From a virus: a DNA stretch of 64,000 nt. The translations under genes were made by a program, and so were the position numbers. The notes under the pieces are model-generated. The model was not told the origin of the DNA and made no database searches. It worked only from the letters and a program-made list of their open reading frames with translations. Of the stretch, positions 1-64,000 are shown in pieces. The stretch is taken from positions 13,558-77,557 of the IMG/VR virus record IMGVR_UViG_3300027668_000013; one strand, 5' to 3'. The stretch's first letter is position 1; the number at the start of each line of letters is the position of its first letter.

Positions 1-102
1 GACATTGACAGTGAGTTAAAATCTCCAGAAGATGCTGAAAAAGATATGATAAAAACTGTTTATGATAAAATTGGCCACTGTCCAGATTCACAATTAAGTT
101 GA
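1..102 (+). CDS. 3' end of a hypothetical protein (truncated by window)
   Basis: Open frame from base 1 (DIDSELKSPEDAEKDMIKTVYDKIGHCPDSQLS*) ending TGA at 100-102; same strand as the following genes. Confidence 0.55.
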   Translation, partial: DIDSELKSPEDAEKDMIKTVYDKIGHCPDSQLS

Positions 103-130
103 TAATTATTAACTATTTAAAAAAATATTC

Positions 131-496
131 ATGATAAAAGGATTTGAAAATGAAACAGAACCATTAAGCGCAGAAGAACTTATAGCATTACCAATACTTA
201 TAGAAGGTTTTAAGAAACTTAAAGGAAAAGAATGTGCTATGACAGCAAAATATATAGCTGCACAAATGAAAAAGCATCATTTTATAACAATAGATGGTGC
301 AAGAATTAGAAAAGTAGTTAATTATATTAGAACAAATAATAAAGTGCCATTTCTTATGGCTACAAGTAGAGGATATTATGTATCTGATTCAACAGATGAG
401 ATATTAGAATACGTAAAGTCTTTAAAAGACCGAGCTGATTCTATTTATCATGTTGCTAAATGTTTAGAAGGTCAAATTAATAATTACGAAATATGA
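131..496 (+). CDS. winged-HTH-like DNA-binding protein
   Basis: 121 aa; MTAKYIA...IDGARIRKVVNYIR...MATSRGYY is a wHTH-plus-wing pattern followed by a coiled coil. Confidence 0.6.
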   Translation: MIKGFENETEPLSAEELIALPILIEGFKKLKGKECAMTAKYIAAQMKKHHFITIDGARIRKVVNYIRTNNKVPFLMATSRGYYVSDSTDEILEYVKSLKDRADSIYHVAKCLEGQINNYEI

Positions 497-630
497 GTTT
501 TATACTAAATGCTGTTTTAATTGTAATAGTTGGAACAGCAACACTTACCCTTATACCTATTGTTATAATGTCAATTGTTTGGATTTTGTACACATTAATC
601 TATATAATTAAAAAAATTTTTAAAAACTGA
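493..630 (+). CDS. small membrane protein (45 aa, not in ORF track)
   Basis: ATGA overlap with the upstream stop; MSFILNAVLIVIVGTATLTLIPIVIMSIVWILYTLIYIIKKIFKN*, hydrophobic with a basic C-terminus. Confidence 0.65.
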   Translation: MSFILNAVLIVIVGTATLTLIPIVIMSIVWILYTLIYIIKKIFKN

Positions 631-819
631 AATATAACTCTATTAGATGCAATAATCTAAACAGTATCAAACAAAAGACAGACGAGAGAAACAAGTACCA
701 ATTTAATAAATCCTTTTTGGAATTTAGTACTTAAAGGTGGAATAGCATATTGTAAACAAGAGAACTGCACTTACAGAGGAGAGTTTAGTCGAACGAGTTA
801 TATTTCAAAAAAACATTTT

Positions 820-1680
820 ATGAAAATCCAAAAGATTGATCGAAAATCTATGGTAATAAGGGAGTCTGGAAGGAGTAGTGATTACATTACTCCTTCTTTT
901 GGCTATGGGTGTTTGTTAAATTGTAGCTATTGCTATATGAAACGACATCTTTCCAAAGGACTATCAATAGCAAGAAATGCTAATCAAATTTTAAGTGAAG
1001 TAAACAACCATTCGTATTTTGTTGCCGATGTAGAAAAGCCTAATCAAACACATAAAGCACATATCACTTATGATATTGCATGTAACGAGGATTTTGCACT
1101 ACATAGAAAACACCACGATTGGAAATTTATTTTTGATTTTTTTAGAAATCATCCAATTGCTATGGCTACATTTGCAACCAAGATAATACCTGTTGAATTT
1201 CTAAATTACGATCCTGATAAAAAAGTTAGGATTAGATTTAGTTTAATGCCACAAGTAATATCTAATGAATTGGAGCCAAACACACCTGCTATCATAGATA
1301 GGATAAAGGCTGTAGACGCTTTTATTGACGCTGGTTATGAAGTTCATCTTAATTTTAGCCCGGTCATTGTATATAAGAATTGGTTAGAAGATTACAAGTT
1401 TTTGTTTCAAATGTGCAATGATTACATTGATTACAAAGACGAAGTAAAATGCGAAGTAATCTTTCTTACACATAATGAAAGAAAGCATTATGTAAATTTA
1501 GAAAACAATGTAGGTGGTGAAACTTTATTATGGACACCTCAAAACCAGGAGAAGAAAGTATCAAGTTATGGAGGTACGAATGTTAGATATAAACGTAATT
1601 TAAAAAACAATTATATAAAATTATTCGTAGACTTGCATGACAGAATTATTAACTGGAATAAAATCCGCTACATTTTTTAG
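820..1680 (+). CDS. spore photoproduct lyase-family radical SAM protein
   Basis: CxxxCxxC (GCLLNCSYCY), YDIACNED (position of the SplB H-donor Cys), RFSLMP, GYEVHLNFSPV, EVIFLTHN and C-terminal RYIF, all typical of SPL-family proteins. Confidence 0.85.
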   Translation: MKIQKIDRKSMVIRESGRSSDYITPSFGYGCLLNCSYCYMKRHLSKGLSIARNANQILSEVNNHSYFVADVEKPNQTHKAHITYDIACNEDFALHRKHHDWKFIFDFFRNHPIAMATFATKIIPVEFLNYDPDKKVRIRFSLMPQVISNELEPNTPAIIDRIKAVDAFIDAGYEVHLNFSPVIVYKNWLEDYKFLFQMCNDYIDYKDEVKCEVIFLTHNERKHYVNLENNVGGETLLWTPQNQEKKVSSYGGTNVRYKRNLKNNYIKLFVDLHDRIINWNKIRYIF

Positions 1681-1683
1681 AAC

Positions 1684-1803
1684 ATGAAGAAACCGAAACC
1701 AAACAAAGAAGAAAACATGGAATTGTACAAAAAGTACATGAACTACAGAAAAACTCTTAAACACAAATTAAGTTTTCAAGAGTATCAAAAGAATCACATG
1801 TAA
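1684..1803 (+). CDS. small basic hypothetical protein (39 aa, not in ORF track)
   Basis: MKKPKPNKEENMELYKKYMNYRKTLKHKLSFQEYQKNHM*; starts 3 nt after the previous stop and ends just before the terminator. Confidence 0.5.
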   Translation: MKKPKPNKEENMELYKKYMNYRKTLKHKLSFQEYQKNHM

Positions 1804-1807
1804 AATC

Positions 1808-1842
1808 AAAAAAGGAAGGGCTAAGATCCTTCCTTTTTTTTT
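1808..1842. terminator. bidirectional intrinsic terminator between convergent modules
   Basis: AAAAAA-GGAAGG-gctaagat-CCTTCC-TTTTTTTTT; T-tracts on both strands, located where the + and - gene blocks converge. Confidence 0.85.
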
Positions 1843-1871
1843 ACTAACACTAAACCAAACCTAAACTAATA

Positions 1872-2528
1872 TTAATATTGTACTACTTTTTCTCTTAATG
1901 AAGAAGGTCTATTAGACTTATGATAAACAATATGAGGATGAGTTGTAAATGATTTATCTCTATCCCTATGTAATTCCATAGTCATCTGGTCAATTGGCTT
2001 ATCAAACTTTTCAAGCTTTTCAATATATGCATCATAAACATTTTCGTTTATACCATATGCTTGACAACACCATGCTCCTCCTAATTTTTTTAAACATGCT
2101 GCTACCCACTCGGAAGGATGTTCGTCAAATGAGTTAAAATGTAAAAAATCCCAATTTCCTTTTTCTTTTTTAGGTAAAGAATTTAGTGCTTTTCTAAAAA
2201 TACTTTGGAAATTAATATTGATCATATATGAATCATCTTCAAATATAAATATTCTTTTATATCCTTTTGCTTTAGCGTTTTTAATAAGTTTTAAAGTTGT
2301 AAATGCTAAAGCAGCAGCGTTTTTATTCCAACCTTCAGTTTCAGTACCATTAAATACAACACGTTTATCTTTCCCAGAAATAGCAGCAACTCTGGCTGCT
2401 TTTACTCCTGTTCTTATAGCTTCTATTTTAAAATTAGCTAATCTAACTTTATCTTTTGCTAAATTTATTACATACACTTTATCAAAAAATGCATTTAATG
2501 GTGGTACTTCTTTTTCCTTCTTTTCCAT
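1872..2528 (-). CDS. glycosyltransferase family 25-like
   Basis: FDKVYVINL..DKVR, AAISGKD, IFIFEDD, AYGIN, PID motifs of GT25 (Lex2B/LgtB-like). Confidence 0.8.
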   Translation of the reverse strand: MEKKEKEVPPLNAFFDKVYVINLAKDKVRLANFKIEAIRTGVKAARVAAISGKDKRVVFNGTETEGWNKNAAALAFTTLKLIKNAKAKGYKRIFIFEDDSYMININFQSIFRKALNSLPKKEKGNWDFLHFNSFDEHPSEWVAACLKKLGGAWCCQAYGINENVYDAYIEKLEKFDKPIDQMTMELHRDRDKSFTTHPHIVYHKSNRPSSLREKVVQY

Positions 2529-2558
2529 CTGTCTTTATTTTATTCCCCTTATTAATAA

Positions 2559-4916
2559 TTATGGAAGTGGTTGTGGTCTTGGATTATTTATATCCGAATG
2601 TGCTTCAAAATTACTTCCTTGAAAAACGTGAGGTTCTGTACCACTTGTAATAAGAACTGCTAATGGGTAACCAATACTTGTCCATGTATATGCCCCACCT
2701 TGTGGTGCATGATCAATACTATAACCTACTGATTCATTTGCTACATCTGAACCAGTTCCTTTTACTCCATTTGGAGGAGGAAAAGTACCTGTAAAAAGAC
2801 CACTACCACCAGCACCTTCGTAAGAAACAATTATATCAGTATTAGAACTACTACTACCTGGCCACCAGTGATTATTTTTTGTTACTACTCCTTCTACTGA
2901 ATGAGGTCTACTCATTAAATTTGAACTTTGTGCTTTAATATAATAAAATCCTGTTGTCATGCTTACAATAATCCCAAGTCCTTGTGATTTAGCACTGTTT
3001 GCATATTGAAGATTTATTGCTGCCATTAAACCAGCTGTTACTGTAGCTTTTGTTACTGTACCTGTTGCAGGAGTAGTATAAGTAATTGCGTAGTTAAGTA
3101 CAGACTGAGTACCTACAGGCCAATTTTCAAATTCTATCGAGAACGTAGCGTTATTTGAAACGGCAGAATCTTCAATTTCTAAAAGAAATTCTGGTTGCGT
3201 TGATTCACTAAGTCCTTTTTGTCTTACTGATACAATTTGAGAATACCAACTTGTATAATCAATAACTTGCGTATCAGCATTAGGAGTAATAAAAGAAAAA
3301 CTATTTAAAGGAAAATCCTTAAAGGTTTTATTTCGAATACCTCTACAAAAACTTGTATTCATTAAAGAAGGCCCAGAAATGTATCCTGTACCACCAGTAC
3401 TTACTTGTCCAAACATTAAATTTGCACACTCATCTCCAAACATATTACCTCTTCCTCCGTTTATTCCATGAAATGAAATATTTGAACAAGCTATTCCGAA
3501 TGTATTATATGCCATTTCAGAATATGGAGAATAATAATTACCTCCAACAAAAGAAGCATCTTGCTCTCCAATTAAATTAATTAAGTTACAACCTTGAGCA
3601 AATCTGTTATATCCACCTGAATAAATATCAATAGCTGTACAACTTGCTCTAAAATCGTTTGCTGTAGTACTTCCTAAACTAATTGCACCACAACTATTTC
3701 CAAATACATTCTTATGAGATTGTCTAATTATAAAAACTCCTACATTTTTACTACCTAATTCATTAAAATTACTTTTTAAAATAATAATATCATTTGATTT
3801 CTGCTTTATTTCATTATTAGTAGAATCAATTACTAAAACTTCATTACAATGATTTTCAATTTTATTTTCATTACTATCAAATATTAAAATTTCAGTACAT
3901 TTTTTACCAATAGAAATTTCGTCAGATCGCATTACTACAACGTTAGAAGAATCTTCACCAATGGCAATGTTTCTACAAGCCAATATTGTTATTCCATTTG
4001 ACCCTTTCCCAATTTCTATATTTTCACATTTATGACTTGCACCAAAGAATTGATTTCCACTACCGATTAAAACATTTGTAACTCCTTTTGCTAATTTAAT
4101 TCCAGTATGAGTTGACTCAGAATTGGATTTAAGAAAACAAGGATAAAAAGTAGGGGTTGATGATACAGTAATAGTATTACTAAATAGTTCTATAGACCCT
4201 CCATTATAAGCATAATAAGGTTGATTTTCAAATACATTACCAATATCATTAACCAATCTAAAATTATTTTGAGCTGAATCATCTCTAACAGAAATACGAA
4301 TACCCCCATTAGATGGATCTCTATACATTTCACTTCTATCAACTGTAGTTGCCGTACTTGGAATTGAACTGTTAAGTAATTTAAATCTTGCAACAGTATA
4401 ATTTCTGAAATCAAAATAAGCTTCGTTATCATTTAAGATATCATATCTTCTAATTACAGTACCATTATCAAGAACTGCAGGTGAACCATGGCTTGCTTGA
4501 GTTTGATTATATTCTATAACATCATATGGATTGTCTTCTGAAAGAGCAAAACCACTCAACTTATTGGTAGTAGTTGCAAGAACTAAGAACTTTTCAATGA
4601 TTTGAGTATATCCTGGAACTGTAGTATTTGTTAATAAACTATCAGTAATAGCATGAACATTTTCAAAATCAAATCTATACCATGTACCAGGTACTAATGT
4701 ACCAGCTGCTACATGAACTCCTAATTGAGCATATGTTAAATTTACTATGTTTGCGTTACCACCTCCAACATTGTCTCCCCATAAGGATTCAATCATGTCG
4801 CATAATGATTTTTGCAGTCCTTCTCCTGTTATTCCAAAAGTATCATTTTTAAAAACCTTTGCTACTACAGCATTTATTAGGTCTTGTTTTACGTTATAAT
4901 CAGTTCCTATTGCCAT
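2559..4916 (-). CDS. tail fibre/spike with beta-helix repeats
   Basis: N-terminal LTYAQL..LVPGTWYRF...DVIEY...GTVIRRYD..NEAYFDFRN fibre segment, then repeated NxFG/IG..C beta-helix rungs. Confidence 0.7.
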   Translation of the reverse strand: MAIGTDYNVKQDLINAVVAKVFKNDTFGITGEGLQKSLCDMIESLWGDNVGGGNANIVNLTYAQLGVHVAAGTLVPGTWYRFDFENVHAITDSLLTNTTVPGYTQIIEKFLVLATTTNKLSGFALSEDNPYDVIEYNQTQASHGSPAVLDNGTVIRRYDILNDNEAYFDFRNYTVARFKLLNSSIPSTATTVDRSEMYRDPSNGGIRISVRDDSAQNNFRLVNDIGNVFENQPYYAYNGGSIELFSNTITVSSTPTFYPCFLKSNSESTHTGIKLAKGVTNVLIGSGNQFFGASHKCENIEIGKGSNGITILACRNIAIGEDSSNVVVMRSDEISIGKKCTEILIFDSNENKIENHCNEVLVIDSTNNEIKQKSNDIIILKSNFNELGSKNVGVFIIRQSHKNVFGNSCGAISLGSTTANDFRASCTAIDIYSGGYNRFAQGCNLINLIGEQDASFVGGNYYSPYSEMAYNTFGIACSNISFHGINGGRGNMFGDECANLMFGQVSTGGTGYISGPSLMNTSFCRGIRNKTFKDFPLNSFSFITPNADTQVIDYTSWYSQIVSVRQKGLSESTQPEFLLEIEDSAVSNNATFSIEFENWPVGTQSVLNYAITYTTPATGTVTKATVTAGLMAAINLQYANSAKSQGLGIIVSMTTGFYYIKAQSSNLMSRPHSVEGVVTKNNHWWPGSSSSNTDIIVSYEGAGGSGLFTGTFPPPNGVKGTGSDVANESVGYSIDHAPQGGAYTWTSIGYPLAVLITSGTEPHVFQGSNFEAHSDINNPRPQPLP

Positions 4917-4919
4917 AAT

Positions 4920-5453
4920 CTAAGGTTTTATTTGTTTTAATACTGAACATCCTGGTTCTACAGGTACACAAGAAGCTTTCTTTGTACCACCTGTTAAAGT
5001 AAATCCCGCACTCGTGAAATCACAGTACGAAAACTCTCCTTTGAACAATGTAGGATCTGCACAAGGTTCATTTAATTCTATTTTTAATTCTGAAGCTAAT
5101 GATTTCCACTTACTTAAGTAGTTTCCACCAAGCTCATTTGATATGCAAGGTAAGTTTTTTTGAACACAGTCTATTTTAAATTCTGAAAAAACAACACTTG
5201 AAATACAAGTCCTGTCTATTTTATTTCTTTCCATGTACGAATCTATATTCATCGCATAATGAAAAAGATATATATAATAATTGGCCGCTTTATAATTTTT
5301 TAAAGCCTTTTTAGCTTTTCCTTTTAAATCATATTTCCAAGCAGCATTTAATAATGCAGTTACTTCAGTATCTACAATTGCCCATGCTTTAATGTACTTG
5401 TTTTCAACTACATTAGCTACGGCTTTCTTACTATATGGTACAATTAAACTCAT
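4920..5453 (-). CDS. Cys-rich putative tail hub/fibre-attachment protein
   Basis: 177 aa, multiple Cys; translationally coupled to the upstream gene and adjacent to a fibre gene. Confidence 0.4.
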   Translation of the reverse strand: MSLIVPYSKKAVANVVENKYIKAWAIVDTEVTALLNAAWKYDLKGKAKKALKNYKAANYYIYLFHYAMNIDSYMERNKIDRTCISSVVFSEFKIDCVQKNLPCISNELGGNYLSKWKSLASELKIELNEPCADPTLFKGEFSYCDFTSAGFTLTGGTKKASCVPVEPGCSVLKQIKP

Positions 5454-7294
5454 CAGCTACAACCACATCCACTTGAGGATGTATTTACATTAGTACTTGC
5501 AGTATTTGTAGAGTTACAATTGCAACTTCCACTCTTACTACTCCAGCTATTTACAGGCCCATTAGTGTTTGTTCCTTCTGAAAAAGAAGAATCTAAACAC
5601 TTTCTTCTACTACAAAATAAAGACATTTTATTTAAAACGCTACTAATTGAAGTTAATTCATCTAATTTTTCTTGAGACAATCCAGTATAAAAATTATTTA
5701 AAGCATATTCTTTATTCAATTTCATGAAATAAGTATAGCTCATTAATAGTATCTGGTTAAGTTCATTGTCTTCTGGACATGGTGAACAAGGATCACCTCC
5801 TCCACAAAGTAAATCTGTTATATAACTTGTGATACATTTTTCAACTTCACAGTGATTACTAATTATATATTTTTCTACCGTAGTACCATAAGTAGCTGTC
5901 ATTACAAAAATTCCAGGATTTGTAAAAGTAATATCTGTACTTCCACCTGCTACTAAAGCACCAGAAGCTACAGATTTTGTTACACCATGTTGTTCAATAT
6001 TATAAGCAACATCAGTAACACTACTCTTATTTTCTATTGTGTATGTATTACAAGACTTGTATTTTACATTAATAAATTTACAAGTTTCAACGCAATATTC
6101 TATTGGAAACTCAGTGCCACAATCATCATCTTCAATTACAGCTTTTATTTTATATGTACCAAGCTTAAGTAGTTTAAGTGTTACAGTAGCATTTGCAAAA
6201 CTTGTACTTAAAGGAAACGTATCCTGAGCTGTACCTGAAGTGTTAATTGGATCAACATCAAATCCATCTGAATCTGTTATAGTATAAACAATTTTGTGAT
6301 TGTTTGCTATAGATCCCGGTCTATTTAAAGTCCAAGTTGGAGTTATTGTAATTGTTTCTCCCATAGCATAGCAACTTAAAGAAGTTGAAGCAAGGGGTTT
6401 ATTTGGAGTTGTAAAACCTAAAGATAAATCAGGTCTGTATTCTGTAATACTTACATTTGTTACTTTATCTAAAATTAAATAATTTCCAATTGGTTGTTTT
6501 GTTTTATTAAAAACTGTATTTCCTTGTAAAGTAGTTGCAAAAGCTTTTAACCATTCTGAATTTTCTACAACATGTTTAACTTGGTAATTACCAGGATATA
6601 TAAAATCTATCTTAGTTTTAGTTCCTGTAGAATATAAAATATTGTTTACATACCAAGAAGATTGTGAAATACTTCCTGAATTTGCTGAGTAATAATCTGC
6701 TTTAAACGAACATATGTCTAAAAAATGAAACATGTCTGGATAAATATTAGCATATGGATGGACATTAACTTTAACAACCGAACCACCTTCTGGATCAGTA
6801 CTTACACCAAAAGATTTATTTACTTTAATTTCATAATCAGATACTATATGAGTAACTGTAGTATTACCATCATAACTTGCATTTGTTGCTCCGGCATCTT
6901 GTGTTATAGAAATAACATCTCCTACAATAAAAGAATGTTTATTAGTACTACTAAAAGATAAAAATGTTAAAGTTCCTGCACCTGTACCGTTATTATACCC
7001 ATTGTCGTCAAATTTCCAAGCTACATTATTTCCTATTGGTACAATTTCTTGTAAAACAATATCTATTGCTTTATCTGCAGAATATACATTATCAATAGTC
7101 ATTGAATACGGCTGATAACCAGTTTTAGTAACTGTTATATTTACAGCTGTTTTATTTGTAACAGCAGCCGTAAAAGTATTTACCGTACCCGTTGATGATA
7201 AAGAACCTATCGTGATACCACCTGCCGCAACGGTTAAAGCTGTTTTAGCTGAGGTAGCATAATCTGTACTTTTGACGTTTATAGTTAAATTCAT
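5453..7294 (-). CDS. structural protein with Ig-like domains and Cys-rich C-terminus (putative tail hub)
   Basis: Thr/Val-rich beta domains (TVTKTGY, HSFIVGDVISI, LGTYKIKA) and C-terminal CGGGDPCSPC...CNC...GCGCS. Confidence 0.55.
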   Translation of the reverse strand: MNLTINVKSTDYATSAKTALTVAAGGITIGSLSSTGTVNTFTAAVTNKTAVNITVTKTGYQPYSMTIDNVYSADKAIDIVLQEIVPIGNNVAWKFDDNGYNNGTGAGTLTFLSFSSTNKHSFIVGDVISITQDAGATNASYDGNTTVTHIVSDYEIKVNKSFGVSTDPEGGSVVKVNVHPYANIYPDMFHFLDICSFKADYYSANSGSISQSSWYVNNILYSTGTKTKIDFIYPGNYQVKHVVENSEWLKAFATTLQGNTVFNKTKQPIGNYLILDKVTNVSITEYRPDLSLGFTTPNKPLASTSLSCYAMGETITITPTWTLNRPGSIANNHKIVYTITDSDGFDVDPINTSGTAQDTFPLSTSFANATVTLKLLKLGTYKIKAVIEDDDCGTEFPIEYCVETCKFINVKYKSCNTYTIENKSSVTDVAYNIEQHGVTKSVASGALVAGGSTDITFTNPGIFVMTATYGTTVEKYIISNHCEVEKCITSYITDLLCGGGDPCSPCPEDNELNQILLMSYTYFMKLNKEYALNNFYTGLSQEKLDELTSISSVLNKMSLFCSRRKCLDSSFSEGTNTNGPVNSWSSKSGSCNCNSTNTASTNVNTSSSGCGCS

Positions 7295-7773
7295 TGTATA
7301 AGTATTTTAATTAAAAATACAGACACAACACCAACTGCAGTACCGTATCTAAACATTTTCCATTGTCTTTTTTCCAGTTCCCCAACCTTTTTAGTAAGAT
7401 AGTCATTTTCTATGTCTATTTTAACAAGAGTTTCAGTACAATCGTCTAAACCTTCTATTAAAACAAATTTTTGCTTATTGGTACTATCAATTTCTGCTTG
7501 TAAATTTTCTTCAATTAAATCATTTATAATGTTAAGAGAATCCAATTTTCTCTGTACGTTTGGAAGATCACGTTTAATTTTCTCTAAATTCTTTTTATAA
7601 AGATAAAATTCAGTAAACTTCTCAGGACTCATTTGAATCTTCTGACAAGATGAGTCAACCTGTACAATAGAGACAGAATCTTTATCGCATTGACCAAATG
7701 TACTAAAAGTTGTTAATAGTAGCAAAACTATTACCTTATAGTATCCTTTACTCCGTGTGTATCTTTTATCCAT
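7291..7773 (-). CDS. spanin-like protein (signal/TM, coiled coil, C-terminal TM)
   Basis: VIVLLLLTTFSTFGQC, heptad-rich middle, YGTAVGVVSVFLIKILIQ; overlaps the upstream gene within the lysis cassette. Confidence 0.5.
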   Translation of the reverse strand: MDKRYTRSKGYYKVIVLLLLTTFSTFGQCDKDSVSIVQVDSSCQKIQMSPEKFTEFYLYKKNLEKIKRDLPNVQRKLDSLNIINDLIEENLQAEIDSTNKQKFVLIEGLDDCTETLVKIDIENDYLTKKVGELEKRQWKMFRYGTAVGVVSVFLIKILIQ

Positions 7774-8069
7774 GATAATGCTTCAATTACATCTTTATGT
7801 GTAACGGTTATTTTTGTATGACCTTTAATTATATTAATTGCAGAGTCCAATTCGTTATCAATTGTATTCTGAACTAATATTAAAGAATCTCTTTCAATTT
7901 GCAATTTTCGAATTGCGATTGAATCTTGAAAAATGATACTATCACGGAAAACCTGTCTTTTTTCAAAAAGAATTAGTTTGCTTTCATATGTATCTTCAAC
8001 AACAACTTTAGTAAATAAGTTACTTAAACACAAAGCTAAAACAAATGAAATTATGATTTTATACGTCAT
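7731..8069 (-). CDS. i-spanin-like protein
   Basis: N-terminal TM (IIISFVLALCLSNLF) plus coiled coil; downstream of holin-like genes. Confidence 0.5.
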   Translation of the reverse strand: MTYKIIISFVLALCLSNLFTKVVVEDTYESKLILFEKRQVFRDSIIFQDSIAIRKLQIERDSLILVQNTIDNELDSAINIIKGHTKITVTHKDVIEALSWIKDTHGVKDTIR

Positions 8070-8271
8070 TTTCTTTTTTCTTTACAGAAGGTTTAACCGT
8101 TTCAGCTCCTAAGTAAGTCATTATTGGCGCGTTTATAAAAGCAAGTCCAGCACCAAGAGATGCAAGATCAGAACCTTTATACATACCGTACCAAAAAAGT
8201 AAAACATTTACCATAAATGCAAAGACAGTTATTTTCAGTCTTTTACTCACTGGCATCTTCATCTTTTCCAT
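8059..8271 (-). CDS. holin-like membrane protein
   Basis: 70 aa, two TM helices, charged C-terminus; next to the endolysin. Confidence 0.55.
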   Translation of the reverse strand: MEKMKMPVSKRLKITVFAFMVNVLLFWYGMYKGSDLASLGAGLAFINAPIMTYLGAETVKPSVKKKENDV

Positions 8272-8461
8272 TTAATTTCTTTTTATCAAGTTTTGCAAAT
8301 ATTTTCTTCAACCATCGGTTTACTAAAAAACCTACAACACCACCTACTATCGCTCCTATTGTAGACAATAATATTGTATGCATTGCTACCTCTACAAATC
8401 CAGCAGCACCAATGCTACCGAAAATTGCTCCCACCATGTTATTTGATCCTTGATCGTTCAT
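8243..8461 (-). CDS. holin/antiholin-like membrane protein
   Basis: Likely start MNDQGS at 8461, right after the lysin stop; two Gly-rich TM helices and a basic tail. Confidence 0.5.
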   Translation of the reverse strand: MNDQGSNNMVGAIFGSIGAAGFVEVAMHTILLSTIGAIVGGVVGFLVNRWLKKIFAKLDKKKLNGKDEDASE

Positions 8462-8462
8462 T

Positions 8463-9107
8463 TTAAAAATCTTTTTCTTCGAGTAATGTATAAGTGAAGT
8501 TTTCACCTTGACCGTGTTTTGTTTGTAATTCACAAAGAGTAATTAAACGAAGAAAAAGATCCGGACTTTGAATAACTTGACATCCTGCTGAATACCTGCC
8601 AATATTCAATAAGTTTTTCCACTTAGACGCACGATGTATGTTAGTTTTAGAATTAGATATTTCAAACTTATCACTATTGTGATCTGTTGTCATATCTTCA
8701 TATAGATTAAAATCTAATTCAGAATCTTTAGAATTGTCACGAACATAAGTCATAGGTTTAACTTGTTCGAGTGCCTTATAAGCTGTCTTTGGTCTACTTC
8801 GACCATGAATACCTATTCGATAAGCTCCTCTGTATTGGCCAGGTACAATAATGATAGTTCCTTTTTTGTTCATTGGGTTTAAAAGCCAATGTTTACCAGG
8901 ATCTGTAGTACATGGAAATACTTCGTGACATTCTTCTCCTTTTTCGTCTTTAAATAAAACATGAATTTCATCATCAAACTTATCAGATTGGCTATTGTTA
9001 GATCGTATTCCTATAATATTTAAATTATAGCTCCCCTTACTAAAAAACTTATAGCCTTTTCCTTTAACGGTCTTAATAATACTCTTAGATGATATATATT
9101 TTTTCAT
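8463..9107 (-). CDS. endolysin candidate (YkuD/L,D-transpeptidase-like Cys peptidase)
   Basis: NLNIIGIR, FDD, TTDPG, PGQY, NIHRA...SAGCQV (H...SxGC catalytic motif); probable start MKKYISS at 9107; upstream of holin and spanin-like genes. Confidence 0.65.
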   Translation of the reverse strand: MKKYISSKSIIKTVKGKGYKFFSKGSYNLNIIGIRSNNSQSDKFDDEIHVLFKDEKGEECHEVFPCTTDPGKHWLLNPMNKKGTIIIVPGQYRGAYRIGIHGRSRPKTAYKALEQVKPMTYVRDNSKDSELDFNLYEDMTTDHNSDKFEISNSKTNIHRASKWKNLLNIGRYSAGCQVIQSPDLFLRLITLCELQTKHGQGENFTYTLLEEKDF

Positions 9108-9192
9108 GTTATAATTATTATAAATTCTATATTTTTTTACTTTAGCATACAATAAAATAAGTATTATCATAATGATAGGAAAAGATAACATA

Positions 9193-9588
9193 TTAATCTA
9201 AATAAGTTACTTCTACATCTCCTACATTTGGAAAAAACTCTTCAATTATTTGTTTTCCATAATTACTCATCATATAATGTAAAGCCTTTAAACCTGTTTT
9301 ACCCCCTTCAGAATAAATATACTTATCAGATTTATCTTCTTTTTCCATTTCAAAGTCTTGGCCCATAATGTTTTTTTCTGAACCTTCAATACTTAACTTA
9401 ACAGCATTCTCTGCTTTCCATTCAGTAGACTCTCCGTAACACCAATTAAAAGGTATGTTAAAAGTTTGAAGAGTTTCTCTTCCTGTACCAATATTCCCAG
9501 GACAAGATATTTTTCTTATACCTGCTGCGTAAATATCAAGACCTCCTGCTTTTACTCCGCTATTTTCTGTTAAAGTTATTGTTATCAT
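9193..9588 (-). CDS. hypothetical protein (tail fibre module)
   Basis: 131-aa ORF co-oriented within the tail module. Confidence 0.6.
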   Translation of the reverse strand: MITITLTENSGVKAGGLDIYAAGIRKISCPGNIGTGRETLQTFNIPFNWCYGESTEWKAENAVKLSIEGSEKNIMGQDFEMEKEDKSDKYIYSEGGKTGLKALHYMMSNYGKQIIEEFFPNVGDVEVTYLD

Positions 9589-9600
9589 TTTTATTATTTT

Positions 9601-10614
9601 TTACATCATTAAAAAAAAATTATTATTTCCTGTAGAAGCTTCAGTAGTTACACTACCGTTTAAAGTAATATTTCTGGTTGTAGCATCAGTTGACGCTACG
9701 GTTAATGTTTCACTATTATAATCAGCTTCTGATAAACTTGTTTTAAGTCTTACATAAACTGTTCTTGGTTCTGATACAAGGTCACCCCCAGATCTACCTA
9801 TTGACGCAGTTCCTCCAAACCCACTCCCACTTGATAATGATACTTCATAATTAGTAGGTGCGGTAATAATTGCGTTTGCAGTTAAGTCATCTCCAGATAC
9901 AGTAAAGGTTTGATTTGAACTTGGTCCAGAACCTTCCTCATAAGTAAATCCACTTAATGCTGTTTCTGAAACAGTAAGAGTTGGAGTTGCAGAAACTGCT
10001 GCTTTTATTTCTATAGTATTGTTAGTAAACTGCTTCCAACTTGCACTTGCAGTTACAACACAAGTAACTGTTCCTGATACTTCCTGAGTAGAAAGACCAA
10101 CCCCCATTTTATTACCAATGTTTAGATTGTGTCTTTTGATTAAAGTTTGGCCCCCTATTGTCCAACTCCCTTGAGATGGGGATTGAGTACTGATACCCAT
10201 TAATAACATTCTTGATCCAGCAGTTACTCCAGTTCTGTTTCTTGAGTGAGGTGTGTTTGCTACATCGTTATTTCCAACAACTCCACCATCAGAAGACGCT
10301 CCTGTAAATGAATAAACATGAGTTCCAATTGGATTCCAAGTTCCAGCAGTCATGGTTATTTTAACTTGATTTGTTCCAGTTGCTGGGTTGGCTAAAACAA
10401 AAAACCCATACTTATTAGTAGATCCGTTGTGATACAATCTTGATGTTAAAGTAACATTATTGTATTTGATGTTGCTTATCTGGTTAGATTTATTATGAGC
10501 AATAGCAATAACAAGAAATCTATCATCACCTGTATTTTGGCTATGATTAAATGTAACAGTAGTTCCTCCCGGATTTGTTACATTAGTTGTTTTTGTTCCT
10601 GCTGCTATCGCCAT
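9601..10614 (-). CDS. tail-associated protein with beta-sandwich/Ig-like domains
   Basis: Thr/Ser/Gly-rich; C-terminal Ig-like GPSSNQTFTVSG..LTANAIITAPTNYEVS...TVYVRL...ITLNGSV domain. Confidence 0.6.
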   Translation of the reverse strand: MAIAAGTKTTNVTNPGGTTVTFNHSQNTGDDRFLVIAIAHNKSNQISNIKYNNVTLTSRLYHNGSTNKYGFFVLANPATGTNQVKITMTAGTWNPIGTHVYSFTGASSDGGVVGNNDVANTPHSRNRTGVTAGSRMLLMGISTQSPSQGSWTIGGQTLIKRHNLNIGNKMGVGLSTQEVSGTVTCVVTASASWKQFTNNTIEIKAAVSATPTLTVSETALSGFTYEEGSGPSSNQTFTVSGDDLTANAIITAPTNYEVSLSSGSGFGGTASIGRSGGDLVSEPRTVYVRLKTSLSEADYNSETLTVASTDATTRNITLNGSVTTEASTGNNNFFLMM

Positions 10615-10615
10615 A

Positions 10616-10906
10616 CTAAAGTTGGTTTATGTTTGTTACCTCAACACCTTTTAATTCACCAGAATCATAAACTTCTGTTCTTGCTTCATAAACATGTTCA
10701 ACGTTATTATCGGTAAAAAATGTTGAAATATCAAGAGTTTCCATTTCCAAAGCAACTCTATTATCTTCAATAAAAGTTCCTAAAGTATTATCATATAAAT
10801 TATTTATTTCTTCTTGTAAAGAAATATCTGTAGTAAAAGCATGCTCAGAAAACTTTAATTCTCCAGGTATGTCACTTAACTCTATTTTACTTATAACTAT
10901 ATACAT
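10616..10906 (-). CDS. acidic hypothetical protein (possible fibre chaperone)
   Basis: 96-aa ORF directly downstream of the fibre gene. Confidence 0.5.
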   Translation of the reverse strand: MYIVISKIELSDIPGELKFSEHAFTTDISLQEEINNLYDNTLGTFIEDNRVALEMETLDISTFFTDNNVEHVYEARTEVYDSGELKGVEVTNINQL

Positions 10907-10917
10907 TAGTCTTCATT

Positions 10918-13353
10918 TTATGGTTGAACTTGTACTGCTACAACATCCCATTTAGTATCTACTACATTATATTTACAACCTATGTAAACTGTTTTACCTG
11001 CCACAGTTGTAGTTGGTAAAGCTCCTGTATAATCTACAAATATAGCGTTCCAAGTTAATCCGTAAGCATTTCCGTTATCTTTTATTCTAAAAGTTAATTC
11101 TTTTCCCTCATAAAATGAAGATGCTACACCAGTTGGTACTGCTATTGTTAAAGCACTTGCTAATGCTGAAACAATTTCCATTTCTGAACTATCAATATTA
11201 GGCGTTATAGTTGTTGCACTTGCAACAGAAACGCTTTCAATATTACCTTTTATCTTTTCCCAAGCCGTACCGTTCCAAAAGAACTTTTTATTTTTATCAG
11301 TGTCAAAACCTTCTAATCCTTTTTGATCTGCATTAAATGAGCCACTACTATTTATAAAACCGTTAGTTGTAGTTCTTACATTTGCAAAAAATAGTTGTTG
11401 GTAAGTATTAGCACTTGCGTTTTGAATTGTAAACTTTGCCCCTGTTATTCCTGTTTGACCACCTACCACTAAGGATGTTGCATCAATATGAGAAGCACCA
11501 CTTTGTAAGTCTACAATCAACCCTCTTGAAGAGTGATAAAGTTGTATGTGTGGAACTCCACCTTGAGCAAAAGTTAGAAATATAACACCTTGACTGCTGT
11601 TAGCTGTAGTTATTCTTCCAGCAGTACCTAAATTAATTCCCGTTGTTCCATTATTGTCTATAAGTCTTAAAAGACTTGATGCTTGATTACTTGGGTTATA
11701 CATTATGTGTGCAACATTGACAACTTTTGCACCACCCCAACAAGTTTGTCCGTTATTTCTTACATCTAATAAACTAAGGTTATTAACATCAGTAACTTTG
11801 AACCCGCTTGTTGATGCTGAATTGTTCGATCCCTTAATTAACGTATCTTCTTGAATGCTGAATTTTTCGTTTGCTATTGGAGATGGCGCCGTCGTTTGCG
11901 TAGACCAAACAAAAACGCCCGTATCCATTGATCCATAAAAAGTTGAACTATCGTTTGATTTGAAATTAACCTTGTTTGACTTAAACCACGTTGCCCAAGC
12001 GGGTGACGTAACATTAAACACTATATTTATTCCCAATTCTATCGAAGTGGGAATAGTTCCATTTGATTGACCAGTCAATATTAAATCATCTCCTAAAGTG
12101 TTTATTTTTGCCCCTCCATTTCTAAAAGTTATAATTCCAACATTTGCGCCCGATCCCTTTATTGATACAGAAGGAATTGCGCCAACTGCATCGGCATCAC
12201 CAGCATAAAAATTTAGATTTGTCCCATTTTCCCATTGAATAGATTGATTTGTGCCTCTAAATCTTAATTTAGAGATACCTGCAATTGCTGACCTTGTATA
12301 AGTCCGTATTAAATCTGTTTGAACTAAGTCAGAAGTTGAAAGATTATCACTACTTGCCAAAGCTGCAATAGCTTGTTTTATTCTTTGTGCAGTAAATCTT
12401 TTAGCGTTTGTATCTGTCCCTGCTTCTATTTCTGCTTGAGTTATTAAAGGTACTTGGTTATTATAAGCAGTTTCTATTTCCGCATCTGTTTGATCAGTTG
12501 TTGCACTGGCTTCAATTCCGGATAACTTATTAGTCTGTGCTGAACTAATACCAGTTTTAGCTGTGTTTAAAGCTATTGCATTTGCATTGACTTGGATGTC
12601 CGCTGCTCTGGAGTTAATATTAGTTACGTTAGTTGCTATTGCAGTAGCGTTAGTTGCTATGCCAGAAATATCTTGATCTCCTGTATTAGTACCATTTACT
12701 GTTCCTAATTTAGTTTTTTCTGCATCGGTAAAAGCATTTGTATCATTTTCCCCCTCATAGGAAGACTTAATCTGTGCACCTGTTTGATCTGCTGTTGCTC
12801 CATTTTCTACATTAATTATAGATCTTACTGAAGCAGGATTTAAATCTTCAGGATCTCCTGTTCCACCAGTTAATCTACCTTTAATTGCACCAGAAAGCAT
12901 GTTTGCCAACTTATTGTTACTTATTTTATCATCTCCTATAGTAAGAACTGTTGTTCCTGTTACATCTCCTGAATGGTTTACTACTAAATCACCTCCGCCA
13001 GCATTTGATAATCTACCGTCATAAATTACAACACTATTTACTTCAAGTACCCCATATCCAGAGTAAGAAATTACTCCTGTACCATTGTTTACAGGAATAG
13101 TATTTAAAACAACTACACCTTCAATAAAAAGAGTAACAGTTTCAGTAGAATTAAACTCTACTATATCGTGTTCTAAACTACTAACGGTATTGTCAGAATT
13201 TTCCAATCGTCCATAAAATCCAGACCTTGCAATATTTAAACCAATAAATTTTTCTACGAATTGTTTAGTCTGATATTTTTTATTTCTAAATAATTCAGTT
13301 GCATTTTCAATAATGCTTATAACATCTATGTTTTTTATGTCTTTAAATTTCAT
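10918..13353 (-). CDS. long tail fibre protein
   Basis: Fibre shaft motifs (SGDVTG, KGRLTGGTGDPEDL, ATADQT/ATTDQT repeats, NTGDQD, FTDAEKTKL) and C-terminal LTFRIKDNG..LTWNAIF..LPTTTVAGK..YN..DTKWDVVAV domain. Confidence 0.8.
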   Translation of the reverse strand: MKFKDIKNIDVISIIENATELFRNKKYQTKQFVEKFIGLNIARSGFYGRLENSDNTVSSLEHDIVEFNSTETVTLFIEGVVVLNTIPVNNGTGVISYSGYGVLEVNSVVIYDGRLSNAGGGDLVVNHSGDVTGTTVLTIGDDKISNNKLANMLSGAIKGRLTGGTGDPEDLNPASVRSIINVENGATADQTGAQIKSSYEGENDTNAFTDAEKTKLGTVNGTNTGDQDISGIATNATAIATNVTNINSRAADIQVNANAIALNTAKTGISSAQTNKLSGIEASATTDQTDAEIETAYNNQVPLITQAEIEAGTDTNAKRFTAQRIKQAIAALASSDNLSTSDLVQTDLIRTYTRSAIAGISKLRFRGTNQSIQWENGTNLNFYAGDADAVGAIPSVSIKGSGANVGIITFRNGGAKINTLGDDLILTGQSNGTIPTSIELGINIVFNVTSPAWATWFKSNKVNFKSNDSSTFYGSMDTGVFVWSTQTTAPSPIANEKFSIQEDTLIKGSNNSASTSGFKVTDVNNLSLLDVRNNGQTCWGGAKVVNVAHIMYNPSNQASSLLRLIDNNGTTGINLGTAGRITTANSSQGVIFLTFAQGGVPHIQLYHSSRGLIVDLQSGASHIDATSLVVGGQTGITGAKFTIQNASANTYQQLFFANVRTTTNGFINSSGSFNADQKGLEGFDTDKNKKFFWNGTAWEKIKGNIESVSVASATTITPNIDSSEMEIVSALASALTIAVPTGVASSFYEGKELTFRIKDNGNAYGLTWNAIFVDYTGALPTTTVAGKTVYIGCKYNVVDTKWDVVAVQVQP

Positions 13354-13453
13354 ACTTTAAAATTTTAATGATACTGTCTCCCACTAAACATTAAACGTAT
13401 AAAAAAATACAACTTTGTTTATAAAGATAAGTAAAATTTTACTACTAATAAAC

Positions 13454-16400
13454 TTACATTGTATTTGTATTTACTAAATACTGGTACGATTTCTTTACGT
13501 CTTTTGCTACAAACTGTTTATAAAAAGGATTAAATAATTTTTGCACATTTACATAAGTTTTAGATTCTCCTTTAAATTGACCACGTTCATAATATTCTGG
13601 AGAAATACCAAAACCATCTTCCATAAGTTGAACTCCCGTTCTGTATAATGCTTCTAATATTGATATTGTTGCCGATGGACTTTTTATAAATCTTAAACCT
13701 TCTCCAAATATACCTACCGGGGTATAGAAAGCAAGTTCTCCATATTGCCTTCTCATTAAATATGCTAAAGCATATATCTTTCTTTCATCATCTTCATCAC
13801 CAACACCTTCAGCTAATTTAACTAACAGAGTAGAAGCAATTAAAGTTGCAACTGTCATTGATAATTCTGCAATAGCACTTTTTATATTTCCTTTTTCGGT
13901 ATCTGTAAGCTTATTCCATTCTTTAGAATAAACTTCTGTTTGCATAAATTTACCATGTTTCCATAGTTTACTTAAATACATAATTCCAGACACGTAAGTT
14001 CCTTCTTTAAACTCTTCTGAGAATTGAGAATACATTGCTCTATCTTCTAAATTAGAGTCTATATCTTTAAATAAATTTTCTCCACCTCTCCATCTTCTTT
14101 GAACACCAGGTATCATCCATTTCTTTAAAAAGAATACAAGCTTTCCATACCAATGTCTTTGTATTTGAGCTTTATTGTTCTCGTCGTAGTTACCATGAAG
14201 ATCTTTTACTACTTCTTTTAATATTTTAGACATTACAAATTCTATGTCTGGAGCATCTTCATATCCTTCAACTTTCCAATCTTTGTTTTTTAAAGTTAAC
14301 TTTCCTTTTGTAGCCTCTTTATCTTTTGGATCATAGTAAGCTTCATCTAAACTTATTGCTTCTTCTCTTGTTGCAACTACATTACCATTTTTACCAATAT
14401 ACTCGCCATTTTTATTAACTACTTTTTTATTATTTAAAAAAGCATAAACAACTGTACCGTGTATGTAATGTTCCGCAGCACTATTTATAGCATGTAAACT
14501 TTGCATTCCTGCCATGTTCTTAAATCTACTATCTTTAGTAAGTTTGTTCGACATCCCAGTAAAATCCATAGAAGTATCTACAAATTTTTCAATAAGCATT
14601 TGAGTTTTAGATGTAGGATAACCTACTCTACCAATATCTGCAGACCAATTTGTAAAGTCTAACATGTATTTAAGTTCAGCGGCTCTTAAATCTTTTCTTC
14701 CATAGTGCTGTCCTCTAACACCTTCAAACCAGTTCATTACTTTACCAGCAAGCATGTTTGCACCACCTCCCATATAATTTGCAATAAGGAAATTATTAGA
14801 AGACCATCCTATAAGACCGTCGGTTAAAGAATCTACATCCATACCGAGTATCTTGAAATCAGATTTAACCATTTGTCTACCATACAGTCTATCTTCAATT
14901 ATACCTTTTATTAACTCATAACTCTGAGAAGTTTTCCCACTTTCTAATATTTCTTGCTCTTCATCTAATTCTACACCAGCTAAATTTTTAACTTTACTAA
15001 GTAATCTTTTAGAACCTCTATTTTTAACAACACTTCTTTCTCCCATAATATCAGAAAGAACTTCTATTTGTGTTTTTATTGCATTTTTATTCTTATAATT
15101 AAGGGATACAAATCTATTTGTTAAAGCCATTCCCATTAAATCATAAGACTGATCTTCGTATTCTAATTTGCTTCTAAAAGGAATATTAACTCTTTTTAAT
15201 ACGTTTCCAGATTCATCAGTAACAACTTTTACCCCTTTACCATCTTCTGTAAGATCTCCGTATTTATCAGATTCATCTTTTTGAACTCTTTTAAGTTCTT
15301 TCCAAACCCTACTTGCAGTTTTTTTCGCTCCATTATCTGTTAAAGTTTCAGAAAGAGCTTTACTAATACCAGGTAGTTTGAATCCTAACTTGGCTTGTTG
15401 AGGGACATTGTTATCTGAATCTTTATTAAACTGAATAAGATAATCATACATTTCTTTTTTTCTACTATCTTTTTGTAGAGCAAAGTATTGTGGATTAAGA
15501 TTGTCTTTTTCTGGATAATTTTTTTGAAATTCTTCTTTTAATTCACGTCTTTTTTTAGCACTTTCCTCTTTAAATAATTTTTGATTTAATTCATTTTTAG
15601 CTGTATAATAAGTAGAATAATATAGTTGTACATAATAGTTAGTTTCTTTACCATTAATCTTTTCAATAATATTATTGTACAATTCCTTTTGATTTGTAGG
15701 AGTTACTGATTTTCCAAAACCTTTTTTAAATTCTTTCCAAGTGTCTATTGCATCTACTCTTTTGTCAATAAATTCAGCTTGACTACTTTTTTCAGCGCGT
15801 TCTAACATCTGAACTGTTAATTGTACAAGATGATCATTAATTCCTTTTGGATCTATAAGTAATTTAGAAAAAGCACTAATATCTTTTTTAGAAACGTCTA
15901 ACATTTCTCTTAGGGTTTTCTTCTCTTCCCTTAGAATTTTTGCAGCATTATCATTCATTGCCTGTTTGATATATGCTTTTGCCGCTAAGTTGTGCTCTTT
16001 TGCACTAAGCTTTGTTTTAGAACGAGGGTTATTAACTCTAAACTCCCTTGCAAATTTTTCTTTATATGTATCTCTTACTAAAGAAGATTCGTTTGCAAGA
16101 ATATCAACCATTACATCTTTAGAGTACGCTATATATTTTGCATCAAAAGAATCTACTCTACCTGCAGCACTTGCAATTCTTGCCTTAAAACTTTTAGGAA
16201 TATCATCTCTACTTTCTATTATTTTAGCAAGATCTTTAACCATGTCAAAAGTACCAGCATAATCACGAAGTCTTTTTAAATTTCCAGGGCTCTTTTTAAA
16301 AGAACCACTTTCTATTTTTTCTATTAAACTTCCAGTAACATCAACTTTTCTACCACCTACTACTTTAGTATATCCTAAATGAGAATCTATGTTTTGTATG

Positions 16401-16780
16401 TAAATTAAAATTGATTTTGTAATATCTGCTTTTTCAAAGTCTTCTATTAATTGTTTTAATTTTTTTATAGATTCTTCTTTTTTAGAACCTTCGTAAATAT
16501 TGTATTTAGTACGTAAAGAATTTAAAATTCTATTTCTTTGTTTAGAAATTTTCATAAAAAAGTCAGAGTCTAAATCCTGTTTTTCATTCATTTCAAAAGA
16601 AGCTTCAGAACCATCCGTCATTGAATAACTACCATCTGCATCAATAATTGGCATTTCATAACCATTCTTAGAAAAAATAAAGTAGGCTTCTAATTCTCCT
16701 ACTTTTTCTACTAAGATATTCCAATCGCTTTTTTCTTGAGTTGGATCTGTTTTAAAACTTATATTGGGACAATTTGCCAT
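13454..16780 (-). CDS. virion cargo/ejection protein
   Basis: 1108 aa, helical, with C-terminal hydrophobic helices (MTVATLIASTLLVKLA); directly downstream of the vRNAP gene as in crAss-like phages. Confidence 0.6.
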   Translation of the reverse strand: MANCPNISFKTDPTQEKSDWNILVEKVGELEAYFIFSKNGYEMPIIDADGSYSMTDGSEASFEMNEKQDLDSDFFMKISKQRNRILNSLRTKYNIYEGSKKEESIKKLKQLIEDFEKADITKSILIYIQNIDSHLGYTKVVGGRKVDVTGSLIEKIESGSFKKSPGNLKRLRDYAGTFDMVKDLAKIIESRDDIPKSFKARIASAAGRVDSFDAKYIAYSKDVMVDILANESSLVRDTYKEKFAREFRVNNPRSKTKLSAKEHNLAAKAYIKQAMNDNAAKILREEKKTLREMLDVSKKDISAFSKLLIDPKGINDHLVQLTVQMLERAEKSSQAEFIDKRVDAIDTWKEFKKGFGKSVTPTNQKELYNNIIEKINGKETNYYVQLYYSTYYTAKNELNQKLFKEESAKKRRELKEEFQKNYPEKDNLNPQYFALQKDSRKKEMYDYLIQFNKDSDNNVPQQAKLGFKLPGISKALSETLTDNGAKKTASRVWKELKRVQKDESDKYGDLTEDGKGVKVVTDESGNVLKRVNIPFRSKLEYEDQSYDLMGMALTNRFVSLNYKNKNAIKTQIEVLSDIMGERSVVKNRGSKRLLSKVKNLAGVELDEEQEILESGKTSQSYELIKGIIEDRLYGRQMVKSDFKILGMDVDSLTDGLIGWSSNNFLIANYMGGGANMLAGKVMNWFEGVRGQHYGRKDLRAAELKYMLDFTNWSADIGRVGYPTSKTQMLIEKFVDTSMDFTGMSNKLTKDSRFKNMAGMQSLHAINSAAEHYIHGTVVYAFLNNKKVVNKNGEYIGKNGNVVATREEAISLDEAYYDPKDKEATKGKLTLKNKDWKVEGYEDAPDIEFVMSKILKEVVKDLHGNYDENNKAQIQRHWYGKLVFFLKKWMIPGVQRRWRGGENLFKDIDSNLEDRAMYSQFSEEFKEGTYVSGIMYLSKLWKHGKFMQTEVYSKEWNKLTDTEKGNIKSAIAELSMTVATLIASTLLVKLAEGVGDEDDERKIYALAYLMRRQYGELAFYTPVGIFGEGLRFIKSPSATISILEALYRTGVQLMEDGFGISPEYYERGQFKGESKTYVNVQKLFNPFYKQFVAKDVKKSYQYLVNTNTM

Positions 16781-16786
16781 AACTAT

Positions 16787-19700
16787 TTATTTACATGAGT
16801 TATTTAAAGATAATAACAATCCTTGAATGTCAAAGCGACTAATCTTTGCTTTAGCCAAAGCTACTGCTTCTTCTTGAGTTGACGCACCTTTTGGTAACAT
16901 ACTTTTTCCTTCTTTTAAATCAGCAGCTGCATCTTTATCAACATTTTCTATTAAAACATCATCAACTATATATGCTTGATAAACAACACTGCCTTCTACA
17001 ATTTCTCTTCTAACTTCTACTCTAAATCCAGAAACTTCGTTTACTCTAAAAACTTTAACTACAGACTCGTCTTCATTTTTAATTTCTTCTATTGAAGGAG
17101 GTTTAGGTAAATCTTCTACTTTAGGTACAGAAGCTTTATTTTCAACAACATCTGCAACCGTATCTTTTCTAAACTGTTCAACCATTTCTTTATCTTGAGG
17201 AACTTCTATTAGTTCAGAAGATAAAATAGACTGATGTTCTTCTGGAATTGGTTTACCAACTGAATTAGGACTATGGAATTTACCAAACTCTATATTCCCT
17301 TCTGTATCATAACTGTACTCTGTAGGAACTAATAAGATACTTGTAGTTGCAACTTCAAATCCTTTTTGTTCAAGCATCTCTTTATAGATACTAAGTTGTC
17401 TACTCCAACCTGTTAATTTAGATTCGAACATACCGTCATTATATAAATTGCTATCCCAGAATTGTTGTTTGTCTGAATTAAATATTTTGTTTTTAAAATC
17501 AATAATGTGAAGTTTTCCATCTGAATCTACACCAAGTAAATCAAGAGTACCACCGATACCATCTTTTCCTTGGGCTTTGATTTGTTCTGCTGTAAAGTTT
17601 GCGTTTAAGAACAATTCTTTAGAAATAAATTTCATGTCAGGGAAAGACGATTTAATAGATGTTAAGTGATCTACTAATAAGTCAAACTCTTTTTGAGTTA
17701 CGTTATTTAATTTAAATCCGTTTTCTTTATTTTGAGTATCTGCTTCTTTAACATATTCTGCTAAAGTTTTTACTTTACCACCATCAAAAATATCTCGTCC
17801 TACATTATCTACAAAGTTTCCTACAGAAGCTCCTGCTTTCATTGCTGGTTTAGCTTCAGATTGTTTAATTGCTTTATCTACAACCGCTTTTCCTATAGGA
17901 GATGTAATTCCTCCTTTTAAAACAGCTCCTGTTTTTAAATTAGTTATTTTCCCATTTTTAAAATCTACGCTATATTTAATACCATTGTATTCTACTCCTA
18001 ATTTACGTGTTACATAATTAGATTGTCTTTCTAAAACTTGGTCTCCTAATTTATAAACAGACTCTTCGCCTATATCACTTTCAACTGTTGCCAAAGATGA
18101 TTGTTTAGAAACTTCTTGTAAACCGTCAAGTTTACTTATAGTAGTTTCTGCTGGTGTTTGTTCAGTAGTTTTATTCATTTTTAACATTCCAGTATCAACC
18201 CATTCTTTACTAAATACAATATTAGAAGGTCTGTCTATTAAACCTTCAGCGTCATTAAACATTTCAATCATTTCTAATCCTGTATAACCATTTAAAGACA
18301 TTTCTGTAGTATTTCTATAAGCTACTTTAAATTGTTTATTAGGATTTTGTTTAGCTGCTTCATATAGTTTAATTATACTTGTTGTAATATCTCCTTTAGA
18401 AATAGATTTAAAACCTCTATTTTCTTTTATTCTTAAGTCTTTTGTAGGTAAAGCATAAGCATTTCCTTGTAATCCTTCACCTTGTCCGGATGTAGCTCCA
18501 AATTGATCTTTAGCAATTTTAGCTGCTCCTTTTCCATGTCTCCCTTCAGGATTACTTCCGAATACAAATATAGTATTAGGTTCAGGAGTTATATTTCCTT
18601 CATAATACTGTTCAACATTTTCTTCTTCTGTTTCTTCCGTTTCTGTTTCTTCCGTTACTTCTTCAAGTATTGGTTCGTTACCATTTCTAAAAGAAGGACT
18701 ATCATCATTGGTAATATATCCAACTCCAGAAGATTGATTACCAATACTATTTTCATAGTCCGGACTTAGTGTGCTTTCAAAAGGACTTACAATTGAAGAT
18801 TCAACCTCTGTATCATAAGCATACTCTGTTATATGATTTCCTTTTTGACTCATTCCTAAAGTAGGAACTCTTTTATAATATTGTTTTCCTCCTTTTTCTC
18901 CCATGCGTTTATATAATAATTTAGAAGTTTCATGTTTATATCCTGTATCAACATCTTCGTCTACAAATTTTTTCTTAGGTGTAAGTACAATAAACTTTCT
19001 AAGTTTACCCTCCCCATGATCTGAATAAAAAGAATAAGGAATATATTTAGAATCTACACTAAAACCACCTTTGTATTTATTTAAAGCACCAGTTTTATCC
19101 GCAATACCTTTAAGCTTTTTATCATTTATAGTATGAGTAGGTAAAATATCAACATTATGACCAATAAATTGATCAAAGAAAGTATCAAAATTCACACCTT
19201 CTGCAAATGTGTTTTCCATAATAGAATTAAAAGGTAATACTCCATCTTCCATTGATCTTTGTAAAATCGTATTTGGAATTAAATCGTAAAACGAATTTAT
19301 ATTTTTTTGGAAACCAGAAGATGCATAAGCATACTTTATTAAGTCTGTTGCAAATGCTTTTGTTTCTTCATTATCATATAACTCTTCCCACTCTAACCAC
19401 AATGGATCTTTTTCTCTACCTTCTTTTTTCTTAGAAGAAGCAAAGGTAACAAAGTCTGGTCCTTTTCCAGGATTAACTAAAGTACCTAAAGAATTTAAAA
19501 AGGAATTAGAAGAATACAATTCTGTATTTCTCAATTTAAGTAATCTTTTAGCCATACTTCTGTCTCCAAAAAACATTGCTTTTGTATTTTCAGGACTTAA
19601 ATTAAGAGCATTTGAAAATGAATACGTTTGATATGCTTTAAGTACTTTTCTATTAAATTCAACATCTGTACCATCATAATTTTGATATGTAGAGTTTAAT

Positions 19701-22700
19701 CCTATTTCTTGATTTGTTTTTATAACAAGATCAATCATAGGTTTTTTAGCTGTTGAGAATAGATTCGACATTAAAGTTTGAACATCGTCAAATGCTGTTT
19801 CTTTCATAGCTCCAACAAAAGTCTCATTTATAATTGCCTTGTACTCTTCTGCAAACTCTCCATCTAAAACTTCTTGTTCTAATTGTTTTGTAGCTATATG
19901 TTCTGCAATTCCAGAACCAGGCCCTGTAGTATCATACTTTGATGCAGTAACCATTTTATTAAATTTTCTACCAAGTTGTTCTTGTTCCATAAAGAATAAG
20001 ATCAATCCTGGATCGCTCTCGCCACTAACAATCATTTCTTCTATCTCAGCTTCAGTAAATTCATTTGGTCCTTTAGAAGTTAATTTTTCTAATTCGGATT
20101 CTTTCATATTTAAATGAGAAAACTTTTCAAATGTTTTACTCCAAGGGTTTATAACACTATTGGTTGCAGAAGTTGTTTTTAAACTACCATTCTTAGTAAG
20201 CCCAAGTATTTTAATATGATCTTTCTTTTCTTTCTTAATTAATTTACTGTTTTGAGAATCTATATTTTTTACATAATTTCTTATTTCTGGAAGAGATAAC
20301 AATCTGTTTGCAGTACTTGCAGACATTCCTTGTCTCAACATATAAAATACAGTGTTTGCGGTATTTAAATTGTTGTTAATTAAAGATATAAAAGGATCTT
20401 TCGCATTATCAACATATGCATTCATATAAGCCGATAAAGTTTCTGAAATAGATCTTCCATCAGTACTATAAATCTCAGCCATTTTTACAGCTTGTAATAA
20501 GTTGTGGTGAGTTAAATGATTTGCTGTTATACCAACACCTGCTTTACCACCAAGGTTTCTTTCTCTTATTTCATTTTGTGTAAATGGAGAAGCAAATTCT
20601 AAAGAACTACCAGGCCTCTGTTTAAAGAACTTAGCAGCAGCTTCATCTCTTAATCCTGTTGGTAAAGCCATGTAATTATTAAAAATTTCAGTTGGACTTA
20701 AAGCATCTCCTTTTTCATCAAGGAATAAGTTTAAGTCTACGTTGTCATCTGTCGCATACTTAGTATTTTTAAACCAATTTACAAATTCTTCTGTATTTTT
20801 TCTAATACCTAAAGTTTCAGTAAGAACATCCTCTAAACCATCTTTTTTAGAAGTATTGTCTTCTGATATATAATTTAATAAATGTAAATAATAAGCTTCG
20901 TTCTTTAACCAAGTTGTATCTACAGGTAATATAGCATCTGTAAATGTACCTTTTGATTCTAATACACTTGCCCACATTTCCAATCTCTCGTTTTCAAGAG
21001 CCATTTCAGCTCTTTTACGAGCACCATATTTCTTTTTAGTTTTTGGATTTACTGCAAGTTTTGAGTTTTTATTATTAACTCTTTCAAGTATACCAGACTT
21101 AGGATTAAAGACAGTGTTGTACATCATTACGTACATCTTATCAATATCAAAATCCGATCCTGTTTTACCAGTAATCTCATCGTACACAACTACACTATCT
21201 CCAGCAGAAGGAGGTAAAATTCCTACAATCTCAAGACTATCCATCCCTGAAATTTTTTGGTTAGGAATACGATAACCTACTATGTTCTTAATTGTATCTC
21301 CAAGTGCGTCTTTTAAGTCTTTATCACTCATGTTTTCCCAACCTGGAATATTTTCTACATCTTTAAATGGTAAGTAAACTTGAGCTGACAAAGAACCATC
21401 CTCACGAATACGAGGACCTTTTAATTTGTTAGTACTCTTTGGGTCATAACCTTCTAAATGTCGAATATTATTTTTAGTAAATTTATCGATTTTGCTATAA
21501 GCAGCTGTTTTTTCAAAACCTTCTCCAGCAATTTGTACAAAAGATCCACCAGTAGATGTTAATTTTATAGTAGCCTTTTTAAGCTCGGCAAATATTTCTT
21601 GTTCTATTTTATCAACGTGTTGAAATATTAAACTTAAAGGAACCCTTGTTTCAAGTTGTTCTATTACGTTCATATCAACATTATCTCTTTTAAATTTCTC
21701 TATTAAATGTTCATAGATAGCTTCTTGATTTGTAATTCTTCCGTTTACTACATCATATTTTTGATCAAATTTCTGTCTACCTAAATGAGAAAGAACACTT
21801 TCTACCGCATTTATTTTTTGAGCCATTTGATCAGGAGTAAGTTTTTTTCCATTAAGAACGTATTCTCTTACATATTCTCCGTTAGCATTTCTTTCGAACA
21901 TATTCTGAAATATGTTTTTACGAGGTTGTGAACCTACAAGTGCTTCACCTTTCTTCTCATATTTCGTAGGTAAATCTTGTTGTAGTTTCCAATGATAATT
22001 AGAAAGAGTAGTTGTTTTATAATCTACTTTACCACTAATTACATCTTCTTTATTATAAACCGTACCTGCACCAGACTTAGCACCAGACTCATATATTACT
22101 TCGTCAATTGGATTATTAGGATTTCTCATTTTTTTAAGCAATCCTTCATGTGAAGTTCCTTTAACAAGACTCGGCCATAATACAGCTTGTGAATATTTAA
22201 GATAAGTAGGTACTGCAGATCCATTTTCATTACGTAATTCAAAATGCATACCTTTTAGAGGTTGCATTGCTAAAAGATCTCTTGGGTCTGGATCTCCATC
22301 TTTATCCATTAATCTTTCAAAAGCTTCATCGTAATTAGTTGGCCAATTACCAAGTCCTATCATTAAAGACTTGAATCTTTCTGGAGTAATAAAAGCTTGA
22401 CCATCTGCTTTATTTAACTCGTTTTTACGATAAGGTTTTAATATTGCTATTGCTTCTTCTTTAGTGTATGCGTTAACATCTTTTCCATTACGAACAATCT
22501 TTTGATTCATAAGATGATTTAAATAATCATCGTACTGCTCACTTGTTTCTGTATCAGCATCTTTTATTACTAATATTTTATAGTCTTTAGGAGTATTGTA
22601 CTTTCCAAATTCATCTTTTGTAAAAATTAAATCTGAACCTTGACCTGAAGTAGCTGGTGTACGTTTAGATATATCCTTATAGAATGCAGGATCTCCTGTA

Positions 22701-25700
22701 AACAACATTGTAAATTCTATATTTGCTGTCATTGAATTTACCATATAATCAAGAACCATATTATTAACAGCATCTGTTTCAGTTGCGTTTTCATTTTGAT
22801 AATGATTTAAAACGGTAGAATCTATACCAATTATTGTTAATCCTCCTTCTGGATTTTCTTTTATAATATTATTATCTTTTAAAGTCTGTACAGCTTTTTC
22901 GTGTTGTAATTCTATAGTTTCTTTAATATGGTTTTTAACTTTTATTACAACTTTTTCGTCAGAAATATTTACCACACCTTTACTATCAAACAAACCTATT
23001 TCTTTTGCCAAGGTAGTTCCAAATGATAATTCTGGAAACCAGAAAAACTTTTTACTTCCTTCGTTATCAAAATATTCGTTTCCGGTTTTATTTTTTTTGT
23101 TTCGAGCGTTTGAATATCTATCTACTTCTGCAGTAAAATATTGAAACATATCCTCTACGGCCTTATGATCGGCATTACCGTTTTTATCTACATTAATTAA
23201 TTGTCCATTTTGAGCAACCCTATATTGATCCATTGGGAGCCCAGTAAACATAAAGTGAGAACTTTTATCTGCAAGTGTAAGTGGAGAAAATACAGAACCA
23301 TTTTTATTTCTAACTCCATTTAAAACTTTGTTCATACTATCAAGTTGCATATCAACAGTGGTCATGTTCTTAAACGCTGTACCAGGATCTGATGAGTCGT
23401 TCTCAACTCTGTTTGATAAATAAACTTGTACTGCAAATTCTTCTAATCTTTGCTTACTTTGAGAACTTAATTCTTGAGGTTCTAAACTATTAAAGTCATA
23501 CTCATCTCCAAGTAAGAACTTAATCCATTTTGAAGACTGATGATATTTACCACTATTAAGTAATTTACTTAAAGATGTATGGTCTTGTTTCCACTGATTA
23601 ACATTTTTACTAATAAAGTTGTTTAATGACTTAGTCCAGTACAAGTTATTCTCTGGTCCTAAAACCATATTTTCAAGAGTGTCTTTTTTACGGTATCCTT
23701 CAATTGATGCAAAAGTTTGGAAAATAGAATTTTCAGTAATAAAGTCTGAATTTTCATCTGTATCAAAATCATAATCTTTACTAATCATTTTTTCTAAAGT
23801 CAAAGACTTATTGTTTCTTGCGTAAGAAGAACCTGACTTTATAATCTTTCCGTTTGCGTCTTTTACTTGTGTAGTTCCAGGCTCAAGAAAAGGGAATATC
23901 ATTTTCTTTAAAAAAGAGTTTCTAAACTTACTCGCTTCTGAAGCATTAGTTACTTTTTCATAGACTCCAGGGACAACTTGTTCTGTAAGTTGACTACCCA
24001 TTACATATGATTGTAATGATTCTGGTGAAACTTCGATACCTAATGTATCAAGAGCATCTGAAATAGTAATGTAATAACTAAAGTCAAATTTTCCTTCGTT
24101 TCTTTTGTTAAAACCTTTTAAGTCATCATTAAGTTCTATAGCAATAGATCTAAATGTTTCAACAACTTCAGATAATTTTTTTCTTGCACGTACTTCAGTA
24201 GCCGTGTCTGGTTTGAAATCACCATTTTCAATAAATTTATACCTGAAGTTTTCACTAAACTGGTTTCTTAATAATTTAGCATGTGATTGTTGATCTGCAT
24301 TTCCTATTTTATAATTATACTCCTCCCCTTCGACTATAACCCCAGTGTGATTGTACGTAATTTTTTGTTTAGAAAACGCTCTATAAAATTGAACCTTTTT
24401 AAATAAAGGAACAACGTCATCAGGAGCTTCCAATTGACTTATCAGTTCATTAAACTCTGGATGAGTTACTGCTAAACTTTTTATTTTGTTTAACATTTTA
24501 TCAACTTGATCTCCGTTAGAATCTTCAACAATGTTAGCAAGACTGTCTTCTAACATTCTCCAAGACACTTCAAACGGAGCAAGTTTTTTAAACTTACCTC
24601 CAAAGTTTTTAGAAGTTGTATTTGGATCAGCTAACATCTTTACCATAAATCTGGTATTGTGTGTAGCATTGTCTTTACCAGAATAAGTAAGTGCTTGTCT
24701 AATATTTAAATCTCCACTCACATCATCTTCTTGTGTCTCACCCATTGGAGTTTCGTCTGTAATAGATTCAGAGTCTAAAAGAGCAAAGCTTTTAAGTGAG
24801 TCTTTAGATAGTTCTACAAGGTCTTTCCAGTTATCTAATTTTTTATCTGCACTATGAAGAAGTTCAAGCTGATCAAAAGTAACCCAATCATCTGTTACAT
24901 CAGCTTCATCGTATGCCATGTTTATTTCATTGACAATATCTTTTCTTATTATTTCAAAAATATCATCTAAGTCTTCAAAGCCTTCTTGAACAGATAGATC
25001 CATAGATCTTATCCCAGCCATTTGAATTGCTTGATAAGTAATGTGATCAACAGCTTCGTGTATAAGATCTTGTTTTATACCACCTTTTAATCTTGAATTA
25101 ATAATTCTTTTTGAATGAGCAAAAGGAGGAATGTAATCAAATCTACCTCTTCTTATTTGTGAAAATATCTTTCCTTTGTTAGTTCTAAATGCATCTACTA
25201 AGTCCATTAGTAAATCATAAATCCATTTAACAGAATTAGGAACCTTCATTGTTCTTTTAGAAAGCATGTACTCTCTAAACTCTTCTGCTAATATCTCTTC
25301 AGCTTGAGCAGCGTTTACAGCATATTTCTTTTGTACTTTCTTAAGAAGGTTGTTTCTTTCTCTTAAAGTTAAATAACCGTCCATTACAGCATGGAAACCT
25401 TCATGGTATGCAATACCTTCGTTAGCTCCGTTAGCAATAGTAACAACACCTTGATAAAACTGACCTTCTGCAACACCACCATAAGCACCTGCTATTAAAG
25501 TTTTAGCAACTTCAACTGGAACATGAGGTAATATTAATGCTAAGTTTTCAAGTTCTTTAGTAATGTCTGCTTCAGTTTTTCTTTTTGAGTATATTGAATA
25601 TGTAGGATCATCTTTTATTTCTTTTTCTATTTCTTTTTTTCTTTCAATAGGAACAGTATTTATTAAAGTTTGTTCTTGTGGAGTAAAATCAGTAATTATT

Positions 25701-28700
25701 TTACCGCTAATCATATGTCTGACTAACTGTTCTGCTTTTTGAGTATCAGTTCCTTTATTTTTATTATTAGCAACTTCTCCATTAGCTACAATTTCTTTTT
25801 GTTTAGTAGTTAACGTTTCTACTTCTCTACGATTTCTTACTTTTTTTGTACCAGGATTAGGTTTAGCTAACCCATTTGCATTCTGATTATCAGTCTCACT
25901 CGCTACTTTACCTTTTCCTTCAAGTGAAGTAGCAATTTTTATATCGGGTATATTTGTTGGAAACTTGTCTGTTTGATTTTCAGGATTTCCTTCTACTCTT
26001 CCATTAGCTTCTTTTTGAGTTACATTAAGAGGGTTTCCTTCTTTTTTTCCAGAAGTATTATTTTTATTTTGATAAACAGCCTTTTTCTTTGGTGCACCTT
26101 TATCTTTAAATTCATTAGGTCCTGGAGTAGTAGTATCGACATCTGCTTCTTTAGCTATTTCTGCAGCAGTTTGTTCTTTTTGTGCAGCTGCGTCTTTTTG
26201 TGCAAATGCTTTAACTGATTCTTCAAGAATGTTTTTAGTTCTACCAAATACTTTTAGTATTGCCCCACTGTCAGTTTGAGACATGGACATCACTACACCT
26301 TTTCTATTTACTACATACTTAAACTTGTTTTCCTTTCCATTTTTATCTACATACGAATCTTCAACAACAACAGCATCTCCTTTTTTTATTTGATAGTTTG
26401 CAAATATTTTATTTCGTACTGTATTTTTTGTACCCTCTTTAAATGCAAAAACTTCTACACCTTTATGATTTAAAATTTGAGAACCTTTAATAAAGTATCT
26501 TGATTTTTTTTGCTCTGCTTTAGGAGCATTTGGGTTCCTTATATAAAAAACTTCATTTGAATTAGGATCTGTAATATCAGGTACTGTTTCAGATTTAGTA
26601 GAGGTATCTCTTGATGGGAGTTTTCCTCTTATTTTATAAAATTCTCGACTTGCAATAACAAAATTTATAGCGTCTTTTACAGCGTCTTTTCCTTTAAACG
26701 TTGTTTGTTTTCCATTAATTTCTACATACCAAACACTTTTTGCTCCTTTTCTAACTCCGATGTCAAATGTTTTACCAAAACTATCTACTACTTTATTTAA
26801 GTATTGTGCATCTGTTAAAGGTTTAACTTTAGTAGGAATATAAGCTACTGGTAATACTTCTTCTTCTCCTATTTTATCACCAGCATCTTCTATTTCTTTT
26901 CTAACTTTTGGATATAGTTCTGTTAGGTATTCAATAGCTTCTTTTGCAGTATAAAATGACTTTGATTTGTTACGACTTTTTACATTAAAAGTATTTTCTC
27001 TTCCCCCCTGTGTTATCGTAATCGTATTGTTCTTAGGCAAAAACTCTTTGAAATGATTACTAAGTTCCGTAAGTTTAGAAATATCAGTTAATTCATTATC
27101 TGCATTTTCTTTTAAGTCAGAAGGTTTTACCTCATCGTTAGATTTAGATATTTCTTCTTCTTTTTCTCTAATCTTTTTTTGAGCGTCTGTTTCAAATGAA
27201 GTTCTTTTTGTTTCTGATTTTTTGAAACCAGTAGTTTTTTTGAAAAAAGAATCTTCTCCATTTTTTAAAAGAATCTCAATAAGTCTTTTACCTGCTTCAA
27301 CTCTTTTAGCAGGCATGTCTTTTGTTCCATAATTTGTAGCAATCTCTTGTAAAGTACTAATAATACTTTCATCACCCCTTTTCTTTAAAGTAGATCTAAT
27401 TTCTTCTACTAATTGTTTAGCTTCTTCATTGTTTGGAAAAACTTGTTCTTTAAGAAAAACTGTTAGTGCGTTATACGTAGTATAATTATTTGCCTTTATT
27501 CTAAGAGCATCTAATCCTAACCAAGTTTTATTATAAAAATTTTCTGAAAGAACAGGTTCTGATTTTATAGAAGGATCTGATATTGCTTTTATACCAGCAA
27601 GAGTATCATCGTAATCATAAAATTCATGAATGTCTTCTTTTGTTATTTCTTCTTTCCCAGTACCAGTTAAAAACCCCCAGTTTGATGTTTCTTTTTTACC
27701 ACCAATCTTTTTCCAGTTCTTTGGTTCACTCATAATAACTGTAGGATTAACAAACAGTCTATTACTTGGGAATGTAGCATTTGTACTTAATGCTTTTTGA
27801 GAAAATTGAAAATCATTGTAATTAGTATCTGAAGGAATTTCATCACCAAACCATGTAAATGTAGTGTTACCAACATCTGTTTGATTTAATTTTTGATTAA
27901 GAAATTTTGCATTTGTTGTTCTCCACATTACTGCAAGAGATTCTGCAATTTCTAATTGAACACTTGACTCTTGTAATTCAGAAAGTTCAACTTTCTTTTT
28001 ATTTTTTCCAAAAGTTATAGAAGGGCTTGGCTTGTCTGATAGATTTATCCAAAAAGGATATTCTGTATTTAAACTGGCTTGGCCCGTATAGATTAACAAA
28101 TCCATTATATCCTTATTTCTAAGTCCTGATATATTAGATTTTCCATTAAACAAAGCAGCAGAGTCGGCACCTTCAGCATATGCTACAAGTACTTCCATGA
28201 TTGCTTGTATCTCTTTATTTTCTAACTTTCTTGAGTTAAGTTTTAATGGGAAAGGTTTATTGTCAAGACTTCTTACTTTCATAAAAACAAATCCTGCAAG
28301 TCCCCCTACACTCGCTCGACCTGAGTTTTCAAGTTCTTCATCTTCTATATTCTCTTTAGTATCATACACAAGACCAACACCATCAGAGACTAATAATTTT
28401 CCTTCTCCGTTTGCTTTAGGTTTATCAAAAAACTCACTTGGATCATTTCTTAATCCTGTTTTAGTATCAGACTTAAGTATTCCAGTTGAAACACTTTCTA
28501 TTTTAGTTTCATATGTTTCACCATTTAGTAAAGCTTTTATTATATCTTTTCTTGCTGCAGTAACGGATTCGTACTGACCTTCAACATTTAAATCAAAAGG
28601 CAATTTAAAACGACCATAAACTTCTTTAGCTAAAACTTTTATCTTATTACCATTTCTATCATAAGCAACCATTCTAATTGGAAGGAATTGCATATCTTCT

Positions 28701-31700
28701 TCAGTTAAAGAATTTGGATCATTAAAGAATTTATCTATAGCTTTAGCTGCTTCACCTTCTCCTTTAGTAGCCCATTTTGCTTTACCGTCTGCTTTATCAA
28801 CTTCAAATCTAAAGGAAGTACCTCTCTTATCTGTAATCTCACTTTCTAACCAATCAGAAATACCACTATCATCTAAATCACCAACACCATCGGAAGAAGA
28901 AACATAGGCTAAACTCCAACCATACTTCTCATTCATTCCTTTTTGCTTACTATTATGAGAATTACTTATTGGAGGATTTATTTCAGGATTAGTAACATCT
29001 GTAACTACAACATCTTTATTAGCTTTATCCGCAGCTATTTCTTGCGCTGTAGCAGCAGCTGCTACTTCTGAAGCAAGTTTACCACTGGGATCAAGATTTT
29101 CAGTTATTACTTCTGTAACAGCTTTCAATGTTTCAGAAGTAGTTTGAGTTGTTCCTTCTGGATTTGGATTACCTGGTTGAGAATTATCTGTAACACCAGT
29201 AAGGTCTACTACTGAAATACCATCAGGTACTTCTTTAGGTCCTGTTTCAGCTTCAAGATTTACTCCTGCTGCTTTAGCTAATGCATCTATTTCAGCTTGG
29301 AGAGCATCTGCTTTATTAGTAACAGCTTGCTTTAATCCATTTTCATTTACTTCTGCAACAGTTTCAGTAATGCTTAATTTATTTTCTTCCGGTACTTCAG
29401 TAGGTACTTTATTAGCTCCTGTGTTTGTTTCTGTAGGTTGTCCTTTTATAGGCCCGTCTTCTCCTTTACCAACTACAAGGGCTCCATCTCCACCACCTTC
29501 TCCTTCAATTACTTCTGTTGTATTTTCTTCTTCAAATTCAGAATCTATATTTCCATCAACTAATGTTTCTAAATATTTATCAACTCTATATTTAAAACCA
29601 TCTGCAGTTTCATGAATTTCAATCGCTTTTAATTCATTGATTGCTATATCATATCGAGCACTCATTTTTTCTCTTTGTGCAGCAACCTGTTCTTTCTTTT
29701 GTTTGTATACAGTTTTTGCAACAGCTCTTTCTGAAATAGCTTTTTTCATTTCTGCTCTTTCTAAACTATGCTCTTTACGTAAACTGGATTCAGCTTCTTT
29801 TAATCTTTTATATTCGGTAGGTGAGTACTTTATATTTATTTTTTGTTTTTCTTGTAAAGTAAGACCTTCTTTGTTCTTACGCATGTATCCGTACTTACCA
29901 ATTTGCTTCTCTTGTTCAAAAGCATTAAGTTCTTGTTTAGCTTTACTGTAAGCACGACCAGTTGTAGATACTTTATCTCTTTGTTCTTTGAAGTCGTATT
30001 CGTTCTTTTCTTTCCAATCATCCCAGGCTTTAGAAGATTTAGCATCAATTGCTATTTTCATTCTTTTTATAGCATTAATTCTTTTCTCAGATCTCATGAC
30101 TTGGTCTTTGACGTCATTCATCTCATCTGTGATTTCTTTATTTGCTACATTTAATTTGTCAATTAAATCCTGTCTTTGTTTTTTACTTAACTCAACTTTA
30201 CCAATCATTGCCAGATTGGTATAAACATCTTTTTCATTAAATGTTTTAGTTTCAATTTCGTTTGTTAAGTACTCATGATATTTTTTCCTAAGTAATTTTT
30301 TAGATTTTGCAGAGTTTTCAAATTCAAAAGTTTTAGACAAACCTTGATACCCAACCCAAGCACTCATTTTTTTACCTGCTGTTTCTACAAACTTTTTATA
30401 AGAATCAAGAGATTCTATTTCATTATCAGATATGTATTTTCCAAATGATTCTGAACCATCTCCTTTCTTAACTTTAACTTCTTCTTCAAGCTTCCCAATC
30501 TTCTTTTCAATTTCTGCTTCTTTAGCAATAAGTTGTTCTGCTAATCCTATTTTTAATTCTGGATTTTTGTTAAGCTTGGATCTCATTTGATTCAATGCTA
30601 CCATTTCGGCTTTAGTAGCCATTAGTTCTAATTGTAAAGGACTAACGTCTTTTCCACTAACACTTTTAACTTCTTTTATAATTGAATTTCTACTAACATC
30701 TAAATCCTTATCAATTGCCGTCATTGTTTGCTTTAACCCATCAATTCGAGACTTTAATTTAAATAAATCATTTGCTTTAGCAGTACCATGTTTATTGTAT
30801 AAGCTCATGTAATCTGAAGAGTAGCCTTCTAATTTTGATAATAAAGCAGTTGCTTTTGTTTGATCTTCAGCAGTATATCCTTCTCCACCAGCTTCAACTT
30901 CTTTTAAATGATTTTCAAGACCTTCTATCATACCCCTATTTGCGTATCTTGCAAACAAGCCTTCAAATCTTTGATTTTCTATATCCTCCATTGCTGTACC
31001 GTCTTCATCTAATACAGCATCTTTATAGGCCATCATAAGATTACCTTCTTCTTTAAAGAATTTATCAAGATCTTCTTTTGCTTTTAGGTTTGTACCAAGC
31101 CTTCTATTTTCTATATAGTTTACGTATTCTTGTTTTTCAAGTGTGTGTTTATTTTTTCTTTCTTGATACCCTTTCATTTCAGCATCAAATTCTTTTACAG
31201 ATTCATTGTACTGATCTTCTGAAACACCAGACTCATCATAAACTTTTTTCTTTTCTCTGTAATCATCCCACTCTTTTGCTGTAACAACTTTAGATGCGTC
31301 TTCTTTACTAACTCCTTTATTAGCAGCCATGTATTTTTCAACAGGATCTAAAGGAGCGGGTCCTTCTGGAACAGATTGTTCCTTTACAATATCTCCTCTC
31401 TTAGGTCTTTCTTCTGTAAATTCTTTTGGTTTGGTAACAGGGTCTATAAGTCCTGCCGCTTCTCTTGCTTTAGTTATACTTGCTGAAAAAGCCTTTACAG
31501 TATAATGTTGAAAAGGACCTCCAATAAATCCCATAAAACCTTCAGTCAAACCTTCTTCGGAAGTTGCATAATCAGTAGCCCTACCTAAGTAAGAAGATTT
31601 ATCTTTTTGTTCTAATCCAAGTTGAATAAGAGCATCTCTTGTATTATCTTTTTGAAAGAATCCAGCAGACATTTCTTCAAATGATTCTCCTAATCCGTCT

Positions 31701-32755
31701 TTAAGATGGTTTCCCATTTGTTGCTTAAAGCCTTGTTTCATTCCTCCTCTAATCGTACCGTTCCCTTTAATAATACCTCTTAAAGCAATCGCATCTGTAA
31801 AAACGTTTACTTTATTATACAGCATAAAGTCTGATACTTCACTATCAGCTATCTTTACAGCTTCTGCGTAAGACACATCATTTGCAAGTGCTTTATCCAT
31901 AATTTCTTTGTGCATTTCTGCACCCATCATTACAGATTCAGCATAGTTAGTAACAGCTGCTGTTCCAAGTTGTGTTATAATTTGTTGTGGGATTTTACCC
32001 ATCTTAACTAAAGTCCCTATTAAACCTGTAGCACCTTTAACTAAACTTCCAGCACCAGCACCAATACCAGCAAAACCAACTGTAGAATCTACAAGTCCTT
32101 GCAGTCCCCGCATTGTTTGTGCCATTGCGCTATCTCCATAAATACCATTGTATTCATCGTACTTTTCTTTTCTTTCGCCAGCCCATTCAGATAACATGTT
32201 TGTATATCCTTCTTCAAATGAATTTGAAAATCCAAACCATTGTGGTACATCGGCAATATAACCAACGTTTTGAATAAACGTCATTGTACCTTTATAAACA
32301 CCTCCAGCTACAGCTCGTGTAAGTTGAGAACCAAAATTTTGAGCTTCTTCAAATGCTTTATCAGCATCGGCATTTACTTTTAGAAAAGCGTTTTGTGGAA
32401 TTTCATATTCTTCGGCTTCGGCTAATTGAGCGTCAGTAATTGCTTTAGATTGTAAAGATATATCTTCAAATTCTGAACTACTAACTCCATCTTCTTCATC
32501 AAAGTAATTAGACATTTTATCAAACCCGGAAGTATCGTCAACAGCTGGTTCTTCAACTACTTCTTCTTCAAGATTAGTATCTGCAACTACTTCATTATTA
32601 ATAACTTCCGGTTTTTCTGGACTTATTTCTGTTCCTTCCTTAACCTCTGCTCCAGATCCCACAACCGTAGGATTAACTTCAGTTTCTGGCGTTTCATTTT
32701 TATTATTTGATGCAACACCATCTTCGTATAATCTTTCATTAATCCTACTTGCCAT
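16787..32755 (-). CDS. giant virion RNA polymerase polyprotein (zincin + two-barrel RNAP + accessory domains)
   Basis: 5322 aa; GSDFDIDKMY catalytic motif (21140-21154), ADGQAFITP, YRIPNQ, AYVDNAKDP; HEGFH...EEILAEEF zincin; C-terminal PD-(D/E)xK domain. Confidence 0.9.
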   Translation of the reverse strand: MASRINERLYEDGVASNNKNETPETEVNPTVVGSGAEVKEGTEISPEKPEVINNEVVADTNLEEEVVEEPAVDDTSGFDKMSNYFDEEDGVSSSEFEDISLQSKAITDAQLAEAEEYEIPQNAFLKVNADADKAFEEAQNFGSQLTRAVAGGVYKGTMTFIQNVGYIADVPQWFGFSNSFEEGYTNMLSEWAGERKEKYDEYNGIYGDSAMAQTMRGLQGLVDSTVGFAGIGAGAGSLVKGATGLIGTLVKMGKIPQQIITQLGTAAVTNYAESVMMGAEMHKEIMDKALANDVSYAEAVKIADSEVSDFMLYNKVNVFTDAIALRGIIKGNGTIRGGMKQGFKQQMGNHLKDGLGESFEEMSAGFFQKDNTRDALIQLGLEQKDKSSYLGRATDYATSEEGLTEGFMGFIGGPFQHYTVKAFSASITKAREAAGLIDPVTKPKEFTEERPKRGDIVKEQSVPEGPAPLDPVEKYMAANKGVSKEDASKVVTAKEWDDYREKKKVYDESGVSEDQYNESVKEFDAEMKGYQERKNKHTLEKQEYVNYIENRRLGTNLKAKEDLDKFFKEEGNLMMAYKDAVLDEDGTAMEDIENQRFEGLFARYANRGMIEGLENHLKEVEAGGEGYTAEDQTKATALLSKLEGYSSDYMSLYNKHGTAKANDLFKLKSRIDGLKQTMTAIDKDLDVSRNSIIKEVKSVSGKDVSPLQLELMATKAEMVALNQMRSKLNKNPELKIGLAEQLIAKEAEIEKKIGKLEEEVKVKKGDGSESFGKYISDNEIESLDSYKKFVETAGKKMSAWVGYQGLSKTFEFENSAKSKKLLRKKYHEYLTNEIETKTFNEKDVYTNLAMIGKVELSKKQRQDLIDKLNVANKEITDEMNDVKDQVMRSEKRINAIKRMKIAIDAKSSKAWDDWKEKNEYDFKEQRDKVSTTGRAYSKAKQELNAFEQEKQIGKYGYMRKNKEGLTLQEKQKINIKYSPTEYKRLKEAESSLRKEHSLERAEMKKAISERAVAKTVYKQKKEQVAAQREKMSARYDIAINELKAIEIHETADGFKYRVDKYLETLVDGNIDSEFEEENTTEVIEGEGGGDGALVVGKGEDGPIKGQPTETNTGANKVPTEVPEENKLSITETVAEVNENGLKQAVTNKADALQAEIDALAKAAGVNLEAETGPKEVPDGISVVDLTGVTDNSQPGNPNPEGTTQTTSETLKAVTEVITENLDPSGKLASEVAAAATAQEIAADKANKDVVVTDVTNPEINPPISNSHNSKQKGMNEKYGWSLAYVSSSDGVGDLDDSGISDWLESEITDKRGTSFRFEVDKADGKAKWATKGEGEAAKAIDKFFNDPNSLTEEDMQFLPIRMVAYDRNGNKIKVLAKEVYGRFKLPFDLNVEGQYESVTAARKDIIKALLNGETYETKIESVSTGILKSDTKTGLRNDPSEFFDKPKANGEGKLLVSDGVGLVYDTKENIEDEELENSGRASVGGLAGFVFMKVRSLDNKPFPLKLNSRKLENKEIQAIMEVLVAYAEGADSAALFNGKSNISGLRNKDIMDLLIYTGQASLNTEYPFWINLSDKPSPSITFGKNKKKVELSELQESSVQLEIAESLAVMWRTTNAKFLNQKLNQTDVGNTTFTWFGDEIPSDTNYNDFQFSQKALSTNATFPSNRLFVNPTVIMSEPKNWKKIGGKKETSNWGFLTGTGKEEITKEDIHEFYDYDDTLAGIKAISDPSIKSEPVLSENFYNKTWLGLDALRIKANNYTTYNALTVFLKEQVFPNNEEAKQLVEEIRSTLKKRGDESIISTLQEIATNYGTKDMPAKRVEAGKRLIEILLKNGEDSFFKKTTGFKKSETKRTSFETDAQKKIREKEEEISKSNDEVKPSDLKENADNELTDISKLTELSNHFKEFLPKNNTITITQGGRENTFNVKSRNKSKSFYTAKEAIEYLTELYPKVRKEIEDAGDKIGEEEVLPVAYIPTKVKPLTDAQYLNKVVDSFGKTFDIGVRKGAKSVWYVEINGKQTTFKGKDAVKDAINFVIASREFYKIRGKLPSRDTSTKSETVPDITDPNSNEVFYIRNPNAPKAEQKKSRYFIKGSQILNHKGVEVFAFKEGTKNTVRNKIFANYQIKKGDAVVVEDSYVDKNGKENKFKYVVNRKGVVMSMSQTDSGAILKVFGRTKNILEESVKAFAQKDAAAQKEQTAAEIAKEADVDTTTPGPNEFKDKGAPKKKAVYQNKNNTSGKKEGNPLNVTQKEANGRVEGNPENQTDKFPTNIPDIKIATSLEGKGKVASETDNQNANGLAKPNPGTKKVRNRREVETLTTKQKEIVANGEVANNKNKGTDTQKAEQLVRHMISGKIITDFTPQEQTLINTVPIERKKEIEKEIKDDPTYSIYSKRKTEADITKELENLALILPHVPVEVAKTLIAGAYGGVAEGQFYQGVVTIANGANEGIAYHEGFHAVMDGYLTLRERNNLLKKVQKKYAVNAAQAEEILAEEFREYMLSKRTMKVPNSVKWIYDLLMDLVDAFRTNKGKIFSQIRRGRFDYIPPFAHSKRIINSRLKGGIKQDLIHEAVDHITYQAIQMAGIRSMDLSVQEGFEDLDDIFEIIRKDIVNEINMAYDEADVTDDWVTFDQLELLHSADKKLDNWKDLVELSKDSLKSFALLDSESITDETPMGETQEDDVSGDLNIRQALTYSGKDNATHNTRFMVKMLADPNTTSKNFGGKFKKLAPFEVSWRMLEDSLANIVEDSNGDQVDKMLNKIKSLAVTHPEFNELISQLEAPDDVVPLFKKVQFYRAFSKQKITYNHTGVIVEGEEYNYKIGNADQQSHAKLLRNQFSENFRYKFIENGDFKPDTATEVRARKKLSEVVETFRSIAIELNDDLKGFNKRNEGKFDFSYYITISDALDTLGIEVSPESLQSYVMGSQLTEQVVPGVYEKVTNASEASKFRNSFLKKMIFPFLEPGTTQVKDANGKIIKSGSSYARNNKSLTLEKMISKDYDFDTDENSDFITENSIFQTFASIEGYRKKDTLENMVLGPENNLYWTKSLNNFISKNVNQWKQDHTSLSKLLNSGKYHQSSKWIKFLLGDEYDFNSLEPQELSSQSKQRLEEFAVQVYLSNRVENDSSDPGTAFKNMTTVDMQLDSMNKVLNGVRNKNGSVFSPLTLADKSSHFMFTGLPMDQYRVAQNGQLINVDKNGNADHKAVEDMFQYFTAEVDRYSNARNKKNKTGNEYFDNEGSKKFFWFPELSFGTTLAKEIGLFDSKGVVNISDEKVVIKVKNHIKETIELQHEKAVQTLKDNNIIKENPEGGLTIIGIDSTVLNHYQNENATETDAVNNMVLDYMVNSMTANIEFTMLFTGDPAFYKDISKRTPATSGQGSDLIFTKDEFGKYNTPKDYKILVIKDADTETSEQYDDYLNHLMNQKIVRNGKDVNAYTKEEAIAILKPYRKNELNKADGQAFITPERFKSLMIGLGNWPTNYDEAFERLMDKDGDPDPRDLLAMQPLKGMHFELRNENGSAVPTYLKYSQAVLWPSLVKGTSHEGLLKKMRNPNNPIDEVIYESGAKSGAGTVYNKEDVISGKVDYKTTTLSNYHWKLQQDLPTKYEKKGEALVGSQPRKNIFQNMFERNANGEYVREYVLNGKKLTPDQMAQKINAVESVLSHLGRQKFDQKYDVVNGRITNQEAIYEHLIEKFKRDNVDMNVIEQLETRVPLSLIFQHVDKIEQEIFAELKKATIKLTSTGGSFVQIAGEGFEKTAAYSKIDKFTKNNIRHLEGYDPKSTNKLKGPRIREDGSLSAQVYLPFKDVENIPGWENMSDKDLKDALGDTIKNIVGYRIPNQKISGMDSLEIVGILPPSAGDSVVVYDEITGKTGSDFDIDKMYVMMYNTVFNPKSGILERVNNKNSKLAVNPKTKKKYGARKRAEMALENERLEMWASVLESKGTFTDAILPVDTTWLKNEAYYLHLLNYISEDNTSKKDGLEDVLTETLGIRKNTEEFVNWFKNTKYATDDNVDLNLFLDEKGDALSPTEIFNNYMALPTGLRDEAAAKFFKQRPGSSLEFASPFTQNEIRERNLGGKAGVGITANHLTHHNLLQAVKMAEIYSTDGRSISETLSAYMNAYVDNAKDPFISLINNNLNTANTVFYMLRQGMSASTANRLLSLPEIRNYVKNIDSQNSKLIKKEKKDHIKILGLTKNGSLKTTSATNSVINPWSKTFEKFSHLNMKESELEKLTSKGPNEFTEAEIEEMIVSGESDPGLILFFMEQEQLGRKFNKMVTASKYDTTGPGSGIAEHIATKQLEQEVLDGEFAEEYKAIINETFVGAMKETAFDDVQTLMSNLFSTAKKPMIDLVIKTNQEIGLNSTYQNYDGTDVEFNRKVLKAYQTYSFSNALNLSPENTKAMFFGDRSMAKRLLKLRNTELYSSNSFLNSLGTLVNPGKGPDFVTFASSKKKEGREKDPLWLEWEELYDNEETKAFATDLIKYAYASSGFQKNINSFYDLIPNTILQRSMEDGVLPFNSIMENTFAEGVNFDTFFDQFIGHNVDILPTHTINDKKLKGIADKTGALNKYKGGFSVDSKYIPYSFYSDHGEGKLRKFIVLTPKKKFVDEDVDTGYKHETSKLLYKRMGEKGGKQYYKRVPTLGMSQKGNHITEYAYDTEVESSIVSPFESTLSPDYENSIGNQSSGVGYITNDDSPSFRNGNEPILEEVTEETETEETEEENVEQYYEGNITPEPNTIFVFGSNPEGRHGKGAAKIAKDQFGATSGQGEGLQGNAYALPTKDLRIKENRGFKSISKGDITTSIIKLYEAAKQNPNKQFKVAYRNTTEMSLNGYTGLEMIEMFNDAEGLIDRPSNIVFSKEWVDTGMLKMNKTTEQTPAETTISKLDGLQEVSKQSSLATVESDIGEESVYKLGDQVLERQSNYVTRKLGVEYNGIKYSVDFKNGKITNLKTGAVLKGGITSPIGKAVVDKAIKQSEAKPAMKAGASVGNFVDNVGRDIFDGGKVKTLAEYVKEADTQNKENGFKLNNVTQKEFDLLVDHLTSIKSSFPDMKFISKELFLNANFTAEQIKAQGKDGIGGTLDLLGVDSDGKLHIIDFKNKIFNSDKQQFWDSNLYNDGMFESKLTGWSRQLSIYKEMLEQKGFEVATTSILLVPTEYSYDTEGNIEFGKFHSPNSVGKPIPEEHQSILSSELIEVPQDKEMVEQFRKDTVADVVENKASVPKVEDLPKPPSIEEIKNEDESVVKVFRVNEVSGFRVEVRREIVEGSVVYQAYIVDDVLIENVDKDAAADLKEGKSMLPKGASTQEEAVALAKAKISRFDIQGLLLSLNNSCK

Positions 32756-32816
32756 TGAAAAATATTTTAGTACAAGTGCTAATATAACTAAAATAATAAT
32801 CAGATACTATTTTCAA

Positions 32817-35800
32817 TTAAGTTGTTCCTACTGTAATATCTTTTTGATAGTAATTGCTTTTTTTATTTTTATCTTCTACTTTTGCTTTATCCATTAATGC
32901 TTGTAATTCTTTAGTGTCTGTGGCAGTCATATTAGATACCCTTCTCTTAGAAATTATTTCATGGGTATCTGAATTAAATTCCATAATACTAACAGAGTCT
33001 TTTTGATTACCACCAAGAAGTCTTAACGTTCCGTCTTGGTTAGCACCAGCGTTAAAAGCAACATGATAACCTGAAGATCCCTTTGAACCTTTTCTTCTAA
33101 TTACTATAATATCACCCGGTTTATCATCGTCTTTAGCAACAGCCGATCCAAGTTTTTGATAATCTCTGGCTCTTATGTTTTTGTAAGGATTATTAATGTT
33201 TCCTTTTACTTTTAATCGTTTACCTTCATCATCTGTTAATTTCTGTACTGGGTCATAACCACCATGTAATAACACATGGTTAACAAAAGCAGCACACCAA
33301 GCAGTACTTGTAACAGAGTCTTTCTTTGCAAAATGAGAGTCTGTTCCACCTATAGCTTCAGTAAAGAATCCGTGGATAGTCTCTTGTTGATCTATGTCAT
33401 TTTCATTGTAACTAAGAAAAGAAGAAGCGTATTCTATCACGTTTTCTTTTGTTGGCTTCTTTCCGTCTGGAAAAGGGTAAAGCATTCGCTCTAATCCTTT
33501 TTCAACCAATTCTACTTTTTTATCTGCAGCACCTTCTGGATTAGCTAAATCTTTTTTAATTATTTCTTTTTTAGCAACAGGAGAAACTGTTTTTAAATTT
33601 ACAATTTTTAATGAATCATCTGTGTTTAATGGGGTAGGAATATTTAATTTAGTAAGTTCCTCATCAAAATTATTTACTTTTAAATCCTCTCTATCTAAAT
33701 TAAATGATTGCGGTTTATCTAAATTTTCAGAATCTTTTTCGTCGAAATCAAAATTTACCATTTCTTCAACTTCTTCATCAGATATGTTTGTTGGATTTTC
33801 ATTAACATCAAAATTAGGATTAACTTCTCCTTGATCATCAACATATCTTCTACTTGTATTATTAAATTGACTTGGGTTAAATGCTTCAGCGTTGTCAAAA
33901 GGAATAGTTGTCTCATTGTCTTGAACTTCCGCTTGAGCTATTTCATCTTGAGACATTGCTTGTTTTTCAATATCTGTAAATCTATACGGTTCAAATTCTT
34001 CTTCTTCTGGTTCAGATGTTAATGATGAATCAGAATAATCAGAATACTCTCTCATTTCCGCTTCCATAATAGAATCGAGTTCTTCAGGTCTCATTTTTAA
34101 ATTTGGTTGAACACCATCTGGATAAGAATACATTCTACCTTCTGAATAACTCATACCATTTCTACCTTCTGAATATCTTCTACCGTGTCTAAAAGAACCT
34201 AATTCAACTTTCTTCTTTTCAATTTCTTTATAGTCTTTAGGTTTTTTATTAGGGTTTATTTCATATATTTTTTCTCTTACCAACTGTCTCGATATTTCAC
34301 GAGCATTCATATCTTTAAATCTTGGATAAGCATCTTGAAAGTTTTTTAATCTTTTAGGATTTGATTCTAAAGTAGAACTGTTTTTATAAACTTTTAAAAA
34401 TTGAATAGCATCTGGGCCTGTTAGATTTAATTCCTTATTTGTCATTCCATTTCCAAGGTCTATGAAAATACCAACTGAGGTTGGATCTAATGAAATTTTA
34501 TAAGCCCCCCCATCAGAAAAATTGAAATTAAAATCCTTTTTAAACGGTTTACCTGCACCAGGCTCTTTAGTTTGTATACTAACTCCATCTCTATGATTTC
34601 CAACAGGAGTTCTACTTAAAGAATTTATTCTTGCATTATGTAAATCAGATCTAATTTCACTTTCTACCAATTCTCTTTTTGGAACACTATAACCTTTAAG
34701 TTCAAGTTTGTATCCACCAGCTGGTTTAGGTTGATTAATAGTAAAAGGAATTTTAAAATTCTTACCATTTAATGTAAATGTAATATTTTTTTGTCCTGTA
34801 ATAGGGTCTATATCATCACTAAAGAAACCATCTGATATTGATTTTGTTAAAACACTAATGTAATCTTTAGGTTCTACAGCATTTGAACCACCTGTTTTAA
34901 AAGTACTTCTTGGTGTTTCTTTAGTATTGTTATCTAAAGCTGTAAAAAATGAACCGTCAAGAATTGTACTAATAGGTAAATTCTTTATAATATCTTTCAT
35001 AAAAAACTGCCTATCTTCTACTCCAGCTATATCTGATTTTAAATTTATAACATTCGATTGATTTAACTCTATTGATACTCCTTTTTCTCTTTTTGCATTT
35101 AATGATTTATTAAAAATATCGTCAGATCGAGTAAGTTGATCTTTCATTTCTTGATGATTATTTTTTACTTTTCTATATTCTTTTTTTTCTTTTGCCATGG
35201 TTGCAGAAAATCTTTTAAGTTTTTCCCAACCTGCTTCTGGATCTCCGTTTCCTATGTTTGTTAAAAATTTTGAGTTTGATGCTACTCCTAATATCTTCTC
35301 TTTGTATGATGACATATTCTTTTCAAAGTCATCACTACCTGGTTTTTCATCGTCGTCTGCGTCTGCATCGGCTCCTTGAAAATACCTACTTTCCATTGAA
35401 GAAAGTAATTTAGAAATACCATTAATATTTATACCAGATTTGTTAGCTCCAGTAGACCTATGAGCATTTGTTGTTCCAGATACTGTACGAGTATAATTAT
35501 CTCTAATATAATCTACTCCCTCTTTGTAATTAGATCTTACTGTAGCAAGTTTATCTGCTGTGTATGGAAGATTTGTTTCTGGATCAATATCAAATTTTGT
35601 TTTAAGACCTTTAATTAAAAAACCATCTACTTTACTTACAATAGCAGTTGACATTTTATCTTGTTGTAATTTTAATTCTTTAACTCCATTAGGACGTGCT
35701 AAAAGACCTTTTTCGTAAACTTCTCTTTCATTTTCTTTAATTCTTAGCTCATTTAAATAAGTTATTTTATCTCTTTGTTTTGCAAGTTTTATAAATTCAT

Positions 35801-37280
35801 CTGCATCTTTTTTACTGTAAAAGAGCTTATCTGTTTTAACGTCATCATCATTAAGAACAGTCATGTTATTTACAAGATCGTCATCTCCTTCGGCTATTCT
35901 TTTAAAAAGAACATTGTAACCAACTTCACTAATTTCAGAAGTTACCCCATCTTGTGAAACATTCACTAACTTTTTAAGTTCTGAATCACTATTAAATATT
36001 TTTAATAATCTACCATTAAAATCATCTTTAATTTTATTATTTGATTCAACACTTGATAAGTCTTGATTTTTAAAGTTGTTTTTAAAAGTATTGTAAATCT
36101 GACCTTGATCGGTATAGTTAAGTAGATAATTTTTATTTCCTTTTGTTATTTTCTTTTTTAGAGTTTTTAAAAGTTCATCCTCATCTACTTTTTCATTATT
36201 TTCTTTAAATTGATTATTGTAGTTATTAGCAGTTGAATTTGATACAACAATCCCTTGCTTTTCTAAAGCTTCCTTTTGAGCTTTTTTATTAGCAATTTCA
36301 TCTTTAAGTTTATTATCTGCAGTAAGTGTATATTCACTTTCTTCTTGCATATAAGCATAAGCATCTATGAATCCAAACTTTTCAGCAAACTTCATTTGTT
36401 GATATTCAGTTCTACTAAGATCTCTTGTTTCAACCCCTATTGTACCGTCAGCATTTTTAACAGGAACTTTTCTGTTTTTATGCATACCAACCATCCTTTC
36501 GGCATCAATCATATCTTTGAAATCAGGAAGGTCGTAAATACCTGAAGCAACTTCTCTAATACGAGCTAAATCTACTCCTTTTTGAACTGTACCTTTAGTA
36601 ACAAGTTTTCCTAAGTCTTCATCGCGATAAGTTGTAGATGCACCAACATTAGCAAATTTTGTAACAGTTTTTCCATTTGCATCTTTAGTTGTATATCTTT
36701 GAATTTTATCTCCTTTATTTGCTTTTAGTTTATCAACCCAACCAACTAAAGTATCGGCTAATTTACTTTCATCATAAAGAATTGGCTCGTCTATTCTACC
36801 TCCTCCACGAACTCCTCCTGAACTATTATAACGAGTTCTTAAATAATTAGATTGTGCTTTTTTCATTCTACCAGAAAGTTCAGAATCTTTTATTTGTTCT
36901 AATTTTTCAGTCATTTCAGCTAAACGAGAAACTGCTTGAGCTCCTTCTCCAGTAGTAATAAAGTTTCTATATTGAGAAGCTACTCCTTTAACAGAACCAC
37001 TTAACTTACGCCAATCTCCATTAACAGCCTTTAAAGCGTCACCAATAGTATTTTGGTACTTATTAACTTCTTCCTTCATTAAAGGTTTATCAGCATCTAA
37101 TACTTTTTCACCCATTTTAGAACTAATAACAGCCCAGTTATCTTCAATCGTATCAAACTCCTTTTGTTCGTTTTCTGCTTTTTTTTGCATTACTTCAAAA
37201 GGCATAGGGACGTATTGACTAACATATGTTTGACTATATTGGTCTTGAACTGGTCCCATGTTTTCGTTAACATCACTCAT
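32817..37280 (-). CDS. virion cargo protein with C-terminal NlpC/P60 (TIGR02594-like) peptidoglycan hydrolase
   Basis: N-terminal YVSQYVPMPF; C-terminal TAWCAAFVNHVL...PGDIIVI...GYHVAF...LGGNQ. Confidence 0.75.
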   Translation of the reverse strand: MSDVNENMGPVQDQYSQTYVSQYVPMPFEVMQKKAENEQKEFDTIEDNWAVISSKMGEKVLDADKPLMKEEVNKYQNTIGDALKAVNGDWRKLSGSVKGVASQYRNFITTGEGAQAVSRLAEMTEKLEQIKDSELSGRMKKAQSNYLRTRYNSSGGVRGGGRIDEPILYDESKLADTLVGWVDKLKANKGDKIQRYTTKDANGKTVTKFANVGASTTYRDEDLGKLVTKGTVQKGVDLARIREVASGIYDLPDFKDMIDAERMVGMHKNRKVPVKNADGTIGVETRDLSRTEYQQMKFAEKFGFIDAYAYMQEESEYTLTADNKLKDEIANKKAQKEALEKQGIVVSNSTANNYNNQFKENNEKVDEDELLKTLKKKITKGNKNYLLNYTDQGQIYNTFKNNFKNQDLSSVESNNKIKDDFNGRLLKIFNSDSELKKLVNVSQDGVTSEISEVGYNVLFKRIAEGDDDLVNNMTVLNDDDVKTDKLFYSKKDADEFIKLAKQRDKITYLNELRIKENEREVYEKGLLARPNGVKELKLQQDKMSTAIVSKVDGFLIKGLKTKFDIDPETNLPYTADKLATVRSNYKEGVDYIRDNYTRTVSGTTNAHRSTGANKSGININGISKLLSSMESRYFQGADADADDDEKPGSDDFEKNMSSYKEKILGVASNSKFLTNIGNGDPEAGWEKLKRFSATMAKEKKEYRKVKNNHQEMKDQLTRSDDIFNKSLNAKREKGVSIELNQSNVINLKSDIAGVEDRQFFMKDIIKNLPISTILDGSFFTALDNNTKETPRSTFKTGGSNAVEPKDYISVLTKSISDGFFSDDIDPITGQKNITFTLNGKNFKIPFTINQPKPAGGYKLELKGYSVPKRELVESEIRSDLHNARINSLSRTPVGNHRDGVSIQTKEPGAGKPFKKDFNFNFSDGGAYKISLDPTSVGIFIDLGNGMTNKELNLTGPDAIQFLKVYKNSSTLESNPKRLKNFQDAYPRFKDMNAREISRQLVREKIYEINPNKKPKDYKEIEKKKVELGSFRHGRRYSEGRNGMSYSEGRMYSYPDGVQPNLKMRPEELDSIMEAEMREYSDYSDSSLTSEPEEEEFEPYRFTDIEKQAMSQDEIAQAEVQDNETTIPFDNAEAFNPSQFNNTSRRYVDDQGEVNPNFDVNENPTNISDEEVEEMVNFDFDEKDSENLDKPQSFNLDREDLKVNNFDEELTKLNIPTPLNTDDSLKIVNLKTVSPVAKKEIIKKDLANPEGAADKKVELVEKGLERMLYPFPDGKKPTKENVIEYASSFLSYNENDIDQQETIHGFFTEAIGGTDSHFAKKDSVTSTAWCAAFVNHVLLHGGYDPVQKLTDDEGKRLKVKGNINNPYKNIRARDYQKLGSAVAKDDDKPGDIIVIRRKGSKGSSGYHVAFNAGANQDGTLRLLGGNQKDSVSIMEFNSDTHEIISKRRVSNMTATDTKELQALMDKAKVEDKNKKSNYYQKDITVGTT

Positions 37281-37307
37281 AACTAAAATATATTATTAGT
37301 ATTTATT

Positions 37308-39986
37308 TTATTTTGCATGGTATACACCATCTGCATCTTTAGTATAAAGAACTCCACCTATTAAAACATCTTTTCCTTTAGATTGTTTAGTACTTGTTGT
37401 TTCATCTGTTGTCCCATCTGATTTATATTTAACACCATCTGGAGTAACTCCAAATTTATTTGTACCAAGATAAGGAAGTGTTGCTTTATCTCTTAAAAAC
37501 ATTTTACGATCTTTATTCATCATATACTGTTTTTGCTCGTCCAATTGTGCAAATTTACTAAAATCTGAGTAAGAAGCATCTTTATATCTTTGTTGAACTC
37601 CTCTTTGTTGTCTTTCTATTGCATCATATTGATTAGCAAGAGCCGTGTTTGCTTGCTTATCTTTATTTGTTAACTCAACATTTGCGTTTGAAATCTCATA
37701 TCTTTTTTTATTTTCTCTTTGATTTATTCCTTCAGAGTTACCATAATACTGAGCATTATTCTGAGCACCATAAGATTGAATTTGTCCTGCTGTAAGACCC
37801 TTACCTCTCATAGAAAGGTTTTGATAATTTCTTTGTTCTACGTTAGTTTGTCTGTCTTTAGCAGACATGTCTTCGTACTTATATTTTTCAGAATTAGAGA
37901 ATCTTCTTTCTACTCCTTCAATAGGTTTACTACCTTGAATAGATTTATTAATCATTGAAGCGTACTTGCCAGGATTATTGTACTTCTCCATCTTGGTAAT
38001 TTCATCCCAAGTTTTTTGACCATCACTTACTTCTTCTCCCTTTTCAACTGCTTTTACTCTTTTTTGATATTCTTCGTAATCACCTTCTTCATTTGAAGAT
38101 TGTTCTACTTTTTGTAAACCTTCCCCACTCTGAGATGAATTAGGACTGTCTTCAACTGGAGACATTTTTATTTCGTTTCCATTCTCGTCTACTGGAGGAC
38201 CAAAGTTATAAGTTCCGTCTGGATTTTGATTAGGACCCCCTGTCACTTCAGCAGTCTGGTTTACCTCTGGTGGAGTATCACTTTGATTAGATACGTTTTG
38301 TATCGAAGGAAGTGTTCCTGTCTTATTAAGTTTATATCTCTGCTTTGCTTCAACCATTGCCTGAATATCCTTAGCGTCTTGTACATTATTTGGATCTAAA
38401 AACCCATCTGGTCTAACGCCATTATAAGTATCAGTTACTTTCTTATAAGTTTCTTGGTTTTGTGTATTACCAATTCTTCCTTTAAAACTTTTTTCATATG
38501 TAGGATTTGGATTTTCTAAAGTATATCTTTCATTTGTATTAGGATCTACACCATCTGTTTTATAACCGTCGTGTTTAGCAGCTACAATATCATCTAAAGT
38601 TATATTTTCAAGGTTTTCAGGAACAGGATTTTTTCCTGCACCATTCCATTTATCTAAAGTTATATCTCCTCCTGCGTAGGCTAATACATCGCTTGCAGAC
38701 CTACCACTATTAAAATTCCAATCTGTTAATTCTTTAAGAATGTCAGTATCTAATTTATTAAAATTTTCTTCTCCCAAATTCTTTTTCATATCTGGGATAT
38801 AATGATTTTTTAATAAATTAACTAAATCTTCATGTGTCTTTACCTTACCTGGTAAGTATGGATTATTCGCTGTAAACTTTGCTATAGAAAGAGCTTGTCC
38901 TTGAAAACCACCTTTTTTTTCTGCATTTTCTATCCCATATGCCAACTCTTCAATTTGAGCATCTGTCATTCCTTTAGTTTTAGAACCACCAGAAGGAACC
39001 TTCGTAGAAGTACGAATATTAGCCATTTCTTCACCCATTTCATCACCAAGTTGTTTTTTACTTACGTCATCCATACCTAAAGCTTTTAGATAATCTTGTG
39101 ATGTAGGTGAATCAACTCTATTTTGCATTTGATCAACAGTTTCACCTTGATTACTATTAGATAACATCTCGTCTGCAAATTGCTCAAAATCTTTTCCTGT
39201 TTTAGAACTATCAATTATTTTTTTCTCATTGTCTTTCAAGAACTCATCGTAATTTATATTAGGAAATTTTTTCTCAAAAGCTTTTCTTTTTGCTTCTAAA
39301 TTTGTTTTAGTTATATATTCACCATAAGCTTTACCTTTACCTTCGGGATACTTTTTATCATACCCGTAATCTTCATCGGTAGGTAATCTGTCTCTTGTTC
39401 TATCTAATAATTTTTTAGCACGAGGATCTCTTTTTAATTTCCATTTATTTATAGCTCCAAGAACTTTATTAAATTCTTCTTCGTTATCTTGAGTTGGAAA
39501 TATGATGTCTTCTTTTTCAAGGTTTTTTATTTCAAAACCACCATCTTCGTGTCTTTCGCTACCTCTTGCAATATTTTTAATGTTATAGTTCTTATCAACA
39601 TGAATCTCTCCAATACCAGAAGCGCTTCCGGAGCCGTCTCCTTCTATTTCTGCAGTTTCGTATCTCTTATTAGGATTCATTCCGTATCGTGCCTGTGCGC
39701 TTACCATAGTATCTTCTCTTAACGATCTACCTTCTAAGTTATCTGTAAATTCATTTTTTAATTTAGCGTTACCAAGTGCTTGTTTTTCCAATCTCTGCAT
39801 TTTCTTTTGCTGAGTTAAAGCATACCCTCCTGCAATAAGTCCTCCAGCGGCAGCTCCGTAAGGCCCAAAGTTAGCACCTAATTTAGCACCTTGTGCCGCA
39901 GCACCTGCTGTTGCGCTTGCTACATCTAAACCATCTCTAACTTCAGGTTCTTTAACTTTTTGTACTCCGTAAATATTATTTGCCAT
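37308..39986 (-). CDS. virion cargo protein (crAss cargo-1-like) with possible muramidase insert
   Basis: Gly/Ala TM segment (GPYGAAAGGLIAGG), AEIEG...GE...HEDGG motif; insert with DWNFNSG...KGRI. Confidence 0.6.
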   Translation of the reverse strand: MANNIYGVQKVKEPEVRDGLDVASATAGAAAQGAKLGANFGPYGAAAGGLIAGGYALTQQKKMQRLEKQALGNAKLKNEFTDNLEGRSLREDTMVSAQARYGMNPNKRYETAEIEGDGSGSASGIGEIHVDKNYNIKNIARGSERHEDGGFEIKNLEKEDIIFPTQDNEEEFNKVLGAINKWKLKRDPRAKKLLDRTRDRLPTDEDYGYDKKYPEGKGKAYGEYITKTNLEAKRKAFEKKFPNINYDEFLKDNEKKIIDSSKTGKDFEQFADEMLSNSNQGETVDQMQNRVDSPTSQDYLKALGMDDVSKKQLGDEMGEEMANIRTSTKVPSGGSKTKGMTDAQIEELAYGIENAEKKGGFQGQALSIAKFTANNPYLPGKVKTHEDLVNLLKNHYIPDMKKNLGEENFNKLDTDILKELTDWNFNSGRSASDVLAYAGGDITLDKWNGAGKNPVPENLENITLDDIVAAKHDGYKTDGVDPNTNERYTLENPNPTYEKSFKGRIGNTQNQETYKKVTDTYNGVRPDGFLDPNNVQDAKDIQAMVEAKQRYKLNKTGTLPSIQNVSNQSDTPPEVNQTAEVTGGPNQNPDGTYNFGPPVDENGNEIKMSPVEDSPNSSQSGEGLQKVEQSSNEEGDYEEYQKRVKAVEKGEEVSDGQKTWDEITKMEKYNNPGKYASMINKSIQGSKPIEGVERRFSNSEKYKYEDMSAKDRQTNVEQRNYQNLSMRGKGLTAGQIQSYGAQNNAQYYGNSEGINQRENKKRYEISNANVELTNKDKQANTALANQYDAIERQQRGVQQRYKDASYSDFSKFAQLDEQKQYMMNKDRKMFLRDKATLPYLGTNKFGVTPDGVKYKSDGTTDETTSTKQSKGKDVLIGGVLYTKDADGVYHAK

Positions 39987-39987
39987 C

Positions 39988-42900
39988 TTATCTAAAGTTA
40001 TTAGTAAATATAGTTTTTAAGAAATTTAAAACAAATTCTAAATTTAAAGTATTATCGTATTTTAAATTTACTACTATATGATCTCCTTTTATTCTTTCTC
40101 TAAACTTTTTTGTATTATCTAAATTCGTTGTAGCAAAAAGATCAATTGAATTATCTACAACTGAATCTCTTGGTATTGTAATTCTATATTCGTTATTTCT
40201 ATATTTAACAGAAACTTCTCCATTTGCTACTGCAACATTAAATGTATTACCTGGAATCATGGTATATGGCCCGGTATTACTTATTTGATTATGAGCAGAC
40301 ATTTTATAGAAATTATCATCTCTTTGTTTAATGTTTGTAGTTCTATCTTTTGAAACAGAATTTATAACAATATTATTAAACGTGCAAGTTTGCCCTTTTG
40401 TAGTAACAACAAAAGTTAATTCTGAATCATACACTGTTCCGAAATAAGAACCTTTAGGCCCTATATTCATCTCATGAAATTGAGAAGTTGTTGTTTTATT
40501 ATCTACAAATAAGAATCTATTGTTATAAGATATATAAATATTAGGCATGTAAGAATGATAATTAAACCATTTGCCTATATCTTTTGCATAAGATAAAGTA
40601 AATCCATTTGTTTGTCCATCAACTGGGAACTTAGTAATAAGATATCTATTTAGTTTATAATCATACCCAGAAACAATTCCAATTCCTAAATATGGATTAT
40701 CAATTAAATGTGCCTTTTTTGTACTAACATTTGTTAAATCTGTTTGTCCACTAATTTTAGTTATACCTAAAGAAAGAGTTTTATGCATTTCTGTAGATAT
40801 ACCTTCTTTACTTATTTCTTTAAGTATAGTTCCTCCTGTTTTAGTAGCACCTACAAGAAATATTTTACCTTGTAGTATATCAGCAAAAATATAACCAAGC
40901 TGCGTATGAGCTCCACCATACTGTGAAATACTACCACCATAACCTCCATCTGTCTCAAGTACTTCTTGAGCAGGTCTTGCAAACAACCTACTTGTTCCAA
41001 GAATTGCATCTGCTATATTACCACCTTTAATTGTAGCTTGTCCTTCTGCAAATGTTTGCCATAATGCTTTTGGAGTATGCATAAATAAAGTATTAAACTC
41101 TATAAACGTATCCCAAATAGGTCCTTTTTCAGAAGGTAAATCATAATAATCATTTTGTAAAAAAGATCTATACGAATCTAATGTATCTTCTTCTGCAGCT
41201 TTTTCTGAATATATAGTTCTGTTTTCAAAATCAGATATTGTTTGTTGTGTAGAACCCCCTAAGAAAGATTCTATTACATTATTTTCATATGAGTATTGTG
41301 TATTGTATGCTTGAATGTTTTTTAAATATGGATACCAATTATGAAGCATCTTACTCATATCTATTTCATTTGGAAAATAATCTTGCAATGGCTCATCTGC
41401 AGGACGATGTCTGTAATTAGTATTTATATTAGATTCTACAAAATAATAAGTACAAGTTCTAAAGTCCCAACCGTTAACCGTACCTGTACCAACTACATTA
41501 CCATAACTTCCTGGTCTTTGAGTATTACCTCCTTTAGCACTATTTATTGGATAAGTTCCCCCATCATAAAAAGGATCATAACGAACAAGTATTCCAGCAT
41601 TAAAAGAATATTTACTAATAAATGTATCTCCTCCAAAAACACTATTAAATACAAGAATACCAACCCCATTTACTGGATTTTTTATAGGAGTTCTTTTTAT
41701 TGGAATATAAGCAGCGTTATTAATTTGCCCATATTGTTTAAGATTGTCAATACTTATATTATATAAAGATCTTAAATTCTCTGCGGTACTACTACCAGTA
41801 TGAGATGTAAAATTATTATTAACATCTTTACTACCAATTGAAGTTACAGTACCAGTAAAATCATTAGAATCTTTATACATGTAAGTATTATTACATCTCA
41901 TTGATGCTACATCAGATCCTGCTGCCCCACCATTAGTAGTAAAAGAATCAGCATTTAAAAGTAATTGCAATCCTCCTTGATTCCACCTTGTATTTGTTTT
42001 AAGAGCAGGGTGATCTGGATCTAAAGAAGCATGTCTTTCTATATTTGGTTCAAGATAACGAGCGTCTTCAATTTCTCTGTTTTTTGCAGAATCAATCGGA
42101 ACAGTATCTATTTCTGAATAATTACAATATGAATCAAAATACATAAATTTATCTATCCTATATTCATTATTAATCAGACCACCAGTTCTTGAATTTTGTC
42201 TATCTCCTTTAAAATTAACGCCAATAATTTTACCTTTTATTCTTAATTCTTCAACTAAATTTTGACCTACTAATTGAGCTTCTTTTAATTTAAAACCAGT
42301 TTCTAAATTACTTTCTGGACTGTGAAACATTACTTGATTTTTTATAACTTCACTTATCATTCTTTTACCATTCTGGTAGGTGGCATTACTTGGTTGAACA
42401 TTTCTTATTGGATTTACCATACCAGTACGAACTTCTGCTCCGTTATCTTCAAAATTACTTAAACCAGTAACTTCAAAATTTAAATTAAAAAAAGGAATTT
42501 CTTGTAAATGATAGTTACTTTTCATGTTGTCATAGGCACTACCACTAACATCTTGTAATGCAGTTCCCAGTACCTGACCATCATTATTAAAACCATCAGC
42601 TGTAATCATATGTTTATGAATAAGTCCTTGAGAATATATAGATTTGTTATTATCTGTATTTCTACGTTCTCTTAAAAATATAATATCATCTGCTTCTTCA
42701 AGTATACTTTGTGGGATAGCTTGTGTAAATTCAAAATCTAATCCTAAAACTCTTATAAATTCTACACCACCATCGTTTTTATAATGAGGTTCGTTTTCTA
42801 ATCTTGGTATGTAATGATGTCTAATATTACGTTCTATTCCTGCAGGACCTTGTTCAGTAGTATCATCTCCGGTATCATTTCCAGGATATTTTTGATCAAG

Positions 42901-45012
42901 TGAATAAAGATCTTCTGAAACATAAGTTCCAAGATATCCTTGTCCAGTACCTGTCCCTACGTTTGTAGTAGGCCATAAGTCAGCTCCCGTAGGTGCTATT
43001 TTACCTTTGGTATTTGCTGTAGTATATCCAGCATAACCAGGTATGTGAAAAGCAGTAGACATTGATCCATCTTTCCAAAGTACTTTAAAACCAAGAGAAT
43101 ATACTTCTCCTCTTCTATATCCTTTTTTAGTAGCTGTTAAAAATTCATTTGTATAATCTGTAAATCCAGGAACTACATTTAAACCTGCACTACCTACAGG
43201 CTGTACTGCTAATACAGGTAATCCTGATGTTCCTGTCTCGAAATCATCTGTAAGAGTTGCATTTTTAAAACCTGGAGAAAGTACAATTAATTCATCTGCA
43301 ACATTTACTGTTTGAGGAAATGTTATATCTATTTCATTTGTTACAGAAACAACTGCTGTAGTAGCATTAATTGTTACAACTGTTGTATTTGCACCAGCAA
43401 ACGAAGTTGCTGTAATAGCTGCAGTATTGTTAGATGTAACTGTACTATTTGCAGCTATATCTACTGTAGACCATGATAAACTAACAACATTTGCTGTAGG
43501 AGCAATGGCAAAATATTCTGTTATAAGAAGAGAATTATTAATTGCAGTAAACAAATTTATAGCAGTATTATTATTGTCAGTTCCAATTGCGAATTGTTCA
43601 GCTGTAGGTGATGCCCCAGCTGCAATTGCAGTAAAAGTTACAGCCACTTGAGATCCTGTATACCCAGCACCTGTAGGTGCAGATATAATAATTGTATTTC
43701 CTACTACAATTTGAGTATAATCTACTATTGTTATTGCTGCTGCTGCAGGAGTACCATTTTTTATTAATTGATATGTTGCAGGAACGATAGCCGTAATAGA
43801 ATCAACATCTTCATTCATTGGTAAAGTACATGTAAAATTACCTTGAAGAAAAGGATTTGAAGTATTAGTAAAAACTAAACTTGGTGTTGTACTTACATCG
43901 TCTCCTCTTCCTGAAAACTGAACGTTTTCTATTCTATACTTTACTCTTATTTTATTTGCAACATCTTGAAGATCTCCAGAAAGTTTACTTCTATCATCTC
44001 TAAGATTTGATAAAAATAAAGAATTGTCTTTTTGCTCAATACACTTAGCATGTGTATAAGAAACACCAACTTGTTGTAATTCGGCTCTTGTTAAATTAAT
44101 TAAATTTTCTGTATTTGGACCAGTATATGTAAACTCAACTGTATCACCTGATATTGGAACTTGTCCAACAACACATGCTCTAAATACAGAAGAAGAACTT
44201 TCATAAAATAAAGCTACAACTTCCAACTCTTGATATTTAGTATCTACATTTTCAAATTTAACTACTAAGTTTTTATTTACTATACCAAATTCATAAAACT
44301 CACCAGAATATGCACTTACCCCATCTTTTTTTTCAGAAGTTACAATTGGAAAAACTTCAGAAGGCAATCCAAATATTGTTGTACCTCCGTTTGCAGTAAC
44401 ATATCTTGTTATAAATTGAACAACTCCAGGTTGTATAGAGGATTGTACTCCTTCTATAATTTCTGTTACAGTAATTTTTGGTACAGATTGATCAAAAATA
44501 AGCTTAACAGATTCAGCAACTTTTCCTACAACAGGAGGTTCATCTAAATCAAAAAATCCATAAGGAACATTGTTGTCTGTAAAATATAATAATCTGTGAC
44601 CATTAATAAGTTTTCTACTTACACAATCAACAGGTCTGTTCTTTTGAAAACCCAATTCGCTATTATTTGAAACAGGAAGACCTGATGAGTCAACAGGCCC
44701 TGAAGCATGGTAAAAGCCTGTAGTAGCATCTGGACTATCATCTTCTACAATGTATCCAATTTGACTATTGTTTGTAGCATCACAAAGTATTACTATAATA
44801 TCATTATTTAAAATAGTATGACCAATAGGTTTAAATCCAGTCGGGAATTTAATGTTAGACATTAATTTAGTACCACTTTCATTAGTAATACTATATAAGT
44901 TTCCCTCTTCCGTCATGGGAATAAAATTCAAACCATACCGAATAGTATGTTCTTTTTGTTGACTTGGATGCGAATCCGTATCAAGACCTCCTAAAAACTT
45001 ATTAATATCCAT
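39988..45012 (-). CDS. tail muzzle/stabilisation protein
   Basis: NKFLGGLDTD N-terminus, LYFTDN, KDNSLFLSNL, GYRRGEVYSLG, GGDTFI, RERIKG; crAss-like synteny. Confidence 0.75.
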   Translation of the reverse strand: MDINKFLGGLDTDSHPSQQKEHTIRYGLNFIPMTEEGNLYSITNESGTKLMSNIKFPTGFKPIGHTILNNDIIVILCDATNNSQIGYIVEDDSPDATTGFYHASGPVDSSGLPVSNNSELGFQKNRPVDCVSRKLINGHRLLYFTDNNVPYGFFDLDEPPVVGKVAESVKLIFDQSVPKITVTEIIEGVQSSIQPGVVQFITRYVTANGGTTIFGLPSEVFPIVTSEKKDGVSAYSGEFYEFGIVNKNLVVKFENVDTKYQELEVVALFYESSSSVFRACVVGQVPISGDTVEFTYTGPNTENLINLTRAELQQVGVSYTHAKCIEQKDNSLFLSNLRDDRSKLSGDLQDVANKIRVKYRIENVQFSGRGDDVSTTPSLVFTNTSNPFLQGNFTCTLPMNEDVDSITAIVPATYQLIKNGTPAAAAITIVDYTQIVVGNTIIISAPTGAGYTGSQVAVTFTAIAAGASPTAEQFAIGTDNNNTAINLFTAINNSLLITEYFAIAPTANVVSLSWSTVDIAANSTVTSNNTAAITATSFAGANTTVVTINATTAVVSVTNEIDITFPQTVNVADELIVLSPGFKNATLTDDFETGTSGLPVLAVQPVGSAGLNVVPGFTDYTNEFLTATKKGYRRGEVYSLGFKVLWKDGSMSTAFHIPGYAGYTTANTKGKIAPTGADLWPTTNVGTGTGQGYLGTYVSEDLYSLDQKYPGNDTGDDTTEQGPAGIERNIRHHYIPRLENEPHYKNDGGVEFIRVLGLDFEFTQAIPQSILEEADDIIFLRERRNTDNNKSIYSQGLIHKHMITADGFNNDGQVLGTALQDVSGSAYDNMKSNYHLQEIPFFNLNFEVTGLSNFEDNGAEVRTGMVNPIRNVQPSNATYQNGKRMISEVIKNQVMFHSPESNLETGFKLKEAQLVGQNLVEELRIKGKIIGVNFKGDRQNSRTGGLINNEYRIDKFMYFDSYCNYSEIDTVPIDSAKNREIEDARYLEPNIERHASLDPDHPALKTNTRWNQGGLQLLLNADSFTTNGGAAGSDVASMRCNNTYMYKDSNDFTGTVTSIGSKDVNNNFTSHTGSSTAENLRSLYNISIDNLKQYGQINNAAYIPIKRTPIKNPVNGVGILVFNSVFGGDTFISKYSFNAGILVRYDPFYDGGTYPINSAKGGNTQRPGSYGNVVGTGTVNGWDFRTCTYYFVESNINTNYRHRPADEPLQDYFPNEIDMSKMLHNWYPYLKNIQAYNTQYSYENNVIESFLGGSTQQTISDFENRTIYSEKAAEEDTLDSYRSFLQNDYYDLPSEKGPIWDTFIEFNTLFMHTPKALWQTFAEGQATIKGGNIADAILGTSRLFARPAQEVLETDGGYGGSISQYGGAHTQLGYIFADILQGKIFLVGATKTGGTILKEISKEGISTEMHKTLSLGITKISGQTDLTNVSTKKAHLIDNPYLGIGIVSGYDYKLNRYLITKFPVDGQTNGFTLSYAKDIGKWFNYHSYMPNIYISYNNRFLFVDNKTTTSQFHEMNIGPKGSYFGTVYDSELTFVVTTKGQTCTFNNIVINSVSKDRTTNIKQRDDNFYKMSAHNQISNTGPYTMIPGNTFNVAVANGEVSVKYRNNEYRITIPRDSVVDNSIDLFATTNLDNTKKFRERIKGDHIVVNLKYDNTLNLEFVLNFLKTIFTNNFR

Positions 45013-45818
45013 TATCTTCTACCGTCTAAATCGTTATAATCAAATACCCTTAACCAATTATTTTTTAGTCTTTCTATAGTCTCTAAGTCTGGCATATTAG
45101 CACTTGCTCTTGCTTGACCACAATATTTTAACCATCTCATTTCACAAACTTCATAATTACGAAGTTGTGGATTTTTTAATAACAAAGGATTTAACATAGC
45201 TATATGCATTGCACATTTCCAAAATAAAGCATCTCTAAAAGATACATCATCTGGAACTAAAGGAAAACCTTTGTCATCAACAGGCATTGCTAAATACTGA
45301 AGTTGTATTACACCAGTTTTAAAAGCGGCTGTGATTTTGTTAAAATTTATATTGTAATCCATATCGGTATGCTTGTTTGCTTTAACATTACCAATGAGAT
45401 TATTATTTCTTTCTAAAGCATTTGCTATTTGATGAGGTATTGGAAGATCCGATCTCTGTAGTCCTTGAACCGGGAGAATATTGAATCTTTCATACGCGGG
45501 TAAGTTTTTCCATTCTACTCCACATTCAGATAACATTGATTGAATTGACCCACCATAAAAACCACTACTTGTAGGTTCTATTGAACAACCTGCTTTAAAT
45601 CTAATAGGTTTGTGAAAGTCACAAGGTAACATACCTGTATATTCTTCTATTAGTATGTTACATTCTTTTTCTTCAAATTGATAATATGATCCTATATGCT
45701 CAAGTGCATCTGCAATCCATTCAATAAAAGATTGATATGGGATTTCACCTTGACCAAGTCCTAAGTCAGTTATTACTTTATTGATTACTCTATCTATGGA
45801 ATTTAAATTATGAATCAT
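45012..45818 (-). CDS. tail ring protein
   Basis: IEWIADALEHIG...LPCDF...YLAMPVDDKGFPLVPDD...W..YCGQA; position before the muzzle gene. Confidence 0.7.
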   Translation of the reverse strand: MIHNLNSIDRVINKVITDLGLGQGEIPYQSFIEWIADALEHIGSYYQFEEKECNILIEEYTGMLPCDFHKPIRFKAGCSIEPTSSGFYGGSIQSMLSECGVEWKNLPAYERFNILPVQGLQRSDLPIPHQIANALERNNNLIGNVKANKHTDMDYNINFNKITAAFKTGVIQLQYLAMPVDDKGFPLVPDDVSFRDALFWKCAMHIAMLNPLLLKNPQLRNYEVCEMRWLKYCGQARASANMPDLETIERLKNNWLRVFDYNDLDGRR

Positions 45819-46258
45819 GTCAAAAATCTTTTATGTATGTCTTTTTGTTTTATAAACTTCCTCAACCTTCTTGCATTAGACCACGTTGGTTTAAATGTAT
45901 AGTAAACAACATGATGAGAAACAGATCTTAATCTATTCCAAGCCCACTTTGCTAAATATCCATCTTCTGGTAACTCTAACAAATAATGAGTTATCCCAGT
46001 CTCCTTAGTTTTTCTAATATCAATTTTGAGTTTGCTATAAACAATCTCATACTTTTTAATTCTAATTCTACCCATTTTAAAAGGTAGTTTAACAATCTTC
46101 CCTTCAAATGCATCCTCAACTAACATCTTGTTAAAATCACAACACATGTCTCTGTACGCGCGTTTACTAATTTTATAATTCTCTCCTTTTGGAAAGTGCT
46201 TATCTTTGTAAAATTTATAAGCATGAGATATACTATATCCCTTACTTACCTCCGGCAC
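45815..46258 (-). CDS. IHF/HU-like DNA-binding protein
   Basis: Basic; VKLPFKMGRIRIKK...YTFKP pattern of crAss IHF-like proteins embedded among ring genes. Confidence 0.65.
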   Translation of the reverse strand: MPEVSKGYSISHAYKFYKDKHFPKGENYKISKRAYRDMCCDFNKMLVEDAFEGKIVKLPFKMGRIRIKKYEIVYSKLKIDIRKTKETGITHYLLELPEDGYLAKWAWNRLRSVSHHVVYYTFKPTWSNARRLRKFIKQKDIHKRFLT

Positions 46259-46955
46259 CTAACAATTCTGTTAATTGATCTAAACTATTATTTGAATTAT
46301 CTACAGGTATTGCAGATAGTACTGACAATTCTGTTTGAGCGATTAACTTAACTATTGTGTCTACGTGATGTAACGGTAAAGGATATTCAAAATCAAATCC
46401 TTTTGAACAAGGATCATCATTTCCAGGACAATCACAAGTTTTAAATTCTTCTGCTTTTTGAGGACTTTCAAATATTCCTTGAACATTCATATCAGAAAAC
46501 ATTTTTGTAGGAGGGTCTACTAAATAAACATATCCCCCTTGAAAATACCAAGCTGGTTCCTTGCCTGTCCATTTTGCAGCACCTTTCCAATACATTGCAT
46601 TGTGAGATTTATGCTGAAAAGGTTTTCCATTAGAATTACCAACAAAAGTTATATTTATACCTGTGTGTGACTCTAAAGGCTTTGGAAGTTTTAATGATGT
46701 TCTTAAAATACAATCGTCTGGTTCATCAGTATCGCATTTTTCGTTTTTATCTTTTTGACTAACCTCAACACATCCTAAGTTTTGAACATACAAAGATTGC
46801 ATGAATCTACCCTTTTCTTGATCTTGTTTTAGTAGCCTTGCTCTGTAGTAATCAATTATAAACATTAACTGTTTGTTGGAAATGTTTTCATCATCTGATT
46901 GAACTCCTCCAGCAATAAGGTTTTTAATATTGTATATAATTTCTGAAGCTAACAT
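46242..46955 (-). CDS. tail ring protein
   Basis: SDDENISNKQLMFIIDYYRARLLKQ...GIFESP...YPLP; crAss-like synteny. Confidence 0.7.
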   Translation of the reverse strand: MLASEIIYNIKNLIAGGVQSDDENISNKQLMFIIDYYRARLLKQDQEKGRFMQSLYVQNLGCVEVSQKDKNEKCDTDEPDDCILRTSLKLPKPLESHTGINITFVGNSNGKPFQHKSHNAMYWKGAAKWTGKEPAWYFQGGYVYLVDPPTKMFSDMNVQGIFESPQKAEEFKTCDCPGNDDPCSKGFDFEYPLPLHHVDTIVKLIAQTELSVLSAIPVDNSNNSLDQLTELLGAGGK

Positions 46956-46985
46956 ATATTGTAAATATAATTAATCTTATGGTAT

Positions 46986-47012
46986 AAAAAAAGGGAGTAT
47001 AAAAACTCCCTC
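46986..47012 (-). terminator. intrinsic terminator
   Basis: Minus strand GGGAGT-ttttat-ACTCCC-TTTTTTT downstream of the 429-aa gene. Confidence 0.75.
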
Positions 47013-47041
47013 CTTTTAAAAATTTATAAACAACCTTTCTA

Positions 47042-48331
47042 TTAGAAAGAAATTGCAGCGAATCCTAATTTAGTTCCAAAGAAACCATTAAGTTTTGCTG
47101 TAAACTTGTTGTTACCTGCAGTAGCATCAGCTTGAGCTGTTCCAGTAGGAATATAGATCTCAGTCTGAAGAGGTGCTGAGTATTGACCTTGAAAGTCTCC
47201 ACCTTGTACATCTGCATGAGTAATAATAATTGAATTGTATTCTACAGTTGGATCAACTACAGAGTTAATTCTCTTATCGTAGAATCTTCTTTTAGAAGTA
47301 TCTCCGAAGTATCCTTTAGCAGCTTCTTCTCTGTCAGCAACTTGTTTCCAGTATCCTTGTCCAGGATTTCCAGCAACTTTTGTTACAGTAGCAGAAACTT
47401 GTCCAGATGCTAAATCATCAGTTGTAGAGAATACAGCGTCAAAGTTAATAAACTCATACTGATCAAATGGCTCATTAGCCGCTCTACTTACATCAGAATC
47501 CTGAGCAACAGCAGTTAATTTAAATCCAAATTCAGTAGGAACTGTTCCAGTTGAAGCAATGAATTTAATATTTGCTGCAGCAATTGTACCAGTTGCACCT
47601 TTGTAAGCTACATCTAATTTAATTTCTCCATCAGCAGTTACTGTAAACCCATATACAGGGGAAGCAACAGTAGGAGTAACTGTGTCAATTCTAACAAAAC
47701 CAGTTGCACCAACTGCACCAAAAGTAACTCCAGCTTTAGCAACCTTTGTTGATCCTTTAACTACAGCAGCAGTACCCGCAGTAGCTGCATAAGTACCATT
47801 AGATACTCTTTCTAATTTGATTTTGTCAGACATGTAATTGTCTCCATAATCTTTTTGATCAAACAAAGCTGCAATAGAATAAGCCAATTTAGCTTTATCT
47901 GTACCAGCAGCAGTGAAATTAACATCACCGATTGTTTGACGCATTCCATTAACTCTTACAGAATCTTTTATTAAGACTCTCAATCTGTATTCTGTATCTG
48001 CAACAGCAGGAATACTTGTAGACGCTGTTCCGTTATAACCCAAGGTAACAACCTGTTCCGAAGGAGTGACTTTTCCAAGACCCTCGAACTTCGAAACAGT
48101 GTTGCCTTGAATTGGGGAAGACAGAATCGCTATACCGTCTGCAATTCCTGCAGCGATAGTTACTTTTTCAAATCGCGGTAATGCTGCAGCAGCAGCTACA
48201 GTTGCGATTACGTTTTTACTTTCGTCTATTAGTAAAAGGTCTCCTTTTTTGATACCTGAAAGATGTGTAACTGAAGCGGTAGTAATACCATCTCCAATCA
48301 ACACTCTGTTTACATTGTTGTAATTAGACAT
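47042..48331 (-). CDS. auxiliary capsid/structural protein
   Basis: Ala/Thr/Gly-rich; GNPGQGYWKQVADREEAAKGYFG motif; own terminator suggests high expression; near the MCP gene. Confidence 0.65.
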   Translation of the reverse strand: MSNYNNVNRVLIGDGITTASVTHLSGIKKGDLLLIDESKNVIATVAAAAALPRFEKVTIAAGIADGIAILSSPIQGNTVSKFEGLGKVTPSEQVVTLGYNGTASTSIPAVADTEYRLRVLIKDSVRVNGMRQTIGDVNFTAAGTDKAKLAYSIAALFDQKDYGDNYMSDKIKLERVSNGTYAATAGTAAVVKGSTKVAKAGVTFGAVGATGFVRIDTVTPTVASPVYGFTVTADGEIKLDVAYKGATGTIAAANIKFIASTGTVPTEFGFKLTAVAQDSDVSRAANEPFDQYEFINFDAVFSTTDDLASGQVSATVTKVAGNPGQGYWKQVADREEAAKGYFGDTSKRRFYDKRINSVVDPTVEYNSIIITHADVQGGDFQGQYSAPLQTEIYIPTGTAQADATAGNNKFTAKLNGFFGTKLGFAAISF

Positions 48332-48368
48332 AACTTTTAAATTTAAGATTAATAATTAAAAAAAATTT

Positions 48369-49088
48369 TTATTCAATACTCTGTGTATTCTTTACGTTTG
48401 ATTGTACTCTTGGTGATTGTAGATTTTCAAGAGAAATATCTACTGCCATTTGTACAATTTCTTTATGCATATGCTCACTTAGTTCACAATCAGTTGTTGT
48501 ACTAAGATTCATTCTTATTGGTTTCTTTATAAATGTAATTAAAACATTGCTAATAGTATCATTATCTCCAACTTGAATAAATAAATTACCTTCTTCAAAA
48601 AATCCAACAGGATTATTAGCACTTGGCTTATTAAAGGGATCGCTTCCAAGAGTATACAAATCATCTTGTTGTACTAACTTTATAGAAGATCTTGTTCCAC
48701 TACAACCTGTTCCTGAAACAAATGCATCTCCTTTTATATAAAACATGTACTCTTCTATAGCACCCGAAAGTAGTCCAACATCATTATATAAACCTCCAAG
48801 ACTTAAATCTGCTTGAGAAACATTTTTTCCAACACTTGTGTACTGAGGTACAGGAGTTAAATTTGGAAATCTTGATACAACAAGTTCTTTTAAATCATCT
48901 GTACGCTTTTGATTTTCTTCAAATCCTTTTCTATACAAATTGTTTTTACCATAGCGAGTTTTTACAACTCTGTCCATTGCCTCGTTTAAAGTGATGTCAA
49001 TTTCTTCGTCCAACATTTCAGGGTATGCGTTGGAATCAACGGCATCCCTAAATATTTTGAACTCTAAATGCATTTCGGCAATAGTCAT
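48369..49088 (-). CDS. head-proximal ring/adaptor protein
   Basis: MTIAEMH.EF...EEID..LNEA...GFEENQKRTDDL..L...CELSEHMHKEIV..AV. Confidence 0.7.
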   Translation of the reverse strand: MTIAEMHLEFKIFRDAVDSNAYPEMLDEEIDITLNEAMDRVVKTRYGKNNLYRKGFEENQKRTDDLKELVVSRFPNLTPVPQYTSVGKNVSQADLSLGGLYNDVGLLSGAIEEYMFYIKGDAFVSGTGCSGTRSSIKLVQQDDLYTLGSDPFNKPSANNPVGFFEEGNLFIQVGDNDTISNVLITFIKKPIRMNLSTTTDCELSEHMHKEIVQMAVDISLENLQSPRVQSNVKNTQSIE

Positions 49089-49101
49089 TTGTTTTTATTC
49101 T

Positions 49102-49914
49102 TTACAATTTATCAATAGCTTGTTCAGCTTTCTTTAAACCAATTAAAATGTTTTGGTTATCTTTTGATTTCAAATATGCTACTGCAGCATCAATAGAATC
49201 TCCAAGTAAAATATCATTAAATCTTAATGGTAAATTATAACCTTGTCCAACACCATCTTTACTTACAATACCTTTCTTAACTAATTTTATAATCCACACC
49301 TTGTCTTCAAAGTAAGGATCTCCAATTATTGCTAAGAATTTTGCAGGATTCTTTTCCAACTTGTCTCCAAGTAAATTTCTACAAATTTCTGGATCAGTAG
49401 TTCCTGGATAAGCACCTAACATGTATAATGCGTTGGCAACTTCGTCCTGAGTCATTGTTGCAAACTTAGCATAAGATTTTGCTACAATATCTCTTTCTTT
49501 ATTTTTAGTTTTAGCTTCATCATTAGCAGTAACCATTATAAATTCAATACCAGGCCCATTAATTTGACCTTGTGTTGTTGCAATTGTAGGATCTGCTTTT
49601 AAAGCATGATACTGCAAGTTGTGAAGTGGTACGTTTTCAGTATCTAACTGAACACCTTCTTCTGAAATAATAATAAAAAAATTATCCCAAAAATCACCAT
49701 TCATTTTCAAAGAACCTTCGTTGAGCCCTAACTCTTCTTCAAATTTTGTTTCTTCCTTTTGTGTTAAACCTGTTCTTAATTGGCCAGTACTTTTATTTAA
49801 ACCAGGAACCCATTTGGTTGCTGTATTATCATACTGTGGTTTAACCTTACCAGTCTTTTTGTCTTTTACTCCCCATGATACTTCACGGTCATGTTTTTTT
49901 ACTGTAACTATCAT
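49102..49914 (-). CDS. conserved crAss-like structural protein downstream of MCP
   Basis: TGLT..EE..FEEELGL...FW...LGDSIDAAVAYLK..NQ; synteny. Confidence 0.6.
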   Translation of the reverse strand: MIVTVKKHDREVSWGVKDKKTGKVKPQYDNTATKWVPGLNKSTGQLRTGLTQKEETKFEEELGLNEGSLKMNGDFWDNFFIIISEEGVQLDTENVPLHNLQYHALKADPTIATTQGQINGPGIEFIMVTANDEAKTKNKERDIVAKSYAKFATMTQDEVANALYMLGAYPGTTDPEICRNLLGDKLEKNPAKFLAIIGDPYFEDKVWIIKLVKKGIVSKDGVGQGYNLPLRFNDILLGDSIDAAVAYLKSKDNQNILIGLKKAEQAIDKL

Positions 49915-49941
49915 TTTCTGTCTTCTTTAAATTTCTTTCCC

Positions 49942-49984
49942 AAAAATAAAGGAGGGTTGGGGAAATCCCTTCCCCCTCCTTATT
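49942..49984 (-). terminator. intrinsic terminator after MCP
   Basis: Minus strand AAGGAGGG...CCCTCCTT followed by TATTTTT. Confidence 0.7.
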
Positions 49985-49987
49985 ATA

Positions 49988-51454
49988 TTATATTGATCTT
50001 AAGATTAATTCTCCACACGATGTTGGATCTTCAACCATGATACCACACTGCGATAAGAAGTGAACTTCATACCCGTCAATACCACTTGACCTTTGTATAC
50101 TAATTGATTTAGCAACTCCTCCATAAGGATCTGTTGAACCATTAACATGCCACATAGCCATATCTGAATCTTTCATTGCAACCTTTCGGATGTTTGCTCT
50201 ACCATTCTTTCTACCGAAGTTTAAGATTGAAAATCTGTAAGACTCAATTGGTTTTTTAGTAATTGGATGTAAATCTCTGTTTCTGATGATGTCATCATAC
50301 GGAGAAAATTCCTTAACAGTCAACTCAATACCATTCATAAACGTTACCGTTCTGAAGTATCCAGTGAATCCTAATTCATCACCCTTACCTGTAATAAACG
50401 TTCCTGTATTAGTAACAGTAATGTTATTACCTTTTGCGTACTCTTTGATCGCTCTATCGAACTCTCTCATACCCATTTTACCAGTTAACGCTACGAACTT
50501 GTGATCTCCACCCCATTTAGAAGCTGCATAAGATAAGTCTAATAAAAACTCATCAAGGATTTCATAAGAAAGTTTTGTATAGTAACGCTTGTTTGCAGGA
50601 GAAATTTGTTCTCTGAAACCAGCACCATGATAAATAGGTCTTTTGTTTTCACCCTGAAGCTTAACATAACCTTGAGTATCTTTATTGTATTTAGAATAGA
50701 TATATGATCTATCTGTTTCTCTATACCATTTTGCCATTGCAGTCCACTCAGCTAATTTAGTCCATAGCTTAGTTTTCTTTGATGGATCAGCTGGATCGTA
50801 TAACTCAACAACCATAACCGCTTTAGCCGCTTCACGAGAAACTTTGTAAGTCTTTCTTAAAGTAGTTAATTGATTTTGTAGTTTGTAAGGAGTTGAGAAA
50901 CCATGTCCTCCACCTTTGTTTGAGTACTCTTCAACTGAAGACCAATCTTTAGACCATCTTGCTCCCATTTGGATGTAAGCCGGGTCACAAAACATTTTAG
51001 GATTTGGATCTGTTAATTGTACAGTATAAATCCATCCGTTACCTGACTGGTAAGGTTCTGAAATTACGTGTACTTGAGTTTTTGCATCATCTCCAACTAA
51101 ATTGTCAGAAACATCAAACCATTTTTCAGCTAATGTGATTTTAAATGGTTGTCCACCATAACCTGGTGTGCTGTCTGAACCTGTTGGATTAGCAACACAC
51201 TCGATTGCTTTTTCTGATTGAGAATGTAGATCCCATTCGTACTCTCTGTTTGAAACATAAAGAGTGTTACCAATACCTCCGGTTAATAGAGAAAGAACAT
51301 TGTTTTCCTGAATACCGAAAGCGTAAGCTAATACTGATCCAACTTTTTCTGGTTCAGTAAGGTATGCATTGGACAAATGGTTAGTCTCTGATAAACCGTT
51401 GAAGTCTCTCGTTTGATAGACCTGTAACGGGGATACTTGAGTTTTACTTGCCAT
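49988..51454 (-). CDS. major capsid protein (crAss-like)
   Basis: 488 aa; ETNHL, YEWDL, QNQLTTLRK, GAGFREQI, LTGKMGMREF, GYEVHFL...DPTSCGEL; follows portal and scaffold. Confidence 0.85.
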   Translation of the reverse strand: MASKTQVSPLQVYQTRDFNGLSETNHLSNAYLTEPEKVGSVLAYAFGIQENNVLSLLTGGIGNTLYVSNREYEWDLHSQSEKAIECVANPTGSDSTPGYGGQPFKITLAEKWFDVSDNLVGDDAKTQVHVISEPYQSGNGWIYTVQLTDPNPKMFCDPAYIQMGARWSKDWSSVEEYSNKGGGHGFSTPYKLQNQLTTLRKTYKVSREAAKAVMVVELYDPADPSKKTKLWTKLAEWTAMAKWYRETDRSYIYSKYNKDTQGYVKLQGENKRPIYHGAGFREQISPANKRYYTKLSYEILDEFLLDLSYAASKWGGDHKFVALTGKMGMREFDRAIKEYAKGNNITVTNTGTFITGKGDELGFTGYFRTVTFMNGIELTVKEFSPYDDIIRNRDLHPITKKPIESYRFSILNFGRKNGRANIRKVAMKDSDMAMWHVNGSTDPYGGVAKSISIQRSSGIDGYEVHFLSQCGIMVEDPTSCGELILRSI

Positions 51455-51484
51455 AATTTGAATTTTTAATTTTTAATATTTTAA

Positions 51485-52579
51485 TTAAAAAGACCAAGGT
51501 ATATCAATACCTCCACCTTTTGATTGTTTATTTTGTTTTCCTTTTGGATTAACATTTCCGTCTCGATAATTGTTAAGTTTCTTTCTAAGTTTAATAGCCT
51601 GGTTTGATGCGACTTGCTCACTAAGTTTTGACTTATCAAAGCCATCCATTGCAAACATTGCATACAACAATCTATTTTCTTCAGAATCCATCTCTTGAAA
51701 TTTAGTCTGGCCTTTACTGTTTGGCTTAGTTATAAATTCATATAACTTTTTAGCCTTTGTTTCAGTTAATGCAAAACCTTGAATCTCTCTTAAATTAGTA
51801 ACTGTGTTTTTAAATTCTACAGATTCTTTTTCAATTCTTTCTTCGTATTCTACTTTATCAGATTCAATTTTTTCAAGTACTTGCTTGTCAGCATGTAATT
51901 TGTTTTGATGAAGTTTCTTTTGAGCAAGTACTGCTTCTTTCTGAAGAATACCAGCATCTTTAAGGCTTTCAAGTCTATCTTTAATTTCAAGATCTTCGAA
52001 TCCTTGTAATTTCATCCAGTCTTCAATTAAGTAGCCTTGATTTCTTTCGCTACTTATATCAACTTGACTAAAATCAACTTCTGTCTGCATTGATTGAAAA
52101 TCTTCAAGAGTACCACCTCTTTCAAGAACATCAAGTAATTGAGTAGCTTCTTCTGGAAGACTTTGTTTAAAATCTGTAATGGCGTTTTGAGATTTTCTCG
52201 CAACCGTTTCTTTAATTAAACTTTTAAATCCTTCTTCACTTGGCTCGTATTCAGAATCTTCGTCAAATTCTAAAAGACCACTACCAGCAAACTTCTCCAT
52301 CATTTCTTGGATCGGTGTAACTTCTCTGTCTGAATCATCATTAACAGGAACATCTACTTCACTTTCTTCTTCTATCTCGGCCTCTTTTCCTGTGACTGTT
52401 TCATCTGATGAGTCATCATCTTCATCTTCTTCAATTGCATCAATTGCTCCTCCATGACCTTCTGTAACAACTTCTTCTTCTATTTCAGCTGTAGAGTTTT
52501 CATCGCTTTCATACTTAGTATGATCAAGTTCAAAAATGTCAAGGAACGAGTCTTCTGTCTTATTTTCTGTCTCTCCCAT
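51485..52579 (-). CDS. capsid scaffolding-like protein
   Basis: Highly acidic N-terminus, helical C-terminus; immediately upstream of MCP; likely ATG start at 52579. Confidence 0.65.
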   Translation of the reverse strand: MGETENKTEDSFLDIFELDHTKYESDENSTAEIEEEVVTEGHGGAIDAIEEDEDDDSSDETVTGKEAEIEEESEVDVPVNDDSDREVTPIQEMMEKFAGSGLLEFDEDSEYEPSEEGFKSLIKETVARKSQNAITDFKQSLPEEATQLLDVLERGGTLEDFQSMQTEVDFSQVDISSERNQGYLIEDWMKLQGFEDLEIKDRLESLKDAGILQKEAVLAQKKLHQNKLHADKQVLEKIESDKVEYEERIEKESVEFKNTVTNLREIQGFALTETKAKKLYEFITKPNSKGQTKFQEMDSEENRLLYAMFAMDGFDKSKLSEQVASNQAIKLRKKLNNYRDGNVNPKGKQNKQSKGGGIDIPWSF

Positions 52580-52582
52580 AAT

Positions 52583-52590
52583 CAAATATA
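52583..52590 (-). promoter_or_regulatory. Bacteroidota sigma70 -7 box (TATATTTG)
   Basis: Exact TAnnTTTG ending 3 nt before the ATG of the scaffold gene. Confidence 0.5.
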
Positions 52591-52684
52591 CTTTTTTTGT
52601 TTATAATATGTTAAGTTATTAATATACGTTATATATGTAAAACTTTTATATAGTAGGAGAAAAGTTTACTTTTATATAAAAGTT

Positions 52685-54646
52685 TTATTTTCCACCTATT
52701 CGTAAAAAAGAAGGTTTTTGTTTTTTTTCTTTCTTTTTTGTTTTAGTAACTCCCGATTTACCATAAGGAAACATTTTACCGTTTTTATATTTTAATCCCA
52801 TTCTTAATTCTGGAGGAGCAAATTTTGATATTGGATCTACTCCTACATCTCCTGTTGTAGCCCCATCTTTACCAGGTAGTCCTTTAACACCAAACTTACT
52901 TTTTTCAGGTGGAACTATTTCATTAGCACCTGCCTTTGGCTTCATTCCTAATTTTTCTTTTATTTTATCTTGTGGTGACTTCATAGCACCTTGCATTGTG
53001 TTTGTTACACTGTTTGCATTATTAAAAATACCAGCAACTTTATTTGCATCTTCATTTCCACTTGCTCCATATTGGCCCATTATTGATGCTACTCCTGAAG
53101 CAAGTCCTAAACCTTTACCAGCTATCCCAAGTCCTTTATCTAAAGGACTACCTTCAGTTCCAGATTTTTTCATAGCACCACCTAATTTACTCATTAGTCC
53201 ACCACTTGCAGCTGCTCCACCGGCCGCTCCTGCACTTGCACCTGCGCCTGCGGCTGCACCACCTTTTACAAGAGCTCCTAATGCTAAACCTAAAGGATAC
53301 TTCTTTTTACCTTTACTGTAAGTGTACTGTCCTTTTCTACCGTTATTGTATTTAATGCCCATAGGCATTTTTTTCTTTACCTGTTTCATCTTATTAGTTC
53401 CTTTTACTTTATACAAATCTATTATTTTTACATTGCTGTCGATTTTTTGTTTTCGTTCAGCTTCGGCTTTTGTTATTCCTATTTGTGTTCCATCTGAATT
53501 TATGAAAAAATATTTAGTTGGACCACTACCGTCTGTAATATACTTTATTTTACCTGTATTATTTTTATTTTCAAAATACCCTTCTTCTTTGTCTTCACTT
53601 TGAATCTCTTCTTCTGGAAGATCAGTTGGATATTTTATTTCATTAATAAGTCTTGTAAAACTTGGCTTATCTTTAATAGTTTCACCAAGTTTTGTCATTG
53701 TAGTACCATCTTTTAATTTAGTACCTTCTTCAAAATATTTATCTTCGGCAGGAATTTCTGCGGTAGTTTCTACAGACTTTTTAACAATAGCTTCTACAGG
53801 CTTCTCTTTCTTTTTTAATTCTACTGTTGTTTTAGGAAAATCATACATACCGAACTTTGTAAACCCACCTTTAATTTTTGCTTGCTCAGTTCGTGAAGGT
53901 TCTATTCCTTTATCAGACCATTCTTTTTTTATGTCGATTCTTTCTTTTATTGTAGAAGCTGAATCAGAAATATTTTTTAACTTTTTTTCTGCTGCAAAAT
54001 CATTTGCTTCATATTCCTCATCGGTCATTGAATCATTTAATTTTGCTTGCTTTTTATAGTCTTCAGATATTTGATTATTTTTTAATTTAAGATCAATCAT
54101 TTGTTGAGCTGAACTGGTACTATCAGTCCTTGCTTGTTGCTCCATTTTAAATTGTTCTGGATCTTCTACATATACTATTTTTTTATTTCCTCCTTTACCA
54201 TCAGGAAATGTTTTTGTTAAACCTACATTAAAACCAGGTTCAAACTTTCCAGAATTTTGTTTATACTTACTAATATTCCCACTTTCAAACCCTAAGTTTA
54301 AATTTAAATTTTTATTAATTGGTATGTTTTGATTTACTTTTAAATTTTTGTAATATTTAGATAAATCTCCAGACAAATTAGTATTTCCATAATTAACTTG
54401 TCCTCCTATACCAAGTTCTTCTTCCATAGGATAAGCATAACCTGTAATCTTTTTTCCTTTACCATCAGGATATTTAAGACCTCTCCGTGCTGTTATCTTT
54501 TTTTCTTGTTCTAACATTTGCTTTGTAGGCTCTTTTCCAGATCCTGCATTTGCTCTTATGTTATCCCACAAACCCCTTCGAGAAGAAGAACCATCGGCTC
54601 TTTTTATCATATTACTTTTACCAAGATTATATTTTTTATTTATCAT
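52685..54646 (-). CDS. modular virion/cargo-like protein
   Basis: KRADGS..RGLWDNIRAN.GSGK.PTKQML module, beta-strand segment, Gly/Ala hydrophobic segment, repeated YxxG motifs; between portal and scaffold. Confidence 0.55.
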   Translation of the reverse strand: MINKKYNLGKSNMIKRADGSSSRRGLWDNIRANAGSGKEPTKQMLEQEKKITARRGLKYPDGKGKKITGYAYPMEEELGIGGQVNYGNTNLSGDLSKYYKNLKVNQNIPINKNLNLNLGFESGNISKYKQNSGKFEPGFNVGLTKTFPDGKGGNKKIVYVEDPEQFKMEQQARTDSTSSAQQMIDLKLKNNQISEDYKKQAKLNDSMTDEEYEANDFAAEKKLKNISDSASTIKERIDIKKEWSDKGIEPSRTEQAKIKGGFTKFGMYDFPKTTVELKKKEKPVEAIVKKSVETTAEIPAEDKYFEEGTKLKDGTTMTKLGETIKDKPSFTRLINEIKYPTDLPEEEIQSEDKEEGYFENKNNTGKIKYITDGSGPTKYFFINSDGTQIGITKAEAERKQKIDSNVKIIDLYKVKGTNKMKQVKKKMPMGIKYNNGRKGQYTYSKGKKKYPLGLALGALVKGGAAAGAGASAGAAGGAAASGGLMSKLGGAMKKSGTEGSPLDKGLGIAGKGLGLASGVASIMGQYGASGNEDANKVAGIFNNANSVTNTMQGAMKSPQDKIKEKLGMKPKAGANEIVPPEKSKFGVKGLPGKDGATTGDVGVDPISKFAPPELRMGLKYKNGKMFPYGKSGVTKTKKKEKKQKPSFLRIGGK

Positions 54647-57090
54647 CTCTTAGGTGGTTTTTCTCCAGAGACAGGATTCTTTAATGCTGTTTTAGCTTTA
54701 AGTTTTTCTATCCTTTCTTTTGAGTCTATTTCTTTTTCTTTTAGATTTCTGTCTTTTTGTTTTTCAGTTGTTTCTTGATTTAACTTTCTATTTTCAAGAT
54801 TGTTTTTTCTTTCAGCTTCCATTTGCTTAAGAGTAAGATTACCATAGGCTACCATGTCATTAACATCATTACCTTGGATGTCTTCATCAAACCCCATACT
54901 TGAAATAACAGCCCTTCTAATATCTGCTTGACGATCTCTCTCATTTTGATCTGCAGTAAATTCTCTTTCAGCAGCTTTCTCTTGAGCTTGAGCTTGCATT
55001 TGCTGTTGTTGCATTTGCATATCTTCTTCTCTTTGTTGTTGAGATTGTTGCTGTTGTTTAGCTTCGGCATCTTCCATAAGGTTAGACAACTCACTAATAG
55101 AATTAGATTTAAACATCTTAATGATATCAGAAAACATTGTTTGTCCTGTTTGAAGACCTCTGTCTGCAAGCATTTCAAGTTTCTGAAACATCTTAGATTC
55201 TTTACTTGAATTTGTAACAAATAAACCATAATCTGAATCAGAAAATTTATCCATGTCTATATCCGCAGATATTCTTTGTACATCATCTAAAATGTAATGT
55301 ACTTTTTTATTTTGTGGATATGCAAATTTTGCTGTTTCTAATAAAGATTCAAGAACTTTAGTTTTTACTTCATTGTGAACATAAAACCAAGGTTCAGTAA
55401 TATAACTACTTTGTTGAATACCTGTTGCTACCCCAGTAGCAGTTTCAGTAGCAAACGTTTGGCCTTCTGACTGTGGAGTAATACCTACAATCCTATCCAT
55501 CAATTGTTCTATTTTAGATAGAATGTTTACATACTGACCTACCGCAGAAGACAGTCCCATATCAATATTTGAGAATTGATTAAACTGTGATGTCTTACCT
55601 TGGAACTTTTCTTTACCTTCTTCAAAAGAGTTGATAAAAGCAATACCTAAGTTATCAAACATGTACATCCACTTGTCTAAATCAATACCCTCGGACCTTG
55701 GTATTTGAGCAATATCCATTACCATCTTCTTACCTTTTGCTTTAGCAAGTTCTGTTTCTAAACGGTACCAGATAATGTTATATAAATACTGATGGGGTTT
55801 TAATAAATCAACGAGTGATGTTTGTATTGAGTTTGTAGCATTGTATACTTTACCAACATAAGGTAATTTACATCTTCCTGGATCATCCATAGAAGAATTA
55901 TAATTAGGTAAAGGTTCAATGTTTACGTAATCCCCATCTGCTAACTTAGTACCTTGCCAAACTTCTCCTATCCATTGCCATTCCAAAGAGTAACCAGCTT
56001 CTTTCATTTCAGGTCTCATCTTAAAACTTTCATCAACAACCATTGTTGTTTCTTCTTCATTTTCATTTAAGTATGTTACAAAACCAATTTTTTTCATTGA
56101 CTTCCATACTACATGTTGTACTAAATGTTGATTAGAATTAGCATTGTTTCTTGAACTACCTTTATCGTTTTTAAAGTCAGATTGATGATATGCAAAACCA
56201 GGCTGCATTTGATTAGACAATCCTCGTTTTAAATCTCCTTCATCTAATTTCTTTACTTGCGCTTCTGTTAAATACTCACTAAACTCATCTAATATTTGAC
56301 CAGTAGTCATTAGTCTTTCTTCTCTAAACCAATCACCATCTTCAATATTCATGTTATCTGGATTTCTATCAAACTCACACATAATAGGATTACATGTTCT
56401 TACTTTAGGTTGATTGTTTGATATACCAATGTAATAATATTCTTCAGCTGCAATTAAGCCGTGCTCCCATCCAGTATTAAATTTTGATTGTAATTGCTCT
56501 TCATACTTTAAATATTCGAGTATATCATTACCCCATTGTTCTCTTATATCTCTTAATGAAGAAGATTTCCATTTGTCAATACCTTCGAAACTTTGTGGCG
56601 GTTCCATCTCTCCTGTTTCAGGATTCATCATTTCTTCTTGAGGAATACCAAGCATTGCCGCAACTTTAGCTTGAGCTACATAAAGAACCATTTCGGTTTC
56701 TTTCTTTTCTTTTTCACTTACAGCATTTCCGTTTACAGCATACACTTGAAAATTAAAAGGTCTTTCCATCTCCTCCCCTTTCAATCTGTTTATTTTATTT
56801 ACAATGAGATTTATATCTCTCATTTTTGCAGGCTTTCCTTTTTGATCAGTGTCTCCAAGTCCGTATGGATCTAACACATACTTAAAGTCACTTTCATCTA
56901 TAATAGAATTAACTAAATCGTAGTTTGTTTGTTTTCTTTCATGAGAACTTTTACCATTTGAGTTTCCACTACCGCCCATAGAACAAATTGCTTCTACACA
57001 ACTTTCTCTCCACTTTTTTACTTTTTTACTAAAAGAAAGTTTTTGTGATGGCATTGTGGAATACACATGATTACTGTTAGAATTGCTCAT
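54643..57090 (-). CDS. portal protein
   Basis: 815 aa; SLVDLLKPHQYLYNIIWYRLE..LAKAKGK, FNQF..IDM, GITPQ.EG; follows TerL. Confidence 0.9.
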   Translation of the reverse strand: MSNSNSNHVYSTMPSQKLSFSKKVKKWRESCVEAICSMGGSGNSNGKSSHERKQTNYDLVNSIIDESDFKYVLDPYGLGDTDQKGKPAKMRDINLIVNKINRLKGEEMERPFNFQVYAVNGNAVSEKEKKETEMVLYVAQAKVAAMLGIPQEEMMNPETGEMEPPQSFEGIDKWKSSSLRDIREQWGNDILEYLKYEEQLQSKFNTGWEHGLIAAEEYYYIGISNNQPKVRTCNPIMCEFDRNPDNMNIEDGDWFREERLMTTGQILDEFSEYLTEAQVKKLDEGDLKRGLSNQMQPGFAYHQSDFKNDKGSSRNNANSNQHLVQHVVWKSMKKIGFVTYLNENEEETTMVVDESFKMRPEMKEAGYSLEWQWIGEVWQGTKLADGDYVNIEPLPNYNSSMDDPGRCKLPYVGKVYNATNSIQTSLVDLLKPHQYLYNIIWYRLETELAKAKGKKMVMDIAQIPRSEGIDLDKWMYMFDNLGIAFINSFEEGKEKFQGKTSQFNQFSNIDMGLSSAVGQYVNILSKIEQLMDRIVGITPQSEGQTFATETATGVATGIQQSSYITEPWFYVHNEVKTKVLESLLETAKFAYPQNKKVHYILDDVQRISADIDMDKFSDSDYGLFVTNSSKESKMFQKLEMLADRGLQTGQTMFSDIIKMFKSNSISELSNLMEDAEAKQQQQSQQQREEDMQMQQQQMQAQAQEKAAEREFTADQNERDRQADIRRAVISSMGFDEDIQGNDVNDMVAYGNLTLKQMEAERKNNLENRKLNQETTEKQKDRNLKEKEIDSKERIEKLKAKTALKNPVSGEKPPKR

Positions 57091-57095
57091 ATTAT

Positions 57096-59405
57096 TTAAT
57101 TATTAAAAAACCCTTTATTCATAGCTCTTTTCATAAAGTCGTCTGTATCAATTAACTTTTTAAATCTGTCTTCCTTTACTTCTTCAACCTTAAAATTGTA
57201 GTTCATTAACCTATGACATATAGTTAACATAAATGCAATAACACGGTCAAAGTTACCCACACGATTATAATATATAAGTTCTTCCAATAAAGGAATACTA
57301 TATATCTTGTGTAAGTTTAACTTCCCATCCCCCGCATCTTTTAACAACCAGTCCCGAGTATATATTTCCAATTCATCTTTTATATGATCGGTCATATGAA
57401 TACCATAAGTCCTGTTTACCTTAGACCTCTCCGTAGCTTTAAGTATCGTAGGAGTCTTTGCTAACAAATATAGAGAATTTTTATGTTCAAAATGCATCTT
57501 CAATGTATTTCTCTCATTCTCATATAAATCAAGGCAGTTATAATACATTAATAACTTCCTTACATTTTCATGATGTTCGGCTGCTGTATCCGGTCTACCA
57601 GTGTACTCTGCAACAGGCCATTCATATATACCTTTCTTTGTATGAAAGGTTTTATAGATAAAAGTAGAACCAAGCGAAGCAGTGGCTACAGACTTATCCT
57701 GATCATATGGATCTGTTCCTGCTACGTACAGTCCCCACGGTACACGACCTTCTTCTGCTTGTGGATGTTCCCAAATCTGTACACATCCTGTAGTATCGTC
57801 AGATTTTTTCATTTTATACCATGTAGGACTTAACTTATCCTTTAAATCTGGCTTCCATGATATTTCTGGCTTATCTCCGTTTTCTTTTTGTATCCAAACA
57901 AGCTCTCCGTTCTGTCCTTTAACAAAACCATCATGTTGATTAGCTTTTAACCAATTGACATGTTCTTTTAATTCACCTACAGGAAATATATTTGATTCTG
58001 TAATAAGAAACGCTTCAGACGGGACCCGGGGGTTGTTCTGCATCTCTTTATACAATGGTTGTTTAGATCTTCCTTTAGCAAGCTTATCTCTTTTTTTATC
58101 TACAAACTTTGTAGCTCCTATTATATCAGTTCTACCTTCTTCGTCTTTAAATTGATTTAAACCAAGTTCGTATGGTACAAAAAATCCTATATCACCACCA
58201 TCTTCCCAAACATCTTGGAAATTTAAACAGTCATATGATTCCGGATCAGTAAATACCTCCATTGCTTCTTCAGACTTACCACTCTCCATGTTACCTCCAG
58301 TACCAAACATATATATCGTACCAAACTTTCTTGTACCGTCATAAACAGTATCTTTCATAGACGCAAGTGAATCTCTTAAGTTATAATGGAAACCAACTTC
58401 CTCTAATACAGCAAGAGATGTACGTATTCCATTTCCTGCTTCAGGATTGTCACCAAAAGACCGGTGATATATCTTAGAACCAGATCCACGTTTCTGCCAA
58501 TCACCTCCAATCTTTACATCGTACTTATTCTCTATAAATTTCTTACCCGAGAACCAAGAACCTGTATGTCTTTTGTATAATGGACATCTATAATAGTTTT
58601 CTCCTAAATACCTGTCCCCTGCAAGGTTATCAGAACCTAATGCTATTTTATCTAATAGATCGACTGTATATTTTTGATCTATTGCACCTACCATAACTTC
58701 TACTACAGCTGGTGTTTTCTCTTCTCTTAATTTTACAAATTCATCATAGTCATACATACCATCCATGTGGTATGTGTGTGAGACTAAGCCATTAGCTCCC
58801 CAAAAAGACTTACCACCACCTCGACACTCTATATCTATAACATTCCAGGCGTTATTGTAAAACAATGGTTTACCTAAATTCTTAGTATGTGTTTTTCTTA
58901 TGTATTGTCTTGGGTTTTCAAATCTCTTTAATTCGTTTTTGGAATTAAAACAATTAGCTGGAATTTTAAAGTCTTCTATTTCTGTCTTAGGGTTTTCTTT
59001 TTTTTCTTTGTTATACAGATAAACTTCTATACAACAAGTAATATCATCATCATCTATAAAGCCTGAGAAGCCACGTGCTTCCATAATAACATATGATTTT
59101 TCCCATTCAAGATCTCTAAGAAATGGTTTAGCTAAAACCTTTGTTGTAGAGTATTCTGTTTTGTTTAATCGGATTTTACAAAGGTTAACATACCAATATA
59201 AAGGGCCTGGCATCCACTTCCCATCGTGCCAAAAACCCTCCATACATCTTCTCTTTATTTCCCTCCAATATGTTTTATAATTAATTGACAAAGGATGCCA
59301 GTCTATGATATCATGTAAAAAATGTATATTAGAAACATACTTAGAATGTTTTTTTTCATCCTTATACGTATCTTGATTGTTTCTTTTATCTATTTTTTTT
59401 TTCAT
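57096..59405 (-). CDS. terL: terminase large subunit
   Basis: Walker A RGGGKS, Walker B LEEVG, GTGG, nuclease GTDPYD, EYTGRP, NFDRV. Confidence 0.92.
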   Translation of the reverse strand: MKKKIDKRNNQDTYKDEKKHSKYVSNIHFLHDIIDWHPLSINYKTYWREIKRRCMEGFWHDGKWMPGPLYWYVNLCKIRLNKTEYSTTKVLAKPFLRDLEWEKSYVIMEARGFSGFIDDDDITCCIEVYLYNKEKKENPKTEIEDFKIPANCFNSKNELKRFENPRQYIRKTHTKNLGKPLFYNNAWNVIDIECRGGGKSFWGANGLVSHTYHMDGMYDYDEFVKLREEKTPAVVEVMVGAIDQKYTVDLLDKIALGSDNLAGDRYLGENYYRCPLYKRHTGSWFSGKKFIENKYDVKIGGDWQKRGSGSKIYHRSFGDNPEAGNGIRTSLAVLEEVGFHYNLRDSLASMKDTVYDGTRKFGTIYMFGTGGNMESGKSEEAMEVFTDPESYDCLNFQDVWEDGGDIGFFVPYELGLNQFKDEEGRTDIIGATKFVDKKRDKLAKGRSKQPLYKEMQNNPRVPSEAFLITESNIFPVGELKEHVNWLKANQHDGFVKGQNGELVWIQKENGDKPEISWKPDLKDKLSPTWYKMKKSDDTTGCVQIWEHPQAEEGRVPWGLYVAGTDPYDQDKSVATASLGSTFIYKTFHTKKGIYEWPVAEYTGRPDTAAEHHENVRKLLMYYNCLDLYENERNTLKMHFEHKNSLYLLAKTPTILKATERSKVNRTYGIHMTDHIKDELEIYTRDWLLKDAGDGKLNLHKIYSIPLLEELIYYNRVGNFDRVIAFMLTICHRLMNYNFKVEEVKEDRFKKLIDTDDFMKRAMNKGFFNN

Positions 59406-59631
59406 CCCTCATCTTTTTTGCAAGTAGTTTCTTTTCATCAATCTTTTTTCTTCTACCTTTAGGGACACCAAACGTTCCTAAAAATTGTAGTCTAACTTGT
59501 TCGTCATTACCACACTGTAAAATATTTGCAACAAAAGCAAACTGAGAATCTACAATAGACTTTACTATATTAACAGGTACACCGTATTGTTCAGATAACT
59601 CTTCGTATTTTTCTTGATGAGGATTTTTCAT
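59386..59631 (-). CDS. HU/IHF-like small protein
   Basis: LSEQYGV...V..IVDSQF...VRLQFLGTF pattern. Confidence 0.6.
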   Translation of the reverse strand: MKNPHQEKYEELSEQYGVPVNIVKSIVDSQFAFVANILQCGNDEQVRLQFLGTFGVPKGRRKKIDEKKLLAKKMRDEKKNR

Positions 59632-60212
59632 ATTTCACCAGTATCTGATAAAGATTCTTGACCACCTCCCATTGCTTGTCCTTTCTCTACTTCGTCTGAT
59701 ACTAACTTTCTTGCTTGTTCATAAAGATCATAAATCTTTTTAGTATCGGCAAGCATCTTATCTAACATGGAAGCAGTGTTACCAATCCATTGACCTCTTT
59801 CATTAGCTATCCCAATGTCGTAATCGGTATCTCTTAAAAAAGCAGAACGCTGTTCTAACTTTTCTTCTATTTCCCTTAAAGATCTACGAGCTGTAGTTTC
59901 TTGAAGCTTTAAATAAAATATTCTTAGTTTATTTATTTTAGCCTTATTCTTTTTATAATAATTCTTATCTCCATAAACATCTTCAAACAATAAGTCTACT
60001 TTAGAGTCTTCCCCAAACTCAGGCAGATTATAATACTTTGAATCTCTATCCCAAATTAAGGCAACTGTCCATAACAATTTAGAAGAATTATTTTTCTTTG
60101 TAGATTTATCAGACTTATAAATATCCTTAAATGCCCCAGCTACTTTAAGACTTGGGTGTAAGTCCCAAATGTTTTCTTCTATTAATTCCAGATTGTCTAT
60201 TACTTTTCCCAT
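59628..60212 (-). CDS. hypothetical protein (possible terminase small subunit)
   Basis: 194 aa, helical, upstream of TerL, C-terminal GGGQES. Confidence 0.45.
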   Translation of the reverse strand: MGKVIDNLELIEENIWDLHPSLKVAGAFKDIYKSDKSTKKNNSSKLLWTVALIWDRDSKYYNLPEFGEDSKVDLLFEDVYGDKNYYKKNKAKINKLRIFYLKLQETTARRSLREIEEKLEQRSAFLRDTDYDIGIANERGQWIGNTASMLDKMLADTKKIYDLYEQARKLVSDEVEKGQAMGGGQESLSDTGEI

Positions 60213-60345
60213 ACTTGGTATCTTCTGTTACAGCTTCACCTTCTACACTTTCATCATATCCAGGAGAATGCCCTATTTGTAAGTCTATGTCTTCAAGTTT
60301 TTGAAATGCATTTTTTGTTTCACACTCTTTTTTTATATTATTCAT
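60145..60345 (-). CDS. hypothetical protein
   Basis: 66-aa ORF fills the gap between co-oriented genes; 68-nt overlap with the next gene. Confidence 0.4.
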   Translation of the reverse strand: MNNIKKECETKNAFQKLEDIDLQIGHSPGYDESVEGEAVTEDTKYGKSNRQSGINRRKHLGLTPKS

Positions 60346-60369
60346 TATACGTTTTATAATCTTTTAAAC

Positions 60370-60624
60370 TTATTTTTTTTCAAGTTCTTGTAATTTCATT
60401 AACAACGTACCGTATCTTGTTACCCAAGCTTTTAATTTTTCTTGCCTTACTTCACATTCCTGTATTGAAAGATCATCAAATATGTTTATGTCAAACAAAG
60501 GTTTATTTTTATTATGAGTATCAAATTCTTTCTTATAAAATTTAATTCTTTTTCTCCTTTCAGAACGATTCATTTTTGAAGTGTCCTCTGGTTCAAGTCC
60601 TTTTAGTAATTCTTCACTCATCAA
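60370..60624 (-). CDS. hypothetical protein
   Basis: 84 aa with MNRSERRK motif; coupled to the upstream gene. Confidence 0.6.
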   Translation of the reverse strand: MMSEELLKGLEPEDTSKMNRSERRKRIKFYKKEFDTHNKNKPLFDINIFDDLSIQECEVRQEKLKAWVTRYGTLLMKLQELEKK

Positions 60625-60967
60625 TTAAAAATTTAAAAGTTATTTCAGTTTGAGGTATAAGCTTGGGATTGATTGTTAATCCTTCGTTCTCATAAAGCAC
60701 TCTCTTTAAAAGTAACGACTTTTTTATTGTATACCAATTTGCATGATTCAATTTATGCAATTCTTTTATAGGCTTTAACTTTTTAGTAGAGAATATAATC
60801 TCTGAAAGGTATGGTTCTTTAACACCACTGTTTTTTACATCTAAGTATAATTCGAGTAAACTTTTTGTTACCTCAAACTCCTTACCTGTTAGTTTCATAA
60901 GACCATTCCAAACACGTAAGTATTTATCAATGTGATCTTTCTTATCTGTTTTTAAACGTAGTTCCAT
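60614..60967 (-). CDS. wHTH-like protein
   Basis: LTGKEFEV...INPKLIP pattern of winged-helix phage proteins. Confidence 0.5.
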   Translation of the reverse strand: MELRLKTDKKDHIDKYLRVWNGLMKLTGKEFEVTKSLLELYLDVKNSGVKEPYLSEIIFSTKKLKPIKELHKLNHANWYTIKKSLLLKRVLYENEGLTINPKLIPQTEITFKFLIDE

Positions 60968-60971
60968 ATCC

Positions 60972-61337
60972 CTATTTCATTTTAATCTCTATTTTAAAAA
61001 TACTACTTTCTGTAAAGAACTGTTCTCTTGATTTTTTATTACCACCCCAAAGTGTTTCTGGCTTTAAAATATAAATACCTCTTTCACCTTCAATGAAATC
61101 ATTCTTCTTTAACCTGGCGATAGAGTTGGTCATAGATTGTGTAGTCATTCCTAACAGTTCTTCAAATTCATACCTTAAGCTTTTACTAACTACTAACCTA
61201 CCGTTTTCTTGCGCGTTTAAGCACATAGTAATAAACGTATTTATATCTTTACCCTTAATTAAATTTTTGCTATTTAATCTTTCAAATGTTTTAGATAATA
61301 AGTCAAGTCTATTTTTTGCTATCTCTTGAATTTTCAT
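60972..61337 (-). CDS. RepL-like winged-helix protein
   Basis: LGMTTQSMTNSIARLKKNDFI..ERGIYILKP..LWGG. Confidence 0.55.
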   Translation of the reverse strand: MKIQEIAKNRLDLLSKTFERLNSKNLIKGKDINTFITMCLNAQENGRLVVSKSLRYEFEELLGMTTQSMTNSIARLKKNDFIEGERGIYILKPETLWGGNKKSREQFFTESSIFKIEIKMK

Positions 61338-61465
61338 GCTTGTGCAGGTGATTCTGTTAAAACAATACTTTCTATTTCACTGTCGTACATATAAAGTGCG
61401 CCCTCATGAATTACATAAAGGACGCCTTCATATAAAATTGCGTCATCAATTGAAATCCTTGTCAT
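61334..61465 (-). CDS. small acidic protein (43 aa, not in ORF track)
   Basis: MTRISIDDAILYEGVLYVIHEGALYMYDSEIESIVLTESPAQA*; ATGA overlap with the next gene; fills the gap exactly. Confidence 0.6.
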   Translation of the reverse strand: MTRISIDDAILYEGVLYVIHEGALYMYDSEIESIVLTESPAQA

Positions 61466-61808
61466 GCTTACATAAAACTTCTGATTCTCTTACAATCCAA
61501 AATACACTTGGTCTGTTTGCATTAGAAGAATCAATTATTAATTTTTGAATACGACTATGGTTTTGTAATGAAACAATATCTCCCACCTCTATAAAGCTAA
61601 CCCCTTCTCCTACTGCTGCAATTACCAGTTCTCCAGTAGCGGCTTCTTGAGCCTTATCATCAATCTGCTTTAAGTATTGTTCTTTACTTAAAACAAAGTC
61701 TCCACTTGGGAAGATGTTACTTGGTGGCAATAGTGCTATTGTACCAGGATAAGGAGTAAAGTTTACTGCGCTCTTACTTTCTTTTAATTCTGTACTTTCC
61801 ATATTCAT
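61446..61808 (-). CDS. GroES-like co-chaperonin
   Basis: FTPYPG..., VIAAVGEGV..IEVGDIV, IVRESEVL match the Cpn10 signature pattern. Confidence 0.7.
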   Translation of the reverse strand: MNMESTELKESKSAVNFTPYPGTIALLPPSNIFPSGDFVLSKEQYLKQIDDKAQEAATGELVIAAVGEGVSFIEVGDIVSLQNHSRIQKLIIDSSNANRPSVFWIVRESEVLCKHDKDFN

Positions 61809-61826
61809 TCAATTTAGTATGTACAC

Positions 61827-61862
61827 CAAAACTATGTATAAAATTTAGATACACCAAATATA
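61827..61862 (-). promoter_or_regulatory. tandem Bacteroidota -7 boxes heading the late operon
   Basis: TATATTTG (61855-61862) and TAGTTTTG (61827-61834), each followed by GTGTA on the minus strand. Confidence 0.5.
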
Positions 61863-61889
61863 TGTACTGCTTTTTTATTATTTTCACAA

Positions 61890-61995
61890 TGTACGTTTTG
61901 CACATTGTACAAAGTGTACATTATTACATTATTACTAACTATAATATATATTGGTAATGGTGTACGGTTTGTACATGTATTGTACGTTTCGTACA
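61890..61995. promoter_or_regulatory. four TGTAC-N5-GTACA palindromic sites
   Basis: 61890-61904 (1 mismatch), 61906-61920, 61961-61975, 61981-61995. Confidence 0.7.
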
Positions 61996-62418
61996 TTATG
62001 TTGAGAACCAAGTAATTATATCTTTGTGCAAACTCGCAAGATTATCTTTTGGTATCTTCTCAAGATCATACACCCTGGTTAAATTATTCTTTATGTAGTG
62101 CACATCAATCCTATACGTAATAGGTGCTTTGAATCCAGCGCGTTTTACAATAAGCAGTTTTCTATCTTCTAAACTTTTACGAGTGGACTCAAACTTTCTT
62201 CTTGTCATCCTTGTAAACGGTTTCAGCCTTTCAAACGTATATGTTATCTCTTTGGACCTATGTACTTTTTGCAACTCTAATATAGTCTCAAATAAAATGA
62301 TCTCGTCATTAGTGAAATCATCTCTGTAAAAAAACTTCTTGTAAATGCTATGAGAAGGCAAGTCCTTAATAAACTTGTCATTCCTATATAAAGCTTTTAT
62401 TACATGTTGATCTGTCAT
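61996..62418 (-). CDS. winged-HTH DNA-binding protein (putative regulator/initiator)
   Basis: FTRMTRRKFESTRKSLEDRKLLIVKRAGFKAPITYRI, a wHTH pattern; start at 62418 (or 62436). Confidence 0.6.
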   Translation of the reverse strand: MTDQHVIKALYRNDKFIKDLPSHSIYKKFFYRDDFTNDEIILFETILELQKVHRSKEITYTFERLKPFTRMTRRKFESTRKSLEDRKLLIVKRAGFKAPITYRIDVHYIKNNLTRVYDLEKIPKDNLASLHKDIITWFST

Positions 62419-62420
62419 AT

Positions 62421-62445
62421 TGTACGGTTTGTACATTCAAAGATA
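62421..62445 (-). promoter_or_regulatory. -7 box (TATCTTTG) adjacent to a fifth TGTAC-N5-GTACA site
   Basis: Box at 62438-62445; palindrome TGTACGGTTTGTACA at 62421-62435, identical to the site at 61961. Confidence 0.6.
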
Positions 62446-62617
62446 TACATAAATAATGTGTACACAAAACATGTGTATATAATTTTTGAGTATTTTTTTT
62501 TGGGGGAAATTTTTTGTGAGAGATAATAAGTGTTAGGGTCCTTTTTTAAAACTCCCCCTTGGAATTGAGAGAGTCCCATGGAGGGACCTTCATAATTAAA
62601 ACAAAAAAACGCTCACT

Positions 62618-62857
62618 ATGGCTGAATTATTAAAAATTAACGAAACGGATGCAGGAAATTTCATTGGACACGTCCAAACGAAAGAAATTAAGAAAACTAT
62701 GCTTGGCAACGTGAACGCTGACAAGTATTATTTTGTCCGTCTTGCAGACAACAAAACAAAGATTGGACCAATCAAGGGCTTCGACCTTAAAGATTGGGAC
62801 GTTGTCCCATCTTTTGATGATGATGGAAACAGATTCAACTGGTTGGAACCGAAGTAG
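62618..62857 (+). CDS. hypothetical early protein
   Basis: 79 aa; first gene after the strand switch, A-rich leader, followed by a hairpin. Confidence 0.7.
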   Translation: MAELLKINETDAGNFIGHVQTKEIKKTMLGNVNADKYYFVRLADNKTKIGPIKGFDLKDWDVVPSFDDDGNRFNWLEPK

Positions 62858-62858
62858 T

Positions 62859-62885
62859 GAGAGCCCTTAGGGGCTCTTTCTGTTT
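62859..62885 (+). terminator. terminator-like hairpin
   Basis: GAGAGCCC-ttag-GGGCTCTT followed by TCTGTTT (imperfect U-tract). Confidence 0.6.
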
Positions 62886-62900
62886 GGTAGTATGCTTTAC

Positions 62901-62979
62901 TACAATAAAATTAGGTAGAGTGTTGTGTATTGTTCAGGTGATAGCGAGCGATACACACCACTCAATCCTTATTGTTGTA
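62901..62979 (+). ncRNA. long irregular RNA hairpin
   Basis: TACAATAA/TTGTTGTA, AGG/CCT, GAGTG/CACTC, TGTGTATTGTTC/GAGCGATACACA with G-U wobbles that pair only on the + strand. Confidence 0.5.
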
Positions 62980-63131
62980 TTACTATCCTATCTATCATTC
63001 TATTCAATTAGAATTATATAAAGGATATTTGTAAATAAACTAAGTGGAACTCTTGAGCAATCCACTTGATATAGATAGCTCCAGAAAAGTATAATATGTG
63101 TGCACAACATAGTATATTCTTCTGTTTTTTT

Positions 63132-63173
63132 AAATACTAATGGTTAATATAGGTTCGATTCCTATGGTATTTC
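63132..63173 (+). ncRNA. mini-tRNA-like element 1 (acceptor stem + T-arm, no anticodon)
   Basis: AAATACT-AATGGTTAAT-ATAGG-TTCGATT-CCTAT-GGTATTT-C. Confidence 0.75.
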
Positions 63174-63176
63174 TAT

Positions 63177-63270
63177 TAAACAACAGGTTTATGGTGTGTA
63201 ATTCATCAGCTGGCCTCATGACCATTCAGCCGTATAGTCGGTAATAGATTGAGACTGTTGTTTATTTTTT
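63177..63270 (+). ncRNA. structured RNA between the mini-tRNAs
   Basis: Perfect 10-bp closing stem TAAACAACAG/CTGTTGTTTA, internal GCTG/CAGC and CCG/CGG helices, trailing U-tract. Confidence 0.5.
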
Positions 63271-63312
63271 AGATGTTAATGGTTTATACAGGTTCGATTC
63301 CTGTAACATCTC
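63271..63312 (+). ncRNA. mini-tRNA-like element 2
   Basis: AGATGTT-AATGGTTTAT-ACAGG-TTCGATT-CCTGT-AACATCT-C. Confidence 0.75.
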
Positions 63313-63388
63313 TTTTAAAGTCAAGGAGTGATATAATATTTATCACCTTAGTACCTTGACATTGTAGTAGTGATACTACAAATTTATT

Positions 63389-63507
63389 ACACAACCATTA
63401 TAGTGGAGATGAATAACAATTTAGTTATATGACTCGATGAAGCTGGTAGACTGGCTCTTACAAACTGATCAAGTGAGTAGGTTAAGTGCTAATGGTTGTG
63501 TTTTTTT
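63389..63507 (+). ncRNA. multi-stem structured RNA
   Basis: 12-bp closing stem ACACAACCATTA/TAATGGTTGTGT enclosing three small helices; followed by a U-tract. Confidence 0.5.
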
Positions 63508-63510
63508 CTT

Positions 63511-63537
63511 ATTAATTAAACTTTACTAAAATACTTT
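63511..63537 (+). repeat. repeated 27-nt gene leader, copy 1
   Basis: ATTAATTAAACTTTACTAAAATACTTT, 4 nt before ATG 63542. Confidence 0.65.
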
Positions 63538-63541
63538 GATT

Positions 63542-63853
63542 ATGTACAATGTTATTAAGTTTACCGATAAAGATGGTAATGTAAATCATATACCAGCTTG
63601 TGAAGATATGTGTTCTGGAGGGATTACTTCTCATCCAGGATTAGTTGCAATAGAGATAAGTAATCTTGATGATGCAATTGAGCTTGCTAATTATTTCGAT
63701 CGTGAGATCAATGACATTTGGGATAAGTTAAAAAAACCACCGTTCTATTATAAAGAACCAAGGTCTAACAACATTCCTTTACATGTTCAGTTTGAAGAAA
63801 TGAAAAGTAATCCAATTACTCAATCTGCTAACAGCGAACATTTAGATTACTAA
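63542..63853 (+). CDS. hypothetical early protein
   Basis: 103 aa from ATG 63542, preceded by the repeated leader and followed by a terminator. Confidence 0.7.
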   Translation: MYNVIKFTDKDGNVNHIPACEDMCSGGITSHPGLVAIEISNLDDAIELANYFDREINDIWDKLKKPPFYYKEPRSNNIPLHVQFEEMKSNPITQSANSEHLDY

Positions 63854-63855
63854 TA

Positions 63856-63879
63856 AAGAGGACAGTTAGTCCTCTTTTT
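63856..63879 (+). terminator. intrinsic terminator
   Basis: AAAGAGGAC-agtta-GTCCTCTTTTT. Confidence 0.7.
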
Positions 63880-63882
63880 CTC

Positions 63883-63909
63883 ATTAATTAAATTTCACTA
63901 AAATACTTT
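63883..63909 (+). repeat. repeated 27-nt gene leader, copy 2
   Basis: ATTAATTAAATTTCACTAAAATACTTT (25/27 identical to copy 1), 3 nt before ATG 63913. Confidence 0.65.
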
Positions 63910-63912
63910 ACA

Positions 63913-64000
63913 ATGAATAACGAAACTCCAATTCAAAAAGCTGAAAGACTTATTGCATTAACTGAAAAGATATTGCATATGAAATCAGAACCAATCGTAA
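63913..64000 (+). CDS. 5' part of a hypothetical early protein (truncated)
   Basis: MNNETPIQKAERLIALTEKILHMKSEPIV..., open to the window end. Confidence 0.6.
   Translation, partial: MNNETPIQKAERLIALTEKILHMKSEPIV

Follow-up and report, generated by a model that had tools for sequence, protein, structure and literature searches.

The acceptor/T-arm half of a tRNA is the part recognised by RNase P, RNase Z and the CCA-adding enzyme, and transcript ends defined by the tRNA machinery are known from mitochondria and from MALAT1. In the mascRNA/MALAT1 and MEN-beta transcripts (Rfam RF01684), RNase P forms the 3' end of the upstream RNA past a U-rich stabilising structure, and RNase Z and CCA addition release a small tRNA-like RNA. 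Host endonucleases also cut polycistronic transcripts at the RNase III sites of phage T7 early mRNA and in mitochondrial tRNA punctuation. In plant mitochondria, transcript ends map to the borders of t-elements and have been ascribed to RNase P and RNase Z (Forner et al. 2007, PMC1920247). These non-canonical tRNA-like elements have a conserved GGTTCRANYCC T arm and an acceptor stem and sit at mRNA 5' or 3' ends (PMC1920247). In the Cellulophaga phage phi14:2, RNAs from long intergenic regions of the early block are very abundant already at the earliest time point (Drobysheva et al., bioRxiv 10.1101/2020.03.07.982082). In NC_021806 these regions contain a tmRNA (4031-4500) and a tRNA-like element (about 1761-1850).

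Like phi14:2, the phage analysed here is marine and crAss-like. The window is a 64,000-nt stretch of IMG/VR record IMGVR_UViG_3300027668_000013 (positions 13,558-77,557), and 96% of it is coding. With an ORF cut-off of at least 75 aa on either strand, its largest ORF-free gap is the tract at 62858-63535 (678 nt), followed by one of 323 nt, which bears out the initial annotation of an ORF-free tract at this place. The flanking ORFs, 62618-62857 (79 aa) upstream and 63542-63853 (105 aa) downstream, both lie on the + strand. The only longer small ORF within the tract, 62857-63021 (54 aa), encodes a protein that is not conserved in the relative L124, which speaks against small ORFs as its explanation. 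The MFE of the whole tract was -182.9 kcal/mol on the + strand compared to -144.1 ± 4.5 for shuffled sequences (z = -8.7), far better than chance, and the - strand folded less well (-164.5, z = -6.2). Several U-A to U-G changes between relatives within 63041-63068 and 63082-63124 make sense only in a + strand RNA. On its + strand, the one favoured by the annotation, the non-coding tract is structured, and every fold that the annotation proposed was reproduced at its coordinates. The structure resolves into the following features, in which the mini-tRNAs are scored with R1, a covariance model built in this analysis.

62859-62885, + strand: GC-rich, compact intrinsic terminator of the 79-aa ORF (62618-62857), from the terminator scan; upstream edge of the tract
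62885-62985, + strand: module A, a long imperfect hairpin with U-G wobbles, core 62913-62969 within an outer helix (z = -4.2)
62987-63024, + strand: small hairpin, from the fold analysis
63041-63068, + strand: hairpin A2a, kept in three sequences with one compensatory pair (G-C to A-U)
63066-63095, + strand: sigma-70-like promoter candidate TTGATA-18-TATAAT, 11/12, the best match of the region
63082-63131, + strand: hairpin A2b (63082-63124) and a U7 that abuts mini-tRNA 1 (z = -2.2, together with 63041-63068)
63132-63173, + strand: mini-tRNA 1 (R1, 59.2 bits, E = 9e-16)
63174-63270, + strand: module B, 97 nt, a 10-bp closing helix (63177-63186/63255-63264) and then a U6 that abuts mini-tRNA 2
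63271-63312, + strand: mini-tRNA 2 (R1, 61.1 bits, E = 2e-16)
63320-63381, + strand: module C, two hairpins (63320-63360 and 63362-63381; z = -5.2)
63389-63507, + strand: module D, multi-helix (63389-63501) with a 12-bp closing helix, then U7 (z = -2.7)
63509-63541, + strand: repeated motif TTAATTAAAnTTnACTAAAATACTTT just 5' of the ATG of the 105-aa ORF (63542); 2 matches compared to 0 expected

The terminator at 62859-62885 is conserved in relatives with a changed loop, and the end of an RNA-library contig at 62897 is a weak hint only. This element and 63855-63877 qualify as intrinsic terminators, in which a compact GC-rich hairpin is followed at once by a U tract. The terminator scan did not call A2b, B and D, whose U6-7 runs come after helices that are long and AU-rich or long-range. 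Module A is identical in L121 and L122 and has a replaced 5' arm in L124, and is thus not universally kept. A block of ~45 nt around the hairpin at 62987-63024 is identical in the window, L124 and L121, with flanks that vary. Two relatives retain hairpins 63041-63068 and 63082-63124 with 83-87% identity. Of the three compensatory pairs seen there, two (A-U to G-C) are in A2b, which forms a near-perfect 16-bp stem in L124. The possible internal promoter at 63066-63095 overlaps the 5' arm of A2b and has its hexamers kept in L124 and L121; it is treated as a candidate only, because matches of at least 10/12 are common in this AT-rich genome. The closing helix of module B is clear, and the interior of 63177-63264 folds weakly and no better than chance (z = -1.2). 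The 3' strand of module D (63482-63497) is similar to the opening 16 nt of the mini-tRNA 1 region. The motif TTAATTAAAnTTnACTAAAATACTTT has a second copy at 63884-63909 and lies directly 3' of mini-tRNA 1 in L124. The two minihelices and this pre-ORF motif are the only repeats found, and no tandem repeats occur.

Database comparisons returned little. Rfam scanning of the whole window gave zero families at gathering thresholds and only weak, chance-level matches at E values up to 10. BLAST of the tract against 50,697 phage records gave zero matches, as did exact and degenerate searches of IMG/VR with modules B and D and with the full mini-tRNA sequences. Comparison of the modules with all loci examined and with the rest of the window yielded only 12-15-nt chance matches, and the neighbouring genes had zero protein-family matches. 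Public DNA contigs are near-identical and therefore carry no population covariation.

The two mini-tRNAs named in the initial annotation, the firmest part of the tract, are real, co-varying mimics of the top half of a tRNA. Both are 42 nt long with 7/7 acceptor pairs, one of them a G-U in copy 1. Mini-tRNA 1 has the acceptor stem AAAUACU/GGUAUUU, linker AAUGGUUAAU, T arm AUAGG-UUCGAUU-CCUAU and discriminator C; mini-tRNA 2 has AGAUGUU/AACAUCU, linker AAUGGUUUAU, T arm ACAGG-UUCGAUU-CCUGU and discriminator C. The linker contains AAUGGUU in both, and the D stem and anticodon arm are absent. Four double compensatory changes separate the copies, and in the L124 orthologue of mini-tRNA 1 the A3-U70 pair is G-C and a T-stem A-U is G-U. 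The flanking U6 and C-U-W-UUAAA are conserved between the copies, more so than the stems. A helix begins 3-7 nt downstream of each copy, the first hairpin of module C starting 7 nt past mini-tRNA 2. Both copies are intergenic and co-oriented with the + strand ORFs on either side.

Identities other than a top-half mimic did not fit. The T arm (GGUUCGAUUCC), the 7-bp acceptor stem and a GG like that of the D loop recur in tRNAs and in the tRNA-like domain of tmRNA; unlike these, the elements have no D stem, anticodon arm, variable loop, coding part, G3-U70 or encoded CCA. Neither forms a cloverleaf with D and anticodon arms, and ARAGORN called 0 tRNA genes. The Rfam tRNA model RF00005 scored mini-tRNA 2 at 22.5 bits (threshold 29) with 33 model positions deleted in the D and anticodon arms, and reported no match to mini-tRNA 1. 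No tmRNA (RF00023, RF04321) was matched by ARAGORN or Rfam in the window, and removal of the minihelices in silico, as if they were introns, yielded neither a tRNA nor a tmRNA. A His-tRNA-like identity, suggested by C73, is rejected on account of position -1, which is A or U and not G. An attP or integration remnant is rejected because the acceptor stems vary freely with compensation, copies form arrays and crAss-like phages are not known to integrate.

The R1 family is defined by a 7-bp acceptor stem joined 3' directly to the T arm and by an 8-12-nt linker that starts AAYGGUU and replaces the D arm, anticodon arm and variable loop. By the same definition, the 5-bp T stem ends in GG/CC, the loop is UUCGAUU, the discriminator is C and the elements are intergenic and co-oriented with their flanking genes; both copies in the tract show all of these features. 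The family extends to many contigs of uncultured phages, to known gut crAss-like phages and to contigs of bacterial or MAG origin. Searching with a pattern restricted to the linker and T loop gave 106 distinct matches, 62 of which had at least 6/7 acceptor pairs correctly placed compared to 0-4 in shifted controls. In the R1 alignment, the rows of which were preselected for pairing, 96.8% of cells are paired and 10/12 pairs show double changes. Among 78 distinct members, 65 share their strand with the nearest upstream ORF and 6 are opposed to it; for the nearest downstream ORF the numbers are 52 and 15. In 25/78, a stop codon on the same strand is found no more than 10 nt from the minihelix 5' end, and the discriminator is C in 63/78. 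A U-rich upstream stretch occurs in 7/78 and is thus not a family feature. No paper on free-standing phage elements of this kind was found in the literature searched, and the family is widespread and, apparently, so far undescribed.

The gut crAss-like Loutivirinae place the element in a defined gene context. An orthologous slot 14 nt 5' of the DNA primase ATG holds a minihelix in cr53_1 (NC_055889, 75415-75456) and a fuller tRNA-like element in cr4_1, cr109_1 and cr56_1, and the acceptor stem, T arm and C are the only parts kept among them. The cr4_1 orthologue retains a D arm, GUUU-AAUGGUA-AAAC, which identifies the linker as a D-loop remnant. The Loutivirinae element is preceded by a domain with a 16-bp closing helix (5 compensatory pairs) and UUUU. 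The same layout is seen in modules B and D.

By analogy with the known systems, minihelices are probably RNase P/RNase Z processing signals throughout the family, directing host cuts of phage transcripts. Like t-elements they combine a T arm with an acceptor stem and sit at gene borders, whereas t-elements are organellar, heterogeneous and cloverleaf-like. The phage version is uniformly a 42-nt minihelix whose linker, AAYGGUU, is fixed; it is unrelated to t-elements in sequence, and its cleavage is a prediction only. As with mascRNA, a tRNA-like element would be embedded in a longer non-coding transcript. mascRNA differs in being eukaryotic and nuclear, with an anticodon-like arm and an upstream triple helix where the phage has a hairpin-U tract, and no mascRNA-type Rfam match occurs in the window. 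As at T7 sites and in tRNA punctuation, structured intercistronic signals would give defined, hairpin-capped pieces; here the presumed enzymes are RNase P and RNase Z, and the top half of a tRNA takes the place of the duplex or full tRNA as the signal. phi14:2 and the window phage both have long ORF-free regions in the first kilobases of a rightward block that diverges from the terminase side. phi14:2 has no sequence similarity to the tract, no R1 minihelix and a terminase that is 38% identical, and is the only one of the pair with expression data.

The tract is a mosaic cassette among close relatives. L124 lacks 63174-63508 entirely (module B, mini-tRNA 2 and modules C and D), the 79-aa ORF cassette is absent from L122 and a deletion variant of the 105-aa ORF exists. 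The closest terminase relatives (G001/L108/L113 and L109-L111) lack a minihelix, and their sequence at the syntenic position is unrelated; a search via the 79-aa ORF found zero relatives. The elements are dispensable, being absent from G001 and L110 and reduced in L124 as described. These losses of the 79-aa cassette, B-D and the 105-aa ORF could be read as regulatory clutter or recombination debris, in which terminators, promoters and protein-binding palindromes act on DNA or nascent RNA and the minihelices are roleless, decaying remnants of tRNA genes. A fragment of a minihelix 5' half within module D, the terminator-like U-tract hairpins and the overlap of the sigma-70-like site with A2b are in keeping with that idea. 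Perfect 7-bp acceptor stems with compensatory changes are unexpected of remnants, the defined 42-nt architecture is found repeatedly, both in arrays at gene boundaries and in numerous unrelated contigs of phages, and conservation between the two copies is higher in the flanks than in the stems, all of which make debris very unlikely.

A modest balance of probability favours a + strand RNA locus at the head of the rightward gene block, with stem-loops separated by minihelices that RNase P and RNase Z would cut. The block is probably early, and only the early non-coding RNAs of phi14:2 suggest, by analogy, that the tract would be expressed early and by the virion RNAP, as proposed in the initial annotation. 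One + strand transcript would run across the tract. Host RNase P would cut the minihelix 5' ends right after the U-tracts at 63131 and 63270, and host RNase Z or an equivalent would cut past the discriminator C at 63173 and 63312. The predicted products are an upstream RNA with a hairpin-U7 end, a 97-nt module B RNA with its ends locked in the 10-bp helix, two 42-nt mini-tRNAs and a downstream RNA that would start 7 nt 5' of a stable hairpin and either stop at the module D U7 or continue as the leader of the 105-aa gene. The acceptor/T-arm half is the only conserved part of the elements. In arrays on the contigs L040, L031 and L055, the order runs from minihelix and C to a 5-7-bp hairpin, an A-rich spacer, a Shine-Dalgarno sequence and ATG, so that cutting would leave the downstream mRNA with a hairpin at its 5' end; both copies in the tract likewise have a helix close behind them. 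Outside the window, none of the ORFs tested on the 80%-complete contig encodes an enzyme of tRNA processing, so processing would depend entirely on the host, probably a marine member of the Flavobacteriia.

Several observations count against this model. A strong terminator lies 5' of the tract and no convincing promoter was found, 63066 being only a candidate. Two marine metatranscriptome contigs from public reads align to the flanking ORFs and not to the tract, a result that is neutral in itself. Terminator-like U-tract hairpins precede each minihelix and, as terminators, would stop transcription ahead of it. The elements are dispensable among relatives, and the module B interior folds at chance level. 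The small-RNA cassette of the initial annotation is partly and indirectly supported by the non-coding, + strand structure, the real mini-tRNAs and the co-oriented placement of their family, as expected of processing signals; its transcription, early timing, use of the virion RNAP, cleavage and the function of the pieces are predictions of the model.

For 63313-63541, a processed 5' leader is an equally good reading to free small RNAs. On this alternative, the segment and perhaps the whole tract would be the structured leader of the 105-aa early gene, trimmed by the minihelices, and its hairpins would act in cis on mRNA stability, attenuation or translation. L124 has a single minihelix ~35 nt 5' of the ATG of the same 105-aa gene, and minihelices lie 14-60 nt 5' of start codons in L040, L031, L055 and cr53_1. 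The payload modules also had no homologue or target in the searches. Against a leader, the 12-bp helix and U7 of module D look like a transcript end, the repeated motif 5' of each ORF may be the gene's own promoter and module B, bracketed by two minihelices, cannot belong to any mRNA once processed. The leader reading is a possibility to be kept in mind, on the unlikely side.

Action in trans is a further alternative, in which the mini-tRNAs, perhaps together with modules B-D, would serve as decoys or sponges. Their targets would be proteins that recognise the elbow or the acceptor end of tRNA, such as RNase P, the CCA-adding enzyme or defence toxins that modify the 3' ends of tRNAs. The elbow-forming GG and T loop are invariant across the family and the acceptor sequence is free to vary, L034 carries six near-identical minihelices with A/C-rich spacers that contain no ORFs, and the tract is a mosaic accessory region that heads a probably early block. 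A single copy squeezed between genes is the usual arrangement in the family, in keeping with a cis role, and no defence-related partner is known or was identified; the decoy reading is accordingly given a slim chance. A broader proposal, speculative and quite unlikely, is that many phage lineages, crAss-like phages among them, carry an unrecognised class of 42-nt top-half genes that hijack host RNase P/Z, and that the cassette here would be a factory for stable, end-locked early small RNAs (B, C-D and the mini-tRNAs) acting in trans on the host, for example as decoys for defences directed at tRNA.

The payloads first suggested for the tract (anti-defence RNAs, antitoxin mimics or regulators) found no support, as there was no tandem array, Rfam family or homologue. 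A type III toxin-antitoxin RNA array (ToxI-like), which would have tandem direct repeats beside an endoribonuclease toxin gene, is excluded by the absence of tandem repeats and by neighbours without family matches. An AdoCbl-II riboswitch match (RF01689) of 22.6 bits against a threshold of 36.5 was rejected because the conserved core is missing, the GGGAAA and GCCAC positions being deleted. Self-cleaving ribozymes are likewise unsupported, since the Rfam scan gave no match.

If the favoured model of RNase P/RNase Z cutting at minihelices is correct, tRNA maturation would be a general means by which phages define the ends of their transcripts; the literature searched gave no description of this in phages. 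The minihelix is short, invisible to tRNA finders and recognisable by a covariance model. It occurs in relatives that are cultivable models and in known gut crAss-like genomes, as in cr53_1 ahead of the DNA primase gene, which makes it open to direct test and helpful in annotation. If the model is true, engineered operons could make use of it as a compact and portable processing signal. The model would further offer a concrete starting point for explaining the abundant early non-coding RNAs of crAss-like phages.

The source contig is a linear, 77.6-kb IMG/VR virus record that is ~80% complete, and the window is its right-hand 64 kb. The phage is crAss-like with a G+C content of ~31%, and all public runs containing its DNA are marine. 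The - strand of the window encodes a 5322-aa ORF with a virion-RNAP signature, the portal and the large terminase. Rightward (+ strand) genes begin at 62618, and most of the rightward block is missing because the contig ends at window position 64000. The tract at 62858-63535 (678 nt) is the longest gap in the window when ORFs of 75 aa or more are counted on both strands (runner-up, 323 nt), and 96% of the window is coding, which confirms the ORF-free tract in a gene-dense genome described in the initial annotation. Small ORFs were rejected as an explanation of the tract; the sole sizeable ORF (54 aa) is not conserved as a protein in a relative. The tract has no tandem repeats, ARAGORN called no tRNA or tmRNA on the window, and an Rfam scan of the window returned no family at its threshold.

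Folding energies were compared with dinucleotide shuffles. The + strand minimum free energy of the tract was -182.9 kcal/mol versus -144.1 ± 4.5 kcal/mol for the shuffles (z = -8.7), far better than the control, and the - strand value was -164.5 (z = -6.2), in line with the proposed preference for the + strand RNA. Piecewise folding recovered every helix of the proposed chain at its coordinates. The folds and the two tRNA-like minihelices (mini-tRNAs) between them are as follows.

62879-63024, piecewise fold, z = -4.2
63025-63131, piecewise fold, z = -2.2
63132-63173, + strand, mini-tRNA 1: 7-bp acceptor, 10-nt linker, 5-bp T stem, C discriminator
63174-63270, piecewise fold (module B), z = -1.2
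63271-63312, + strand, mini-tRNA 2: same plan as mini-tRNA 1
63313-63388, piecewise fold, z = -5.2
63389-63508, piecewise fold (module D), z = -2.7

The interior of 63174-63270 is weak (z = -1.2), and therefore only the 10-bp closing helix of module B is convincing.

Both mini-tRNAs have the 10-nt linker AAUGGUU(A/U)AU and the T loop UUCGAUU, and the 3' strand of the acceptor directly abuts the T stem. They differ at 11 of 42 positions, and in four base pairs (acceptor, three; T stem, one) both partners have changed in a compensatory way. The sequences flanking the two copies are near-identical (U6 upstream, C-U-W-UUAAA downstream) and the stems divergent; thus, the flanks are more constrained than the stems. 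Mini-tRNA 2 scores 22.5 bits against the Rfam tRNA model (threshold 29) with the D and anticodon arms deleted in the alignment. An origin as tRNA introns was rejected by a negative intron test at the window locus. R1, a covariance model of the minihelix family built in the present analysis, scored mini-tRNAs 2 and 1 at 61.1 and 59.2 bits, respectively, and found nothing else above 17.5 bits in the window and the remaining contig. The 3' closing strand of module D (63482-63497) matches the start of the mini-tRNA 1 region (TTAAGTGCTAATGGTT) at 14/16 nt, and its 5' strand (63389-63400, AACCAUUA) has complementarity to the linker (UAAUGGUU) that the two minihelices share; these matches reflect either a scar of recombination or an alternative pairing.

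A pattern specifying only the linker and T loop matched more than 105 IMG/VR contigs. Among the matches listed, 62 of 106 distinct matches have acceptor complementarity of at least 6/7 at the expected place, compared with 0-4 in control windows shifted by 8-30 nt. Across 21 aligned gap-free examples, 96.8% of cells are paired and double changes occur in 10 of 12 pairs; these rows were preselected for pairing, so the shifted-window count is the unbiased test. ARAGORN called no tRNA at the pattern match in the 26 loci checked. R1 found additional copies with an AACGGUU linker and arrays of six (contig L034), five (L040), four (L031), three (L055) and two (L063) copies. The pattern had at least 122 matches in 185,579 prokaryote genomes; those listed include 33 minihelices and 28 true tRNAs, span Bacteroidota, Firmicutes, Spirochaetota and other phyla, and in many cases lie on short MAG contigs. 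The mini-tRNAs belong to a family rather than being a curiosity.

One subgroup of the family occurs in known human-gut crAss-like phages (Suoliviridae, Loutivirinae). A bare minihelix lies 14 nt upstream of the DNA primase ATG within the replication operon of cr53_1 (NC_055889), and in all four phages the slot is the gap between a hypothetical gene and the primase. At this slot, cr4_1, cr109_1 and cr56_1 keep the T arm, 7-bp acceptor stem, C and downstream sequence and also have a D arm, which in cr4_1 reads GUUU-AAUGGUA-AAAC, plus a long hairpin in the place of the anticodon arm. The bare minihelix is found in one genus and the fuller, cloverleaf-like form in the others; ARAGORN and Rfam made no call at the slot in these phages. 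The GG of the tRNA D loop docks on the T loop. Because the fuller forms keep a D arm and share only the top half with the bare one, the AAUGGUU linker is concluded to be a D-loop remnant retaining the GG, and selection to act on the top half only. Upstream of the primase-slot element lies a variable domain whose closing helix of 16 bp has five compensatory pairs; UUUU comes next, and modules B and D are laid out in the same way.

Genomic placement was analyzed for 78 distinct family members relative to the nearest ORF of 70 aa or more. The upstream ORF shares the strand of the minihelix in 65 and lies on the other strand in 6, the corresponding downstream numbers are 52 and 15, and in 25 of the 78 no more than 10 nt separate the minihelix 5' end from a same-strand stop codon. 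In arrays, the intercistronic unit opens with a stop codon and ~8-10 nt, continues with the minihelix, C and a 5-7-bp hairpin, and closes with an A-rich spacer, a Shine-Dalgarno sequence and ATG. The array in L034 (IMGVR_UViG_3300028883_000018, oriented 8985-9824) has six near-identical minihelices spaced 150-200 nt apart by ORF-free sequence that is nearly all A + C; in appearance, this array is closer to a small-RNA or sponge locus than to punctuation of an operon. Four large phages (L027, L042, L073 and L093) each carry 17-25 tRNA genes and a tmRNA; in these, a minihelix heads the tRNA array with ~70 nt of conserved sequence upstream, and that of L073 lies between the tmRNA and the first tRNA.

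No minihelix was found in the closest terminase relatives (63-87% identity), where the divergent promoter region and a 146-aa gene are conserved and the sequence beyond is unrelated. One of these relatives, G001, has a gene like the 79-aa ORF at 62618-62857, together with a terminator and an ORF-poor tract of its own (~790 nt). Closer than the terminase relatives are marine metagenome contigs recovered through the 146-aa protein. One of these, L124, aligns to 61801-63173 at 83% identity and resumes at 63509, and therefore lacks module B, mini-tRNA 2, and modules C (63320-63381) and D. The absent block is 335 nt with a short TATTAA repeat at its ends. The single L124 minihelix lies ~35 nt upstream of the start of the 105-aa ORF (ATG at 63542 in the window) and has A3-U70 replaced by G-C and one A-U by G-U. 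The hairpins at 63041-63068 and 63082-63124 are kept in relatives with three compensatory pairs. In L124 the long hairpin A (62885-62985) has a replaced 5' arm, L122 lacks the 79-aa ORF cassette, L121 diverges directly after the U tract of hairpin 63082-63124, and a marine DNA contig from another sample lacks 63525-63896. These differences identify the region as a mosaic of small cassettes.

The joint of the last deletion is inside a 26-nt motif, TTAATTAAAnTTnACTAAAATACTTT, found at 63512-63537 and 63884-63909 (2 matches observed, 0 expected), with 4-5 nt between its end and the start codons (ATG) of two successive + strand ORFs. The motif may be a promoter or translation-start signal and, given the joint, is also a recombination point for gene cassettes. 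A ~45-nt block at 62985-63030 contains the inverted repeat ATTCTA-N6-TAGAAT and has one and the same sequence in the window, L124 and L121; its flanks differ by 13-17%, which is suggestive of a sequence-specific signal, for example a protein site or promoter. Complementary G-rich and C-rich runs (GGGGGA...CCCCC, GGGTCC...GGGACC) in the leader of the 79-aa ORF (62500-62617), partly conserved in G001 and L124, suggest a structured 5' UTR. TGTAC-N5-GTACA-type palindromes (e.g., TGTACGGTTTGTACA, twice) at 61950-62000 and 62415-62475 flank the 146-aa - strand ORF, whose product has weak similarity to a DnaD-like helicase loader (PHROG E = 0.003); the palindromes are candidate operators or origin sites and lie at the strand switch, which is the GC-skew minimum.

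Two fitting metatranscriptome contigs cover only 62639-62897 and 63572-63722, and DNA carry-over is possible. Early expression of the tract may be proposed by analogy with phage phi14:2, which is likewise marine and crAss-like and has the same divergent arrangement of terminase and early block, with the terminase on the opposite strand 8.8 kb before the early-block start. Two long intergenic regions of its early block are transcribed rightwards above most genes, and these RNAs are present from the first time point and remain abundant. These two regions, ORF-free at 1279-1983 and 2905-4601 of NC_021806, contain two tRNA-related RNAs absent from the record annotation: a tmRNA at 4031-4500 (ARAGORN call; Rfam 46 bits versus a threshold of 47) and a tRNA-like element at ~1761-1850 with normal acceptor, D and T arms and an aberrant anticodon arm.

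The acceptor/T-arm half of tRNA is the part recognized by RNase P, RNase Z and the CCA-adding enzyme. Since only this half with its elbow is conserved, and since the minihelices lie between co-oriented genes, with cap-like hairpins after their borders, and full tRNA-like elements can take the same slot, the balance tips slightly toward their being t-element-type processing signals, and this is the most economical reading. RNase P would cut after 63131 and 63270 and RNase Z after 63173 and 63312. The predicted products, which may be free small RNAs or parts of a trimmed leader, are an upstream RNA with a hairpin-U7 end, a 97-nt RNA B with both ends locked by a helix, the two mini-tRNAs, and a C-D RNA that would end at U7 or run into the 105-aa ORF. 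A trans function of these pieces (decoy, anti-defence) is speculation. Against processing stand the strong terminator at the start of the tract, the terminator-like hairpins that precede each minihelix and the dispensability of the whole unit in near relatives. Also against it, none of the ORFs tested on the ~80%-complete contig encodes a processing enzyme, and the tract has no convincing promoter among the matches found; a sigma-70-like site at 63066-63095 (11/12) is conserved in relatives, and comparable matches are abundant. In our literature search, no report described free-standing tRNA top halves as elements of phage genomes. For the t-elements of plant mitochondria, element borders match the mapped ends of mRNAs (PMC1920247). 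We class the finding as putative tRNA-like processing signals of a known type, now in phages with a uniform minimal architecture.
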